From contig OZ244048.1 of NCBI GenBank assembly GCA_965215265.1, positions 3,968,001 through 4,032,000 of the forward strand: 64,000 nt of DNA. Reading direction: 5' to 3'. Shown here piece after piece: positions 1-64,000 of the stretch (positions are counted from its first letter, which is position 1; each line of letters begins with the position of its first letter). The notes beneath the pieces were generated by a model. That model was not told where the DNA came from. It was given only the letters and a program-made list of their open reading frames with translations, and ran no database searches. The DNA comes from Candidatus Poribacteria bacterium. Its GTDB lineage: Bacteria; Poribacteria; WGA-4E; WGA-3G. The position numbers and the translations under genes are program-made.

Positions 1-872
1 GCCCTTTCAGCGAGTGCGAGTGTGCTTTCCAAAGATCTATGCCGTGGCCATCGGCGCGCATAATCCGCAACACAGAATCGACATTGCCTGCCGCAGCCCC
101 TTACAATTTCAATTAGATGTGCATTTGAAAATTCAGTATTGGGAGTATGAATCTGTGTGCATGTCTCAACATCGTCCAAATTCGGAACTGCCGCTGCATG
201 AATCCGTGCAGGCGCAGTTTTGATGTGGGGCCCCGGTTGTACCTGCTGGATAGTGCCATCTTTATGGTAACTAACCTGATAAAACTGAGGTACATAGAGC
301 CCAGGAACGCCTGCGAGTGTTTTGAGCAATTCCGTTTTGGATGCACCGGTTTGCTTCCACTCTTGAAAATGTGCTATCAGTTGGTGGATAATGAGTTCAG
401 CTTCCCCAACAACAAACACATCTATGAAATCAGCGAGCGGTTCCGGATTGTATGAAATGTTAATCCCACCCGCGATAACAAGCGGATCCCAGTCTGAGCG
501 TTCTTGGGTTAAGGGTGGAATGTTCGCCAATTGCAGTGTACGCGGTATGTTGACATAATCAGATTCAAAAGACACAGAGAACCCAATGATGTCAAAACGG
601 TTGAGAGCGGTTTGAGTTTCGAAAGAGAAGAGCGGCGTTTTCTGTGAAACCAGAGTACGGAGGTATGACGGTTCAGGAACGAAAACGCGTTCGCAAGCCG
701 TATCAGCCCGGCTGTTCAGGGTTGCATAGATAACTTGAAAGCCGAGGCTTGACATCCCGAGTTGGTAAGTGCTCGGATAGACAAGGGCGAATCTCGTTCC
801 GGCGTTATTGAACCGGCGGTGGTTTCCGTCCTCGTTATTAAGAAGATATCGGTAGTGTTCGCGTAAATTCAA
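1..872 (-). CDS. Radical SAM protein (TIGR03960-like N-terminus); 3' part runs off the window edge
   Basis: Not in the ORF track. Hand translation from TTG at 872 gives MNLREHYRY...FALVYPSTYQLGMSSLGFQVIY...ACERVF and later IEIVRGCGRQCRFC (CxxxCxxC). Confidence 0.85.
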   Translation of the reverse strand, partial: MNLREHYRYLLNNEDGNHRRFNNAGTRFALVYPSTYQLGMSSLGFQVIYATLNSRADTACERVFVPEPSYLRTLVSQKTPLFSFETQTALNRFDIIGFSVSFESDYVNIPRTLQLANIPPLTQERSDWDPLVIAGGINISYNPEPLADFIDVFVVGEAELIIHQLIAHFQEWKQTGASKTELLKTLAGVPGLYVPQFYQVSYHKDGTIQQVQPGPHIKTAPARIHAAAVPNLDDVETCTQIHTPNTEFSNAHLIEIVRGCGRQCRFCVADYARRWPRHRSLESTLALAER

Positions 873-937
873 TATTTTGCCTACATCATAATAGCGAAAT
901 AAAACCACCTTTGGGTTTTATTCCTCAGTGTGAAACA

Positions 938-2221
938 TTATTTTTGAGGCGTTCCCTTTTTCTGTACGCGGAGAAATGCCGGCATATCCCAATCTTTACT
1001 GCCACGGTTGCTGCGTGGTTCTTCATCGGTTTCCTGCGAATTTTGACGTGGGGTTCGCCGCCTGTGGGGCCCGGGCTTGGATGTTCCGCCGTTGTCCGTT
1101 GGTCGGGTTCTCTGCTTTCGACGTCCAGAGATAGGCGATGTCGGCAAAACCTGCTGCGAACCTCTGGAATCTATGGCCGCTACGTGCGGACGGGCCGGTC
1201 TTTGCTCGGTGTACCCTGGAGCGGGTACTCTGTCATGATCTGCTGCGGCTCCGTTTTGAGCATCAAAACCGGTTGCAATCACGGTGACGAGGACTTCTTC
1301 TCCGACTTCCACTTCATCTTTGTAAACGAGTCCGAAGATAATTTGTGCATCAACGGAGGCTTCTTGGATAACCTGCATCGCTTCATCTAGCTCGTGCATC
1401 ATGAAATCCGGTGGTGATGTGATATTTACAATCATCCCGCGTGCACTGGCTATATTGGTTTCTTCGAGAAGTGGTGAAGAAATGGCCTGCTTAGCAGCAC
1501 TATGTGCGCGGTTATCCCCGGTTGCTCGTCCCATTCCCATCAATGCACTGCCGGCATCACGCATAATGGATTCGACATCGGCAAAGTCGACGTTAATTTC
1601 GCCTGAATCTGTTATAATGTCCGAGATGCTTTGCACGCCTTGTAGCAAGATCTGGTCCCCGATGCGGAACGCCTCACGTACAGGGAGTTTTCTATCCATG
1701 ACATCCATGAGGCGTTGATTGGGTACAACAATAACAGAGTCTGCGGCCTCTCGAAGTTCTTGAAGTCCTTGCTCAGCTTGTCGTGCACGTTTTTGGCCCT
1801 CAAAGTTGAAAGGACGTGTGACAACACCGATGGTTAAAACCTCGCGTTCTCTTGCAAGAGAAGCGATGAGGGGTGCTGCACCGGTACCAGTACCGCCGCC
1901 CATCCCTGCAGTGATGAAAACCATGTTTGCATCCTCAACGATTGTTTGAAGATGTTCTCTGTCTTCTTCGGCTGCTTTTCGACCGATCTCCGGATTCTCG
2001 CCAGAGCCAAGTCCTTTTGTGGTATTAATGCCGATCTGAAGATGCGTGGCACCATGACAAGTGGTTAGTGCTTGCTGGTCTGTGTTAACAGCGTAAAATT
2101 CAATGCCGGCCAGTCCTGCCTCAATCATGCGTTTGACTGCATTTCCACCTGCGCCGCCGACACCGATGACTTTAATCTTCGCACGCAAATTTTCAAATTC
2201 TTCCTGTTCAAATTCTATCAT
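938..2221 (-). CDS. ftsZ: Cell division protein FtsZ
   Basis: KIKVIGVGGAGGNAV, tubulin signature GMGGGTGTG, INVDFAD T7 loop, C-terminal DMPAFLR peptide. Confidence 0.98.
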   Translation of the reverse strand: MIEFEQEEFENLRAKIKVIGVGGAGGNAVKRMIEAGLAGIEFYAVNTDQQALTTCHGATHLQIGINTTKGLGSGENPEIGRKAAEEDREHLQTIVEDANMVFITAGMGGGTGTGAAPLIASLAREREVLTIGVVTRPFNFEGQKRARQAEQGLQELREAADSVIVVPNQRLMDVMDRKLPVREAFRIGDQILLQGVQSISDIITDSGEINVDFADVESIMRDAGSALMGMGRATGDNRAHSAAKQAISSPLLEETNIASARGMIVNITSPPDFMMHELDEAMQVIQEASVDAQIIFGLVYKDEVEVGEEVLVTVIATGFDAQNGAAADHDRVPAPGYTEQRPARPHVAAIDSRGSQQVLPTSPISGRRKQRTRPTDNGGTSKPGPHRRRTPRQNSQETDEEPRSNRGSKDWDMPAFLRVQKKGTPQK

Positions 2222-2579
2222 CGCAATTTCTGGTTCCTATAGCCTCCAGGGTTGATACATCAAAGGCAACGGAAACTGCTCCTTGCTTTAGCCCCTTTAG
2301 GGCAGATATTAAATGGCCGACATGACATTGCTTGCCAAAAGAAAACTTCCGGTTCCCGCTGGACAAGCAGCATTCGTCTCCGACTCTCAGGTTTGAAACT
2401 GGTTAGAGCCCTAAGATAGCCTGAGGTTTTTGTCAAATGAGATAGAGGACAAAATCTGTCCCTATGTCGTTCGAGAGGGGTTCAGTCTACTTTCCTAGCA
2501 ACACCGATATCGACGATGTATCACAACATTATGCCGGAGTTACCCGCGATAACTGAATCGCCTCAATGACTTTGTATTA

Positions 2580-2609
2580 AGTATACCTTAAAGTGACAAA
2601 CTCTGTCAA
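2580..2609 (-). promoter_or_regulatory. Sigma70-type promoter upstream of ftsZ
   Basis: Minus strand TTGACA-N18-TATACT. Confidence 0.6.
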
Positions 2610-3069
2610 CTTTTTATTTTCATCTCAATTAAGTTGAAAAACTCAACGCGATCGGGTATTATATTAAAATTGTAACTGACGCGTTTGGGACATGCACATC
2701 GCAAGAGCACGCGGACAGGTTGTACGGAAGAGTCCTTGAAGATGCAAGATTTGCTGTGATAAAAGCTAATGAGTCTTGTCATGACTTCAGGGTTATGTAG
2801 GCTTCGAGAACGTCCGCGTTTTTTCTCTCTAATGGATGCCGGAAATTGTGCACGCATCTCTTTTTTCATACGCAAAAAAAGGTGGCCATCTCGCAGAAAA
2901 GCGGGATAATGCTCAGAGACAACCCCTTTAGGTTCAGTTCAAGGTTTCTGATTCGATGCTATCATAGGAATTCTCTTTATGCCAAACACGCCTATCTTTT
3001 ATCTATCGAACTCACGTTAGTATAATATAACGTTAAATAACGTTAAACAACTACAAAAAAAACATAAAA

Positions 3070-4446
3070 ATGAAAATTGCAATTATCGGTACTGGGTACG
3101 TTGGGCTGACCACGGCACTAGTGCTTGCGTATATGAACCATGAAGTCACGGCTGTGGACAAAGATAGTGACAAACTGAGCCTTTTACGTGCAAGGAAGAG
3201 TCCTATCCATGAACCGGGTATCCAGACGCTTCTTGACGAGGTGGGCTGCACTGTTCGTTTCATTTCTTCTTCTCCGGTGGGCACGTCTTACCGGCAAGCC
3301 ATCGCTGAATCGGAGCTCATTCTCATAGCGGTGGGAACGCCCCCGAAAAAAAACGGCGAGGCGGATACCCAGCATGTGGAATCCGCTGCAAGGGCAATCG
3401 CGCAAGTATGTAAACCACACCAGCACTATACCCTCGTTATCAAGTCGACTGTGCCGATCGGGACGAATCGGCGCGTGGCTGAGGTCGTCGCAACAGTGTT
3501 GTCTGAACGCGGCATCCAATGCAACGTTTCCGTTGCTTCCAACCCAGAATTTTTACAAGAAGGATTGGCGTTGCAGGGTGCGTTCTATCCGGATCGGATT
3601 GTGGTCGGCGCGAATTTTGATGATGCAGTAGATGTCTTACGTCGGCTTTATCAACCGATATTGGAGCAAACGTTTGAGCCACCGAGTTGGTTACCACGTC
3701 CGGAGGCGTACCATCTACCACCGATGATGACAACAGATCCGAATAGCGCGGAAATGATCAAGTATGCCGCCAACACGTTCCTTGCGCTTAAGATTAGTTT
3801 TATCAATGAAATTGCAGGGTTGTGCGAGAGAGTAGATGCAGACGTAACAGAGGTTGCACGCGGCATTGGACTGGATACACGCATTGGGCATCGGTTCCTG
3901 CGTGCGGGGCTCGGATGGGGTGGGAGTTGCTATCCGAAAGACACTGCTGCCTTGTTAGGTGTTGCAGCGCAAACCGGATACGACATGCCGATTACGACTG
4001 CCGCGCGTACAGTCAATTTCCGACAACGTCAACTCATCCTTGAAAAACTGAAAACTGTCCTTAAAACGGTGAACGGAAAAACGATAGGTATTCTAGGCCT
4101 CGCCTTTAAGCCGAATACAGATGACGTGCGCGAGGCACCAGCGCTTGATATTATCTGTGAACTTGTTGCAGCAGGGGCGACGGTCCGTGCACACGATGTT
4201 ATCGCGATTCCGAATGCAAGACGCACGCTGCCCACTATCCCAATCCATTTCAGTGAAGATGTGTACGAACTCGCTTACAACGCAGACGCGCTAGTCCTTG
4301 TCACTGAGTGGGACATGTACCACAGGCTGGAGCTGCGTAAAGTTGCTAAGCAGATGAAGACACCGATACTGATTGATGGTAGAAACATGTACTCTGCTCA
4401 AGAAGCACGAGCAGCAGGTTTTCATTACATTGGTATCGGTAGATAA
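3070..4446 (+). CDS. ugd: UDP-glucose/GDP-mannose dehydrogenase
   Basis: IGTGYVG, KSTVPIGT, SNPEFL, GWGGSCYPKD, GLAFKPNTDDVRE motifs. Confidence 0.93.
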   Translation: MKIAIIGTGYVGLTTALVLAYMNHEVTAVDKDSDKLSLLRARKSPIHEPGIQTLLDEVGCTVRFISSSPVGTSYRQAIAESELILIAVGTPPKKNGEADTQHVESAARAIAQVCKPHQHYTLVIKSTVPIGTNRRVAEVVATVLSERGIQCNVSVASNPEFLQEGLALQGAFYPDRIVVGANFDDAVDVLRRLYQPILEQTFEPPSWLPRPEAYHLPPMMTTDPNSAEMIKYAANTFLALKISFINEIAGLCERVDADVTEVARGIGLDTRIGHRFLRAGLGWGGSCYPKDTAALLGVAAQTGYDMPITTAARTVNFRQRQLILEKLKTVLKTVNGKTIGILGLAFKPNTDDVREAPALDIICELVAAGATVRAHDVIAIPNARRTLPTIPIHFSEDVYELAYNADALVLVTEWDMYHRLELRKVAKQMKTPILIDGRNMYSAQEARAAGFHYIGIGR

Positions 4447-4471
4447 AACCATTCCAATGCGGTAAAAGGCG

Positions 4472-5056
4472 ATGAAACATACATCGGCGATTAATCAACC
4501 TATACCTTTTGCACCAACGTGGCAACGATACTGTCCGCAGTGTGCCTTTCCGGCTTACCGTCATCTACCGGGCATCACCCCGCATCCGCTGCGCGATCCG
4601 CGTGGCCACAGTTACGGACTTGAAGAAGAACATGCGGACACCCTATTAATCCCAGCGTTATGGCGCGAAAACGAGGCGTACCTTTATGGTGTAGATCTTT
4701 ACAACTTTGCATATTGGTGGGAAGCACATGAGGCATGGGAAGGCTTATGGCATCAGGCAGAGGATACCTACCGCCTCTTTCTGCAAGGGCTAATTCAGGT
4801 TTCTGCTTCCCTGATTAAGTATCACATGCGGATGTTGCGTCCATTGCGTTCGCTTTCGACTGCCGGGCGCGATAAATTGCGGCAGGTTCTGGTAGAATCT
4901 AAACAGACAAACCATAACTCTTATATGGGATTAAACCTGCCTGATTTTCTGGATACTGCTGATGCTTTTTTCGCCCCCTTCTTCGTGGAGCCTGTTACAG
5001 AAATAACCTATCGACACGCCGCGGTGAAGCCCCCGCTAATTCAACTTGAATTTTAG
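4472..5056 (+). CDS. DUF309 domain protein
   Basis: GVDLYNFAYWWEAHEAWEGLW...FLQGLIQ motif typical of DUF309. Confidence 0.8.
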   Translation: MKHTSAINQPIPFAPTWQRYCPQCAFPAYRHLPGITPHPLRDPRGHSYGLEEEHADTLLIPALWRENEAYLYGVDLYNFAYWWEAHEAWEGLWHQAEDTYRLFLQGLIQVSASLIKYHMRMLRPLRSLSTAGRDKLRQVLVESKQTNHNSYMGLNLPDFLDTADAFFAPFFVEPVTEITYRHAAVKPPLIQLEF

Positions 5057-5061
5057 GCACC

Positions 5062-5343
5062 ATGGCAACGCCGTTCCCTTTTCTAATTTTTATTTTGGTC
5101 TGTGCGTTCATTGTGGGGCTGTTGTTTGTCCTTTTCAAGATGAGCGCGTACTTCGGTAGAAGCGATGCAGATAAATTTCGTGCTGTGCGCTGTTCGGTGT
5201 GTCAAACGCGACGAAAAGCAGAAAAGACGGGTACTGTCAGGAATCTCGTTGAGTTTGAGTTGAAGTGTCCGGTCTGTGGGCATATATCATGGGATGTACC
5301 GCCGAAAACGAACCTCTCGACGCGCCCAAAAGATCGAGATTAG
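5062..5343 (+). CDS. Small membrane-anchored zinc-ribbon protein
   Basis: N-terminal hydrophobic helix, then CSVC...CPVCGH; 5 bp after the upstream stop codon. Confidence 0.65.
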   Translation: MATPFPFLIFILVCAFIVGLLFVLFKMSAYFGRSDADKFRAVRCSVCQTRRKAEKTGTVRNLVEFELKCPVCGHISWDVPPKTNLSTRPKDRD

Positions 5344-6401
5344 GCTTCGCCGTCCCAGTAGCTTAGGTTCTCATCTTTACGATAGATTTTTCCGACGACG
5401 TACGGCAGTACCTTGTTTGAATCAGGATATTCACTCACATCGTACGGGATGATGGTCCCGAGGATGAATAAGGTGGCAGGTCCATCGTTTTGATTTATGA
5501 ATTTATGCGCGCCGGTCGCTCCTGGTGGGAAGGCGATAAAATCGCCCTGTTGCACCTGAATATCCCCTCGTGGGGTTTTGAGAGTGCATCTGCCTTCCAT
5601 GACGTAACACATCTCTTCCCCGAAGTTGTGAAAATGCATCGGGAAACTCATCTTGCCGGGTTGGAGTCGAATGACGCGATAGCCCAAGTTTTTGCCGCCG
5701 ATGAGAGGATCGATGTCTTTGTCCTCAAAATCGTAAGGTGGCGGTGCGTGTTTTTTCGCCCACGCAATGTCATCTATATGAATGTGATTGATATAGATAT
5801 CGCGCCGTGTCTGTAGGCAATCAATGAGGGATTGCCGTGCGTCTTTAAAGAGCGAGTGTCCGTCTCCAACGAGGATTGCGTTGAACCGCATGGCAAGTAT
5901 TTTTCGGAGTTCAAGTGCTGCTTTGGCGGCATCTTCGAGTTTTGCGTCTGGTAAGAGCGTCAATGCACCGATCGGTTCACCAACAACCAGATCACCGAAA
6001 AGAACGGCGTGCTTACCCGGAAAGTAGAGTGCAATTTCACCGGGACTCTTCCCGTAACGTAAATGTACCGCGTGCAGCCCTGGGACAATCGCTTCACCGT
6101 CGCGAATCGTGCGTGTTGGTGTGACTGTAAGCGCGTCTGCATCCGCTTCATGCACAATCACACCTGCACCTGTCAAATCCTGAAAGGCAGCTGCTTGGCG
6201 TTCATGATCACGATTTGTGAGGACAATCCACTCGGTATTGCCGAGTTTCGCTAATTGTGCCCGGTCAGCATCCATCATAGTGACGGGGTCAATAATAATA
6301 TTTCCTTCCGGGCGCACCCATAGATGCCCGTTAAAGTCGATCTGCCGCTCCTTACTAAAAACAGACCAGGTATAGATATCATCAAAAATCAGGCGTTTCA
6401 C
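5340..6401 (-). CDS. MBL-fold domain fused to C-terminal cupin domain
   Basis: Likely GTG start at 6401 after GAGGA. N-half NIIIDP/LTNRDHER/GKSPGE/GDG; C-half PMHFHNFGEEMCYVMEG...GDFIAFPPG..AH cupin. Confidence 0.8.
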   Translation of the reverse strand: MKRLIFDDIYTWSVFSKERQIDFNGHLWVRPEGNIIIDPVTMMDADRAQLAKLGNTEWIVLTNRDHERQAAAFQDLTGAGVIVHEADADALTVTPTRTIRDGEAIVPGLHAVHLRYGKSPGEIALYFPGKHAVLFGDLVVGEPIGALTLLPDAKLEDAAKAALELRKILAMRFNAILVGDGHSLFKDARQSLIDCLQTRRDIYINHIHIDDIAWAKKHAPPPYDFEDKDIDPLIGGKNLGYRVIRLQPGKMSFPMHFHNFGEEMCYVMEGRCTLKTPRGDIQVQQGDFIAFPPGATGAHKFINQNDGPATLFILGTIIPYDVSEYPDSNKVLPYVVGKIYRKDENLSYWDGEA

Positions 6402-6984
6402 GGTTATTTTCCTCGTAGACAGGTTCCGGTGTTGTATGATTCTGGGGGGTATCGTTAGCAGTTTCACCTGCTGAGACAAACCCGTAAACCTCAATTTCTT
6501 GCGCGAAGGCTCTGCCGAGTTGTATCTGGGGTACCACTGCGCCGTAGCGCGGCGAATACTCGCCCGCTTTGCGTTTATCATCAGTAGTTCCGCTCACATA
6601 GATGCGGAGTGCTTCCGTTACAAGACTGGCCCGCATCTCGATTGCAGGTCCACTGTTATTTTTAATTTGCAGAATTGAACGCCACCGTTCATCGCCTTCG
6701 AGTTTCTCATAAACCATTGCATCCGTGATGTTAGTGCCGCGGATGACGATACGATGAATCGCTTTTCGTGTGGGGAAGTTAAGATGAATCCAGCGTCCTT
6801 GGGCGTACCCAACGGTTTTCAAATCGCCATCTATCATTTCTGGAGCCGTGCACGTGACACCTTCCGTCACAGCGTAGTTTTTCCATTCTTGAGGCTCGAT
6901 CAGCATACGCAGGGCTTTGGATTGGCACCCTGAGAACAGGAGAATTGGGCAAATCGCCAATAAGATAAAAAGATAACGTTGCAT
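6382..6984 (-). CDS. Hypothetical lipoprotein
   Basis: Signal peptide with LFSGC lipobox; beta-rich domain ending EIEVYG (discoidin-like). Confidence 0.7.
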   Translation of the reverse strand: MQRYLFILLAICPILLFSGCQSKALRMLIEPQEWKNYAVTEGVTCTAPEMIDGDLKTVGYAQGRWIHLNFPTRKAIHRIVIRGTNITDAMVYEKLEGDERWRSILQIKNNSGPAIEMRASLVTEALRIYVSGTTDDKRKAGEYSPRYGAVVPQIQLGRAFAQEIEVYGFVSAGETANDTPQNHTTPEPVYEENNRETPDF

Positions 6985-7006
6985 CGCTTTAACTCCATAA
7001 GTTAGG

Positions 7007-7870
7007 TTATGTTTCGTAGCGCTCAGAGTACTCCTTTACTAAATCCCCTTTCCGGAAACCGGGTACAGCTGTTCCACATTCTCTGGCTAAGCGTTCATAA
7101 TCAATGCACATAAGCCGGCCTAATATACCAGGGCTTGTTGCCTTGAAAAGCATCCACTGTTTATTCCGTTCACACCGTTTTTCGTCTGTCTCTTTTCGGG
7201 AATAATCTTGCCAACCTTGACATGGTACCGCGAAGTCAAAAGAATTTTGAAACACTTTGAGAGCGGCGGTTGTGTTGTTATATTGCCATATCCGAAAATC
7301 TTTATGATTTATCGGTAAAGGTTGATATCGCCGCATATCTTGGAGCGCGTCTTGGAAAGGTAGACGGGTCCAGATCTGAAATTCAGTATTCACTGAAAAC
7401 GGCCTGCCGCAGCTAAGTTGAAACGCTTCTCTGGGCAGGGCCAATTTACTAATAAAGCGCATGCTTGCGTCAAGTTGTTTATGCACGCGCCATTTTCGAA
7501 AATTGACAGGGACAATAAAAGCGACAATATCTACCAAAGAGGCCGCATGGTTAAAGAACGCAATCGCCAATTTTCCACGCTTGCCAAAGGGCGGATTCCC
7601 GACAATAGCCGTGTCTCTCGGGACTGATAGGACATGGGTTACGTTAAAAAAATCTTGTTTTATGATGTTATGAGATTTGGGCGCAATATCTATGCCTAAG
7701 CTACGATGCGGGGGCATCTGCGCGTAAAATGCACCGGTGCCAGCAGCCGGTTCTACAAAGTAGAGTTCCTCAATCGCCCTGTTTAAGGGTAAAAGAATGT
7801 CGGTGAAATGCTGCCAACATGCCGCTGCGATGTCTGTTTTGGTATAAAACGGATCTAATGAATTTCGCAC
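7007..7870 (-). CDS. Orphan N6-adenine DNA methyltransferase
   Basis: Motif X FYTK, motif I EPAAGTGAF, motif IV GNPPFG; likely GTG start at 7870 (ORF open to 8038). Confidence 0.8.
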   Translation of the reverse strand: MRNSLDPFYTKTDIAAACWQHFTDILLPLNRAIEELYFVEPAAGTGAFYAQMPPHRSLGIDIAPKSHNIIKQDFFNVTHVLSVPRDTAIVGNPPFGKRGKLAIAFFNHAASLVDIVAFIVPVNFRKWRVHKQLDASMRFISKLALPREAFQLSCGRPFSVNTEFQIWTRLPFQDALQDMRRYQPLPINHKDFRIWQYNNTTAALKVFQNSFDFAVPCQGWQDYSRKETDEKRCERNKQWMLFKATSPGILGRLMCIDYERLARECGTAVPGFRKGDLVKEYSERYET

Positions 7871-8124
7871 TTTTCTATTTTTTTTGCCAAATCTCCGTGA
7901 AGATAAACTATTTAGGTAAATGATTGTTGAATATATTAAAGTATAGCAAAATGCTGCAGTGATGTCAACAGCTTTTTTAGGGATATAGGGCAATTTAGTT
8001 TTCCATTTTTGGTTTACGTCTGTAAGCATTTTTGACATTCCTAACAGATATGGCTTGATTTTTCACGCCATATCTGTTACACTTTCATCTAAAAACTTCC
8101 AACAGGCTTTGAGGTAAAACGATA

Positions 8125-8796
8125 ATGAAGAAAATCCGTCGCCACTTATTGGATATGTCCACACAAGTGCCAGTAACTTTTATCCTGCTCATTCCTCTCG
8201 TTTTCACAGCTTGCACCAGCCCGAAATACCAGAAAATGCAAAATGAACGCGAGAGACGGCGTGCAGCGGTCGAAAATGAACGTAGGAAACATGATCCACG
8301 AAAAATGGAACTGGCTCTAACCGATAAGCTGCTCGGCACATGGCAATTTCTTGAGATGGAAGTTGATGAAGGCGATGTGAGTGAAGAGATACCGGCATTG
8401 ACGTATCAGCTGCACGCCACTGCCCGCAAAAATCTAACCCTTGAATTTTTTATCGACCGGAACGTCTTCCGCCGGTATCAAGGTAAAAATGGAGACATGA
8501 AGGTGACCGGAAGTTTCAAAATCAGCACACAACGTTATGGCGATATCCACTTTCCGTTCTTACGAGTTTTTCGGGATACAGGCATACCGTTCCCGGAATT
8601 CATCTCTGGCATGTCCTCCAGCAGGCTTAGAACCGGAAAAACCGTTTCGATAAAAAAGACCTGGGGGGACAATTGGCTAGGCATTTCAGTCACGCAGAAC
8701 AAGTTGCACCTGATGCTGTCTGGCATCATGGAACTGACTCCAAACGGGTGGGCAGAACGCGGGGGCATCCGCTGTACTTTCAAGCGGATTGAATAA
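8125..8796 (+). CDS. Uncharacterised lipoprotein, local paralog family (one domain)
   Basis: VFTAC lipobox; LTDKLLGTWQF...LTPNGW..GGIRCTFKRIE shared with the genes at 13733 and 15230. Confidence 0.8.
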   Translation: MKKIRRHLLDMSTQVPVTFILLIPLVFTACTSPKYQKMQNERERRRAAVENERRKHDPRKMELALTDKLLGTWQFLEMEVDEGDVSEEIPALTYQLHATARKNLTLEFFIDRNVFRRYQGKNGDMKVTGSFKISTQRYGDIHFPFLRVFRDTGIPFPEFISGMSSSRLRTGKTVSIKKTWGDNWLGISVTQNKLHLMLSGIMELTPNGWAERGGIRCTFKRIE

Positions 8797-9054
8797 GACC
8801 AAACCCGTCATTAAGGGGAAGTCCTTCTAATGCCTCGTTAAATCCTGGGCTGACTATAACGCCATCATGAAGACGATGTGCGATTTCACGGACATCCATT
8901 AACAGATATTAACATTTTTCAACAAAAATTGGGAAAACGAAATAGCCGTCCGGACGGAGGATATCAAAAAAAAGGTTGCTTTAAAGCGAATTTTGATATA
9001 TTATAGAGCAAATCATTTAGCATGCTAGTTAACAAATTAACAACGGAGAAACGA

Positions 9055-10092
9055 ATGTATAAAAGCGCGATTTTAGGATGTCGCGGCCGTGCGCGAGGGC
9101 ACGCCCGCGCTTATGAACATGTAAAGGGCGGTAAACTCGCTGCGATCTGTGATATGAATGAGGCGCTTCTAAACGATTTCGGCGACGAATTCAGGATTGA
9201 TGCCCGCTATACCGAGCTGGATGAGATGCTCACTAAGGAAAAACCGGATCTGTTGCACATCGTCACGGCACCAGTTTTGCGCGGAACTAACGAACGGATC
9301 CGGTACCCGCTAATGAACCAGGCTTCCGAGCACGGCGTTCCTGCAGCAATTGTCGAAAAACCGATAGCAGTGGAAAGTGAGGATTGGCGGCAGATTTACG
9401 CGCTTTCGCAACGTACAAAAACGAAGTTTGTTGTTAATACACAACTTAATTTCCACCCGCAGAACCTTGCCCTGAAACGTGACGTAGCAGACGGGAAAAT
9501 CGGTGCGATTAAGTTTATTGAGGCGAGCGCACGCAACCCGCCTGTTGATCAAGCACCGCACGTTCTTCAGCTTGTATCATCCTATATTGATAACTCGCGT
9601 CCGGTGAAAGTGCATGGACAGATCTCTGGTGCGGGCCAATTAGATAGCGCGCAACCCTCACCAGCGAACGCGACGGCCTTGGTTACGTATGCAAATGGCG
9701 TACAAGCCTCTGTCGCCTTCGGCCCCGAGATGGCCCCGCGTGTTCTACCTGAGACCGGAAATAACCGGCACAAGCGAGTTTGTGTGTTTGGTGAAAAAGG
9801 GTTCGTCCATTGGCGGTTTGAGAGTTGGGAACGGAACACCCCTGGAGGCGGCTATGAAGGCGGAGACCTAAGTTACGGCGCGCAAGATGTAATTGCACAA
9901 GGCGGGCTCACCGAGGCAGTGTTTGAGTGGCTTGACGATGAAAACAAGGTGCATCCGACGCATTTGCCGCAATCTCTTGCCGAGTTCAACCTCTTATTAG
10001 GGATTTACTACAGCGGCTTGACTCACACAGTTATTGAATTACCATTTGACCCGCCGGATGGGATGATGGCGATGTTCCGGGAACAACTCTAA
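9055..10092 (+). CDS. Gfo/Idh/MocA family oxidoreductase
   Basis: AILGCRGRARGH, VEKPIA; ATG at 9055 after GGAG. Confidence 0.85.
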   Translation: MYKSAILGCRGRARGHARAYEHVKGGKLAAICDMNEALLNDFGDEFRIDARYTELDEMLTKEKPDLLHIVTAPVLRGTNERIRYPLMNQASEHGVPAAIVEKPIAVESEDWRQIYALSQRTKTKFVVNTQLNFHPQNLALKRDVADGKIGAIKFIEASARNPPVDQAPHVLQLVSSYIDNSRPVKVHGQISGAGQLDSAQPSPANATALVTYANGVQASVAFGPEMAPRVLPETGNNRHKRVCVFGEKGFVHWRFESWERNTPGGGYEGGDLSYGAQDVIAQGGLTEAVFEWLDDENKVHPTHLPQSLAEFNLLLGIYYSGLTHTVIELPFDPPDGMMAMFREQL

Positions 10093-10338
10093 TACTCTTG
10101 GAAGCAGTTGGAACTCTCCGATTGCGCTTTCTGTTACTCACAAATTGTAGACAGGTGATTGGACGGTGACCGTCGCGGAGAGCGCCCCAATGAAATTGCG
10201 TTCGTATTGGCAAACCATGCCCCAACGTGGCGGATGTCAATAACGATATCCCAGACCACGTCTTAGCTGCTGGTGCACTTGGGAGTGTAGCCGAAGCAGA
10301 GCCGGTCAGAAATCGAGAACGGCTAAGGAGCCTCGTTT

Positions 10339-11502
10339 GTGAAAAACATCATCTATATGGATAACCATGCTACAACGCCTGTCGCGCCGGAAGTGTTAGC
10401 GGCTATGATACCCTATTTAAAGACGCATTTCGGCAATGCCGCAAGCACCCATCTGTTCGGGATTGTCGCAAAGGAGGCGGTAGAAACAGCACGCCAACAA
10501 GTTGCTGATCTGCTCGGTTGCTCTGCTGAAGAGGTGATATTCACGAGCGGGGCCACTGAGTCGGATAACCTTGCAATCAGAGGCGTTGCTTACGCCTGTC
10601 GAGATAACGGAAATCACATTATCACGAGCACAGCAGAGCATCACGCTGTCTTGGATACTTGCCACGCATTAGAAGCGGACGGGTTTGAAACGACGTATCT
10701 GCCTGTAGATAGATACGGGATGGTTGATCCAGGCGATGTAGAGCGTGCTGTAACCTCGAAAACGGTGCTAATGAGTTTTATGTATGCGAATAACGAGGTC
10801 GGCACGATAAATCCGCTCTCCGATATCGCCGCGATTGCTGCCAAACATGGCGTGATTCTTCATTCAGATGCGGTGCAAGGCATCGGGAAATTGATGTCAA
10901 ATGTGGATACGTTGGGGTTAGAATTGGCATCGATAACCGCGCACAAGATGTATGGACCGAAAGGGGTTGGCGCGCTTTACGTTAGGAGCCGAGGCGGCAC
11001 CCCTATCCGAGGAATGTATCCGCTCTTCTATGGCGGCGGTCAAGAGACGGGCATTCGCCCTGGTACATTAAACGTCGCCGGCATTGTCGGCTTAGGTGGT
11101 GCCTGTGAACTCGCTTCAAAACATCTTGAAACGGAGAAAACGCACGTCGCAGCGTTGCGCGATGTCCTTCACCAAAAATTAGATGCACGGTTATCAGATA
11201 TTCACCTCAACGGGCACCCTGAAAAACGGCTGCCGGGCAACTTGAACCTCTCTTTTAGGGGCGTACAAAGCCACGCATTACTAATGGGGCTTAAACGGGT
11301 TGCGGTTTCAACAGGCTCCGCGTGTGATTCTGAATCAGTCAAACCTTCGCATGTTTTAACTGCAATGGGCATCCCGCAGGAACTGGCAGTAACAGCCATC
11401 CGGTTCGGTTTGGGGCGTTATAATACGTTGGAAGAAGTCAATATCGTCGTTGATGAAGTCGTGGCAGCCGTTAACCGGCTTCGCGAACTATCGAGGGGTT
11501 AG
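10339..11502 (+). CDS. iscS: Cysteine desulfurase (IscS/NifS group I)
   Basis: YMDNHATTP, FTSGATES, HSDAVQ, AHKMYGPKG (PLP Lys), STGSAC catalytic Cys. Confidence 0.9.
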   Translation: MKNIIYMDNHATTPVAPEVLAAMIPYLKTHFGNAASTHLFGIVAKEAVETARQQVADLLGCSAEEVIFTSGATESDNLAIRGVAYACRDNGNHIITSTAEHHAVLDTCHALEADGFETTYLPVDRYGMVDPGDVERAVTSKTVLMSFMYANNEVGTINPLSDIAAIAAKHGVILHSDAVQGIGKLMSNVDTLGLELASITAHKMYGPKGVGALYVRSRGGTPIRGMYPLFYGGGQETGIRPGTLNVAGIVGLGGACELASKHLETEKTHVAALRDVLHQKLDARLSDIHLNGHPEKRLPGNLNLSFRGVQSHALLMGLKRVAVSTGSACDSESVKPSHVLTAMGIPQELAVTAIRFGLGRYNTLEEVNIVVDEVVAAVNRLRELSRG

Positions 11503-11545
11503 CCTGTCGCGAGGGATACGACAATTTTGAACAGCAACCTGTTTT

Positions 11546-13588
11546 ATGCTTACGTTTGAACAACTCCTTTCATGTGGATTAGACAAGGCAGCGGCTTCAG
11601 AGATAGCAGCCAAAGTGAATAGGCTTTTGGTGAAGCTGCCCGCGCCGGACTGTTGGCGTGAAATTTCACGCAGTCTTCTCAAGCCGCAACACCCATTCGC
11701 CCTGCACCAATTACTCTATGAAAAGACGTATGCTCAGTGGAATGTCACGACGCACGGCCCTTCACCTGCCTGGTTCCCTACCAAAGAGGACATCGTTAAC
11801 GCAAATATAACTCGTCTGATGGAAGCACTCCAGATAGATACCTATTCGGAATTCCATGCCTGGACAGTAAAGAATCGCAACGCGTTTTGGCAAAAGATGA
11901 TTGACACGTTGGGCATCAAAGTGGGGGAGACAAACCGAGGTGGCGGGGCCGCTTCAACAGTCAGCGTAATCGATGGATTTTCGGGTGGCGGGTACGCAGA
12001 TATGACAGTTGTACCTGACTTCAACATCGCCGAGAGTTGTTTTAATGCCCCCGATGATGCCACTGCGATTATCGCACAATCTGAAACGGACGGAGTCCCA
12101 TTCACGCTAACTTATTGTGAATTGGAAAGCCTCACCAACCGCGTAGCTAACGGACTCATTGAGCTCGGTATAGAGCCCGGAGACGCAATCGCTGTTGATA
12201 TGCCGATGAACGCCGAGTCTGTAGCGATCTATCTAGGGGTTATCAAAGCCGGTTGTGCAGTAGTTTCTATCGCTGATAGTTTTGCCCCGGATGAAATAGC
12301 GACGCGGCTCCGCATTGGTCATGCAAAAGTTATCTTCACACAAGACTATATTTATAGAGGCGGCAAACGTTTGCCCTTGTATGAGAAAGTCGTCGCCGCC
12401 AATTCCCCGATGGCAATCCTCCTAGGGGCAACCGCAGACGCATCTGTTCTGCGGACAGATGACAGGTTATGGAATGATTTCCTCAGCGATACTGAGACAT
12501 TTTCTGCGATGCCGTGTGATGCTGAATTGCATACCAACATCCTCTTTTCTTCTGGGACGACTGGGGAACCGAAGGCAATTCCGTGGACGCATACGACTCC
12601 GATTAAATGTGCCACCGATGCTTACCTGCACCATGATATTCATCCTGGGGACGTTCTGGCCTGGCCAACGAACCTGGGTTGGATGATGGGCCCATGGCTT
12701 ATCTATGCCAGTTTAATTAATAAAGCCACTATTGCCCTGTACGATGGGTTACCAACGACGCGCGATTTCGGGGTCTTTGTGGAAAAGGCTAACGTCAACA
12801 TGCTCGGTGTCGTCCCAACACTCGTACGTGCGTGGAAAAATACTGATTGCATGGCTGGACTTGACTGGAGCGCCCTCAGGACGTTCAGTTCCACAGGCGA
12901 ATGTTCGAATCCGACAGAGATGTTGTTTCTGATGTCGATTGCTGGCTATCGCCCGGTGATTGAGTATTGTGGTGGCACTGAAATTGGTGGTGCGTATATA
13001 ACCGGTACCCGGGTGCAGCCGGCAGCGCCTTCAACCTTCACAACGCCTGCACTCGGCTTGGATTTTCTGCTCTTTGATGAGGTGGGGGCTCCAACAGATA
13101 ATGGCGAAGTTTTCATCATTCCCCCATCCGTCGGGTTGTCTACGACGCTTCTGAATGCTGAACATGATGCCGTCTACTTTTCGGATACGCCCAAACGCGG
13201 GGTGCGCCGACACGGGGATGCGTTGGAACAGTTAGCCAACGGCTACTACCGGATTCACGGACGTGTTGACGATACGATGAACTTGAGCGGAATTAAGGTG
13301 AGCTCCGCAGAAATTGAGGAAGTGCTAAACACCGTCACAGGTATTCAGGAGACAGCAGCGGTTGCCGTCCCGCCGAAAGATGGCGGACCGAGTCGACTGT
13401 TCATCTATACCGTGCTTAGCACACCCGGATGCGTCCAGACACCCGAAGAGATTCATCAGGCACTACAGGCAGCTCTCGGAGAACGGTTCAATCCGTTGTT
13501 TAGCATCCACAAGGTTGTCGTTATGGATGCCTTACCGCGAACTGCATCCAATAAGTTGATGCGCCGCTTGTTACGTGCTCAGTTGTAA
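11546..13588 (+). CDS. AMP-binding acyl-CoA synthetase (acetyl/acetoacetyl-CoA ligase-like)
   Basis: FSSGTTGEPK, YCGGTE, GRVDD, LPRTASNK adenylation motifs. Confidence 0.9.
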   Translation: MLTFEQLLSCGLDKAAASEIAAKVNRLLVKLPAPDCWREISRSLLKPQHPFALHQLLYEKTYAQWNVTTHGPSPAWFPTKEDIVNANITRLMEALQIDTYSEFHAWTVKNRNAFWQKMIDTLGIKVGETNRGGGAASTVSVIDGFSGGGYADMTVVPDFNIAESCFNAPDDATAIIAQSETDGVPFTLTYCELESLTNRVANGLIELGIEPGDAIAVDMPMNAESVAIYLGVIKAGCAVVSIADSFAPDEIATRLRIGHAKVIFTQDYIYRGGKRLPLYEKVVAANSPMAILLGATADASVLRTDDRLWNDFLSDTETFSAMPCDAELHTNILFSSGTTGEPKAIPWTHTTPIKCATDAYLHHDIHPGDVLAWPTNLGWMMGPWLIYASLINKATIALYDGLPTTRDFGVFVEKANVNMLGVVPTLVRAWKNTDCMAGLDWSALRTFSSTGECSNPTEMLFLMSIAGYRPVIEYCGGTEIGGAYITGTRVQPAAPSTFTTPALGLDFLLFDEVGAPTDNGEVFIIPPSVGLSTTLLNAEHDAVYFSDTPKRGVRRHGDALEQLANGYYRIHGRVDDTMNLSGIKVSSAEIEEVLNTVTGIQETAAVAVPPKDGGPSRLFIYTVLSTPGCVQTPEEIHQALQAALGERFNPLFSIHKVVVMDALPRTASNKLMRRLLRAQL

Positions 13589-13732
13589 TCTCAAATTAAT
13601 ACGTGTAAATCCAATAAATTCAATCCTCCCGTCTCTTTCTTGCACGTTTTCTTTTCATATAAGAGTTAGACTGTGTTAAACTATTATTCACAAGAGATAG
13701 ACTTGTAATGCTCCGGAAAAGGAGGCAGATCC

Positions 13733-14914
13733 ATGAAAATCTTAATGACCTTCAGTATTCCGTTTCTAATTTTCGCCGGGTGCACCAGCGTTGAATACCA
13801 AAAGATGCAGCGAGAACGAGATGGCCTCATTGCGAATTACGAAGAACTCCGCCGAGAGCAAGATAGCGGAACGGTTGAAGCCGAGTTAACAGATAAACTG
13901 CTCGGAAAATGGAAATTCCTTAACCTTGAGGTTGAGGCAGGGAATGTGAGTGAGAGTGTAGCCGAAGCAAAAGCCGCCCTATATGCGCTGGAATTGGAAA
14001 ATCTCACCCTTGAATTTTTTGAAGATCGTAAATCTTACTATTATCGCGGAAATAGAGGCACCACAGAAGTCTTCGGGCGATTTAACATCACCACCGTCCG
14101 CTACGGCGACGAGCCTTTTCCGTTCATTCGGTTCATCAGACGTTCCGGTCCGCTGATGGCAAAACTTCTCTTCGCGGCGGGCCCCGATGGAAGACCGGGC
14201 GGACTAAAAAGTGCACAAGTACCTTCTTCTGAAAAGGTAAACGACATCGGCATTTCTGTCACGGAAGACAGGTTATATTTTAGTTTCTATGGAGATATGA
14301 TCTTAAGCGCCAACGGTTGGGTGGAGAGCGGTGGACTCCGTTGCTATTTTGAACGAATAGTTTCTGAGGAGGACACCAACGTGGCATACCAAGAAACGCA
14401 GTACAGACGTGCGAAAACTCGTGAGGCTTATGAAGATGCACGCAGAGCAGCCGATGTCCGCACGAAGGAAGCTGCCTTAACCGATAAACTGCTCGGAAAA
14501 TGGCAATTTCTTGATATAGAGGTCGCCAGCGGTGATGTGAGTGAAGAGCTCGCGGCATCGAAATATGAACTCCATGCGACCCTCCGAAAAAACCTGACCC
14601 TCGAATTTTTTATAACTCGCAGCGTATTTCGACGTTACCGAGGTAAAAATGGAGACAAGGAAATATCCGGAGAGTTTAAAATCAACCTAAAACGTTTTGG
14701 TGGCGATTTATCCCTACCGCATTTACGCGTTATTCGGGATACCGGTGAATCATTAGTACCATTCATCTCTGGTATGCCTGATATACCCGGTATGTTGGGT
14801 ATTGTCGTTACCGAAGACCTGTTGTATCTAAACGTGTCCGGCTTAACAGAATTAACCCCAAATGGATGGGTACAGAGTGGGGGAATTCGCTGTTCTTTCA
14901 AACGGATTAAATAG
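13733..14914 (+). CDS. Uncharacterised lipoprotein with two tandem copies of the local paralog domain
   Basis: AAGGAGG RBS, IFAGC lipobox; LTDKLLGKWxF and NGWVxSGGxRCxFxRI each occur twice. Confidence 0.85.
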   Translation: MKILMTFSIPFLIFAGCTSVEYQKMQRERDGLIANYEELRREQDSGTVEAELTDKLLGKWKFLNLEVEAGNVSESVAEAKAALYALELENLTLEFFEDRKSYYYRGNRGTTEVFGRFNITTVRYGDEPFPFIRFIRRSGPLMAKLLFAAGPDGRPGGLKSAQVPSSEKVNDIGISVTEDRLYFSFYGDMILSANGWVESGGLRCYFERIVSEEDTNVAYQETQYRRAKTREAYEDARRAADVRTKEAALTDKLLGKWQFLDIEVASGDVSEELAASKYELHATLRKNLTLEFFITRSVFRRYRGKNGDKEISGEFKINLKRFGGDLSLPHLRVIRDTGESLVPFISGMPDIPGMLGIVVTEDLLYLNVSGLTELTPNGWVQSGGIRCSFKRIK

Positions 14915-15229
14915 GAGATGCGGAAATATAGTGAATTATGAAAATAAATAGACATCTCAGCAGAGAAACTTCGCAAACACTACGTGCCTTGGTAGACGAG
15001 GTTGCGTGAAGTTTAAAAATTGGATTCTGTCCTGACAGCTTCCTATGAAGAGTTATAGGGACGTTTTACTGAAGATTAAGATTTTAAATTGGGAACAACA
15101 ACTCTCCCAAAGACTTGTAAGCACACGTTTCTTTCCAGCAGATGATTACCCACTTAATTTTTTAATCTTTCCGCTCCGGTCACAATCTATAAGTCATTGT
15201 AAAATATGCTATAATTTTAAGGAGGAACT

Positions 15230-16168
15230 ATGAAAAGGTTAATAATGCTTGGCATAGCGCTCCTGGTGTGTACTGGTTGTACCACCAGGTCAGCCCAAGA
15301 ACTCCGGCAAGAACGGGAACGCACCATGGAGGCACAGGACGACTTGCGTAGTAAACATAATCCGGAAAAAGTCCAAAGTGCGATTAAGGAGTTGTTGGTA
15401 GGTCAATGGCAATTTGTAGATTTAGAGGTTGAAAAAGGTAACGTCAACGCGAAGTTGTTGAAAAGCATTCAAGAAAAAATAAGGCAGAAGCACATTTTTC
15501 CGGCTTCGCCAGCTACGAACGGCACAGGAGTATCGGCGAAAGTTGAAACCGACGCACACGGTCAAACGGCTCCTGAACCCAACGAATCAGGCACAGCAGC
15601 CCCAGCGTCACCCGAAGCTGTCACGACTGAACAGATAGAAACGGAGGACGCGGTGAGATTACCGCCGATCTTGGTGACAGATGACGAGAACAGCCAACAG
15701 ATAGCGGCGGCGAAGGCAAAGTTGGTAGCCGCTAACCGTAAAAACCTAACTGTGGAATTTTTTGAGCAAGGCCCCTCCTACTATTATCGTGGAATGAACG
15801 CTGGTACAACTATCACAGGGCAATGTAACGTTACCACGAAGCGCATTGGGGATGAGCCGTATCCGTTTATCAGTTTTAATCGAGCCACCGGCATTGAAAT
15901 GCTTGACTTTGTATTCGGTTCAGAAACGAGAAGACTCGCCCTTGCCAAACAAAAACGGAAAGCATTGGCTCGAAGTCAAAATTCTGGTATGAGAATCAGG
16001 CGAAGAACGATGGCGAAAGCTGCAGCCTCTCACTCAATCGCTTCAAATCTGGGAATCGCAGTGACAGCGGATCGGCTCTATTTAATTTTTTATGGGAATA
16101 TGGAGTTAACACCCATGGGCTGGATGCGTACTGGTGGACTGCGATGCACGTTCAAGCGGATTGAGTAG
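15230..16168 (+). CDS. Uncharacterised lipoprotein, same family, with low-complexity insert
   Basis: AAGGAGG RBS, CTGC lipobox, LLVGQWQF...NLTVEFF...ELTPMGWMRTGGLRCTFKRIE. Confidence 0.85.
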   Translation: MKRLIMLGIALLVCTGCTTRSAQELRQERERTMEAQDDLRSKHNPEKVQSAIKELLVGQWQFVDLEVEKGNVNAKLLKSIQEKIRQKHIFPASPATNGTGVSAKVETDAHGQTAPEPNESGTAAPASPEAVTTEQIETEDAVRLPPILVTDDENSQQIAAAKAKLVAANRKNLTVEFFEQGPSYYYRGMNAGTTITGQCNVTTKRIGDEPYPFISFNRATGIEMLDFVFGSETRRLALAKQKRKALARSQNSGMRIRRRTMAKAAASHSIASNLGIAVTADRLYLIFYGNMELTPMGWMRTGGLRCTFKRIE

Positions 16169-16320
16169 GGTTAGGATTTGTTATGCCCTGAAACGTTGTG
16201 TTTCATAGGATATAATGGAGCAAGGCATAAGCGGCATTACGTGTTTATCGCTTTTTTCTCTCATCAGTTTTGTGTTGGTGTTCGGCGGTTCAGGTATCGG
16301 GTAAACTGAAAAACCGGTAG

Positions 16321-18696
16321 ATGCACGGCGCTATGAATGAGATGAACCTTCCGATTACAGAATTAAAGAGAACATTTCAGAAGGCTCTTGCGGCTGGGCC
16401 TGTTGTTGTAGTAGCACCGACGGGGAGCGGAAAATCGACGCAGATTCCGCCGTGGTGTGCTGAGCTAACAGATGCCCCGGTACTTGTAGTGGAGCCGAGG
16501 CGCGTTGCTTGTCGTTCCCTTGCGCGGTGGATAGCACAACAGCAAGGAGAACCGGTCGGCCGCTCTGTTGGGTACACGGTGCGGTTTGAGGATGTTAGTT
16601 CCGATGCAACCCGTGTGCGCTTTGTCACCCCGGGCGTGGCGTTGCGATACGCAGCCGGGGAAGAACTAGAGAGATATGGCACGATCATTTTAGACGAGTT
16701 CCATGAGCGTAACCTAGAAGTGGACCTGTTTCTAGCCATCTGCCGGAAGAAGCTGCCCGCCACAAAATTGGTTATTATGTCTGCTACCTTAGCTGCGCAT
16801 CGGCTCTCCCACTTTATTGATGGGCAGGTGTTACGCGCAGAGGGGCACGTCTATCCAGTCACAGTGGAGTACCTTGGCGGGACGGTGGTTCCGACAGCCC
16901 GGAATTTGGTTGAACGCGTCCAAAAAGGGATTAATCGTGCACTCAAAGAGAATAACGGAAACGTGTTGGTTTTTCTCCCCGGTAAGGGCGAAATTCATGC
17001 ATGCCATGACGCACTGCGGCGGTTGAAAAACGTTGAGATTTTGCCGTTGCACGGCGATTTGCCGCCTAGTGAGCAAGATCGTGCGTTTGAGACACGCTTG
17101 CAGCGTCGCAGGGTTATCTTAGCGACGAATGTTGCGGAAACCTCGATCACACTTCCGGGTATCACCGCTGTGGTGGACGCAGGATTAGTGCGCGAGCGTA
17201 TCCATCAAAACCGGCGCATCGCTTTAGCGTTACATCCGATCTCGCAGTCTTCTGCAGAACAACGTCGAGGGCGTGCGGGGCGGCTCTGCCCCGGAAAATG
17301 CTATCGCCTCTGGGAAGCACGAGGTCAACTTGAACTGGAAACACTACCCGAAATACGGCGCGAGGATTTAACGCAGTTCGTCCTCGCTGTGGCTGCGGCC
17401 GGTTACCGTCCACAAGATCTATCTTTTCTGGATGCACCGCCGGATTTTGCCGTGGAGCGTGCGCAAACAGAATTGAAAAGTTGGGGGGTACTATCGGATG
17501 AAGGATACCTTACAAAATACGGCGCGCAGCTCTCAAATTTGCCTGTGAACGTCTCGTACGCTCGCTTGTTGGTTAAAGCATCGCCACAAATTCGCGAGGT
17601 TCTCGTTGATTTGATTGCAACGCTTGAACGTCCGGCACCGTTATGGCGGCGCATTAACCAGCTGCCGCATGCACAACGTGAGGAGGTTCAGGAAGCACGG
17701 CGTAAGGAGCTCTTCAGGGATTCGTGCGATGCAATGGCAGCAATCCGCGCCTTGCGGACGGGTGCTATCAAACGGCACCATTTGCACAAAAACGCCCTCG
17801 CTGAATGCCGCCGGATTGCAACACAGTTGCGCACTTTTTTTCAATTACCATCCTCTATAAACACGGAACATCCAGACAGGGGGCCGCTGATTGACTATCT
17901 CTTACGTGAATGGCCAGCGTGTGCTTATGTTAGAAGAAAGAGAGGGAACGGCTGGGGAAATGGACACGCAGAGGTGTTGCTTGATTCAGATTCGCTCGTC
18001 CAGAAGGATCAGCACGCCGCCTTGATTTTAGAAACCGTCGGCATCTCTAAAGGCACTCACGTCCAGTTGATGGGACGCACCGCTATGCCTTGCACCTTCG
18101 CGAATCTCATGAATGCTGGGATTGGAACAACCGAGGTGGCCACACCTAAAATAGAGAATGCAGAGGTTGTTGCAGAGGTAGTTACGACATACGCCGGGCG
18201 ACAGCTCGGCTGCGTACAAAAACCCCTGCAAGCGAAATTGCTGAGAGAAGCCGTCGCATCCCTTATCCTTTCCGGCAAACTTTTTCCGGGTGTGGCTGAA
18301 CAGTTAACACGAGCAACTGAAGCATGGAAACTCCATCGCGCGCTCTCCGGAGGCAGGCCCACAGAAACGGTGACTCCGCACAGATGGTTAGTTTCGCGAC
18401 TCGCTGTATTGGGGGTAGAAGTGTCTGCAGACCTGCAGCTTCTCTCTGCTGATGACATGAGGTTTAACAAGATAGACGTTCCCACCATCGCCAAAATTGA
18501 GAACCAGTATCCGAAGGAGTTTTCCGTTAATGGGGCAAAGTTTCAGGTTGAATATCATCCTGCCGAGAAACGGGTGATGCTGATATGGATGCGTGGCATA
18601 CGCCAGCCTGTGTTAAGTAAAATATTGCTACCGCATTGGCATGATTGGAAGGTGCAGCTAAATCTTCGTGGCCAGGTCCGCACGGTACGGCCTTAA
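16321..18696 (+). CDS. hrpB: ATP-dependent RNA helicase, HrpB-like
   Basis: APTGSGKST, DEFHER, MSAT, LVFLPG, ATNVAETSIT, QRRGRAGR. Confidence 0.8.
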   Translation: MHGAMNEMNLPITELKRTFQKALAAGPVVVVAPTGSGKSTQIPPWCAELTDAPVLVVEPRRVACRSLARWIAQQQGEPVGRSVGYTVRFEDVSSDATRVRFVTPGVALRYAAGEELERYGTIILDEFHERNLEVDLFLAICRKKLPATKLVIMSATLAAHRLSHFIDGQVLRAEGHVYPVTVEYLGGTVVPTARNLVERVQKGINRALKENNGNVLVFLPGKGEIHACHDALRRLKNVEILPLHGDLPPSEQDRAFETRLQRRRVILATNVAETSITLPGITAVVDAGLVRERIHQNRRIALALHPISQSSAEQRRGRAGRLCPGKCYRLWEARGQLELETLPEIRREDLTQFVLAVAAAGYRPQDLSFLDAPPDFAVERAQTELKSWGVLSDEGYLTKYGAQLSNLPVNVSYARLLVKASPQIREVLVDLIATLERPAPLWRRINQLPHAQREEVQEARRKELFRDSCDAMAAIRALRTGAIKRHHLHKNALAECRRIATQLRTFFQLPSSINTEHPDRGPLIDYLLREWPACAYVRRKRGNGWGNGHAEVLLDSDSLVQKDQHAALILETVGISKGTHVQLMGRTAMPCTFANLMNAGIGTTEVATPKIENAEVVAEVVTTYAGRQLGCVQKPLQAKLLREAVASLILSGKLFPGVAEQLTRATEAWKLHRALSGGRPTETVTPHRWLVSRLAVLGVEVSADLQLLSADDMRFNKIDVPTIAKIENQYPKEFSVNGAKFQVEYHPAEKRVMLIWMRGIRQPVLSKILLPHWHDWKVQLNLRGQVRTVRP

Positions 18697-18999
18697 CTCA
18701 GACAGGAAGTCTCTGGGATGTAGAGGAAAACCAAGACGGTGGCTTTCGCGCGTTTACCGGTTCTGACAACTTCAACGGAAATCATTGGCCGTCTCCTATA
18801 AAAAAAACTCCTTGAGCGGTTCTGTGAATGGCATCTGATTTATATTGACATTTCGCCCCGGTGCATGATACTATATTTTCAGAAACTTCTGATGCAGCAA
18901 CAATTTGCCTCAGGTTGCTGATATGACTGAATCATATATTTTCAAAGCCTATGCTTGGCAGGCAAGAATCTCTAACTGAGCAAACTGTGAAGGAACATT

Positions 19000-21042
19000 A
19001 TGTCGAATTCTCATCCTATACTTTTGTCAATAGTGCTAATCTCCGTCTTGTGTGCAAAAGTCGTCTCTAGTGAGCAGTATGCCATCGTTGATAGTGAAAA
19101 GGGGGATAGACTTACCGGAGTTTGGCGCGGTGCTTCTGATACTTACTTTGAGATTACGTTTGAGGGGCAGGTTTTACGTCTCCCGCTGAGTGGATATACC
19201 ATTCGTTTTACCTCAGACGCTGGGCATGTCCCGGATAGAATTGCTATGAAGTATTTTCGCAATGGGCGCAATCTGCTGGAATTAGGGCTTCCTGAACTCG
19301 CCAAACGGCGTTTTGAATCCGCCCTAGAAGAGTTTCCAAAATATGCAGATGCCCACTATCAACTCGGTTTACTTCATAAGGCTGAGGGCAACGTCGATGA
19401 AGCGTTGGCCCGTTTTCGCTCTACCGCGATAATAGATGCTGCCAATTTTGAGCTCGTCCCTTTATTTCGAGAGATTGGCGATATTGCCCGTGCTGACGGT
19501 GACTACGCTATGGCAGTCAATGCGTATCAATTGATTTTGACCTATTATCCTAAGCATGAATCGGTTCAGGAACTCAGCTATCGTACCGGATTTTTACTTG
19601 TAGAGCAATTGCAGGATGCAGCAAAAGGTTTGCCCGTTCTGGAATCGGCAAGCAAACAGTTCCCCAATGTACTTATGCACGAGAAGGCGCTCTTCCTGAT
19701 TGGAAAACTACAAGCAGAAACTGCAGAAGAGACTGAGCAGTTGGAAAATGCTCTCTACACTTTAACGGGGTTCGTTCAACGTTATCCAGAGAGTGGATGG
19801 ATTGATGATGCACGACTTGAACGTGCGATTGCCAATTTACGATTAGGTAGAAAGAGAGATGCTGCTCAGGAAGCAGAGCGTATCCTCGCAAGCAGCACGG
19901 ATACCGTCTTAAAGGAACGCGCAAGCGAAATTCTGTCAGAGAGTGCCTGGACGGTTTATACGGTATCAGATGGACTTCCGGACAATGCAATCCAAACTGT
20001 CACAAGAGCCGGAACCTGGCTCTGGATAGGCACACCGAAGGGCATCATGCCGGTCGAAACAGGCTATGGAAGTTGGACTCCGATGGAAGCGGTTGCACAG
20101 CCGATTAACGTCTATTTTGAAACTGTGCCGGATGTACGCGCGATTGCAGCGAATGCCGAAGAACTCTGGATTGGGACGCGGCATCAAGGTTTGCTCTCTT
20201 ACAACATGGAGACAAGCGAAATGCAGCAATACGTGGCACCGACTACATTGCCGAGTAACTGGGTTCGCGATATCAAGATGGATGATAAAGAAGTCTGGGT
20301 TGCGACGGATGCAGGCGTTGTGCGGCTGATTCGCGAGAGTGGCAGTTTTTTGATTTACAATACCCAAAATAGTTTTCTACCGATAGATGACATCCACACC
20401 TTGGCACTGACACCTACAACAGTCTGGGCAGCTTCAGTAGACGGCAGCATCGCAACGTTCAACCGCGAAGTTCCGGGGTGGGACGACTATCAGTCCACAG
20501 AAATGGAGCATGGCACCACGGTTGTCAGATTTTCAGTCGCAGCGGAACAACTCCTCTTGACATGGTTCAATGCTGAAGCCAAGGTCAACGGGTATTTCGA
20601 GGCAGATATAGACGGAGCCAATGGACAATCGACAACGCTCTTGACAGGTATAGAGACAAGAGCCGATTTAGATGATATTTACATTGCCGGCCTCGCTGAT
20701 AATTCCCCTATAACCGAGGAAGAGGAAGAAAAGTCACCCGTGGAAACACCAGATGCTGGCATACAAAATGAACCAGATTCTGAATTCCCTTCTCAAGTAG
20801 AGTCAGAAATAGAAACACCACTCCCCGCTGAACCACACACACCTTTGATACTGTGGATAGCCACGAACGATGATGTTTCCGCCTATTACACCAATTCTAA
20901 TACGTGGAAAACCATTAGAATGCCGCAGACAGTCACAGGGGAATCTGTGGTGCAAAGCATCGTGCTCATCAATGAGACAGCATGGATAGGTACCTCAAAT
21001 GGGTTAGCCACAATCAACTTGCAAGCCTTACAGAAACCTTAA
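19000..21042 (+). CDS. Secreted TPR protein with C-terminal beta-propeller (two-component-regulator propeller-like)
   Basis: Signal peptide, TPR-like helices, then repeats DGLPDNAI/LWIGT/VWVATDAG/WIGTSNG. Confidence 0.8.
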   Translation: MSNSHPILLSIVLISVLCAKVVSSEQYAIVDSEKGDRLTGVWRGASDTYFEITFEGQVLRLPLSGYTIRFTSDAGHVPDRIAMKYFRNGRNLLELGLPELAKRRFESALEEFPKYADAHYQLGLLHKAEGNVDEALARFRSTAIIDAANFELVPLFREIGDIARADGDYAMAVNAYQLILTYYPKHESVQELSYRTGFLLVEQLQDAAKGLPVLESASKQFPNVLMHEKALFLIGKLQAETAEETEQLENALYTLTGFVQRYPESGWIDDARLERAIANLRLGRKRDAAQEAERILASSTDTVLKERASEILSESAWTVYTVSDGLPDNAIQTVTRAGTWLWIGTPKGIMPVETGYGSWTPMEAVAQPINVYFETVPDVRAIAANAEELWIGTRHQGLLSYNMETSEMQQYVAPTTLPSNWVRDIKMDDKEVWVATDAGVVRLIRESGSFLIYNTQNSFLPIDDIHTLALTPTTVWAASVDGSIATFNREVPGWDDYQSTEMEHGTTVVRFSVAAEQLLLTWFNAEAKVNGYFEADIDGANGQSTTLLTGIETRADLDDIYIAGLADNSPITEEEEEKSPVETPDAGIQNEPDSEFPSQVESEIETPLPAEPHTPLILWIATNDDVSAYYTNSNTWKTIRMPQTVTGESVVQSIVLINETAWIGTSNGLATINLQALQKP

Positions 21043-21084
21043 AGGCGACAGTTTGCAATTCAGCTCGCTTAAATAGGGAGAGAA

Positions 21085-21921
21085 ATGCCTCAAGAACCTA
21101 CCTGTACCAAACCGATTACACGCTGGAATCAGGCCGAATTGAAACAAGTTGAAGATGTACTTGTTGTTGAAGAACCGCTTGAAATTCGGGTTAGCGAAGA
21201 GAGCTTAATTGTTGTCATGCGGACACCAGGGCACGATTTTGAACTAACTGCAGGGTTTCTGTACACTGAGGGGCTGATAACTTCTAGTAATGATATTGAA
21301 ATCATGGCTTACTGTCAGGACGGCGACGCTGCAGCAATGCCAAATATCGTCAACGTTCACTTGGTTCAAGAATTGGATGTCGGCCCGCCGGCAGGTTGGC
21401 AGCGGAACTTTCACGCAAATGCAAGCTGCGGGCTCTGTGGAAAAATGACAATTGAATCTCTGTACCATCAGGTTCCGCCACTTGTTCGGTGCTGCTGGCA
21501 GATGCAGATTACAACACTTTATCAACTCGCGCATCGGCTGCGGGCCGCACAATCAGTCTTCGAAAAGACAGGCGGGCTCCACGCTGCTGGCCTGTTTGAT
21601 GAAAACGGGGAACTTCTCATTGTCCGGGAAGATATCGGGCGGCATAATGCTGTGGATAAAGTAATAGGCCAGGCGTTATTAGCAGACATGCTTCCCTTGC
21701 ACAGGCACATTTTGATGGTGAGTGGGCGCACCAGTTTCGAGATAGTGCAAAAGGCACTCTTCGCTCGCATTCCGATCGTTGTCGCTGTTTCTGCTGCATC
21801 AACCCTCGCTGTTGAGCTCGCGCAAGCGGGCAATCTTACCTTAATCGGTTTTCTGCGTGGCCAAAGCCTAGCGGTTTATAGCTGCCCCGAACGAATTCGC
21901 ACACCTAGTCTGATGAGCTAA
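21085..21921 (+). CDS. fdhD: Formate dehydrogenase accessory sulfurtransferase FdhD
   Basis: MRTPGHD, SCGLCG, TGGLHAA, EDIGRHNAVDK. Confidence 0.95.
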   Translation: MPQEPTCTKPITRWNQAELKQVEDVLVVEEPLEIRVSEESLIVVMRTPGHDFELTAGFLYTEGLITSSNDIEIMAYCQDGDAAAMPNIVNVHLVQELDVGPPAGWQRNFHANASCGLCGKMTIESLYHQVPPLVRCCWQMQITTLYQLAHRLRAAQSVFEKTGGLHAAGLFDENGELLIVREDIGRHNAVDKVIGQALLADMLPLHRHILMVSGRTSFEIVQKALFARIPIVVAVSAASTLAVELAQAGNLTLIGFLRGQSLAVYSCPERIRTPSLMS

Positions 21922-22230
21922 TCCCATTCTGCGATTAGGGAACAATATTTAAACCGTGCTATCTTTTTTCGCGCACAAGTCTCTATAACAGAAAAGGCCA
22001 AAGAACTCTAGTGCATTGCGTCCTGGAACGTTCATGCCAAATACGTTCGCTTTATCGATACTTATGAGCAAACTGACACTAGAATCCGTAAGCACTCATA
22101 TAGAGACTGGCTTGACCCGCCTGCATGTGAAACTGAATAACAACACGCGGTGTGGTGTACACGGCTCACGGATGTTGGCAGCAGCGGTTCCTGAATTACG
22201 GATTTTCCGATAATAAGGAGTAAATTTTTC

Positions 22231-22518
22231 ATGGGTTTTCTTTTGAGTAGTATCCAGACAGTGGTTAACTTCCTATTTCTCGCCATCGTGGTAGGCACTT
22301 TAGGTATTTCATGGATATACGCGCGGCGGTTGGAAAAACAATACGGTGCGGCTTTTCCGTGGAGTAAAACCGGGGTTATCCTTGGTGTAGAGGTGCTGAT
22401 TTGGATAGGGTTTAACGTTTTCTGGGAATTTTTCAAAGCCAATTGGTTGATAGTTTCCATCATTGGGGCGATTGTTATCGCTGTAGTTCTCTCGCGAAAA
22501 AAGCGGAGACATATCTGA
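22231..22518 (+). CDS. Small three-helix membrane protein
   Basis: TAAGGAG RBS, three hydrophobic segments, basic C-terminus. Confidence 0.75.
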   Translation: MGFLLSSIQTVVNFLFLAIVVGTLGISWIYARRLEKQYGAAFPWSKTGVILGVEVLIWIGFNVFWEFFKANWLIVSIIGAIVIAVVLSRKKRRHI

Positions 22519-22642
22519 TGCCGCTGTGCCTGAGCAGATGCGGTGCTGAACGCGGCATTGCGGCAGCGGCGGGCGAGTTTTTGGAAATCGCAAAGATGGG
22601 CACGCGAGTCTTCACTATTGACTCATCTTAACAAAAAACTAG

Positions 22643-22671
22643 TTGACAATTTCCATCATTCGGTTTATTGT
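22643..22671 (+). promoter_or_regulatory. Candidate promoter inside a degenerate copy of the upstream gene's 3' end
   Basis: TTGACA-N17-TATTGT, ~135 bp upstream of the 22807 gene. Confidence 0.45.
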
Positions 22672-22806
22672 TATTGGTGTGATTCTCTCGCGAAAAAGCA
22701 GAGATATGTCTGAATAAAACCTGCCCGCTCTGTTCAACAAAGTAGAGAGGGACTGAAAAGGACATTGTGCGTTTCTAATGCGCACCTCCCAGAGAAGGAG
22801 ATAGAT

Positions 22807-23859
22807 ATGCCTCGCACAGCAAGAGCCGTTGTCGCACACGGCCAAGATTTTGAGATACGTGAATATCCGGTTCCTGAACCTGCACCGAACACGGTGCTAC
22901 TCCGTCAAGAATTAGCCGGTATCTGTGGTACAGATCTGCATAACTGGCAGAACGGCTTCAAAACTGAAATCCTCTTAGGGCACGAGAACGTCGGGCTCGT
23001 TGAAGCGATTGGTGAAGGTGTAAAAACCGATTATGTCGGTAAACCGATTAAAGAGGGGGACCGGATTATCTTCGCACCTGGTACAAACTACGGTGGTTAC
23101 GGGTTCCAATGGAATCCTGATGAAGCGCCCCATTTCCGTGGCGGTTTCGCGGATTACATGTACCTCTCGTATCCGAATACCTGTTTTATGAAAACGGAAG
23201 CCTCGCCGGAAGTTGCCGTGCTCACTGAGCCTTTCACCGTTGGCGTTCACGCTGCCATGCGCGGTGAGATAAAACTCGGTGATACCGTTGTCGTGCAAGG
23301 ATCCGGGGCTATCGGATTGGTAACGCTTGCCTGCGCGAAGCTAAGCGGCGCAGCAAAGGTGATTGTAGTAGGTGGACCCGCAGGGCGATTGGAACTTGCA
23401 AAACGCCTCGGTGCAGATGTTACAATTGATATTGAGGAAGTTACGTCTGTTGAAGAACGAACTGAGTTAGTTAAAGCGGAAACACCGCGAAATGAAGGGG
23501 CGGACGTTGTATTTGAGTGTGCCGGATTCCTCCCCGCAACACCGGAAGGTTTGGGATATACGCGGCGCAGCGGAACCTTTGTGGAAGTCGGACATTTCGT
23601 GGACATGGGTTCTATTGACTTTAATATCAACCAACTCCTGATGCGCAAAAACCTACGCGTCGAAGCTATCTGGGGCAGCAGTTATGACCATTTTGTTCGC
23701 GGCCTGCCGCTCCTTGAAAACAGCGGCCTGCCTTTCGCTGATATGATTAGCCACCAGTTACCCCTTACACAAGTGGAAGATGGATTTAAGGCACTAAACG
23801 GCGACTATCGCATTAAAGGGGAAACAGCAATTAAGATTGCTGTCCGAGCACACGATTAA
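22807..23859 (+). CDS. Zn-dependent (MDR) alcohol/sugar dehydrogenase
   Basis: GICGTD, LGHE, VQGSGAIG; ATG after AAGGAG. Confidence 0.9.
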   Translation: MPRTARAVVAHGQDFEIREYPVPEPAPNTVLLRQELAGICGTDLHNWQNGFKTEILLGHENVGLVEAIGEGVKTDYVGKPIKEGDRIIFAPGTNYGGYGFQWNPDEAPHFRGGFADYMYLSYPNTCFMKTEASPEVAVLTEPFTVGVHAAMRGEIKLGDTVVVQGSGAIGLVTLACAKLSGAAKVIVVGGPAGRLELAKRLGADVTIDIEEVTSVEERTELVKAETPRNEGADVVFECAGFLPATPEGLGYTRRSGTFVEVGHFVDMGSIDFNINQLLMRKNLRVEAIWGSSYDHFVRGLPLLENSGLPFADMISHQLPLTQVEDGFKALNGDYRIKGETAIKIAVRAHD

Positions 23860-23919
23860 GCCGATTTTACTTCTTAAATTGATCCAAAAAACCCTAGCGA
23901 ATACATAAAGGAGAAAGAA

Positions 23920-24942
23920 TTGATGACAAAAACGTACCGCATTGGCTTCGCTTCACTGGTGCATGATCATGTCTGGGGCGAGCTCCGCCATTGGATGGCA
24001 CATCCGAACGTAGAAATTGTTGCCGCAGGCGATGTTAATGCAGAGCTCCGGACCCAATTCAGCACGGAAACCGGGATTGATAACGTTTACGAGTCTTGGC
24101 AAGAAATGTTAGAAAAAACGGAATTAGACATCGTCCAAGCCGCGGCCGAAAATAACGCCGGGGCCGACATTGTTGAAACCGCTGCAGCGAAAGGGCTCCA
24201 CGTTGTCTCAGAAAAACCGATGGCGGCACGGCTCTCTCAAGCCGACCGGATGCTGCAGGCTGCAGAGCAAGCCGGCACTTTGCTCATGGTAAACTGGCCA
24301 ACGGCGTGGAGCCCGGCGTTAAATACCACGATGAATCTCATCAAAGACGGGGCAATTGGCGACATCTTTTACTTTAAATGGCGTTCAGCGCACAATGGAC
24401 CCATGGAGATTGGCTGTTCCCGCTATTTCTACGAATGGCTTTATGACGAAGAGAAGAATGGTGCCGGCGCTTTGATGGATTACTGCTGTTATTGTGCAGA
24501 TATGTGTGCCTACCTCCTCGGATTACCGCAGCAGGTAACGGCTTTTCGCGGTACGTTCGTCAAAAACTATCCGATTCCGGACGACAATGCCGTTATCCTC
24601 ATGAAATATAGCAATGCGTTTGGAATTACAGAGGCATCCTGGACACAGAAAGTCGGGTATGTTACGCCAAATCCAGTAGTTTACGGCACCGAAGGCGCGT
24701 TGATGGTGAGTGGAAATGAGGTGCATTTGCACCCAGCCGGTGCCGACGCACAAGTCATCATACCCGAGGCCATGCCAGCCGGTTCACGCAACGCAGCGGA
24801 ATACTTCATCCAATGTTTAGAGACAGGGGCACCGATTGAAGGACTGTGTAGCGCAAAGGTTAGCCGCGACGCTCAGGAAATTTTAGAAGCAGGGCTGGTT
24901 TCAGCAGATAGTGGGCAGGTAGTCAACTTACCGATGAACTAG
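23920..24942 (+). CDS. Gfo/Idh/MocA family oxidoreductase
   Basis: SEKPMA, GAGALMDYCCY. Confidence 0.88.
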   Translation: MMTKTYRIGFASLVHDHVWGELRHWMAHPNVEIVAAGDVNAELRTQFSTETGIDNVYESWQEMLEKTELDIVQAAAENNAGADIVETAAAKGLHVVSEKPMAARLSQADRMLQAAEQAGTLLMVNWPTAWSPALNTTMNLIKDGAIGDIFYFKWRSAHNGPMEIGCSRYFYEWLYDEEKNGAGALMDYCCYCADMCAYLLGLPQQVTAFRGTFVKNYPIPDDNAVILMKYSNAFGITEASWTQKVGYVTPNPVVYGTEGALMVSGNEVHLHPAGADAQVIIPEAMPAGSRNAAEYFIQCLETGAPIEGLCSAKVSRDAQEILEAGLVSADSGQVVNLPMN

Positions 24943-25025
24943 AGCCTGTTGGCGTGGATGCTCCAATTTGCACTTAACTTTTTACCAACACTATGCTAAC
25001 CTGCTTTTAAAGAGAGGAAAATCTT

Positions 25026-25784
25026 ATGAGCGATAGAATCCCTATTGCGTTGCAGCTGTATTCTGTTAGAGAAGATTGTGCACGCGATTTATCCCTTACG
25101 CTGCAAGCCGTGGCACAGATGGGGTACGAAGGCGTTGAATTTGCAGGGTATTACGATAGGAGTGCCGAAGAATTACGTGAAATGTGCGACGACTTGAGCC
25201 TAAAAATTGTAGGAACACATACGCAATTGAGTACCCTCCTTGGTGATGAACTCCCCAAAACCGTGAAATTCAACCAGATTCTGGGCAATCCGTATCTCAT
25301 TGTTCCCGGGCTGCCCGAAGAGTACCGGAACTCGCGGCGGGCATGGTTAGATACCGCGAAACTTTTTAACGACATCGCAGAAAAAATAGCAGATGACGGA
25401 ATGTTCACCGGTTACCACAATCATGCAGTCGAATTCACCCCCATGGATGGTGAGTTACCTTGGGATACCTTCTTCGGCAACACCCGAAGTGAGATCGTCA
25501 TGCAAATTGATACCGGCAATGCGCTGCACGGCGGTGCCGATACTGTCCCTTTCCTTGAGCGTTACCCAGGCAGAGCAAAACTGGTGCATCTCAAAGAGTA
25601 TTCGTCGACTAACGATAAGGCACTCATCGGTGAAGGCGAAGTTCCGTGGGACGATGTGTTCCACATTTGCGAAACCACCGGTAGCACCGAGTGGTACATC
25701 GTTGAACAAGAAAGCTACGCCTACCCACCTATTGAATGTGTTGAACGGTGCCTCGAAAATCTACGAAAAATGGGGAAAATTTAG
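25026..25784 (+). CDS. Sugar phosphate isomerase/epimerase (TIM barrel)
   Basis: LQLYSVR, GYHNH, QIDTG, VHLKE, YIVEQE. Confidence 0.88.
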   Translation: MSDRIPIALQLYSVREDCARDLSLTLQAVAQMGYEGVEFAGYYDRSAEELREMCDDLSLKIVGTHTQLSTLLGDELPKTVKFNQILGNPYLIVPGLPEEYRNSRRAWLDTAKLFNDIAEKIADDGMFTGYHNHAVEFTPMDGELPWDTFFGNTRSEIVMQIDTGNALHGGADTVPFLERYPGRAKLVHLKEYSSTNDKALIGEGEVPWDDVFHICETTGSTEWYIVEQESYAYPPIECVERCLENLRKMGKI

Positions 25785-25792
25785 GACTTTGT

Positions 25793-26599
25793 ATGGATTG
25801 GCCGCGTTTTTTCCCTATCGAACACTGTCTAGATAGGGAAAAGTTTTCACCTATCCAGACAAGAGAGACTGATAAGACTCACCCGTGTGTTGACACGCCC
25901 TCTATTGAGACAAGTCTCCTGCTCTGGTGGGAAGACTTCTATCTGCCCGTTTTTGAGTATGTCCTGTCTGAGATGGGTCCGTTGGAAGGCAAAAAGGTCT
26001 TGGAGCTGGGTACAGGCACAGGTGGGACAGCTGCCTTATTGGCGAAACGCGGGGCGACTGTTGTAGGTATTGACCTGTTGCCTTTTCGCCTTGCTGAAGC
26101 GAAGGAGCGGGCAATCCAACACAACGTCGCCAATGCAGTTGATTTCGCGCTCATGGATGCTACCGAACTTGCCTTTCCAGACAACACGTTTGATTTTGTG
26201 ATATCTAAATCCGTGCTTGTCTTTACAGAGCATACACTTGCTGCGCGAGAGTGTAATCGTGTTCTAAAACCGCATGGCAAAGCAATTTTCATTGAAAATA
26301 TGCGGCACCATCCGGCGGTGTGGTTCTATCGGAAAATGTTTCTAAAGTATTCCGACAAACTACGTTACTTTTCACTGCACGACATTGAGGCAGTCGGTGC
26401 CGAATTTGAGAGACTGGAACACCGCGAATTTCACTTCCTTGCCTTGGGGGCGTTATTCTGGCAACGAGGCATCTCTATCCCGCCGTTTTATCGATGGACG
26501 CTCCGCCGCCTCAAATCCTTTGATAGCTATCTGCTCCGGCAGCTTCCAATCCTGAGGCATCTGTGTTGGATTACCGCGATGATCTGCCGTAAGGCATAG
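25793..26599 (+). CDS. Class I SAM-dependent methyltransferase
   Basis: VLELGTGTG, FPDNTFDFV, RVLKPHG; likely ATG at 25793. Confidence 0.85.
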   Translation: MDWPRFFPIEHCLDREKFSPIQTRETDKTHPCVDTPSIETSLLLWWEDFYLPVFEYVLSEMGPLEGKKVLELGTGTGGTAALLAKRGATVVGIDLLPFRLAEAKERAIQHNVANAVDFALMDATELAFPDNTFDFVISKSVLVFTEHTLAARECNRVLKPHGKAIFIENMRHHPAVWFYRKMFLKYSDKLRYFSLHDIEAVGAEFERLEHREFHFLALGALFWQRGISIPPFYRWTLRRLKSFDSYLLRQLPILRHLCWITAMICRKA

Positions 26600-26621
26600 A
26601 TAGAAGAGCAATAGAGAAACG

Positions 26622-26656
26622 AATCGGCTCAGAATAGCTAGAATTCTGAGCCGATT
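26622..26656. terminator. Hairpin between convergent genes
   Basis: Perfect 14-bp stem AATCGGCTCAGAAT/ATTCTGAGCCGATT. Confidence 0.65.
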
Positions 26657-26746
26657 TCAGTTGAGCTGCCTGATTCAGGACAGGATGTCCATTAACGTCT
26701 CTTGAGTTTCCCGATTCTTGTCCTTGTACAGTAATTTATACAATAC

Positions 26747-27580
26747 TTAGCGGTGGTGATACGTTTTTACCTTCGCCCAGGTTGTGGTTAATTTGCCTTC
26801 CGCTTTGACAGCGAGTGCTTTATCGGGGCGTTTACCACTTGCCAAGTCTGCCACCTCGTCTTCACTTAACGCACGATCCCAAATGATGACATCATCAATC
26901 ATTGCATCAAGAAACATATCGTTTCCTTGATTGCCGCCGATTTGCCGGCCTGCGCCAAGTTCTAGCGGCCTATCCTCAAAAAGGTTATAAGGCTCGGGGG
27001 CGGCGTGTGGATTATTTCTGGGACTGGCGGGCATTGTAAGCTTATCCCCATCTGGCGTAACGTAAGCGGTTGCTTCCTTACCGTCTGCAGTTTGGCAGAC
27101 ATGGAACCATTTCTCTGGTTCGATACAATTCTCAATCTGGAACCAATTCTCGGCTCCAGCATTGGTTGTTCCAAAGGTCATGTGGGTGTCTGAGGTAGTC
27201 ACGAGTCGAAAAGTGAAATGCGCGCCCCATCCGACCTTTTCGCCTTTCCAAACCCCGGCGTGGTCCGCCCCATTTCGGACGAAGAGTCAATAGGAGACAG
27301 TATGTGGCCCCTCAACAGCCTTCTCAAGCTCCGGGTTGAACATGATATCCGCTCGTGTCTCTTTACTGCCATCAACGTCGAGTGCTTTGCCAAATCTGCC
27401 TTTATCGACAATTTTGGCACCCTTAAACAATTCACCGTGCACATCACCTATAGCATCTGTTACTTTTCCGTCGTCAAAAGTCCAGCCGGCGACGACACCG
27501 TCGTTCAAGTCTGCTTGTGCAGCAACGGTAATGCCAATTACCAATGCCGTGAAAACAAACGTTGTGATAATAAGTTTCAT
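26747..27580 (-). pseudogene. Secreted LamG-like jellyroll protein interrupted by one in-frame TGA (27287-27289)
   Basis: ORFs 27287..27580 and 26747..27202 share a frame and read ...GPHTVSY*LFVRNG... Signal peptide, GRFGKALD, IDDVIIWDRALS, tail GKLTTTWAKVK. Confidence 0.8.
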
Positions 27581-27700
27581 GAAAATCCTCCTTAAATAAA
27601 TTATTCAAATTTTGTTAGAGACATTCGGACCTGTGCATCAGGGCATTCCTCGGTTTGTGGATAACCTGATTTTTTTTGGCTTATCTCTCAATAGGTTATC

Positions 27701-27789
27701 TTGATAAAATCCAGGCAGCAGTTACCCTGTTCTGTTAACGCACATTATACATATTGTTTTAATTTTTGTCAATTTTTTTTTGAGAAGTT
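27701..27789. repeat. 89-bp direct repeat copy 1, containing minus-strand promoter TTGACA-N17-TATAAT (27744-27772)
   Basis: Identical to 30700-30787 except for one T in a poly-T run. Confidence 0.95.
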
Positions 27790-28099
27790 TAATATGAATA
27801 TTGCCTAAGCAGACGTTCCTCAAAGGCCATCACCTCATCCTGAAGGGCGGGGCCAATCAGCTCGTGAATCAAGGCGTGACTGCTGCCGGCCCGGGGCCTA
27901 GAGACGCTCCTGGTTAACTTGATAAACCGGTTTTTATGTGGTATAATAAAATTAACTTTTTTTAAGAAAGAAAAGGAAAAAGAGGTTTTTAGTGAGATTT
28001 GACAGCGTTGGTTTTCTATTGTATCATAATTAATTGCGGTATAAAAGGAAACCAATCCGCTATAGAAAACGGAAAGAGTGCCATCTCTCCAACAGAATG

Positions 28100-28435
28100 C
28101 CTTCTCAGGCATTTTTCCATCAATCTGCTGACCATGAATTAATGACGCGCGTCCGGATAAAACTTCTCTCACAAGGTATTAACGTTACAGGTTCAACTAT
28201 GGAGGATGGTTTGATATATCCGACAATCAAAGGAATCGCCTACGTTAAATGGAAGGAGTATGCTACTGGTACTGTCAGATATATCAGTGAACTTTTAGCA
28301 ACTGGGGAGGCTGGCAAACGTCTACATAAGATTCGGATCGAAAAAGGAAAATCTCTGACTTCGGAAGATATTCCAGTTGACATAAAGCTGGTTCCTTTTG
28401 AAGAAGGAGGTATCAATCCTTACGTTTTTTGCAGT
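28100..28435 (+). pseudogene. Remnant of an uncharacterised protein family (homolog of 29895-30500)
   Basis: DHELMTRVRIKLL...GLIYP...YVKW...GGINPY aligns with EHELLARVQMKLW...GLVYP...YIEW...GGIDPY; no N-terminus or proper end. Boundaries approximate. Confidence 0.55.
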
Positions 28436-28487
28436 AGCTTTTTAAGACGTGCAGAATATGCCTTCCCTCTGATATTGAGGGTTCCTT

Positions 28488-29780
28488 ATGCATCTCATTT
28501 CTAAGTACAAGGGGTTGTGTACGCTCACAACTCTTTTTTTCGCCTTGCTGATTGCTTCACCGGCCGCCTGGAGCCGCCCTGGGGACAGGTTCGGCTTCAG
28601 CCTCTCCATTGAAGCGAGACAAGTGCTAAAACGCATTCAAACAGAAGGGGCGGCATCTATAGAAAATTCCGCCCCACTCTCCATGGAAGCCAGGCAAATG
28701 CTGGAACGCATTCAAACAGAGATCGACGCGTACGCTGCACAGTTGAAAAACGGCGAAATTGAATTCTCAGTAACACTCCACCAAAAACACGGGGCAGATC
28801 AGACTGTCTCCTTCTTACAATTTTTAGAATCCAGCTGGGACTTCCTGCTACACCCCAAAGAAGCGGAGAAAGCCCCCAGGTATGAGGATATCGGCTATTG
28901 GCATATCACCTACAAGTTCGACAGCAACACCCAACTTTTTGATGTCAAAGCACGGAAAAAACGGGAAATAAACGGAAGCGCTATCTCCATCCGAGCAAAA
29001 GACGGAAGACGATACCGGTCCCGACATCTCTGGCATGAGACACACCACCAATATCTGATACACAAGAAGAAAATCTATGTACGGGACGGTGCAACATGGG
29101 AACCGTATGTAGACACCGGAGAAGGCCCCGTCTTTGACAAAAGGTTCAGTCCTCACTGGTGGACAGGGCTTTCACAAGCAGACACCTTTGAAAAGTTCAT
29201 GCTCCCATACCAACCGGTGGATGTCCACACATACCAACCGGTGGATGTCCAAACCGTTGAAAATGATAGCACCCCTTTTTACTATCTCCAAGAATACAGC
29301 GGCGTAAAAGAAGATGGGTTTGCGGGATGTAGAACGTCCACACGTGAAATCTGGATGAATCCACAGAAAGACTTTCATGTGACTCGAAGAGTGACGTGTC
29401 ATAAGAGTGCTGGGTTTTCACCGTATGAGGGGGCTCTCTGGCCTTTGAAAAAATTGAAATTTCTCAATCAGCCAGAAGAACTTTACGTAGAGGTCCGTTG
29501 TAACATCAAGACGTATCAACTGGCACAGTATGAACCGGGCATCTGGTTCCCTAAAAGCGTTACCTTAGTAGAAAAGAGGTCTGGAATGAGCATGTTTGAC
29601 CTCTTTCCAGACACACCTGTTTCTGAATATCCGCAGTTTGTGCTGTCAATTCTAAGCGACACACGTCTCCCCGAATGGTTCGAAGAAGGGGCATCACCCG
29701 CACCGAGGTTCAAAAGAGGCATGAAGGTGCATCGTGCTGTCTTTAACATCCCGATGTCAATCCCGTACTCAGTGCCATGA
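28488..29780 (+). CDS. Hypothetical secreted protein with internal duplications
   Basis: 430-aa ORF with signal peptide; LSxEARQxLxRIQTE twice; 24-bp tandem repeat at 29206-29253 (YQPVDV x2). Confidence 0.75.
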   Translation: MHLISKYKGLCTLTTLFFALLIASPAAWSRPGDRFGFSLSIEARQVLKRIQTEGAASIENSAPLSMEARQMLERIQTEIDAYAAQLKNGEIEFSVTLHQKHGADQTVSFLQFLESSWDFLLHPKEAEKAPRYEDIGYWHITYKFDSNTQLFDVKARKKREINGSAISIRAKDGRRYRSRHLWHETHHQYLIHKKKIYVRDGATWEPYVDTGEGPVFDKRFSPHWWTGLSQADTFEKFMLPYQPVDVHTYQPVDVQTVENDSTPFYYLQEYSGVKEDGFAGCRTSTREIWMNPQKDFHVTRRVTCHKSAGFSPYEGALWPLKKLKFLNQPEELYVEVRCNIKTYQLAQYEPGIWFPKSVTLVEKRSGMSMFDLFPDTPVSEYPQFVLSILSDTRLPEWFEEGASPAPRFKRGMKVHRAVFNIPMSIPYSVP

Positions 29781-29894
29781 TAAAAGCGGCGAGAAAGGGC
29801 ATTTGAACTCTATGTGTGCACAGTTTATAAATATAGATTTAAACGCCGAAAGCCTCGGCATCTACCGAGGCTTTCAAGAGTCCTTATCATCTTC

Positions 29895-30500
29895 TTACCT
29901 CGGCAAGCCGAGGAATTCATAAGGATCAATCCCACCATCTGGGAGCTCATAGACCGTGAGATGTCGTGGAAAGATACCTCTATGAATATCATCTCCATAC
30001 CGGTTTATTACTAACGGAGATGCGAACTGTCTGACAACATATAATTTACCAGCTGCTTCGACAGAATCCGCCCACTCAATGTAAAACACATCATCCAGAG
30101 CCGGATAAACGAGCCCGTTCTCAAACTTAGCACCAAGGGTACGAATCCTCTGATTCCACAACTTACATCTGGACTCGTGCTAACAACTCGTGCTCCGGAA
30201 GCATCGTCCGCAGCCTTACCTCTCCCCAAACCTCCTCAGCCGTTAGAAAATAATCCTGCGGCACTGCCGGAAATGGACCAAAGCCATACGGTGACTCCTC
30301 ACTGACTGGCACTTCCTCAACCGCGGAGACCGTATCAGAAGACGGGTCGGAAAAGCCAACGGACCCGGTAACATCAGAAGACACGGTTAACCTCTTTAGC
30401 TCATGGGATATTGTTTGCCTATCATCAATTTCCAAGGGCGTTCCCGATGCCCTGGGTATCTGGATATCTTTTGGAACTCCATGTTGGAGAAGGAGGGTTT
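29895..30500 (-). pseudogene. Frameshifted uncharacterised protein gene
   Basis: ORFs 30163..30435 and 29895..30161 join if one T is removed (ATG-T-AAG-TTG), giving RVQMKLWNQ; 5' end degenerate, boundary approximate. Confidence 0.65.
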
Positions 30501-30699
30501 AATTTAGAGACTAAACATCAAGAGGCTCCGACGAGATTTACACAGTCATTGACAATACATCAGGCGTTATCGGGCTGAAATATACAAAAACATTTCACTG
30601 CGGCTGCTCTTCCGTAGTTGTTGCCTCGTCAAGATAAGCAAGCACCTCCAGACGCACAACATGCAGCCGAGATTTTACTGTTCCTTTGAACAGATTACA

Positions 30700-30787
30700 T
30701 TGATAAAATCCAGGCAGCAGTTACCCTGTTCTGTTAACGCACATTATACATATTGTTTTAATTTTTGTCAATTTTTTTTGAGAAGTT
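30700..30787. repeat. 88-bp direct repeat copy 2 (same minus-strand promoter)
   Basis: Matches 27701-27789. Confidence 0.95.
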
Positions 30788-30819
30788 CTAGATCCGTGCT
30801 GCCGGAATGCTATCGGCTG

Positions 30820-32511
30820 TCATTTGGCTCTAAAGGGAAGGATTTGTTGTCCTTCTACTGCGATAAACCGTTGGTTGACTGACAATTTGGTAGCCGTATC
30901 AATTTTTCCACTGGGCCATCGAATTTCCACCAGGTCGACTGTGTGTGCATTTTTGAGTCCAAAATGGGCCCGCAAGTCACTAAAGGCAAGATAACTCCCG
31001 CTGCTTTGTATTTCTGCATACTGTGTGAGTTCGCCTGCGACGAGTTTGATACGTGCCCCAATTGCGGAGCGGTTACTCTGGGTTCCGACTGCCAGTATTT
31101 GTATCCAATTGTTGTTATTGCCGCCCTCGTTTCTGAGCAGGTCGGCGGTTTGATTCCAATTGGTTACAAGGATATCAATGTCCCCGTCGTTATCATAGTC
31201 GCCGAAAGCGGCGGCACGACTCACTTTTCGCAGTGCGAACCCTGAGCCCATCAGTTCGGTAACATTTGCAAATTGGCCGTTTCCTAAATTTCTGAAGAGT
31301 AGATTTTGCTGTGGTGCGGTTGTAGCGCTATCTACTTCAGCGATGTTATCCATCGTATGGCCATTTGCGACAAAGATATCTTTGTGTCCGTCGTTATCGT
31401 AGTCGAAAAAGCCGATGCCCCATCCAAGGTAGCGGTGTGTATGTTCTGCGATACCCGTAAGAACTGTAGTATCGATAAAAAAATTGTCGCCTTCATTGCG
31501 ATAAACGGTATTGGTTTCATTCTGAAAATTGCTGACTGTTGCGTCTATCCGTCCATCGTTGTCATAGTCTGCGAATGCCACGCCCATACCGGCTTCTGCT
31601 TTTCCGGTGTCGCTACAACTGACTCCCGCGAGGAGTCCGACTTCTTCGAAAGTGCCATCGCCTCGGTTTTGAAAAAGATAGTTGAAGTCCTGGTCATTGA
31701 CAACGTAAACATCGGCATCGCCATCGTTGTCAATGTCTCCAATAGCGACTCCAAGTGCGTGTGATGGGGGTATGTTTGCAAAAGTGCTTTGTAGAATAAA
31801 GGTGCCGTCCCCGTTGTTATGATAAAGGCTATCAGCTTGTGGTGGATAAGTGCGCGGCCCACAGTAAACCGACACTCCGTGTCGATAGCAAGGCGTATCT
31901 GTTTCAGGGGTGTAATTGGCATAATTGCTAACGTAGAGTTCAAGAAACCCATCGTTGTCCATATCGGCGAAAGCGCAGCTGGTGCCCCAGTTGTGTTCGT
32001 CGACGTTTGCTGTTTGTGCGACATCGGTGAAGGTTGCATCCCCGTTGTTGCGGTAAAGCGCATTCGTGCCAAAATTAGTTAGGTAGACATCTATGTCGCC
32101 GTCATTATCATAATCGCCAACGGTGGCACCGACTCCGTAGCGGCTGTCGCCAACACCCGCGGAATGCGTGATATCTGTAAAAGTCCCGTTGCGGTTATTG
32201 CGATAGAGAAGGTTAGTGGGGATTGGGTTGTTCATCGGCTTAAGTTGTGGACAGGCGTTAATGAGGTAGATGTCTAGATATCCATCATTATCGTAATCAA
32301 AGAAGCCGCCGCCTGAACCGTACTGTTCGTTAAAGAGGCGTTTGCCGCTATTGCCGTCGGTGTGCTTGAAGGTGATGCCAGATTCATCAGCTACCTCCAC
32401 AAAGATGACTGAGTCTTCTGCAAAAGCGGTATGTGTGCCAAGCAACAATATGATGCTAAGCAGGAGTTGTGTATGAAATTTTGGTACTCCAAAAAACAGA
32501 TATATCATCAC
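30820..32511 (-). CDS. CRTAC1/ASPIC-UnbV family FG-GAP repeat protein
   Basis: Repeated DYDNDGxxD motifs; C-terminal SNRSAIGARI...HFGL...EIRWPSG. Confidence 0.92.
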   Translation of the reverse strand: MMIYLFFGVPKFHTQLLLSIILLLGTHTAFAEDSVIFVEVADESGITFKHTDGNSGKRLFNEQYGSGGGFFDYDNDGYLDIYLINACPQLKPMNNPIPTNLLYRNNRNGTFTDITHSAGVGDSRYGVGATVGDYDNDGDIDVYLTNFGTNALYRNNGDATFTDVAQTANVDEHNWGTSCAFADMDNDGFLELYVSNYANYTPETDTPCYRHGVSVYCGPRTYPPQADSLYHNNGDGTFILQSTFANIPPSHALGVAIGDIDNDGDADVYVVNDQDFNYLFQNRGDGTFEEVGLLAGVSCSDTGKAEAGMGVAFADYDNDGRIDATVSNFQNETNTVYRNEGDNFFIDTTVLTGIAEHTHRYLGWGIGFFDYDNDGHKDIFVANGHTMDNIAEVDSATTAPQQNLLFRNLGNGQFANVTELMGSGFALRKVSRAAAFGDYDNDGDIDILVTNWNQTADLLRNEGGNNNNWIQILAVGTQSNRSAIGARIKLVAGELTQYAEIQSSGSYLAFSDLRAHFGLKNAHTVDLVEIRWPSGKIDTATKLSVNQRFIAVEGQQILPFRAK

Positions 32512-34112
32512 TGTTTTTCCGTTTCCTCTTGTGCGTGTTGAATTTCTTTCAAACGTGCTTGGTAGTCTGGATTGTTAGGCCTTAGGGTTATAGCGCGTAA
32601 GATGGCTTGTTCCGCTTTAGCGTATGCGCCCTGCCGGTAATAGGCGTAAGCAAGTGTATCTAAGTGTGAGGCATTGATGTCCAATTCTACGGCCCGTTCT
32701 GCCAAAGCGATAGCCCTGGGCAGTTCTTCTCCACGCGTTGCGTAAAGCCATGCTAGATTGTTATACGCGTCTGCCGAGTTCTCATCTGCTGCAATTGCAC
32801 GTTCAAAAGCAGAGATTGCTGTGTCAAATTGCTCTAATTTGAGGTGAAGTACGCCGAGCCGCAGCCATGCTTGTGCGTCAGCTGGCCGGTATGCAGTCAA
32901 CTGACGATAAATTTTAATAGCCCGGTCAGGTTTTTCTTGCTGCACGTAAACCTCCGCGAGTCCATAGTAGGCGTGAGTTAAGGTGTTATTGTTCTGGATG
33001 GCGGCTTGTAAGTAGGCTGTTGCTTCGGTAAATTTGCGTTGCCGTGCGTGGAGCCAGCCAAGGTGAAGGTACGCCTCGGCATCGGTATTATCAAACTGGA
33101 TAACCGACTGAAAAGCCGAAATTGCTTCCGAGAGTTGTCCGTTTTGCATGTAGAGCCCGCCGAGGTTGTGATAAAGTTCGGGAGTATTGGGATGCAGTGC
33201 TGTTGCGGTTTGATATGCGCGAATTGCTGCGTCCCGGTTTCCGATTTCCAAGTGTGCTTCTGCTAATTTGATTCGGGGTCCTAGGGCAGTTGGCTGTTCT
33301 TGCAAGAGTCTCAGATAGCGGTTTGTGTATTGCTGATAGGCTCTCATCCGCTGAAAATTTGCCATCAAGCTTTTTGCTTTCTCAACTTGTTTTAACCGTC
33401 GATAGGCAAGAGCGAGATTATAATGGGTTTCGGCAGTGTATGGTGCGAGTTCAATCGCTCTTTGGTAATACTGTACTGCCGCTTTGAGGCAATTCTGCAT
33501 GAAGGCGATTCTCCCGAGTCCGTAATAGCCTTGAGCCAGGTTCGCGTCAAGTTTGAGTGCTTGTAGATATGATTGCTGTGCCTTGCTCAGTTGCCCGCTT
33601 TGGAGGTATGTATCGCCTAAGCGATAAAAGGGTTCAGCGGTTTCTGGGAGAAGCGTTCCGGCGTGTTGGGCGTGTTTTTCGGCATCGGCGAACCGTCCTT
33701 GCGCGTGGTAAATTCTCGCTAAACAGAGATGTGCAACGCCGTGTGTTTCTGGTGATGCCTTCAACTCCAACGCTTGTATATATGCGTTAAGCGCATCGTC
33801 TGTTTTGTCTTGTAGCCGGTACACCGCTCCGAGTTCACAGTAGGCTTCGGGGTATTTCGGGTTCAATTGCAAAACGCCCTGAAATGCACTGACAGCTTCG
33901 TTGTAAAGTCCTAACTTTCTTGCCTGTATTCCTTTTGCATAGAGTTCAGAGATTTGTGCATGTGATTGTCCGGTTAAAAGTGCGCAGTAGATAATGAGAA
34001 CGCAACTAACACACCAATGAATTTTCCGCATCCATAATTTGGGAAAGGGCTCGCGCTGATGGCATATATTTACTTGTGTGTGCGGGATGCCAATTTTCCA
34101 CGTGTCTCTCAT
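32508..34112 (-). CDS. Secreted tetratricopeptide repeat protein
   Basis: Many TPRs (AYCELG, HYNLA, AYNNLAWLY, LDTLAYAYY); overlaps the CRTAC1 start by 4 bp. Confidence 0.9.
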   Translation of the reverse strand: MRDTWKIGIPHTQVNICHQREPFPKLWMRKIHWCVSCVLIIYCALLTGQSHAQISELYAKGIQARKLGLYNEAVSAFQGVLQLNPKYPEAYCELGAVYRLQDKTDDALNAYIQALELKASPETHGVAHLCLARIYHAQGRFADAEKHAQHAGTLLPETAEPFYRLGDTYLQSGQLSKAQQSYLQALKLDANLAQGYYGLGRIAFMQNCLKAAVQYYQRAIELAPYTAETHYNLALAYRRLKQVEKAKSLMANFQRMRAYQQYTNRYLRLLQEQPTALGPRIKLAEAHLEIGNRDAAIRAYQTATALHPNTPELYHNLGGLYMQNGQLSEAISAFQSVIQFDNTDAEAYLHLGWLHARQRKFTEATAYLQAAIQNNNTLTHAYYGLAEVYVQQEKPDRAIKIYRQLTAYRPADAQAWLRLGVLHLKLEQFDTAISAFERAIAADENSADAYNNLAWLYATRGEELPRAIALAERAVELDINASHLDTLAYAYYRQGAYAKAEQAILRAITLRPNNPDYQARLKEIQHAQEETEKQ

Positions 34113-34369
34113 TTCTATTCTACCTTATGATACAGCAGCCAGTTATCCAGGGTTGATGTACAGATTCTCAAGTCCTGTTATGATTGGCAGTAAAGGTGCC
34201 TGTTAAGGGGTGTCATACATATCTATAGATTGGCAGGTAAAAGGTAACACTAGCGTTGGGAATTCATCCCCGCTTGCGGGGAGAACTTCCCCACCTGAAG
34301 GGCACGCATAGACTACCTATCCTGCCAATTTCAGCGAATTCTCAAAAGCGGCTTGAGCCTGCGCACTGC

Positions 34370-35539
34370 TTAAAGTCCATTGTGATAGACGAGTCTGTGG
34401 TTAAGAATCGTTGCAAGGAGTTCGATTTTGCCTGCATCCCATCGAAAGAGAATTAAATTTGCAGAATCAACCGTTTTTAAGGGCATGTCTTCATTCATAC
34501 AGTCTATTTGTTCTTCCATCCGCAATAGACGCGCTGGATGTATCGTTGCAAGTGCCACGGCTCCAGCAAGTGACATTCCTGTAAATTGCACACTGTTTTC
34601 TATGCCGCGTGTGAGTTCGATTGCAGAACCGGCGAGATACTCGGTGCCAACTAAACGGACAGCCCGTTCTTCAGTCAATTCGACGTTTTTTCCAGCAAAT
34701 TGATAAATGCCGGGGTCCATTCTCGCTAAAGCCACGGCATCGCTAATGAGGATGCATCGCGAGTGCGTTTTCGCGCGGAGCATAGATTTAACGACGGCAG
34801 GTGGCAAATGGTGTCCGTCAACAATGAGGCTTGCGTAGAGTTCATCAGCGGCGAGCTGTTCCCAGATATAGTTCGGGTGTCGCCGGATTTGGGCGTGTGC
34901 TCCGTTTCCGAGGTGCGTAGAGAGCGCTGCGCCTGCACGAATCGCCTCGCGGATGTCGGTTCCTGTGGCGTTTGTATGCCCTAAGGCTACTACAATTCCG
35001 TTATCAACCAGTTTTTCAATAAACGGGATTGCCCCTTCTCGCTCCGGTGCAAGGGTTACGATACAGATTTTTCCTTCGGCGATATCTTGCCACTGCTGAA
35101 ATTCGTCCCACTTCGGATTTCTAACATGGGCTAACGGATGCGCACCGCGAGGACCATCCTCCCCTGAGATGTAAGGCCCTTCGAGATGGATACCGAGGAC
35201 TGAGTAAGCAACCCTTGCATCTGCTTTGCACGCCTCCACAATCGCTTGCATGGAATCGCAAATTTGTTCAAACGACGCTGTCACCACTGTCGGACAGAAG
35301 AAACCGGTACCGACTTTCCAGAGGGCGCGAACCATTGCCTGTACATCTGATGGAACAACGGATGCAACATTGATGTCAAATCCGGCGAAACCGTTGACCT
35401 GGATATCTATTAACGCAGGGGCAATCCACATGTCTGGCGGAGCAGATGCGACCTTGCGAATGGAATGAACATGTTCGCCAATGAGCGCAATTTCAATTGG
35501 AGTATTATTGAAAATAGAGTGTCCACGGAATTTCATCAC
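34370..35539 (-). CDS. nagA: N-acetylglucosamine-6-phosphate deacetylase
   Basis: DIQVNG, HLEGPY, RGAH, VTLAPE, GHT, THLGN, DGHH, LAGS. Confidence 0.88.
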   Translation of the reverse strand: MMKFRGHSIFNNTPIEIALIGEHVHSIRKVASAPPDMWIAPALIDIQVNGFAGFDINVASVVPSDVQAMVRALWKVGTGFFCPTVVTASFEQICDSMQAIVEACKADARVAYSVLGIHLEGPYISGEDGPRGAHPLAHVRNPKWDEFQQWQDIAEGKICIVTLAPEREGAIPFIEKLVDNGIVVALGHTNATGTDIREAIRAGAALSTHLGNGAHAQIRRHPNYIWEQLAADELYASLIVDGHHLPPAVVKSMLRAKTHSRCILISDAVALARMDPGIYQFAGKNVELTEERAVRLVGTEYLAGSAIELTRGIENSVQFTGMSLAGAVALATIHPARLLRMEEQIDCMNEDMPLKTVDSANLILFRWDAGKIELLATILNHRLVYHNGL

Positions 35540-35664
35540 GACGTATCCACGACAAATAATTTTGCATTATATTTTATGATACTTGAAAACTGAATTTATT
35601 ACCAAGTAAAAATAGTTGCGTTTTTCTTGAAATTGCATTAATATAGAGGCAACTTCAAATTCGG

Positions 35665-36453
35665 ATGGTGAAGACTATGGAATATCTCGCATACGGAAAC
35701 ACAAGTTTGGAAATTTCGCGTCTCTGCTTCGGGGCAGGGCATCTTAACAATACCTGCGCCAGTTATGAATCAGGCGGCAAGTTGATGCTGAAAGCACTTG
35801 AGGAAGGGATTACTTTCTGGGACACCGCAGAAGGCTACGGGACGCAACCGCATCTTGGCGAGGCGATTCGTCAGATTCAGCGGGAAGCAGTTATCATCCA
35901 AACGAAGACAGGGGCGAAAGACTATGCTGGTGCGACTGCAAGCATTACGCGCTCACTTCGTGAACTTAAAACCGAGTATCTTGATGTACTGCTGTTACAC
36001 GGCATCTCTACGCCGGAAGACTTGGCATCACGAGAGGGCGCGCTGGACGCGTTTCGAGACGCAAAGGCCGCCGGCAAAGTTCGCGTCATCGGATGTTCCA
36101 CGCACATCTATACCGGACCCGTCATGGATGTTGTCATCGATGAGCCGGAAATTGAGGTGATTCTCACAACTGCTAACAAAGAAGGCAGGATGTTAGAGGG
36201 CGGTCCCTTTGACCGGCACTTGGAATATATCCAGCGGGCTTATGACGCAGGGAAAGGCATCAGCATTATGAAGGTCATTGTAGCTGGGGATATTCCTGAG
36301 GCGGATATGCCCGAATGGATTGAGTGGGGTTTCAACCTTGAGACAGCACACGCGATTAACCTTGGGATAACTGATTACCCGCAGATTACGCTTGATGTCG
36401 GACTCGCGCGTGCAAGTGCAAGAAAACGTTTGACACGATACCGAGCAGCCTAA
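35665..36453 (+). CDS. Aldo/keto reductase
   Basis: SRLCFG, WDTAEGYG, SLRELKTEYLDVLLLH, GKVRVIG. Confidence 0.88.
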   Translation: MVKTMEYLAYGNTSLEISRLCFGAGHLNNTCASYESGGKLMLKALEEGITFWDTAEGYGTQPHLGEAIRQIQREAVIIQTKTGAKDYAGATASITRSLRELKTEYLDVLLLHGISTPEDLASREGALDAFRDAKAAGKVRVIGCSTHIYTGPVMDVVIDEPEIEVILTTANKEGRMLEGGPFDRHLEYIQRAYDAGKGISIMKVIVAGDIPEADMPEWIEWGFNLETAHAINLGITDYPQITLDVGLARASARKRLTRYRAA

Positions 36454-36458
36454 TTGAT

Positions 36459-36489
36459 AGAAGTGGGTGTTCCACTGCCCACTTCTTTG
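36459..36489 (+). terminator. Probable intrinsic terminator
   Basis: AGAAGTGGG...CCCACTTCT stem followed by Ts, just after the AKR stop. Confidence 0.5.
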
Positions 36490-36562
36490 CGCTTGAAAGG
36501 GGTTTGTTAGGCATCGCCGCCTACTCTATTTACCAATTAATTAATTGACAAGGAGAGTTCGG

Positions 36563-37642
36563 ATGTCAGCACCGAAAACGATGCGTGCGGTTATGTGTAG
36601 AGAACCGGGGGATTACCGGCTAGAAGAAGCCGCGATGCCGCACGCGGGTCCCGGTGAAGTGGTGATTAAAGTGAACGCCTGCGGCATCTGTGCCAGTGAC
36701 ATCAAGTGTTATAACGGCGCACCGCTTTTCTGGGGAGATGAACACCGACAACCGTACGTGGAGGCACCAGTTATCGCCGGACACGAATTTATCGGGGAGG
36801 TCGTTCAATTAGGTGAAGGCGCAGCTGAAAAATACGGACTCCAACTTGGAGATAGAGCCATCGCAGAGCAGATAGTTCCATGTTGGGAGTGTCGCTACTG
36901 CCGGACAGGAAAGTATTGGCTTTGCCAAGTTCATAACATCTACGGATTTCAGCCGGTTGTCAACGGTGGGATGGCAGACTATATGAAATTCCCCGCACGT
37001 TCGCTGGTTTACAAGGTGCCGTCTGACATGCCGATAGCGAATGCGGCGGTGATCGAACCCCTCGCTTGCTCTATTCATGCCGTCCAGCGCGGCAACATTG
37101 AGTTTGGCGACGTTGTCGTTGTGGCAGGGGCAGGCACCCTCGGGCTCGGGATGATAGCCACAGCGACATTGAAAAACCCCAGGCTGCTCATCGCAGTTGA
37201 TTTAATACCGAAGCGGTTAGCAATTGCAGAGAAACTGGGCGCGGATATCACTATCAATCCCGCAGAGACGAACGTTGTCCAAGAAGTGTTAGATTTAACC
37301 GAAGGCTACGGATGTGATGTCTATATTGAAGCAACGGGGCATCCGAAGGCGGTTGAACAAGGACTCCACATGATTCGCAAGGCAGGGACCTTCGTCGAAT
37401 TCAGCGTTATGCGCGAACCTGTAACAGTAGATTGGACTATCATTGGAGACACGAAGGAATTGAACATCCACGGTTCACACTTGGGGCCCTATACATATCC
37501 GCTCGCGATTGACTATATCCACCAAGGCGCGATTGATGTCAGCCTTATCGTTACGCATCAACTACCGCTCGAGGAGTATCTTGAGGCATTTGAGATGGTT
37601 CAGGAGGGAACGGATTCGATTAAAGTGCAGTTGGTACCCTGA
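36563..37642 (+). CDS. Zn-dependent polyol dehydrogenase (erythritol/L-threitol dehydrogenase-like)
   Basis: CGICASD, GHE, CWECRYC..C structural Zn site, GAGTLG. Confidence 0.88.
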   Translation: MSAPKTMRAVMCREPGDYRLEEAAMPHAGPGEVVIKVNACGICASDIKCYNGAPLFWGDEHRQPYVEAPVIAGHEFIGEVVQLGEGAAEKYGLQLGDRAIAEQIVPCWECRYCRTGKYWLCQVHNIYGFQPVVNGGMADYMKFPARSLVYKVPSDMPIANAAVIEPLACSIHAVQRGNIEFGDVVVVAGAGTLGLGMIATATLKNPRLLIAVDLIPKRLAIAEKLGADITINPAETNVVQEVLDLTEGYGCDVYIEATGHPKAVEQGLHMIRKAGTFVEFSVMREPVTVDWTIIGDTKELNIHGSHLGPYTYPLAIDYIHQGAIDVSLIVTHQLPLEEYLEAFEMVQEGTDSIKVQLVP

Positions 37643-37973
37643 GACGTTTAGGTTAAAAGGCAAAACCGCAATCACCGGCTTTGCCTTTAGATTTCAAGAT
37701 CCGAGTTGGATGGTTTCCGAGCTCAGCTAATAGGCACATCTATAATAAACTCATGTGTCTGCAGTGGAGCATCCGTCCGGTGTCTTTTGATGCCTTGTTG
37801 CTTTGTGAGTGCCTGCTCTTCCCACATCGCTCCATCTTTTTTCTTTCCTCACCCCTTGGACAACTGCTGATATTTGTGATACTTTGCGGGATAAAGGCCA
37901 GAGCAGAACTGGATGCAGGCTGAAACCATAATAGATAACGTGATGCTTTGACAATCTAATAGCAGAAGAGCGG

Positions 37974-38012
37974 TTCACCCGCACAGAGTTTTTAACCGTG
38001 CGGGTGAAAAAG
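37974..38012 (-). terminator. Hairpin downstream of the RraA gene
   Basis: TTCACCCGCAC...GTGCGGGTGAA stem between convergent genes. Confidence 0.5.
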
Positions 38013-38016
38013 AGAA

Positions 38017-38751
38017 CTACTCTTCTTCATCTTCAGCGTAAGAATGCCCGCCGAAAATCGCACGCACCTGTTGCGCTGTTTTCGGACCGGACAGCAGCTG
38101 CCCAATCCGGTCACCTTCTTCAGCCAGCAGGCTCTTTACGTTCTTTAACACTGCCTCCAATTTATCCCCCGGAAACTTGCACGCACCGTTTTCATCCATG
38201 TGGATAATTTCACCCGGCGCAATATCCATACCCGCTATCTTGACAGGCACATTAACGGCATGAACCGCCATATCTCCATGCCCAGGTGTGATACCGCTTA
38301 GCAGATACTGAAATTCCATCGGACGAATCTCATCAATATCACGTGAGGGGCCATTTGAGATTGCACCCAAACACCCGACCGATTTCATCGCTGCTGTCAT
38401 ATTACCACCAGCTAACCCCACTTTATCGGCGAACTCCGGCGGAAACTTCTGCTCGAACGCAAAAATTGTCGGTTGCTTGGAAGCATACAACGCATCGATA
38501 ACATCCATGAAAGAGAGACGTGAATAATTCGGGTCGGGGGGACCGTAAACGCATGTGACTGCGTAGCCGGCAACGGCTCCCAATTCCGGATACATACAGC
38601 GAATAGAGATATCCGTATACCAATTTTCTGTCCAAGGATTGTAAAGTCCAAGGCAGAGCGGACTCTTCGGATAGGTAGCAACTACATTTGTGATTGATGG
38701 CGTATCGAATTTCCGCAATTCAGCCAACATTTCCTGTTCTGTTAACGCCAT
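38017..38751 (-). CDS. RraA/HMG aldolase family protein
   Basis: FDTPSITN, GYAVT, GPSRDIDEI, PGEIIHMDENG. Confidence 0.85.
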   Translation of the reverse strand: MALTEQEMLAELRKFDTPSITNVVATYPKSPLCLGLYNPWTENWYTDISIRCMYPELGAVAGYAVTCVYGPPDPNYSRLSFMDVIDALYASKQPTIFAFEQKFPPEFADKVGLAGGNMTAAMKSVGCLGAISNGPSRDIDEIRPMEFQYLLSGITPGHGDMAVHAVNVPVKIAGMDIAPGEIIHMDENGACKFPGDKLEAVLKNVKSLLAEEGDRIGQLLSGPKTAQQVRAIFGGHSYAEDEEE

Positions 38752-38801
38752 AGTTTCCCTCCATTATTTGTAAAGTCAGTAAAATCCTAAACACACTTGT
38801 T

Positions 38802-39680
38802 TTAGACAGGCATTGTTCTATCGGCATAGGCCCGCCCGATGCGTGCGGTCTCTTCACCTGAACCACAGATTCTGATACCCGCATCAATGCCAGTTTCGAT
38901 TGTCTGCGGCGACGCACTCTCTAGGAACGCAATGCTAGCAGCTTGACAGGCGGAAAAGACCCGGTCGCGTGCATCTTGTAATTCTTGCGGCCGCGGGTTA
39001 GGCGCATTTTTATAGCCAAAAGACATACTCATATCACCGGGACCCCATTCGGCGAAAGCGATACCGGGTACCTGAGCGGTTATCTCTACGTTCGCTAAGG
39101 CACGTTTGTTTTCAAACTTAAGCCCTAACAAGAGTTCACCGTCCGGGTTCAACGGCCACGGATCTGCTTTGTCAAGGTATTCGTCTACAGAAACCCCCCA
39201 GATAGGCGCTGCAGAACCTTGGCCAGCAGAACCGCGTCTGCCGACATCCAATTGGGTGCCGACACCAATCGTTTGAAACGGATAACGGCACGCTTCGACG
39301 AACGCCTTGACGGCCTCTGGGGACTCTGCATGGCAGAGTAGAAGTCCGTGTACACCGCGCGCGAGAAGTTGGCGCATCTGCCAGCCGTTGGCACGGATGA
39401 CATCTGCACTGATTCCGTCCACCGGCAATTCCACGATAACAGCCGGTGTCTTGTGCCCACTGTTAGTTGGACCGCCATCGGCGAGCCCCCGCATGAAATT
39501 ATCCAAGCCGGAGAGGTCAAAACAACCGTGCTCCATGCCGACGTTAATATAGTCTGCCCAGGTTTTCGCCAGGGCGCGGCCAGCATCATAATTCAAATTC
39601 GCACCGGTATGGCTACCCGTATAAAAAACTGGCTGATCAGCAGCGAGTAATTCAACCGCTTTATTGATTCGTTTAGGCAT
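38802..39680 (-). CDS. HpcH/HpaI aldolase/citrate lyase family protein
   Basis: MEHG, LARGVHG, EWGPGDMSMS. Confidence 0.82.
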   Translation of the reverse strand: MPKRINKAVELLAADQPVFYTGSHTGANLNYDAGRALAKTWADYINVGMEHGCFDLSGLDNFMRGLADGGPTNSGHKTPAVIVELPVDGISADVIRANGWQMRQLLARGVHGLLLCHAESPEAVKAFVEACRYPFQTIGVGTQLDVGRRGSAGQGSAAPIWGVSVDEYLDKADPWPLNPDGELLLGLKFENKRALANVEITAQVPGIAFAEWGPGDMSMSFGYKNAPNPRPQELQDARDRVFSACQAASIAFLESASPQTIETGIDAGIRICGSGEETARIGRAYADRTMPV

Positions 39681-39793
39681 CACAATTCTCCTATAAACAG
39701 TGCACACTTAATGCGTGCTTTAAAGGACGTAACTGCTCTCTTTCAGTGCAAAGCCGGAGATATAGAAATCCACGTTTGCGTCCGGTCGTTACT

Positions 39794-39822
39794 ATTGTAT
39801 GGCAAATCGTACAATTTGTCAA
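39794..39822 (-). promoter_or_regulatory. Sigma70 promoter for the aldolase genes
   Basis: TTGACA-N17-TACAAT. Confidence 0.6.
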
Positions 39823-40023
39823 TTAGGTCGCATCGGTTCGACCGGTGATTTCGTTTTTTCGAAAAATGAGCCGGCCGTTTGTCGTCGTGCCCACCATCTA
39901 CGCTTGCTATCTCCTGCCCATGTAGGGCGGATGCCTGCTTAGAAAAGTGGGCATCGCGCAGCCATAAAACGGAATGCTCTGGTTTAGCAAATGAAAACCA
40001 ACGGTTTAACCGCGCCCGCTAAC

Positions 40024-40052
40024 TTGACAATTCCGGGACTTTCGCGTAAAAT
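40024..40052 (+). promoter_or_regulatory. Sigma70 promoter for the dehydrogenase genes
   Basis: TTGACA-N17-TAAAAT. Confidence 0.65.
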
Positions 40053-40085
40053 AAAGAAAGATAATTTAGAAGGGAGCATGTCATT

Positions 40086-41033
40086 GTGAGAGCGATTGTC
40101 ACGAAACTATTACCCGATAAACAACGTGAGAAAACCGTTGTAACGGATTGGAAAGAGCCGGACCGACCCGGCGATAAGGAAGTGCTGTGTCAGGCAGTCT
40201 ATACAGGATTAACCAACGGTACCGAACGGAATCAGCTTATTGGCGGAAACTATTCTGCTCCGGACGAACGGCTCCCAGCGGGTGGCGGCTATCAAAACGT
40301 CGGCCGCGTCATTGAAACCGGCCCTGGCGTAACCCAACTTCAGCACGGAGACCTCATTTATGCCAGCAAGGACCACGTCGAGCGTTTCACAATACCAGAG
40401 GATGGATTACTCCTGAAATTGCCTGCGGACATCTCTCCAGCCGAAGCTGCCCTCTTTGGCATATCCGGTGTAGCGATGCACTGTTGCCGCCGCATCGACC
40501 TCAGCATCGGCGAGAAGGTACTCATCATCGGGCAGGGATGCATCGGCATATTTGCCTCCCAAATCGCATACGCCATGGGTGCACGTGTGACTGTCTGCGA
40601 TATCGAAGAATCTCGCCTTGAACAAGCACGCCAACTCGACGTGGCAGAACAGGTTTTCAACACGAGCGGCCACGGATGGCACTCGCATATTGCAAACGAT
40701 ACGTATGATGCCGTCATGGACTTCGCCGGTGTTGCTGACATGGTAACCGCGATGATACACGCCTGTAAGCACGGTGGAAGATTGCTCTTAGTCGCTGGAC
40801 GTTTTGACGTAAACTACACCTTTAACGTCGGGCAGCACAAAGAAATCAGTATCCTGCAATGTAGCCACTTTACGCGCGATGATTTGGAGAACATCTGCCG
40901 GCTCCTTCAAAAAGGTACCTTTAAAATTGCACCACTCATCTGGCACCAGCTGCCCGTTGACGAGGCACCACAGATATATAAATGGCTCCGCGATGAACCG
41001 ATGCGCCTGTTAGGCACGGTGTTTCAGTGGTAA
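40086..41033 (+). CDS. MDR family dehydrogenase
   Basis: GTE, GYQNVG, IIGQGCIG Rossmann motif. Confidence 0.85.
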   Translation: MRAIVTKLLPDKQREKTVVTDWKEPDRPGDKEVLCQAVYTGLTNGTERNQLIGGNYSAPDERLPAGGGYQNVGRVIETGPGVTQLQHGDLIYASKDHVERFTIPEDGLLLKLPADISPAEAALFGISGVAMHCCRRIDLSIGEKVLIIGQGCIGIFASQIAYAMGARVTVCDIEESRLEQARQLDVAEQVFNTSGHGWHSHIANDTYDAVMDFAGVADMVTAMIHACKHGGRLLLVAGRFDVNYTFNVGQHKEISILQCSHFTRDDLENICRLLQKGTFKIAPLIWHQLPVDEAPQIYKWLRDEPMRLLGTVFQW

Positions 41034-41213
41034 TACCACTTTTTTCTTTACCGACTGCTTGCGGGGCAGAAGACAAGTTTGTCGTAAAGCGATTTATCAT
41101 AGCAATTTTCTGTTCGTCATAACCAAATGTTTACTTATGAGTCAGTGGCAGCTGATAAGGACGGTAAGGGGCCTCCTACCTTATTGCTACCATCTAAAAA
41201 AATAGGAGAGATT

Positions 41214-42179
41214 ATGTCAAACGTTAGATTAGGTTTTATCGGCACCGGTGGGAATATGAATCGTCACTTGCGCGAATTAACGGAAATTGGTGGTACGGAT
41301 TTCGTCGCCTTTTGTGATATTGTCCTAGAAAAAGCAGAACGAGCAGTTAAAGACTACGGCGGCAAGGCTTATGCCGATTACAACCAGATGCTCGCACGTG
41401 AGGAGTTAGATGCAGTTTACATCTCGATTCCGCCCTTTGCACACGGGGCACCGGAGAAAGCTGTCATCGCTGCAGGGCTGCCGATGTTCGTTGAAAAGCC
41501 GGTACACATGGATGCAGACGAAGCAGAAGAGATTGCGGCACAAATTGAGGAGAAAGGCATTATCACCGCGGCCGGGTATCAAGAACGGTATCTGGATATT
41601 ATTGACAAAGCCCAGGAGCTCCTCGCAGCTCGCCGTATCGGATTCTTTATGGGGTACTGGATGGGTGGGATGCCCGGGGGTTGGTGGCGCGACAAGGCAA
41701 AATCCGGCGGGCAGCTCATGGAACAGACAACGCACGAATTCGATATGGCACGGTACCTTTTCGGCGAAGTCAAAACCGTCTATGCAGTTGACCGGACAGG
41801 GCTAATCCCGGATGCAGACTATGATATTGAAGAGGCCTCTGCTGTCTCTTTGCAATTTGAGAGTGGTGTTTTCGGTGTCATGTTTTCCGCATGCTTCACC
41901 ACAACCGGGCTCCAGCGCTCCGGGTTAGATATCTTCTGTGAGGACGGTTCGCTTGAGTACCACCTCCGACGTGCCTTGGTGCTCACCACAAAAGAAGGGA
42001 AAACCACGTGGGAGCCACAAAACAATTGCACGATTGCTATGGATAGCACCTTCATTGAAGCAGTCCGAACCGGTGATGGCAGTGCCATCCGCTCGCCATA
42101 CGCTGATGCTGCCAAATCCGCTATTCTGTCTATTGCCGCGAATCAATCTTTGGCAACAAGGGAACCGGTTAACTTGTAA
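41214..42179 (+). CDS. Gfo/Idh/MocA family oxidoreductase
   Basis: GFIGTGG, FVEKP, SGGQLMEQTTH; ATG after AGGAG. Confidence 0.88.
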   Translation: MSNVRLGFIGTGGNMNRHLRELTEIGGTDFVAFCDIVLEKAERAVKDYGGKAYADYNQMLAREELDAVYISIPPFAHGAPEKAVIAAGLPMFVEKPVHMDADEAEEIAAQIEEKGIITAAGYQERYLDIIDKAQELLAARRIGFFMGYWMGGMPGGWWRDKAKSGGQLMEQTTHEFDMARYLFGEVKTVYAVDRTGLIPDADYDIEEASAVSLQFESGVFGVMFSACFTTTGLQRSGLDIFCEDGSLEYHLRRALVLTTKEGKTTWEPQNNCTIAMDSTFIEAVRTGDGSAIRSPYADAAKSAILSIAANQSLATREPVNL

Positions 42180-42415
42180 TACCAAATCAACTTGATGGGT
42201 GTGGTTTTTTGTACCGTTCGAAGCGTGCTCTTTAGACGCACCCTCTCTGTTGCGGCTCCCCATGAAGGGTATTAACTCATTAACGTCAGGTGGAACAATA
42301 CCCAATTCGCTTGATTTGCACCGGCTGTCAATCAATCGAAGGGTTACGGATGAACAAAGCCACCGGGGTGCTAAGAAACCCGCAGGTGGCTTCATTATGT
42401 GGATTCTCTGTCCAT

Positions 42416-43756
42416 TCACTCGTCTGAGGGAGATGGCGGTTGCTTGTCTTGCCGCTTTGGTTGCCGACGGGATACGGCGCGGCGCTTTAACTCGTGCGCA
42501 ATCTGCCGCGCCAACCGTGGGTTTTCCACTTGCAATCGCTTGAGTCCCTCATCCGGCCCATACTTCTTGAGTGTCTGATACGCGTCGGAGAATTCCGCCT
42601 CAATTTCTTTGCGGCTCATGCTTTCCGAGGTGTCTGCCTCGCCATCTAAAAACTTCGCATACTCTGGAAATTCGTCGCGGATGAACTGTTCAAACACGTA
42701 CAACTCCTGAGTTGTCATGTTCTCAAAGAGGGTTTGGATCTCCGCCCACTCTGCATCACTTATTCCACCGGATGTTTCTGCTGAGGGCATGTTATCTGTC
42801 CCGGCCGCTGGATCCGTCTCGGTTGAGAACCTTGTCTCGGTGTCCAGAGCAGAGCCTGTGAACGTTTCGTCAGGTCCTTCTAATTCCGTCTGTCGGGTTT
42901 CACGAACAAGCGGTGGGATGTAGGGTTCCCCGGATTCGATGCCGTGGAGATGTGCCTGTGCAACGATGTCATTCTCTGGTCGTGCTTTTAGGACTTCTAA
43001 CGCTTTGTCGTAGTTTCCTATCCTTTGGTATGCAAAGCCCAAATAGGCATTTGCGAGGCCGGGATCCTGCTGTTTTGCCTTTTCAAGGTGTTCAATGGCT
43101 TCTTCGGGTTGAAACCAATAAATTGTTTCTGCGAGTCCAACCAATGCTGAAAGCGAATTGGGATTTATTTCCAGCAGTTTGCGAAAACCTGCCTCCCGTT
43201 CAGGATTGTGGGCATTCCTCTTGTACGGCAAAAGGTTGGTATATAGGAGGAGCGTGTCAAAGTCATTTGGGTTCTCTGAGAGTGCCTGTGCGGCAAACCT
43301 GCGAATGTAGGGCTCGGTATTGGCACCATAGTGATTGTCATACAAATACTTCGCAGCGGTGAAGGCATCCATTCCCGCAGTGAGGGCTTCAATCCGCTCT
43401 TCTTCCTGCCGTAACCACTCTTTTTTCTGCTCCGCCTCGCTCGGTAGCTGGGAGGCGGGTGGCATCGGCGGTGGGAACTGAGAGGGCGAGAGTTGGCCAG
43501 GCGGTGGTGACACAGACAGCCTCTTTACACCTATTTCGACGGGGTTCTGCACACTAAGTGCCTCTTGTGGCGCGCCCTCAGCGGGGATGCCTTCTGCTGG
43601 TGTAGCTTCCTGCGGAGCAGAGACTTTGGAAACCTGTTCAGATGGCACGGAAGGTGATGTTCTACGCCGTGTGTGAATGAACAGTATGCCGACACCGAAA
43701 AAGATGCAGAGCAGGACAAATGCCAGAATGTGTCGAGTGTTCAGTTGGTTACGCAT
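42416..43756 (-). CDS. Membrane-anchored TPR protein (copy 1, full length)
   Basis: N-terminal TM helix, Pro-rich linker, TPR-like helices; AAAGGAG RBS. Confidence 0.8.
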   Translation of the reverse strand: MRNQLNTRHILAFVLLCIFFGVGILFIHTRRRTSPSVPSEQVSKVSAPQEATPAEGIPAEGAPQEALSVQNPVEIGVKRLSVSPPPGQLSPSQFPPPMPPASQLPSEAEQKKEWLRQEEERIEALTAGMDAFTAAKYLYDNHYGANTEPYIRRFAAQALSENPNDFDTLLLYTNLLPYKRNAHNPEREAGFRKLLEINPNSLSALVGLAETIYWFQPEEAIEHLEKAKQQDPGLANAYLGFAYQRIGNYDKALEVLKARPENDIVAQAHLHGIESGEPYIPPLVRETRQTELEGPDETFTGSALDTETRFSTETDPAAGTDNMPSAETSGGISDAEWAEIQTLFENMTTQELYVFEQFIRDEFPEYAKFLDGEADTSESMSRKEIEAEFSDAYQTLKKYGPDEGLKRLQVENPRLARQIAHELKRRAVSRRQPKRQDKQPPSPSDE

Positions 43757-43770
43757 CGGTAGACTCCTTT

Positions 43771-45129
43771 CTAATGCGGATACAGGTTGTATTCCGGGTT
43801 GTGGTAAGGGGGCAAGTCGTTTCCGCTGCTAATGAGCGGCATCAAAGAAGAAGATACCATTATACTGGAATTCCAGACAGCATTCGTTACAGGTGTTTGA
43901 GACGTGATGTCGTTAACGGAAAGGTGATGAAGGACTTCATGCCCAATGACGTTGGCGATTCTGTCTGAAATCGTAGAAGGGCTTGAATTTAGAGGCAAGT
44001 CATCAGGGATAATTTGGGTGAAGATGACTGCCTCTGTCATTGCCGCTGGTGCATTCGGGGCAGTATAAGTACCTCTCGGTGTTGCCCATCCTGCGACCTT
44101 CGCATCTGTGCCAAATTGCCTATCGAATTCTGGCTTCAATATGCTATAGGGTCGCCTATCCGCTCTCACATAAATGGCTCTTTGATACAGCCGTGTCCCA
44201 TCACTTTGAAGCACTCGATTTTCTTCACGGGCATTCGGAGTTATTTCGTTGAAGCGAGTCAACTCATCTATCCGAATGAGCCAAACGCTGAAGGCGTTTT
44301 CACTTCCGGTAATGCTCTCCAAGCTGCTGGCATACCCGTAACCCTCTGAGAGTTCGCTATAGACAAAGACATCCTTGACCGTTGGGTTGAGACGTTTGGG
44401 ATCTCCGTTGATAACAAATCCTCGGTATTCTTCCCAATATGATAAACCGTCACCATTGTGCGTGTTGCCAGAGGGCCCACTTTCGTTATCGGTAATGTTT
44501 CCTGCGATGTTGCGTGCGGAATCGGGGTATAATGCGTCGTATGCATCGGCAATGTAATTGGCAGGGGTTCTTCCAGTGGTGGTGACATCCCATGGGATAG
44601 GCAGGATATACGGGGTTTTCCGATACAGTGTTGCAATGAGCACCCCGTAGGCGGCTGCATCGTTGCAACGGACAAAAATACGAACGGGGCCCTGTATCGC
44701 GTTGTTCCACCTCACGGTGAGCGACTCTCCACCCCCTTCCCATCTGAGTCCAGGGGTAAGATTATTCGCCACATGCTCTGCCCGCGTCGCAAACGCAAGG
44801 TCCGGTGCCCAAATACTGTCTATCTCCTTCTGCGTGTTCATGAATACTCTTGGGTAGTTCGTGACGAAGCTAAGGGACACTGTGAGATGTGAACTTTGCT
44901 GGTCATTTTCACTAGCATTCAGCACGGTGAATTGGAACAGCAGTACATCCCCTTTGGCGGTATCTGTGTAGGGTGTATAATTGGTATAACCGTTATTCGT
45001 CCCATGTTTGGAATACCAAGTTACCGATAATCCAGTAGTGTTGGTTTGTGCGGTAGTTATGGGTATGAGCAGGATGCACAGGAACAAGGCACAAAGTATT
45101 AGCAGAGATGTGTATCTCACTTTTATCAT
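43771..45129 (-). CDS. Secreted putative zinc metallopeptidase (HExxH)
   Basis: Signal peptide, DGLSYWEEYRGF..P..KDVF, VIGHEVLHH near the C-terminus; ATG at 45129 after AAGAGG. Confidence 0.7.
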   Translation of the reverse strand: MIKVRYTSLLILCALFLCILLIPITTAQTNTTGLSVTWYSKHGTNNGYTNYTPYTDTAKGDVLLFQFTVLNASENDQQSSHLTVSLSFVTNYPRVFMNTQKEIDSIWAPDLAFATRAEHVANNLTPGLRWEGGGESLTVRWNNAIQGPVRIFVRCNDAAAYGVLIATLYRKTPYILPIPWDVTTTGRTPANYIADAYDALYPDSARNIAGNITDNESGPSGNTHNGDGLSYWEEYRGFVINGDPKRLNPTVKDVFVYSELSEGYGYASSLESITGSENAFSVWLIRIDELTRFNEITPNAREENRVLQSDGTRLYQRAIYVRADRRPYSILKPEFDRQFGTDAKVAGWATPRGTYTAPNAPAAMTEAVIFTQIIPDDLPLNSSPSTISDRIANVIGHEVLHHLSVNDITSQTPVTNAVWNSSIMVSSSLMPLISSGNDLPPYHNPEYNLYPH

Positions 45130-45185
45130 CTTCTGAATTCCTCTTGTGTTGTTAATGCCTAATTCTATAACCGAATAAAAAATTG

Positions 45186-45362
45186 TCAAGCAGAAAAGAC
45201 GTTTCTTAACAAGTTAGCACCAGTTTATCAGAATGCGTCCTTTTTGTCAAGTGAAAAAAGTAAAAAACAGAGCCATTTCGTTTTTATTTACTCTGATAAG
45301 CCCTAACACTTTTCCTAAAGAGAAGGCATTGCGATAATCTGGCACTTGTGCTAACATTTAAT
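45186..45362. repeat. ~177-bp upstream block copy 1, with minus-strand promoter TTGACA-N17-TAAACT (45222-45250)
   Basis: Near-identical to 46317-46492. Confidence 0.9.
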
Positions 45363-46227
45363 TCTGTCGGGTTTCACGAACAAGCGGTGGGATGTAGGGT
45401 TCCCCGGATTCGATGGCGTGGAGATGCGTTTGTCCAATGATACCTTGTGGCATTTCTTTGAGGACTTCTAACGCTTTGTCGTAGTCTCCAGCCCTTTGGT
45501 ATGCAAAGCCTAAATAGTAATTGGCAAGGTTCGGATCCTGCTGTTTTGCCTTTTCAAGGTAAGAGATAGCTTCTTCGGGTTGCACCCAATAAATTGCTGC
45601 CCCAAGTCCAACCAATGCTGAAAGCGAATTGGGATCTATTTCCAGCAGTTTGCGAAAACCTGCCTCCCGTTCAGGATTGTGGGCATAACTCTTGGATGGC
45701 TGGAGTCGCACCCATAGGAGGAGCGTGTCAAAGTCATTTGGGTTCTCTGAGAGTGCCTGCGCGGCAAACCTGCGAATGTAGGGCTCGGTATTGGCACCAT
45801 AGTGATTGTCATACAAATACTTCGCGGCGGTGAAGGCATCCATTCCTGCAGTGAGGGCTTCAATCCGCTCTTCTTCCTGTCGTAACCACTCTTTTTTCTG
45901 CTCCGCCTCGCTCGGTAGCTGGGAGGCGGGTGGCATCGGCGGTGGGAACTGAGAGGGCGAGAGTTGGCCAGGCGGTGGTGACACAGACAGCCTCTTTACA
46001 CCTATTTCGACGGGGTTCTGCACACTAAGTGCCCCTTGTGGCGGGCCCTCAGCAGGGATGCCTTCTGCTGGTGTAGTTTCCTGCGGAGCAGAGACTTTGG
46101 AAGCCTGTTCAGATTGCACGGAAGGTGATGTTCTACGCCGCGTCTGAATGAACAGTATGCCGACACCGAGAAAGATGCAGAGCAGGACAAATGCCAGAAT
46201 ATGTCGAGTGTTCAGTTGGTTACGCAT
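45358..46227 (-). CDS. Membrane-anchored TPR protein (copy 2, C-terminally truncated)
   Basis: Duplicate of the first ~290 codons of 42416..43756; stop codon supplied by the junction. Confidence 0.75.
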   Translation of the reverse strand: MRNQLNTRHILAFVLLCIFLGVGILFIQTRRRTSPSVQSEQASKVSAPQETTPAEGIPAEGPPQGALSVQNPVEIGVKRLSVSPPPGQLSPSQFPPPMPPASQLPSEAEQKKEWLRQEEERIEALTAGMDAFTAAKYLYDNHYGANTEPYIRRFAAQALSENPNDFDTLLLWVRLQPSKSYAHNPEREAGFRKLLEIDPNSLSALVGLGAAIYWVQPEEAISYLEKAKQQDPNLANYYLGFAYQRAGDYDKALEVLKEMPQGIIGQTHLHAIESGEPYIPPLVRETRQN

Positions 46228-46316
46228 CGGTAGACTCCTTTCTAATGCGGATACAGGTTGTATTCCGGGTTGTGGTAAGGGGCAAGTCGTTTCCGGTGCT
46301 AATGAGTGGCATCAAA

Positions 46317-46492
46317 TCAAGCAAAAAAGACGTTTCTTAACAAGTTAGCACCAGTTTATCAGAATGCGTCCTTTTTGTCAAGTGAAAAAAGCAAAAACAG
46401 AGCTATTTCGTTTTCATTTACTCTGATAAGCCCTAACACTTTTCCTAAAGAGAAGGCATTGCGATAATCCTGCGCTTGTGCTAACATTTAAT
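46317..46492. repeat. ~176-bp upstream block copy 2 (promoter 46353-46381)
   Basis: Near-identical to 45186-45362. Confidence 0.9.
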
Positions 46493-46679
46493 AAAGTGAG
46501 TGCGGAGCGGTGGTTTTCGTCATATAATAAAGCCGATTATTACGGGTACACTGTTTGCACACACAGGAAACCTGACTTCCACTTTTGTGGGGGTAGGCGA
46601 GTCGCAGAGATGCCGGCTCGATTCCAGTGGAATAGAAGAAACAAAGAAAAAACTGTAAAGATAACTTGGTATAACCTCC

Positions 46680-48935
46680 ATGCAACCACCAATGGAACAA
46701 CACCTGACTCTCCCTATAACGGGGATGCACTGTGAAAACTGCGCAGCCCTCATCACGCGGAATCTCAAACAGCTGGACGGCATCCTTGACGCAGCGGTTA
46801 GCATCGCCACGGAACAAGCAGCTGTCACCTTTGATACCGATGTGCTCAGTGAAGCGGCCATTGTGGACAAAATTCGTTCACTCGGTTTTGACGTTGTCAA
46901 GACAGATGCACACGCAACTGCACAGGCGGAAGAATTCCTCCGCCAAAAGTTACAATTTCGCGTCGGCTTGTTCTTCACGCTGCCGCTCTTTCTGCTCAGC
47001 ATGGGCAGAGATTTTAACATCGTCGGGATGTGGGCACACGCCACATGGGTGAACTGGCTAATGTTCGGTTTGGCACTGCCGGTGCAGTTTTACGTCGGGT
47101 GGGACTACTATGTCGGGGGCGCGAAAGCGTTACGAAACCGAGCTGCAAACATGGATGTGCTAGTAGCGATGGGCTCCTCTGTAGCATTTTTTTATAGCGT
47201 CTTGCTAACAATCGCCCTTACACTCAATTATTTACACCTCGGCTCCCATGTCTATTTTGAAACCGCCGCGGTCATCATTACCCTCATTAAATTGGGGAAG
47301 CTGCTGGAGGCACGTGCCAAAGCCCAAACCAACGCGGCCCTCAAAAAAATGCTCACGCTCTCTCCCAAAACGGCATCTCTGCTAAAAAATGGCAAGGAAC
47401 AGCAGCTCGCAATTGAGCAGGTTGTGGTTGGCGATGTACTGCTCGTCCGCCCCGGGGAAAGTATCCCCGTTGATGGTATCGTGTTAGAAGGTAACAGTGC
47501 GGTGGACGAGAGTGTCTTCACCGGGGAAAGTCTACCAATCGAAAAGACAGTAGGAATGGAGGTAACAGCCGCAACGATTAACCAGACCGGTCTGCTCACG
47601 ATTGAGGCGACACGCGTCGGTTCAGAAACCGCACTGGCACGGCTGGTCCAGTTGGTAGAAGAGACGCAGCGCAGCAAAGCACCTATCCAACGCACCGTTG
47701 ATGCCGTCGCGAACGTGTTCGTGCCGACAGTCATCGGCATTGCGCTTTTAACGTTTCTGGCCTGGTTGTTCTTTGTCGGGGACGGATTCACACCCGCGAT
47801 GCTCCGCTTGGTATCAGTCCTAGTCATTGCGTGCCCGTGTGCCTTGGGACTTGCCACGCCCACCGCCGTTATGGTTGGCACAGGCATCGGCGCGCAACGT
47901 GGAATTCTCTTCAGAAACACCGAATCCCTTGAACGCGCTGGCGCTGTCTCCACCTTCGTATTTGATAAAACAGGGACCTTAACACGTGGAGAACTCACGC
48001 TCACAGACATCATTGTCAAGGATGGAAACACCGAACGGCTCCTTCAACTCGCTGCTGCTGCCGAGCACGGCAGTGAACATCCCATTGGAAGGGCAATTGT
48101 CCGCGCCGCTGAAGCCGCCGGCCTTTCCCATAGACTAGAAAATAAGGCACCTACTGCATTTACCGCCATCGCCGGGCACGGCATCGTCGCACAACTCGGT
48201 AAAACCGAGGTCGTTGTCGGAAACCGCGCCTTAATGCAACAGCACAGGATACAGACCGAGGCGTTTGAGCAACAAGCCGCGCAGCTGCAAGCAGCGGCGA
48301 AAACGGTACTGTGGGTTGCTGTTGATGGACAGGCTGACGGACTCTTGGCAGTTGCAGACGTTCTGAAGCCTGAGGCAACCGATGCCGTTACCGAACTCCG
48401 AAAACTCGGAGGCAACGTGACAATGATGACAGGCGATAACCGCATCACTGCCACCGCCATTGCAAAGCAAGCCGGAATTCACGATGTTATGGCAGAGCTA
48501 ATGCCGGCCGATAAAGCTGCCTTTGTCCAGAAACGACAAGCCGCAACCCACGGACTTGTCGCCATGGTCGGCGACGGTATTAACGATGCCCCAGCCCTCG
48601 CACAAGCCGATGTCGGCATCGCACTCGGCACAGGAACGGATATCGCGATGGAAACCGCAGACCTGACGTTGATGCACGGAGAACTAGACACAATTCCCGA
48701 CGCAATGCGGTTAAGCCGTGCTACCGTCCGAACCATTCGCCAGAATCTCTTCTGGGCGTTTTTCTATAATGTGTTATTAATCCCTATTGCAGCAGGGGCA
48801 CTGTATCCACTCTCCTTCCTACCGGCGATCCTCCGCGAATTGCATCCGATGCTCGCAGCCTTGGCAATGGCATTCAGTAGTGTATCTGTTGTACTGAATA
48901 GCCTTCGGTTGCAATGGCGAGTCAAAATAAAATAG
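46680..48935 (+). CDS. copA: Cu(I)-translocating P1B-type ATPase
   Basis: [35 protein letters not shown] and MAFSS motifs; alternative start at 46692. Confidence 0.92.
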
Positions 48936-49089
48936 ACAACTAACTTGTTATATGCTATCATATTAACAACGCTTATCAATCGATGCAAAAATCATTTTTT
49001 TTATCTCAATTCCGTAAGCGGAGACAATACCTAACTACAATTTATCAGAGGAACCTGCCCCAAACTTATCTCACACGAGAAACACTAAC

Positions 49090-50728
49090 ATGCCAACCCT
49101 GAACTGGATAGGAAAAGACGCAGTCATCAACCACCACAACGAGGTGCCAATACACACTCTCACTTACAACTCACAACTCTCCAGCGGCACCGCACCTACC
49201 TCGCCCGGCACAGGCAATCTCCTCATTGAAGGCGACAACCTCCTCGCACTCAAAGCACTCCTCCCATACTATGCTGGCAAAGTCAAATGCGTCATCATTG
49301 ACCCGCCCTATAATACCGGCAATGAAAACTGGGTCTACAACGATAACGTCAACAACCCAACCATCCAGAAATGGCTCGGAAAAACAGTGGGGGCTCTCGC
49401 CGCAGATCTCTCTCGACACGATAAGTGGCTCTGCATGATGTACCCACGCCTCTGCCTGCTTCACCAACTCCTCCGAGCAGACGGTGTCATTTTCATTTCA
49501 TTGGACGATAATGAACAACCGAACCTGCGTTTACTGATGAACGAAATTTTTGGCGAGGCGAATTTTGTTGCGACTCTCATCTGGCGCAAAAAAGCAGGCG
49601 GCGGACAAGACACCGAATACTATGCTAGAGAGCATGAATACATCCTCTGCTACCGGAAAAGTGATGCCTATACGATGAAATTCAGAACCGCAGAGAGAAC
49701 GCAAGCGGAATTTCCTAAAATCAAAAACGGGCGAAAATGTAAATTCGTGAAACTCGAAAAATGGGGCTCTGGTTCTTACAAGGAGGACAGGCCGACCCTG
49801 TTTTATCCAATTAAGGATCCTGATGGAAAAGATTTTTTTCCTAAAGCGCCTAATGGAAGGGATGGACGTTGGCGCACCCATCCGGAAGCCTTAGACGAAA
49901 ACCATGTCCATTGGGAAAAAAGAAGCGGGCGTTGGACCCCGTACGAAGTCATCTATTTTGACGAGACACGCGACAAAATCAAAATTGTGAAAGAGCGGAC
50001 TATCTATTATGACATCGCGACGACAACGGATGCCACAAACGAGCAAAAAGCGATTTTTGGAAAAAAGGTTTTCGACAATAGCAAACCGCTTGAACTAATA
50101 AAGCGGTTGATACTCTTGTCTACTACCCCTGATTCAATTGTGCTAGACTCCTTCGCCGGGAGCGGCACGACAGGTCATGCTGTCCTCGCCCAAAACCGTG
50201 AAGATGGGGGCAACCGGCAATTTATTTTGGTTGAATTAGACGCGGAAATCGCACGCAAAATCACTGCCTTACGTCTCCAGCGCGTTAGCGAGGGGTACAC
50301 TTTTGAAAGGAAAGGACACCTACAGCATGTATTCGGCACCGGCGGCACTTTTGCCTACTACCACGTCGGCGAAACCTTCTCGGAGAGATCAGAAATTCCT
50401 TTTCATGAGATGGCACAATACCTCTTTTTCAAGGAGACAGGCACCCCAATGGCAGTTGACACCGCACTGTCCCTTGTAGAATCGGAGAGACCGGCATACA
50501 GTTCCTGTACCGCTCATGAAAAACGCGAACGCGCTTTTTTAGGAAGCTCGGACGGTGTCGGCATCTATCTGCTCAACAACGACGAATGTCCTCACTCCGG
50601 CGCTCATAAACCGCTTACCGCGTCATGAGGGCAGCAAGATTATCCATTGCGGTGGCACCGAACTCACGGAGGCTTCCTTAAGGCAGCTCGGCATCATCTT
50701 TCGCCAGATGCCGTACCACCTCGTATAA
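49090..50728 (+). CDS. mod: Type III R-M methyltransferase Mod; +1 frameshift near 50580 (ORF stops at 50628, expected tail ends at 50728)
   Basis: MPTLNWIGK, IDPPYNTG, DSFAGSGTT; the +1 frame continues NVLTPALINRLPRHEGSKII...IIFRQMPYHLV*. Confidence 0.85.
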
Positions 50729-50760
50729 GCGCTAGTTATCGCTTTTGAAAAAAAATAGGG

Positions 50761-50789
50761 TTGACCCCGCGGTTTAAATGGCGTATACT
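50761..50789 (+). promoter_or_regulatory. Promoter between mod and res
   Basis: TTGACC-N17-TATACT. Confidence 0.55.
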
Positions 50790-50955
50790 ATAAAACAGTT
50801 AGCAAAGTCGATGCATTAATTGTCGGAAAGAAAAGCCTAGAAACACTAAAATCTGACCGAAGGTTTAGTCAGTGCGTGGTCCCATTAGCGGAATACCGCA
50901 ATAGCGATTTTGATAAGTCGAGCAGGAATGTGATAACAGCTCGGAATCAGTAGAC

Positions 50956-51393
50956 ATGCACCCCAAATCAGAAATAGAAGACATCATCATCCATTCAGCA
51001 CCATTCAGCGACTGGCTCGCGTCTATTGTCGACGCAGAGATATTTGCTTCACATGAAAAACTCATTGCGCTGCTCGAGGCGGATAGTTCCCACCAAGTAT
51101 TAGCGCAAGAGTTCCGAGAGTTTTGCAACGGCTACCACAGCCTCGCCTTAGAAAAGGATATTTCACGTTGCGTTGTGGAGATTATAGAGTTATCTATACT
51201 TACGATGAACGTACTCAAACAGTTAGCGTACACAAAATTGGACATCGTCCATCTGTCTATAAACTATAACCCGGGAAACGAAAAATGCACCTTCCACTCA
51301 AAGAATACCAAGAGCGTACCCTGGAAACGCTGGCAACCTACTACCAAACCTGCCTGCAGTATGAGAACCCCAACACTGCATTTTACCATTTAA
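50956..51393 (+). CDS. Hypothetical protein between mod and res (3' end overlaps res)
   Basis: 145-aa ORF, no recognised motif; 109-bp overlap with res suggests a fragment. Confidence 0.4.
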   Translation: MHPKSEIEDIIIHSAPFSDWLASIVDAEIFASHEKLIALLEADSSHQVLAQEFREFCNGYHSLALEKDISRCVVEIIELSILTMNVLKQLAYTKLDIVHLSINYNPGNEKCTFHSKNTKSVPWKRWQPTTKPACSMRTPTLHFTI

Positions 51394-53678
51394 CCCAACG
51401 GCCGTATGCCGGCATTGAAGCCTTACCGGGTATGCCTTACATTTGTCTCCGGCTACCGACAGGTGGCGGTAAAACCTTTGTCGCATGTCACGCTGTCGGT
51501 ATGACTGCATCAGCACTCTTAAAGACCGAGTGTCCGCTTGTGTTGTGGCTCACCCCTTCAAATGCTATACGGGATCAGACGCTGCATGCACTTAAAAATC
51601 CTGAGCATCCATACAGAGATGTTTTTAGAGCTGCAGGGTACAACGTAGAGATACGCACGGTTAGCGAGGCCCTCTATCTACAACCGCATATTCTCAATAC
51701 GAAAACGACTATTATCGTCTCTACGATGCAAGCGTTCCGCGTTGAAGACACCGATGGACGCAAGGTTTACGAGCCCTCAGGCGCACTGATGGGACACTTC
51801 ACACACCTCCCGGGCGAAACCCTCTCGGAGATTGAGCGCGACGAAAGCGGTAAACCTGTCTATTCGCTTGCGAACCTCTTATGTGTCAAGCGCCCCCTCG
51901 TCATCGTTGACGAAGCACACAACGCGCGCACGCAACTCTCTTTTGATACGCTCGCCCGGTTCAACCCCGCCGCAATCATTGAATTCACCGCGACACCCGA
52001 TACAAAGCAAAATCCTTCCAATGTGCTCTACACTGTCTCTGCTGCCGAACTCCAAGCCGAAGACATGATTAAGATGCCGATTCTGTTGGAAACCACACCA
52101 GAATGGAAAACACTCCTCACCGCTGCTATTGCCCAACGTGCAGCACTCGAACTTGATGCAGAAAAGGAACACCAAAAGACTGGCGAATACATACGTCCGA
52201 TCATGCTAATTCAGGCACAGCCACGAAACAAAAACCGAGAAACCTTGACTGTCGAAGTCGTTGAGAAATGTCTGTTTGAAGAACACGATATCCCCGAAGA
52301 GCAGGTGGCACGCGCTACAGGTGAGGACAGAGGACTTGACAACGTCGACCTCAACGATCCAGCGTGTCACATTCGTTATGTTATCACTGTGCAGGCGTTA
52401 CGAGAAGGCTGGGATTGTCCATTTGCGTACGTCCTCTGTTCTGTCGCTGAAATGAAATCCTCCACTGCTGTTGAACAGATATTAGGGCGGATCATGCGTC
52501 TCCCGAAGGCACAGCGCAAAACACAAGAATCACTGAACAGTGCTTATGCTTTCGCCGCCTCTCAGAACTTCTATAATGCCGCATCCGCCTTAGTCGATGG
52601 GCTCGTCCACAACGGGTTTGAGAAGCAGGCAGCTGCGGAACTCATCCGAACTACGGACGATAACCAACCTGTTTTACCGATTTTTAGCGGCATGACACCC
52701 CCGAGCACCGAGCCTGCACCCGCAGAACGCGGCGAAACCTTTAACGTGCCGAAGTTGATGGTCCAAGCTGAACAGGGGCACCTTGACTTTGAGGCATCCC
52801 GTTTTTTACAAACTCCATGGCACTTATCCGAATGCGACGCTGAACTCACTCAAGAGGAGTTTCCAGCTGAATTTAGCACGGGCGAACGCGGCGAAATCGG
52901 GCTCGCTCGCGACGGACGATTAGAGATGCGATTCTTCGGGGAACTCCATCAACAGATGACCCTCCTCGCCACAGATAAAAACTGGGATGCAGCACGACTC
53001 GCCGATTGGCTGGACAGAACTATTAAACATCTGGACATCCTGCGCCGGGAGTCCCTCCCTTTCCTACAGCGGTTAGTCACGCATCTGATTGAAGTACGAA
53101 ATATCCCGATAGAGGAGCTCATCCACAACAAGTACGCCCTCAAAGATGCCGCTGCCGCTAAAATTGATAGCCATCGCCAAACCGCACACCGCGGCACCTA
53201 TCAGAACCTGCTCCTACCCGAATGCGAAACACCGGTCGTTGTCTCACCGGCGCACTGCTTCTCCTTCGACGCACACCGTTATCCCTACAACACGCGTTAT
53301 GCCGGTGCCTATCAATTCCAGAAACATTACTACCCACACGTCGGAGAACTGAAGGCCGAAGGTGAAGAATTCCGATGTGCCCAATTCATTGACACGCTGC
53401 CTCAAATTAAATATTGGGTACGGAACCTTGAACGCCAACCGCTTTCTTCTTTTTGGCTCCAAACCTTAACCGACAAGTTTTACCCTGATTTTGTCTGCCT
53501 CTTAACCGATGGACGCTATTTAGTGGTTGAGTACAAGGGGGAACATCTCTGGTCTGCCGACGATGCCTCCGAGAAACGAGAAATTGGCGAATTATGGGAG
53601 GCACGAAGTAATAGCCAGTGTCTGTTCATCATGCCCAGAGGACCTGATTTTGAAGCCATCCGCACGAAACTCGCATGA
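51285..53678 (+). CDS. res: Type III restriction enzyme Res subunit
   Basis: LPTGGGKT, DEAHN, FTATP, EGWD, QILGR, C-terminal FYPDF...VEYKG nuclease motif. Confidence 0.92.
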   Translation: MHLPLKEYQERTLETLATYYQTCLQYENPNTAFYHLTQRPYAGIEALPGMPYICLRLPTGGGKTFVACHAVGMTASALLKTECPLVLWLTPSNAIRDQTLHALKNPEHPYRDVFRAAGYNVEIRTVSEALYLQPHILNTKTTIIVSTMQAFRVEDTDGRKVYEPSGALMGHFTHLPGETLSEIERDESGKPVYSLANLLCVKRPLVIVDEAHNARTQLSFDTLARFNPAAIIEFTATPDTKQNPSNVLYTVSAAELQAEDMIKMPILLETTPEWKTLLTAAIAQRAALELDAEKEHQKTGEYIRPIMLIQAQPRNKNRETLTVEVVEKCLFEEHDIPEEQVARATGEDRGLDNVDLNDPACHIRYVITVQALREGWDCPFAYVLCSVAEMKSSTAVEQILGRIMRLPKAQRKTQESLNSAYAFAASQNFYNAASALVDGLVHNGFEKQAAAELIRTTDDNQPVLPIFSGMTPPSTEPAPAERGETFNVPKLMVQAEQGHLDFEASRFLQTPWHLSECDAELTQEEFPAEFSTGERGEIGLARDGRLEMRFFGELHQQMTLLATDKNWDAARLADWLDRTIKHLDILRRESLPFLQRLVTHLIEVRNIPIEELIHNKYALKDAAAAKIDSHRQTAHRGTYQNLLLPECETPVVVSPAHCFSFDAHRYPYNTRYAGAYQFQKHYYPHVGELKAEGEEFRCAQFIDTLPQIKYWVRNLERQPLSSFWLQTLTDKFYPDFVCLLTDGRYLVVEYKGEHLWSADDASEKREIGELWEARSNSQCLFIMPRGPDFEAIRTKLA

Positions 53679-54003
53679 ACGGATTTATATCACGATGCCG
53701 AAACTCCAAACCAAAGGTTCACTGCCTTTTGATGTACCCTCTTCATAGAGAAGCGCTGGAAGTTTGTTGCAGGCGGTTTATCCACTATACACCGTCCGGT
53801 ATGGTTTCTTTTCCTTCCTTCGCTTGACAGCAATTATGTTGCATAAAAATGCAGTTTATAGTATACTGCGGCTAATATTAACTACATAAAAGGAGTTTGC
53901 AACCTGAAGCATCAGAGACAAACAACTACAACGTGAAAGTTGTCTTTGACGAGCTCAAAAGCCTCGCCTCGCGTAGGCGACGGTAACTCGCGCGAACCCA
54001 AAC

Positions 54004-56700
54004 ATGTTTAAGAACAGAGACCCAAAACCGCGCCCTGAGTACCCGCGTCCAGATTTCCAACGCGGCACCTCCGAAGGCATTGATTGGATAAACCTCAACG
54101 GTACATGGGAATTTGCGTTTGACCCGGACGATGCCGGCGAACAAGAAAAATGGTTCGCCCCGGATCCAACGCACCTTTTTCCCATGCAAATCCAGGTTCC
54201 ATACCCTTGGGAGAGCCTCGCCGCATGGGGCGAAGAGGAAAATGCTCACAACGCAAATTACCTCAGCACAAACGCATACCTGGATGCAGAGCAGGTCACG
54301 TGCGGGGGACTAGACCGCAGCGGAAATTACAGGGAAGTACCACGACACACCATCGGGTGGTACCACACAACAGTATCCATACCAGAAAATTGGCGCGATA
54401 AACGCGTTATCCTTAAATTCGGGGCAGCTGACTGGCACGCTAAGCTCTGGGTCAACGGCCAATACATCGGAGAACACCAAAACGGATATCTGCCTTTTGA
54501 ATTTGACATCACCGACAAACTGAACGCCCAAAATACGCAGAAGATTACCGTTCGTGTCTATGATGCACAAGACCACGGAGAACAGACTGTCGGAAAACAG
54601 GCAAACTGGTACACCCGCACCAGCGGTTTATGGCAAACCGTCTATCTGGAACCAAGGAACGCCACTTATATCCAACAGTGCCACATAACACCAGATATTG
54701 ATGTTAGTTCCGCCAGTTTTAAGGTTACCATAGACGGGAACTGCGATAACATGAGGTTACGCTGGGACTGTGACGGAATAAAGGGACAGATTGAAGCGAC
54801 ACACAATACCGAATTCACCGTCGAAATCCCGCCCGAACAACTCCGCCTCTGGGAACCCGACACGCCGCATCTCTATGATGTCACCCTCGAATTGCTATCC
54901 GGGAACAGCACTATAGATTGCATCCACACCTATTTCGGGATGCGCAAAGTCTCTATTCAGAAGGCACCGCACGGCGACTATCAGTACATTTACCTCAACA
55001 ACCGTCCTGTTTACCTCCTCGGTGCACTCAATCAGTCCTTTAATCCTGAAGGTGTCTATACGTTCCTCACCGACGACGCTATCCGGACAGATATTGAGCG
55101 AGCCAAACAGTTCGGTTTCAATTTCCTCCGTCTCCACATTAAAGTAGACGAGCCACGTCTCTACTATTGGGCAGATAAACTGGGGATGCTGTTTATGTGC
55201 GATATTCCCAACTTCAGCCACTACACTGAAATAGCGAAAGCACGACTGGAAGAGACGCTTCGCGGCAACATCGCACGCGATTACAACCACCCCTCTATTA
55301 TCTCCTGGTGTGTTTTCAATGAGACGTGGGGCCTCGGGGGGCGCGAATACACAGAACTCAGCGAACGCCAAGAATGGGTGCGAGAGATGTACAAACTCGC
55401 CAAATCGCTTGACACAACACGACTCGTTGAGGATAACTCCCCCTGCCTCTATGATCACGTTGAGACAGACATTAACTCATGGCACTTCTATATTAACGAT
55501 TACGCCCAGGCAAAGGCGCACATCGCCAAGGTTGTGGCAGAGACGTACCCCGGCTCATCGTTTAACTATACCGGCGGAAACGTCCAGGCCGACGCCCCAC
55601 TTATCAATAGCGAGTACGGCGGCATCTCTGCCGGGGCCGGTGATAAAGATGTAGCGTGGTGTTTCAAATATCTCACCAACGAACTCCGCCTCCATCCCAA
55701 AATCTGCGGCTACGTCTACACAGAGCTCCAAGATATTGAATGGGAACACAACGGTTTCATGAACTACGACCGGTCGCTCAAGGAATTCGGGTACGATTAT
55801 ACGGATATCAATACGCTTGACTTTATCGCCATCGATTATCCACCCGGCACAACAGTCGCCGAAACGGATAAGGTATCCATAGGCATTTATGCCAGTCACT
55901 TCTCAAATAAAACGATTAACAGCGCAACACTCCACTGGCGACTGGACACGCTGGATGCAACAGGCACACTATCCAGAGACGTTGTATCAGGCACCCCCGT
56001 GCAAATTCCGTTCCCCCAATATCATGTTGAAAAGGTGCATCAACTTGAATTTACCGTGCCTCAGATCCATGGCACCGTCGGGACGTTAACCGTATGGGTA
56101 ACCGACGAAACAGATAGCGTCGTTGCACGGAACTTTGTTAATTTTGAGTTCTTTAAGGAGAACCAAAATCCGGTCAATCCGATTTCACACAGCACCGTTT
56201 ACTATAATCCAGGCGATGCTACTGCCAACGAGTGGGAGTCGGAAACCACATGCACTGAACCCCTTTTTTCTGCACAAGGATGCGGATACACTGAATATGT
56301 CATATCCCTGCCCGACACATCAGAAATCAAGAATGGACTCGAGCTCGTTTTTGAGGCATCCTCTTCGAACGGAGGCGCACGGCAAACCGAACCTGAGCAA
56401 TACCCATCAGATGTCACCATCTCTATCAACGGTATTGAAATCGAGACGGTGACACTTCCGGATTGCCCGGCTGATGCGCGCGGGGTACTCTCCTATATAC
56501 ACGGCCAGCCTGGGATATACGGATACCTAACCCACATTACAGTTGAAAGCACCAAACTCAAGCAGATACAGTCAAACTTGACAGATACCTTAACGGTGAG
56601 ATACGAAGTCAAACCGGATGCGAAAAACAGAGGCGGGTTCGCTCTCTACGGCAGCCGACTCGGTAGATTCCCAACGAGCCCACATCTTAAGTTTTCATAA
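54004..56700 (+). CDS. Glycoside hydrolase family 2
   Basis: PRPEYPRP, NLNGTWEF, LKFGAADW, RLHIK, NHPSIISWCVFNETWG, SEYGG. Confidence 0.9.
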   Translation: MFKNRDPKPRPEYPRPDFQRGTSEGIDWINLNGTWEFAFDPDDAGEQEKWFAPDPTHLFPMQIQVPYPWESLAAWGEEENAHNANYLSTNAYLDAEQVTCGGLDRSGNYREVPRHTIGWYHTTVSIPENWRDKRVILKFGAADWHAKLWVNGQYIGEHQNGYLPFEFDITDKLNAQNTQKITVRVYDAQDHGEQTVGKQANWYTRTSGLWQTVYLEPRNATYIQQCHITPDIDVSSASFKVTIDGNCDNMRLRWDCDGIKGQIEATHNTEFTVEIPPEQLRLWEPDTPHLYDVTLELLSGNSTIDCIHTYFGMRKVSIQKAPHGDYQYIYLNNRPVYLLGALNQSFNPEGVYTFLTDDAIRTDIERAKQFGFNFLRLHIKVDEPRLYYWADKLGMLFMCDIPNFSHYTEIAKARLEETLRGNIARDYNHPSIISWCVFNETWGLGGREYTELSERQEWVREMYKLAKSLDTTRLVEDNSPCLYDHVETDINSWHFYINDYAQAKAHIAKVVAETYPGSSFNYTGGNVQADAPLINSEYGGISAGAGDKDVAWCFKYLTNELRLHPKICGYVYTELQDIEWEHNGFMNYDRSLKEFGYDYTDINTLDFIAIDYPPGTTVAETDKVSIGIYASHFSNKTINSATLHWRLDTLDATGTLSRDVVSGTPVQIPFPQYHVEKVHQLEFTVPQIHGTVGTLTVWVTDETDSVVARNFVNFEFFKENQNPVNPISHSTVYYNPGDATANEWESETTCTEPLFSAQGCGYTEYVISLPDTSEIKNGLELVFEASSSNGGARQTEPEQYPSDVTISINGIEIETVTLPDCPADARGVLSYIHGQPGIYGYLTHITVESTKLKQIQSNLTDTLTVRYEVKPDAKNRGGFALYGSRLGRFPTSPHLKFS

Positions 56701-56774
56701 TCTGATAAAGATTGACAAATTCGGATGTCGAGCCCGTTCTACACGGTGCCGACAAAAAAGGAGCTTAAAAAACC

Positions 56775-57866
56775 ATGTCAGCCCCCCAATTTGTATTCAC
56801 ACGTACGCCGAACCTAGAGATTTCCTGGCCATTCCTTCACGAACGCATGGTCAGCCGGCTAGAAGCATTAGGCGTAACCCTTGTTCTCAACACAACGAGC
56901 AGGGCACCCCTCCACGAACAAGTCGATTTGGCTGATGCAATAGGTATCGCGCACTTCGGTGGCCAGCTGACGGATGCCTGCATCGAAAACGCGCCGAACC
57001 TCAAAGTTCTCGGCGCAATGACAGACAATTCCGGGCACGGCATTCCATTTGAGGCACTACAAGCACGCGGCATTCCCGTTATTGAATCAACGCGTGCCTG
57101 GGCACAATCGGTAGCGGAATGTGCCTTCGGGCTTGCGCTCTCCTCACTCCGCCGAACCGCGCAATGGCACATGCAGCTCGCAAACGGCGAGCAGCTATGG
57201 GACTTTGAAAATCCGAATTGGGGTCCGAATAAACTCCCAGCAGCACACCAATTCTGCGACGACCCGGACTTTGTCAACGGCGATCTCGGCACAAAACGCA
57301 TCGGGGTTATCGCCCTCGGACAGATCGGCAGGAAGATCGCACAATGGTGCAGAGCCTTTGGGGCAACCGTCATGGGATACGATCCGTACGTATCCGATGC
57401 CTTACTTCAGGAATGGGATATCCAACGTGTTGATATGGACGAGCTCGTCGATCAGGCTGATATTGTGTTCGTCGCCGTCCCGCCGACACCGTCTGCCCGG
57501 CACCTACTCAATCGCGAACGCATCAACCGCCTGCGTAAAGGTGCGTTGGTTGTCGTCATCACCCGTGCCTATGCCGTGGATATGGATGCTCTACGTGAAC
57601 GCATTGTCAAAGATGAACTCGCCGGGGCCTTTGATGTCTATGACAAAGAGCCGCTCCCGCTTGATGACTCGCTGCGCAATCGCGATAACGTCGTACACAC
57701 CCCGCATATCGCCGGCAGAACGATAGACTCAAACCTACGCGTCGCCGATATGATTGTTGACGACTTCGTCCGTGTGCTCAACGGAGAAGCACCCCTAGGT
57801 GAACTAACACCTGCAGCCGCTGAAGTGAGAAACTCACCGACTCCACTCGAAACTAAAGCAGGTTAA
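56775..57866 (+). CDS. D-2-hydroxyacid dehydrogenase family protein
   Basis: SVAE, GVIALGQIG, DVYDKEP, TPHIAG. Confidence 0.88.
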   Translation: MSAPQFVFTRTPNLEISWPFLHERMVSRLEALGVTLVLNTTSRAPLHEQVDLADAIGIAHFGGQLTDACIENAPNLKVLGAMTDNSGHGIPFEALQARGIPVIESTRAWAQSVAECAFGLALSSLRRTAQWHMQLANGEQLWDFENPNWGPNKLPAAHQFCDDPDFVNGDLGTKRIGVIALGQIGRKIAQWCRAFGATVMGYDPYVSDALLQEWDIQRVDMDELVDQADIVFVAVPPTPSARHLLNRERINRLRKGALVVVITRAYAVDMDALRERIVKDELAGAFDVYDKEPLPLDDSLRNRDNVVHTPHIAGRTIDSNLRVADMIVDDFVRVLNGEAPLGELTPAAAEVRNSPTPLETKAG

Positions 57867-58102
57867 TCTGTTCGTCTGGTGTTTTTACAAAACGCTTAGA
57901 TGTGCTGTCAATGCCCGCACTCAACACAGCGGGCATGGCATCACGTACCCGAAGCGAGCGTCCCTGCAAAAATGACGGTGTTTTCCTCCTTATCTGCAAA
58001 ACACCCGGGCAGGAACAACGAAAAAAGTGGGGCAGCTCGCCCAATAGAACGTCGCGCTCGAAACCATAAGCCGCAAACCACCCGGTAGGGAACAACGAAA
58101 GC

Positions 58103-59209
58103 ATGCAAAACGAGAAACTTATCCGACCGGACATTGCTCACATGGCACCGTATACACCTATTGTGCCGTTTGAAATCCTCAGCGAACGCCTTGGCATACC
58201 ACCGCAGCACATCATTAAATTGGATGCCAACGAGAACCCATACGGCCCCTCGCCTCGTGTCTATCAAGCACTCGCGGACGAAGCATACTATCATATCTAC
58301 CCAGATCCTGAAAGCACCGCACTTCGCCACGCATTAAGCGAGTATATAGGCGTAGATACATCACACATCGTCGCAGCACACGGCGCGGATGAACTCATAG
58401 ATCTCATCATTCGTCTTTTTATTACGCCGACAGACATCGTCATCAACTGTCCGCCTACGTTCGGCATGTACCAGTTTGACACGGAGCTGAATGGCGGCAC
58501 CGTCCTTGACATCTCCCGAAACTCCGATTTTTCGTTGGATACTGCAAACGTCCAAGGAGCCATTGAACGGATCGACCGGGTCAAATTGCTGTTTATTACC
58601 AGTCCGAACAATCCGGATGGCGGTATTCTCCCTGACGCATGTCTCCGGAAACTCCTCGCGCTGCCCCTGATCGTCATCTTAGATGAAGCCTACATCGAAT
58701 TTGCCGGCTCAGCGAATCACACCAGCAGTCGCGCAGCTTGGGTTTTGGAGCATGAAAACCTCATTGTTCTCCGAACCTTTAGCAAATGGGCAGGACTCGC
58801 AGGATTGCGGATCGGATACGGGATTTTCCCACACTGGATACTTTCGCATCTCTTGAAGATTAAGCAACCCTACAATGTCAACGTCGCCGGAACAGCCGCC
58901 GCCTTGGCATCACTTGCTGATATAGAACTGTTGATGCAAAACGTCCAAAAAATTCAGACCGAGCGCGAGCACCTCTATAAATCCTTAGCCCAATTTGATT
59001 TTTTACAACCGTATCCGAGCCAAGCCAACTTCATTCTCTGTCGCGTTATCGGCAGCGATGCCGCCGAACTCAAGAACGCCTTAGAACGACAAGGCATACT
59101 CATCCGTTATTTCAGAAAACCGGGACTCACAGACTACGTCCGAATCAGTGTCGGAACGCCGGCGCAAACATCTACCCTTTTAAAGACACTCGCAAAAAAA
59201 ACTGTATAA
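58103..59209 (+). CDS. hisC: Histidinol-phosphate aminotransferase
   Basis: KLDANENPY, SPNNP, DEAY, RTFSKWAGLAGLRIG. Confidence 0.95.
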   Translation: MQNEKLIRPDIAHMAPYTPIVPFEILSERLGIPPQHIIKLDANENPYGPSPRVYQALADEAYYHIYPDPESTALRHALSEYIGVDTSHIVAAHGADELIDLIIRLFITPTDIVINCPPTFGMYQFDTELNGGTVLDISRNSDFSLDTANVQGAIERIDRVKLLFITSPNNPDGGILPDACLRKLLALPLIVILDEAYIEFAGSANHTSSRAAWVLEHENLIVLRTFSKWAGLAGLRIGYGIFPHWILSHLLKIKQPYNVNVAGTAAALASLADIELLMQNVQKIQTEREHLYKSLAQFDFLQPYPSQANFILCRVIGSDAAELKNALERQGILIRYFRKPGLTDYVRISVGTPAQTSTLLKTLAKKTV

Positions 59210-59433
59210 TAATTATTGAATTCGACAAAACAATCTGTATAATAATTATACATATAAACCACAATATGTATAAAAATTGACAAAAATTATACATATCGGC
59301 TTGCTAAAGGTAGTCTAATATGACAAAAAAGCCATAATTCACACGATGAGTCACTGTGTACAGAAAACACGTCCACACAGTTTTGTCATCCTTGCCGCGT
59401 CCGAGTATCAAGGGACGGTGGTTCTCCGTGATG

Positions 59434-59748
59434 TTACGTGTCAGTACCGTTGTCAGCTGTCTCCAGCTGCCGCACGAGTTCTGCACGCACCGCCGGAGAT
59501 AAATGAAGTCCGGCTAACCGCTCCTCGGGGCTGAGTCCTTTGACACGTTCATCGGGACTCAGGCGTGCTAACATATCGGCCCGTTCTGCTGCGGGTAGAC
59601 TCACTAACATATCGGTGCGTTCTTGAGGGCTCAAGCGGGCCAGCATGTCAGCACGCTCTTCCGATGTCAGCGCCGACAGCAGCTTCGGACCTAAAGTCGT
59701 CGCAACTTCGCGAAGACGACTCTGAAACAAATCTTGACGGCCTTCCAT
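59434..59748 (-). CDS. Predicted internally initiated small C-terminal protein (104 aa), copy A
   Basis: In-frame ATG at 59748, 8 nt after GGAGGAGG (59757-59764). Confidence 0.55.
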   Translation of the reverse strand: MEGRQDLFQSRLREVATTLGPKLLSALTSEERADMLARLSPQERTDMLVSLPAAERADMLARLSPDERVKGLSPEERLAGLHLSPAVRAELVRQLETADNGTDT

Positions 59749-60393
59749 TTCACAAACCTCCTCCGTGACTTCCGGCTGCAAATACAACGCGGAGTCAAAA
59801 TATAACGTATTCTCTTCCGTTATCACACGCCGCAGGAACGCACGAAACTGTTTCTGCGACGACGCAAACAGCAGCAACCAATAATTCGGCTCAACCAGTG
59901 CCACTTCATTGCAAATCAACAGATGCACCGGCACGCCATCCATCAACCGATAATGCCCTGCCTCCAATGGCTCCCACGGCGCCCCAAAAGGCGGACGGGA
60001 GAGCAGCACCCGCGGCTTCCGAGACGACACTATCGTGAGGGTTAACTCGGTTGCCGGCACCTGCTTATCTGCCAGATAACCACGCGCACGCATACAAATC
60101 CGGTGATACGCAGAGGCATTCAACGGGTCGTTTTGTCCTTTGAATTCAAACAGATTATGCGTGCGTAAGTAAGAGAGCAGCGGGTTGGCACGCACTCTCG
60201 CGCGGGCTGCGGCACTTTCGAGGAGAACGAGTGCATCTATACGCTGCGGCACCCGGTTGACTTCTATCTCTGTCTCTATAGAGGCACCCAGCCCAGAGAA
60301 TAGCAGGGCCAGGAACTCTTTGAAGAAAGGGTCCCAGAGTTTCCGTTTGCTTTGTGTTTCTTTAGATGTCTCTGGTGCCGTAGTTTGCCTCAT
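59434..60393 (-). CDS. Rpn-like PD-(D/E)XK protein with C-terminal helical repeats (copy A)
   Basis: WDPFFK..., RIDAL...NLFEFK nuclease-like motif; tail of LSPxER repeats. Confidence 0.75.
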   Translation of the reverse strand: MRQTTAPETSKETQSKRKLWDPFFKEFLALLFSGLGASIETEIEVNRVPQRIDALVLLESAAARARVRANPLLSYLRTHNLFEFKGQNDPLNASAYHRICMRARGYLADKQVPATELTLTIVSSRKPRVLLSRPPFGAPWEPLEAGHYRLMDGVPVHLLICNEVALVEPNYWLLLFASSQKQFRAFLRRVITEENTLYFDSALYLQPEVTEEVCEMEGRQDLFQSRLREVATTLGPKLLSALTSEERADMLARLSPQERTDMLVSLPAAERADMLARLSPDERVKGLSPEERLAGLHLSPAVRAELVRQLETADNGTDT

Positions 60394-60426
60394 CTATCTG
60401 CTTAGACGCTCCACTTCTCATAATAA

Positions 60427-60456
60427 AGTATAGCAGCCTCCCTATTATTTTGTCAA
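60427..60456 (-). promoter_or_regulatory. Promoter of copy A
   Basis: TTGACA-N18-TATACT. Confidence 0.65.
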
Positions 60457-60513
60457 GGCAGTCTCCAGATTTCGCTTCTCAAAGTGGCCTCGACGCTTCT
60501 CTCTATCCAAAAC

Positions 60514-60557
60514 AAAAAAAACCAGGGGCAGCCATGTGAGGGTGGCTGCCCCTGGTT
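60514..60557 (-). terminator. Intrinsic terminator (duplicated at 62086)
   Basis: AACCAGGGGCAGCCA/TGGCTGCCCCTGGTT stem with a U-tract on the minus strand. Confidence 0.85.
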
Positions 60558-60573
60558 TAGGTTAGGTTAAATA

Positions 60574-60758
60574 TCACTGAGGTGACTCTTGTGATTTGAG
60601 CGTCGCCCAGCGTTCGGTAAGTTTTCCGTCTGCACTCAGATGCCCTCTCAACCGCGTTGTCTGCAGCGTCTGCAGCCCCCCGGCGTTTCCAAGTATCGCC
60701 ACGGCGGCTGTTGAATCCAGCGTTGTTGAACTCAGATCCGGTTGCTCAACTGATGACG
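60574..60758 (-). pseudogene. Orphan 3' end of a secreted-protein gene
   Basis: Encodes ...LSADGKLTERWATLKSQ, resembling the GKLTTTWAKVK tail at 26747; no 5' part; followed by the terminator. Confidence 0.55.
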
Positions 60759-60812
60759 GTTTTATCATCCTTGCCGCGTTCGAGTATCAAGGGACGGTGG
60801 CTCTCCGTGATG

Positions 60813-61325
60813 TTACGTGTCAGTACCGTTGTCTGCTACCTCCAGCTGCCGCACGAGTTCTGCACGCACCGCCGGAGATAAATGAAGTCCGGCTAACCGC
60901 TCATCGGGAGTGAGTCCTTTGACGCGCTCATCGGGGCTGAGTCCTTCGACGCGCTCATCGGGGCTGAGTCCTTCGACGCGCTCATCGGGACTCAGGCGTG
61001 CCAACATATCGGCGCGTTCTGCCGCGGGTAGACTCGCCAACATATCGGCACGTTCTGCGGCGGGTAGACTCGCCAACATATCGGCACGTTCTGCGGCGGG
61101 TAAACTCGCCAACATATCGGCACGTTCTGCCGCAGATAGCCTTGCTAACATGTCCGCACGGGCTTCAGCGGGCAGCCGTGCGAGCAGATCCGCCCGGTCT
61201 TGAGGGCTCAAGCGGGCCAGCATGTCCGCCCGCTCCTCCGATGTCAGTGCTGACAGCAGCTTCGGACCTAAAGTCGTCGCAACTTCGCGAAGACGACTCT
61301 GAAACAAATCTTGACGGCCTTCCAT
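60813..61325 (-). CDS. Predicted internally initiated small C-terminal protein (170 aa), copy B
   Basis: In-frame ATG at 61325, 8 nt after GGAGGAGG (61334-61341). Confidence 0.55.
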   Translation of the reverse strand: MEGRQDLFQSRLREVATTLGPKLLSALTSEERADMLARLSPQDRADLLARLPAEARADMLARLSAAERADMLASLPAAERADMLASLPAAERADMLASLPAAERADMLARLSPDERVEGLSPDERVEGLSPDERVKGLTPDERLAGLHLSPAVRAELVRQLEVADNGTDT

Positions 61326-61970
61326 TTCACAAACCTCCTCCGTGACTTCCGGCTGCAAATACAACGCGGAGTCAAAATATAACGTATTCTCTTCTGTTAT
61401 CACACGCCGCAGGAACGCACGAAACTGTTTCTGCGCCGACGCAAACAGCAGCAACCAATAATTCGGTTCAACCAGTGCCACTTCATTGCAAACCAACAGA
61501 TGCACCGGCACGCCATCCATCAACCGATAATGCCCTGCCGCCAACGGCGCCCACGGCGCCCCAAAAGGCGGATGTGTCAGCAGCGCCCGCGGCTTCCGAG
61601 ACGACACTATCGTCAGGGTTAACTCGGTTGCAGGCACCTGCTTATCTGCCAGATAACCACGCGCACGCATACAAATCCGGTGATACGCCGATTCATTCAA
61701 CGGGTCGTTCTGCCCTTTGAACTCGAACAGATTATACGTGCGTAAGTAAGAGAGCAGCGGATTGGCACGCACTCTCGCCCGGGCTGCGGCGCTTTCGAGG
61801 AGAGCGAGTGCATCTATACGCTGCGGCAACCGGTTGACTTCTATCTCTGTCTGGATAGAGGCACCCAGCCCAGAGAACAGCAGGGCCAGGAACTCTTTGA
61901 AGAAAGGGTCCCAGAGTTTGCGTTTGCTTTGTGTTTCTTTAGATGTCTCCGGTGCCATAGTTTGCCTCAT
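60813..61970 (-). CDS. Rpn-like PD-(D/E)XK protein with expanded C-terminal repeats (copy B)
   Basis: Near-identical to copy A but 66 aa longer because of extra 12-aa (LPAAERADMLAS) and 9-aa (LSPDERVEG) units. Confidence 0.75.
   Translation of the reverse strand: MRQTMAPETSKETQSKRKLWDPFFKEFLALLFSGLGASIQTEIEVNRLPQRIDALALLESAAARARVRANPLLSYLRTYNLFEFKGQNDPLNESAYHRICMRARGYLADKQVPATELTLTIVSSRKPRALLTHPPFGAPWAPLAAGHYRLMDGVPVHLLVCNEVALVEPNYWLLLFASAQKQFRAFLRRVITEENTLYFDSALYLQPEVTEEVCEMEGRQDLFQSRLREVATTLGPKLLSALTSEERADMLARLSPQDRADLLARLPAEARADMLARLSAAERADMLASLPAAERADMLASLPAAERADMLASLPAAERADMLARLSPDERVEGLSPDERVEGLSPDERVKGLTPDERLAGLHLSPAVRAELVRQLEVADNGTDT
60895..61240 (-). repeat. Coding tandem repeats (27-bp and 36-bp units)
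   Basis: Plus-strand units CGCTCATCGGGGCTGAGTCCTTCGACG and GCCAACATATCGGCACGTTCTGCGGCGGGTAGACTC; boundaries approximate. Confidence 0.9.
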
Positions 61971-62003
61971 CTATCTGCTTAGACGCTTCACTTCTCATAA
62001 TAA

Positions 62004-62033
62004 AGTATAGCAGCTTCTCTGTTATTTTGTCAA
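62004..62033 (-). promoter_or_regulatory. Promoter of copy B
   Basis: TTGACA-N18-TATACT. Confidence 0.65.
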
Positions 62034-62085
62034 GGCAGTCTCCAGATGTCGCTTCTCAAGGCGGCCTCGGTGCTTCTCTGAAAGC

Positions 62086-62129
62086 AAAAAAAACCAGGGG
62101 CAGCCATGTGAGGGTGGCTGCCCCTGGTT
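62086..62129 (-). terminator. Intrinsic terminator of the LRR gene
   Basis: Same hairpin and U-tract as 60514-60557. Confidence 0.85.
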
Positions 62130-62184
62130 AGGTTAGTTTAGTTTAACTTAGATTTCACTGAGTTTATTCTTCCGAGTTAAGTTG

Positions 62185-63936
62185 TTAATCTGACAGCGGC
62201 GAGATATCCGACACTTGTGTATCACTAAGATCCAGCACTTTCAAGTTGGTTAGGTCTGACAGAGGTGTGATATCCTCTACTGGCGTACCCGAGAGAGACA
62301 GCTCTACCAAGCTGGTGAGGGTTGACAGCGCTGAGATATCCGACACTTCTGTATCACTGAGATCCAGCGTTTCCAAGTTGGTGGCGTGTTCAAGTCCAGT
62401 CAAAACGCTAATGTCTGAGCCACCTAAATCTAGGCTTGTCAAGTCTAGCATATGTGCCACGGTCACAGCCGTCCCAGCGGTGATGTCGAGTTCCTCCTTG
62501 ATTTTCGCAAGGAGCGTCTCATCCGGAATGGTCACCTCGCCGCCTGTTGTATCTACTGGCACCGTCAGCGTATTCGAGGCACGGCTCAGGTTGCCCGCTA
62601 TGTCCATTGTGGCATTCTCTGGCACCCTTATTTCCACATTTCCGTCAAAACCCGACGGCGGCGTGATAGTCGCTCTGTAGACTTTGAAGGCGGAACTATG
62701 TTTCACCAACCCCAGATCATCATTCCCCGGCGCAAAACCGGGATCCCGATGGTCTAAGCCGATTAACATCGGGGCTGAAACCTGCCAATCAGCCGTGGTG
62801 GTGCCTAGTGTCACCGCGGTGCCATCTGCCTGGAGCGTAATGTCCGTCGCCTCGAAGCCTCGCGTGGTATCTGCAATCACACCATCATAGCCATTTCCAA
62901 TCCCATAATTGTAGAATAGGAATTCCACATCAAAGGACTCTGTCTGAGTGTCACGTTCGGTAACAGGCGGATTGGGCTCTGCCGCTTCAAACGGTGCAAA
63001 ATTCACATAGGCGGTGCGGTAACCCGTCTGAACATCATGAGTCCCGTCCTTGATCAGCCCGGGAATCCTCACACTCGCCCGTTTAGCATCTACTTGATAG
63101 TTAAGGCCGGTATGAATAAAAGGGTCCGTAGTCGGCGTCTTATCGTTTGAACCCAGCCGGCCAACGTAAAAGTCCTTCTGAAGCTTTAGTGAGTAGATAT
63201 TATTCGCAGAAGTTTCCCACTTATGATCAGCGAGGGTGTCCGAGACGGGGTTCGCGACGTCCTCGTCATTATCTATGATGAAATTCTCGTCATCATCATC
63301 ATACGCCTCAGCCAGCCAATTTATATTAATGCCATCGCCGAAAACGTTATCACCGTCTTGCACCGTGTATGTGAAATATACGACTTTAAGATCGGTGTCC
63401 GCATCGGTCCTTGCTGAATCATAGACGGCATTTAGCTCAGTAACCTTTTCGGGGGAGCGGAATTTCTCACCGTCAAACACTAGACCCAGGGCCGGCAGCT
63501 CGGACGTTCCATCGTGCTGGACTTTGACATCTATATCAAATGTCAACTTAAGAACGATTTCATCTGTATTACCGAAAACTTTAATCTCTAGGCCCATGGC
63601 GGGGTTGGAGTACCCGGGAGCAGTCAGAATGATGTCCCCTCTCTGTCCTGCTACTAGATCCTTCCGAGCCGCGGTTCTTCTCGCGGGATCGGTATTATCC
63701 TCCCAATCTTGATATAAATATTGCCTGCTATACGAATAGAGCGAATTGCCTGTATGTGTACCTTCACTCTCTATCTCAACCTTCTCTAACGTCGGTTTCG
63801 CTGCCTGCACAGTAGCCATCGGTGCGGCTAACATCACAACCCCGGCTATCGAAATTACAGATGAGATAAATCTGACACTCAACACGCAAATAAAATACTT
63901 AACATATAGAAGGGGGGGGTGCATTCTTCTCTTCAT
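62185..63936 (-). CDS. Secreted protein with Ig-like domain(s) and C-terminal internalin-type leucine-rich repeats
   Basis: AAGGAG RBS, signal peptide, YRATITP...VPENATMDIAGN (Big-like), IPD cap, LxxLDLSDTxVSDISxL repeats; ends abruptly within the LRRs. Confidence 0.82.
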   Translation of the reverse strand: MKRRMHPPLLYVKYFICVLSVRFISSVISIAGVVMLAAPMATVQAAKPTLEKVEIESEGTHTGNSLYSYSRQYLYQDWEDNTDPARRTAARKDLVAGQRGDIILTAPGYSNPAMGLEIKVFGNTDEIVLKLTFDIDVKVQHDGTSELPALGLVFDGEKFRSPEKVTELNAVYDSARTDADTDLKVVYFTYTVQDGDNVFGDGININWLAEAYDDDDENFIIDNDEDVANPVSDTLADHKWETSANNIYSLKLQKDFYVGRLGSNDKTPTTDPFIHTGLNYQVDAKRASVRIPGLIKDGTHDVQTGYRTAYVNFAPFEAAEPNPPVTERDTQTESFDVEFLFYNYGIGNGYDGVIADTTRGFEATDITLQADGTAVTLGTTTADWQVSAPMLIGLDHRDPGFAPGNDDLGLVKHSSAFKVYRATITPPSGFDGNVEIRVPENATMDIAGNLSRASNTLTVPVDTTGGEVTIPDETLLAKIKEELDITAGTAVTVAHMLDLTSLDLGGSDISVLTGLEHATNLETLDLSDTEVSDISALSTLTSLVELSLSGTPVEDITPLSDLTNLKVLDLSDTQVSDISPLSD

Positions 63937-64000
63937 CTTATCTAACTCCTTGTTATTCTTTATCCCGTTACGGAATAAACTTGACTTTATAGTTCGGACT

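Follow-up and report, generated by a model that had tools for sequence, protein, structure and literature searches.

RESULTS

Two paralogous genes with their own expression signals

The locus lies in a window, here the whole stretch of 64,000 nucleotides that was analysed, from the chromosome of a Candidatus Poribacteria sponge symbiont. Two adjacent ORFs on the minus strand are paralogues of one family, with an overall identity of 78% and gaps confined to the repeat tail. According to the ORF list, the pair is flanked by a gene for an LRR protein on one side and a histidinol-phosphate aminotransferase-like ORF on the other; no defence genes were recognised among the neighbours in that list. 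The duplicated units extend over ~59377-60558 and ~60756-62129. An earlier note on this DNA had described two self-contained units, each with an upstream terminator, a promoter of its own and an ORF, and both sets of signals were located on the minus strand. The features are:

60813-61970, minus strand: upstream long ORF (L), 385 aa, with a PD-(D/E)XK-like N-terminal domain (residues 1-215) and a repeat tail
59434-60393, minus strand: downstream long ORF (L), 319 aa, paralogue of the 385-aa gene
60813-61325, minus strand: predicted short protein (S) of 170 aa, read from Met216 in the frame of the 385-aa L (comparative evidence)
59434-59748, minus strand: predicted short product (S), 104 aa, of the 319-aa gene (fold model of helices, pLDDT 76)
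61334-61341, minus strand: internal Shine-Dalgarno (SD) GGAGGAGG of the 385-aa gene, 8 nt before the ATG of codon 216 (ATG 61325-61323)
59757-59764, minus strand: internal SD GGAGGAGG of the 319-aa gene, 8 nt before the ATG of codon 216 (ATG 59748-59746)
62004-62033, minus strand: promoter-like site TTGACA-18-TATACT of the 385-aa gene, 11/12 matches, TG before the -10
60427-60456, minus strand: promoter-like site TTGACA-18-TATACT of the 319-aa gene, 11/12 matches, TG before the -10
61376-61403, minus strand: weak internal promoter-like site GTGATA-16-TATATT of the 385-aa gene, ~50 nt upstream of the internal ATG, 9/12 matches
59799-59826, minus strand: weak internal promoter-like site of the 319-aa gene, 9/12 matches
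62092-62129, minus strand: hairpin terminator upstream of the 385-aa gene, a 15-pair stem and then a T run, terminating the LRR gene (62185-63936)
60519-60558, minus strand: hairpin terminator with T run upstream of the 319-aa gene, 98% identical to the copy at 62081-62129
60574-60768, minus strand: 64-codon remnant, the 3' end of another gene type, between the two units
61000-61160: tandem array of a 36-nt (12-aa, ERADMLASLPAA-like) repeat, 4.5 copies
60895-60992: tandem array of a 27-nt (9-aa, LSPDERVEG-like) repeat, 3.6 copies

Both window copies thus carry the weak internal promoter-like site. Altogether, 11 promoter-like sites were counted in 59200-62300, compared with 1.7 ± 1.2 in shuffled sequences. 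The chromosome holds 26 full-length family copies in four subfamilies, and the expression signals follow them: the terminator hairpin occurs at 32 genome sites, 26 of which lie within 600 nt of a family ORF, and TTGACA-18-TATACT at 24, of which 20 are near family ORFs. The sequence of the remnant at 60574-60768 also recurs before or after many other family copies.

A strong internal ribosome-binding site conserved at nucleotide level

In both window genes the codons T-E-E-V-C-E-M read GGAGGAGG TTTGTGAA ATG. The strong SD 8 nt before an in-frame Met at codon 216, which the earlier note had pointed out for both ORFs, agrees in sequence and coordinates, and the predicted products of 104 and 170 aa were reproduced. 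The internal SD-ATG exceeds chance expectation in this genome. GGAGG is present 5-10 nt upstream of 113 of the 20,121 internal in-frame ATGs genome-wide (0.56%), and an anti-SD duplex of -10 kcal/mol or stronger forms at just 2% of the internal ATGs sampled, whereas the sites in the window reach -13.3 kcal/mol. For comparison, the duplex at the annotated start is -1.3 kcal/mol in the 385-aa gene and -6.9 kcal/mol in the 319-aa gene. In subfamily B of the same genome the order is reversed, the internal SD (-6.4) being weaker than the annotated one (-12.0). The 16S rRNA ends in CCUCCU at its 3' end, and in this genome SD-like 4-mers are most frequent 10-13 nt upstream of ORF starts.

The earlier note had proposed nucleotide-level conservation of SD and Met as a check, and this holds both within the genome and across lineages. 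GGAG(G/A)-N8-9-ATG is found at the same codon in 31/31 copies and fragments of the genome, which belong to four subfamilies with 40-53% identity to one another. For a broader comparison, 85 homologous ORFs from 26 genome loci, 57 metagenome loci and the genome itself were reduced to 26 representatives of <70% identity. Reference codon 212, a Glu four codons before the Met, is GAG in all 26, compared with a background GAG share of 0.39 in the same genes. At codon 211 the third position is G in 25/26. GGAG is present at codon 211 in 25/26 lineages, and elsewhere in the first 260 reference codons it never exceeds 8/26. ATG occupies aligned codon 216 in 24/26 representatives, and in all 26 once two that are shifted by 1-3 codons are re-registered; in the homologue L080 it is replaced by GTG, which is still a start codon. 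Taken together, these comparisons strongly support the internal start.

Tail-only genes and variable repeats

Five times in this genome, a tail-only ORF follows immediately downstream of a full-length gene. The same order occurs in six metagenome contexts (L078, L090, L092, L096, L099 and L120; L098 is near-identical to L096 and was counted with it), and several other Poribacteria genomes carry orphan tail-only ORFs. The conserved ATG is the sole in-frame start of the tail-only ORF in L092, and in L099 alternative starts occur only inside the SD.

Within the protein, conservation is lowest and length most variable in the tail, which ranges from 69 to 238 residues in the family. In subfamily A, the tails of 17/17 copies are unique, with 16 distinct lengths and differing repeat numbers (2-12 ERADML-like units), despite N-terminal domains that are 83-99.5% identical. 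Homologues carry a variable count of 9-residue PEERLRGL-like units. The earlier note's description of the C-terminal part as repeat-variable is supported.

Both window tails match Pfam MgtE_N above cut-off (E 4.9e-22 and 6.4e-6) and do not match DUF4351 in the Pfam scan. The tail model consists of seven helices, and its best, though weak, Foldseek rows are FliG and MgtE (best E 0.023). The tail thus resembles the intracellular N domain of MgtE and the FliG helical repeats (PF03448, PF14841). It differs from them in that the family has no CBS domain, membrane domain or flagellar context and that repeat number varies between paralogues. The MgtE_N match is probably due to a generic, acidic repeat of helical hairpins.

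The N-terminal domain resembles PD-(D/E)XK nucleases

The RID...FEFK motif is present in the window ORFs, as D53 (RID) and E83/K85 (FEFK). These residues, the acidic and Lys positions expected of a catalytic site, do not vary among 8 sequences. In a set of 34 diverse sequences K85 never changes, and conservation of D53 and E83 is at least 90%. The N-terminal family numbers 1,359 clusters at E ≤ 0.001; the stricter threshold of E ≤ 1e-30 gives 49. Residues 1-215 gave no Pfam or NCBIfam match at E ≤ 1, and PADLOC gave no match on the nuclease-like domain.

The AF2 model of this domain (pLDDT 77.5, pTM 0.76) returned nothing at E ≤ 0.001 with Foldseek. In a wide structural (VIA) search, the hits spanning residues 17-175 are PD-(D/E)XK nucleases. 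Their Z of 4.7-6.1 falls short of 8, the value taken by the tool as its safe level for a possibly common fold. These hits include 1y88 (Z 6.1, rmsd 7.2, 146 residues aligned), NucS 2vld (Z 5.8, rmsd 3.6, 105 aligned), Can2 8bao (Z 5.5, rmsd 3.6, 109 aligned) and McrC 6hz4 (Z 5.1, rmsd 4.3, 120 aligned), with further rows at Z 4.7-5.1. The predicted fold thus weakly resembles PD-(D/E)XK nucleases. The PD-(D/E)XK-like domain that had been proposed from the motif receives moderate support, with conserved D53 and E83-x-K85 on one side and a structural Z of just 5-6 on the other.

Relation to Rpn

In Zhong et al. 2023 (PMC10400941), Rpn (YhgA-like; PF04754 Transposase_31, TIGR01784, COG5464) is described as an intragenic toxin-antitoxin system (RpnL/RpnS), with RpnS a three-helix bundle of ~5 kDa. 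Such Rpn defence genes of E. coli each yield a full-length nuclease and a short tail protein. The Pfam name of stand-alone RpnS is DUF4351. The Rpn facts compared below come from this paper. As in our family, where the fold is predicted, a PD-(D/E)XK-type N-terminal domain is followed by a variable tail, an in-frame internal SD and ATG lie at the domain boundary, and tails differ in repeat number between copies. Rpn likewise has additional genes for the tail alone, placed immediately after full-length genes, a copy number of 0 to dozens among close relatives, and tandem duplications without inverted repeats. The same genome encodes 24 true Rpn genes, which match PF04754 (E about 1e-26). In the eight of these that were inspected, a similar GGAGG-N8-ATG is found at an M-E-V-x-x-M-A-E junction, just before variable 4-residue repeats. 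Furthermore, some distant relatives of the family's N-terminal domain end in DUF4351, above cut-off (P0030, P0112), and the tail of another (P0139) matches the C-terminal part of TIGR01784.

On the other hand, neither sequence nor profile searches revealed any similarity between the N-terminal domain and Rpn. A genome-wide TIGR01784 search gave 29 matches, including the separate 24-copy Rpn family, none of them at genes of the window family. Comparison of the family with the genome's true Rpn by hhalign gave probabilities of 0.2% and 0.1% in two comparisons, with a shallow Rpn profile (Neff 2.5), and PF04754 or PF12784 was found in none of 72 relatives scanned against Pfam. The kinship with Rpn that the earlier note implied is therefore unsupported, by Pfam, NCBIfam and PADLOC as well as by these searches, and membership in Rpn (PF04754) is not established. 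Of its suggested comparison of residues 1-215 with Rpn and PD-(D/E)XK, the PD-(D/E)XK part gave weak fold matches at Z 5-6, and the Rpn part gave no match. The two families also differ in motif (D...E-x-K versus E-H-Q in the genome's Rpn copies), in repeat unit (9-12 versus 4 residues) and in the tail, which is a FliG/MgtE_N-like helical repeat of 69-238 residues rather than the ~5-kDa three-helix bundle described for RpnS. Because of this last difference, the way in which S would act could differ.

DISCUSSION

A probable gene within a gene

The conserved internal ribosome-binding site and start codon suggest that each gene probably makes both a full-length protein and a short protein consisting of the repeat-rich tail. 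Comparative sequence data and the analogy with Rpn incline us, on balance, to read each unit as one gene that gives a full-length nuclease-type L and an inhibitory tail protein S. The one-gene, two-protein logic put forward earlier gains support from SD and Met conservation, from the tail-only genes and from the variation in repeat number. L would be translated from the weak annotated start and would carry the PD-(D/E)XK-type domain, followed by the helical tail of variable 9-12-residue repeats. The strong internal SD and the ATG at codon 216 would give S, identical to the tail of L. In the two window copies S may be made in excess over L, since its ribosome-binding site is much stronger. As in Rpn, S would bind the identical tail of L and hold the presumably toxic nuclease inactive, and repeat number would set which S fits which L. 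We infer that such a pair might act in defence against phages or foreign DNA.

Spread of the cassette

Family matches were found in 25 of 150 other Poribacteria genomes, and none in a genome of the same genus; phage and plasmid collections yielded no relatives. Insertion sequences and multi-copy PD-(D/E)XK genes annotated as 'putative transposase' share with the family near-identical copies, patchy distribution and self-contained expression signals. An insertion sequence or transposase was nevertheless rejected as a candidate, as terminal inverted repeats with defined ends are absent at the window units, whose sole inverted repeat is the terminator hairpin, and unit ends differ among copies. 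The family may have spread by tandem and dispersed duplication of the cassette of terminator, promoter and gene rather than by transposition.

Assuming that the nuclease promotes recombination, the cassette could instead be selfish: expansion to 26 copies would then be self-propagation by duplication, gene conversion and repeat expansion, not host defence, and S would merely limit self-damage. In favour are the difference in full-length copy number between this genome (26) and that of the same genus (none found), a second, independent expansion in genome G144, the cassette's own promoter and terminator, flanking by repeated fragments of neighbouring genes, and remnant promoters and gene fragments scattered over the genome. 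The Discussion of PMC10400941 also raises duplications and repeat changes possibly driven by RpnL. At the window units, however, no inverted terminal repeats and no target-site duplications were seen, and unit ends vary among copies. We regard selfish propagation as unlikely; it overlaps with the two-protein reading, because both L and S are still needed.

One protein or two

Less probable still is that each gene makes one protein, and that GGAGG and Met are kept for a structural E-V-x-x-M helix motif, for mRNA structure or for translational pausing. As residues, E212 and M216 do persist in at least 90% of the 34 diverse sequences, so protein constraint could contribute to the signal, and 111 of the 2,627 long ORFs of the genome have at least one GGAGG(5-10)ATG by chance. 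Against a single protein stands the codon choice, which is specific to the site. Where codon 211 encodes Lys it is AAG in 16/16 (background 0.37), and codon 212 is invariably GAG, whereas invariant control columns show no such bias (AAA 12/AAG 12 at K25 and 13/11 at K85; GAG 16/GAA 8 at E83 and GAG 8/GAA 17 at E163). The third-position G of codon 211 is kept while the residue changes between K, E, M and L, with T in the reference. In addition, tail-only genes begin exactly at the conserved ATG, and the matching signature occurs at the corresponding place in the inspected Rpn genes. That the protein is not a nuclease but a regulator or scaffold with the FliG/MgtE_N-like tail as its functional part is very improbable, because its MgtE_N score, the FliG and MgtE rows and the just moderate N-terminal fold match are set against the lack of any transporter or flagellar domain, a D...ExK triad kept across the family's 1,359 clusters, and a tail that is the least conserved part.

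Implications

Rpn is the one family for which intragenic antitoxins were described, in 2023, and in the literature searched the terms are confined to PMC10400941 and its commentary. Described here is a large family with Rpn-like architecture whose N-terminal domain lies outside Pfam, NCBIfam and PADLOC models, together with a codon-level signature of an internal ribosome-binding site that is readable from DNA alone. More tentatively, this might be a second, sequence-unrelated PD-(D/E)XK family with the gene-within-gene design of Rpn. Together the 26 + 24 full-length genes of this symbiont, no two with the same tail, would then form a large set of mutually orthogonal self-inhibited nucleases with repeat number as the S-L pairing address, and the internal start might be a general solution for PD-(D/E)XK toxins, recognizable by its codon-level SD signature. 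Confirmation of the Rpn-like architecture would make genes within genes a design that recurs among nuclease toxins, annotators would gain a rule for spotting hidden short products, and the dozens of such genes with different tails in some symbiont genomes would be accounted for.

As a minor observation, the two window copies form a natural test pair, with nearly identical nuclease-like domains and tails of 104 and 170 residues.

Two tandem units with a predicted internal ribosome-binding site

Both units are read from the minus strand, and each consists of an ORF preceded by a hairpin with a T run and by a promoter-like sequence.

62185-63936, minus strand: gene of an LRR-repeat protein, ending just upstream of unit 2, with 66-nt repeats at 62191-62382
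62129..62092, minus strand: hairpin with T run, 15-16 pairs, before the upstream gene
62033..62004, minus strand: promoter-like TTGACA-18-TATACT with TG ahead of the -10, upstream gene
60813-61970, minus strand: upstream gene (unit 2), ORF of 385 aa
61403..61376 and 59826..59799, minus strand: weak promoter-like sites inside the upstream and the downstream gene
60574-60768, minus strand: 64-codon ORF between the units, left over from a larger gene and corresponding to its C-terminal end
60558..60519, minus strand: hairpin with T run, 15-16 pairs, before the downstream gene
60456..60427, minus strand: promoter-like TTGACA-18-TATACT with TG ahead of the -10, downstream gene
59434-60393, minus strand: downstream gene (unit 1), ORF of 319 aa
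about 59377-60558 and 60756-62129: duplicated DNA, in which the hairpin is the sole inverted repeat

The two proteins share 78% identity, with gaps confined to the C-terminal repeat region; in the longer gene the tail contains a 36-nt array of 4.5 copies and a 27-nt array of 3.6 copies. The stretch T-E-E-V-C-E-M (codons 210-216) is encoded by GGAGGAGG TTTGTGAA ATG in each of the two genes. Initiation at this in-frame ATG (codon 216) is predicted to give short tail proteins (S) of 170 aa from the upstream gene and 104 aa from the downstream gene, next to the predicted full-length proteins (L). The layout described in the earlier note, two units each with a terminator, a promoter and an internal SD-ATG, was borne out by the sequence in every detail; the strand had been left unstated. 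The locus was also matched in four sequencing runs of one study, as contigs, none of them recorded as RNA.

The strength of the internal site was compared with other ATGs of the genome, whose 16S rRNA ends in CCUCCU at the 3′ end and in which SD-like 4-mers peak 10-13 nt ahead of ORF starts. In 2,627 long ORFs, 113 of 20,121 internal in-frame ATGs (0.56%) carry GGAGG 5-10 nt upstream. Pairing with the anti-SD was calculated as -13.3 kcal/mol for the internal site, a strength of -10 being attained by only 2% of the internal ATGs sampled. For the annotated starts of the window genes the values are only -1.3 and -6.9 kcal/mol. In subfamily B, one of the groups of paralogs described below, the internal SD is weaker than the annotated start, which counts against the proposed mechanism.

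The cassette and its copies within the genome

One contig of 4.83 Mb includes the window, and all ORFs of the genome were scanned for paralogs with phmmer. This yielded 26 full-length paralogs in four subfamilies: 17 in subfamily A, which includes both window genes, and nine in the other three, with 40-53% identity to subfamily A. Five further ORFs match only from about residue 166-200 onwards. GGAG(G/A), a spacing of 8-9 nt and ATG at the aligned codon are kept in all 31 family ORFs. The five tail-only ORFs adjoin full-length genes, directly downstream of them. Their upstream 'extension', as read from the alignment, corresponds to the end of the gene before them in another frame; they are therefore duplicated tail modules in which the SD and ATG are included.

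Identity between the N-terminal domains of subfamily A is 83-99.5% (median 91%). The tails are different in 17 of 17 copies; they contain 2-12 ERADML-like units and come in 16 distinct lengths (92-238 aa). Of 32 hairpin sites in the genome, 26 lie no more than 600 nt from a family ORF, and 20 of the 24 occurrences of the promoter motif are near family ORFs. This clustering indicates that the copied unit is a cassette of terminator, promoter and gene. Flanks vary between copies. Many copies sit directly after the near-identical 3′ end of an LRR-protein gene, and others follow the 3′ end of the large gene from which the 64-codon remnant derives; the cassette apparently moves together with the ends of LRR-protein genes or inserts behind them. 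A transposon was rejected, as inverted terminal repeats are absent from the window units and unit ends differ among copies.

The remnant at 60574-60768 has full versions ahead of other copies, with the sequence ...YYYRIEDVS...LQTTRLKGHLSADGKLTERWATLK. The remnant followed by the hairpin also comes after many copies, so that a unit often has direct repeats of the remnant on either side. Between the stop codon of the upstream gene and the hairpin lie 5-nt units (TAAAC/TAACC on the minus strand; 62130-62160 and 60559-60575), the number of which varies at the same position among the 17 subfamily-A copies.

Conservation of the predicted internal start in homologues

Homologous DNA was collected from 26 loci of species-representative genomes and from 57 metagenome loci, the latter found with an 11-sequence alignment, and 85 junction-spanning ORFs were aligned to the family HMM. 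Among 61 representatives at <90% identity, the aligned codon is ATG in 58 cases and GTG in one. At a spacing of 4-11 nt, 50 carry GGAGG, seven GGAG, one GAGG and three none of these. At <70% protein identity, where we would expect synonymous sites to be largely randomised, 27 representatives were left. One of them, L064 (Lachnospiraceae, tblastn E 1e-5, without the motif), was dropped, and two of the remaining 26 were re-registered, with the ATG displaced by one to three codons.

These 26 representatives are related by descent, so that the codon counts are not independent trials; the glutamate codon at reference position 212, four codons before the Met, is GAG in 26/26 (0.39 of the Glu codons elsewhere in these genes). 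Codon 211 ends in G in 25/26 and encodes different residues (Lys 16, Glu 5, Met 2, Leu 2), and wherever it encodes lysine the codon is AAG (16/16, background 0.37). Control columns of the same 26 sequences have no such bias: lysine codons are AAA 12 and AAG 12 at K25 and 13 and 11 at K85, and glutamate codons are GAA 8 and GAG 16 at E83 and 17 and 8 at E163. Adjacent synonymous sites vary as well, with ACA, ACG, ACC and ACT for Thr210 and GTG, GTT, GTC and GTA for Val213. When the first 260 reference codons were scanned, GGAG was found at codon 211 in 25/26 and at any other codon in at most 8/26; ATG was found at codon 216 in 24/26, the next commonest column having 18. Nucleotide-level conservation of the SD and Met in homologues had been set beforehand as a check on the proposal, and the GGAG (25/26) and GAG (26/26) counts with unbiased controls show this conservation. 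As judged from these codons, the internal SD and ATG are conserved under nucleotide-level constraint. A functional internal start is likely.

Tail-only ORFs that directly follow a full-length gene and keep the junction also occur at the metagenome loci L078, L090, L092, L096, L099 and L120 (L098 is near-identical to L096). In L092 the conserved ATG, located after GAGGAGG, is the sole in-frame start codon, and in L099 the only rival start candidates sit within the SD. In-frame starts are present upstream in L078, L090, L096 and L120. For Rpn, the original paper reports rpnSs genes (ypaA downstream of rpnE) and stand-alone DUF4351 genes (PMC10400941); the tail-only genes of the window-type family mirror both. 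Three homologues from MAGs (L059, L060, L061) are broken by frameshifts or stops and are either pseudogenes or assembly errors.

Relationship to Rpn nucleases

The earlier note had called the window genes Rpn-like; membership in Rpn (PF04754/TIGR01784) was not upheld by TIGR01784, Pfam, NCBIfam or profile-profile comparison, none of which gave a match for the N-terminal domain. A whole-genome search with TIGR01784 gave 29 matches and none at the window-family genes. The matches belong to a separate 24-gene family of 323-408 codons. Three members tested match Pfam Transposase_31 (E about 1e-26), and relatives in Poribacteria records are named 'Rpn family recombination-promoting nuclease/putative transposase' by NCBI. 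These true Rpn genes of the same genome lie outside the window (L065-L076), for example:

G000:C1:4188017-4189174: true Rpn gene
G000:C1:3264650-3265750: true Rpn gene
G000:C1:1189547-1190773: true Rpn gene

Together, the window-type family and true Rpn amount to about 50 such nuclease genes in the 4.8-Mb genome.

Comparison of the window-family profile with that of the genome's true Rpn genes (hhalign, two attempts, shallow Rpn profile) found no similarity; given the shallow profile, a very remote homology may be compatible with this result. Among the 30 nearest clusters of the ESM Atlas there is no Pfam family in common. Of the named clusters, the nearest are PF04754, with 16% of members, and DUF4351, with 25%, each at a score of 0.91; they serve as leads only. 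No test that was run placed the window genes in Rpn, and they are therefore regarded here as a PD-(D/E)XK-like family in its own right, which would work like Rpn.

The true Rpn proteins contain 0-10 four-residue repeats (QGIE, RGIE, EGRE; pattern count) and 24/24 differ, in line with the variable four-residue repeats that Zhong et al. describe (PMC10400941). In 8/8 inspected paralogs GGAGG or GAGGAGG is present 7-8 nt ahead of an ATG. The ATG junction reads M-E-V-x-x-M-A-E or E-E-K-I-M-A and lies 10-15 residues before the four-residue repeats; according to that paper, RpnS repeats begin 8-20 residues past the initiating Met (PMC10400941). As the inspected true Rpn paralogs carry it, a signature of the experimentally proven internal-start kind appears common to both families here, and the true Rpn genes can be taken as a positive control for it at the sequence level.

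Fold and active site of the N-terminal domain

The N-terminal domain of the two window proteins has no Pfam, NCBIfam or PADLOC match. A sequence search of the PDB gave tail matches to MgtE/FliG only and nothing for this domain. An AlphaFold model from an 8-sequence alignment (pLDDT 77.5, pTM 0.76) has an alpha/beta core at residues 17-165 followed by helices; Foldseek found nothing in the PDB at E <= 0.001. In an alignment-based structure search of 48,161 chains, the rows spanning residues 17-175 are PD-(D/E)XK nucleases, interspersed with helical-repeat proteins matching residues 164-250.

Table. PD-(D/E)XK structural matches of the N-terminal domain (all Z values under the tool's safe level)
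AF1548, 1y88: Z 6.1
NucS, 2vld: Z 5.8
Can2, 8bao: Z 5.5
McrC, 6hz4: Z 5.1
LlaBIII, 4xqk: Z 5.1
Bax1, 6p4o: Z 5.0
Card1, 6wxw; BbvCI, 6maf; VC1899, 1xmx; R.BspD6I, 2p14: Z 4.9 each
EcoT38I, 7e8r: Z 4.7

With Z values under the safe level, a PD-(D/E)XK fold is likely but short of proof. All of 8 aligned sequences have D53 and E83-x-K85, and in a set of 34 (mean column identity 25%) these three residues are invariant or kept in >= 90%; the pattern fits a PD-(D/E)XK active site. The PD-(D/E)XK-like nuclease domain suggested in the earlier note is favoured by these residues and by the structural rows; the low Z values and the lack of a Foldseek match speak against it.

Structure of the tail and its predicted pairing

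The window tails match Pfam MgtE_N (E 4.9e-22 and 6.4e-6). The tail model (18-sequence alignment, pLDDT 76) is all-helical and has no Foldseek match in the PDB at E <= 0.001, the best rows being FliG and the cytoplasmic domains of MgtE (E 0.02-0.9). Homologue tails have in common a first helix, MAGKQ..Y.K.LE.IA.D.G.DLL, followed by a variable number of 9-residue PEERLRGL-like units and a last helix. This repeat-built tail is unlike RpnAS of the Rpn family, described as a 5-kDa three-helix protein (PMC10400941), and the difference from RpnS counts against the proposed mechanism.

A complex of L (319 aa) and S (104 aa) was predicted with an 18-row alignment. The mark set for the complex score is reached by 58/80 solved complexes and 2/110 mismatched pairs. 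The pair scored 0.41 (best of three controls, 0.00), which falls in the range <= 0.60 that holds only 7/80 solved complexes and both mismatches that reached the mark. Runs agree on >= 67% of contacts, the pLDDT of the partner is >= 69, and no interface was returned. The prediction was graded as weak support and is not counted as evidence here.

Distribution of the family

In the genome of the same genus no family match was found, and a full-length homologue is present in 3/40 relatives. At E <= 1e-10, 25/150 other sampled genomes of the phylum have a match, mostly one or two each. An independent second expansion of at least 18 matches is found in G144, a 9.1-Mb genome from another family of the same order. 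In seven Poribacteria genomes (G069, G115, G100, G085, G151, G009, G130) the sole profile match is an ORF of 79-121 codons that spans the junction and the first part of the tail; at the threshold used, such ORFs would be orphan S genes that lack a full-length partner.

When 1.84 billion representatives were searched with a profile, the number of clusters was 1,359 at E <= 0.001, falling to 382 at E <= 1e-10 and to 49 at E <= 1e-30. When 72 relatives were compared with Pfam, no N-terminal domain matched any nuclease family; C-terminal DUF4351 was above the cut-off in P0030 and P0112 and below it in a few more. The tail of one distant relative matches the C-terminal part of TIGR01784, and NCBIfam gave no N-terminal match for 23 distant relatives. 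With residues 1-215 as query, a word-index search of proteins found nothing beyond 10 near-identical sequences, none of them named. No family match was present in the phage collection, and the plasmid collection gave only low-complexity tail matches in eight plasmids; this lack of phage and plasmid homologues counts against the proposed mechanism.

Proposed mechanism

Two ORFs with their own signals, a conserved internal SD and ATG, tail-only genes, diversity in repeat number and a conserved D...ExK triad are established as features of the sequence. By analogy with Rpn (PMC10400941), L would be a toxic DNA endonuclease, and S would outnumber it, its ribosome-binding site being the stronger one. 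S would bind the identical tail of L and block it, repeat number would decide which S pairs with which L, and the system would act against phages or other invading DNA. On this analogy, we give even chances to inhibition of L by S, and a role in defence is a more tentative suggestion, somewhat on the doubtful side. The one-gene, two-protein logic that the earlier note had drawn from Rpn is supported by the internal SD/ATG, the tail-only genes and the repeat variation; the family itself is treated as separate from Rpn.

The kind of system is already known from Rpn, as described in 2023 (PMC10400941). The window family appears to be uncharacterised, its N-terminal domain having no Pfam, NCBIfam or PADLOC model. 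In the library searched, no paper was found joining 'Poribacteria' and 'recombination-promoting nuclease'. For RpnS, DUF4351, iTIS and 'intragenic antitoxin', literature from 2023 on in this library gave only a commentary and the Rpn paper, whose supplements may define the family limits.

Between an aminotransferase-like ORF and unit 1, the window contains an AT-rich stretch (59193-59300) in which CTGTATAATAATTAT-like words recur and several promoter-like sites overlap, with sites on both strands.
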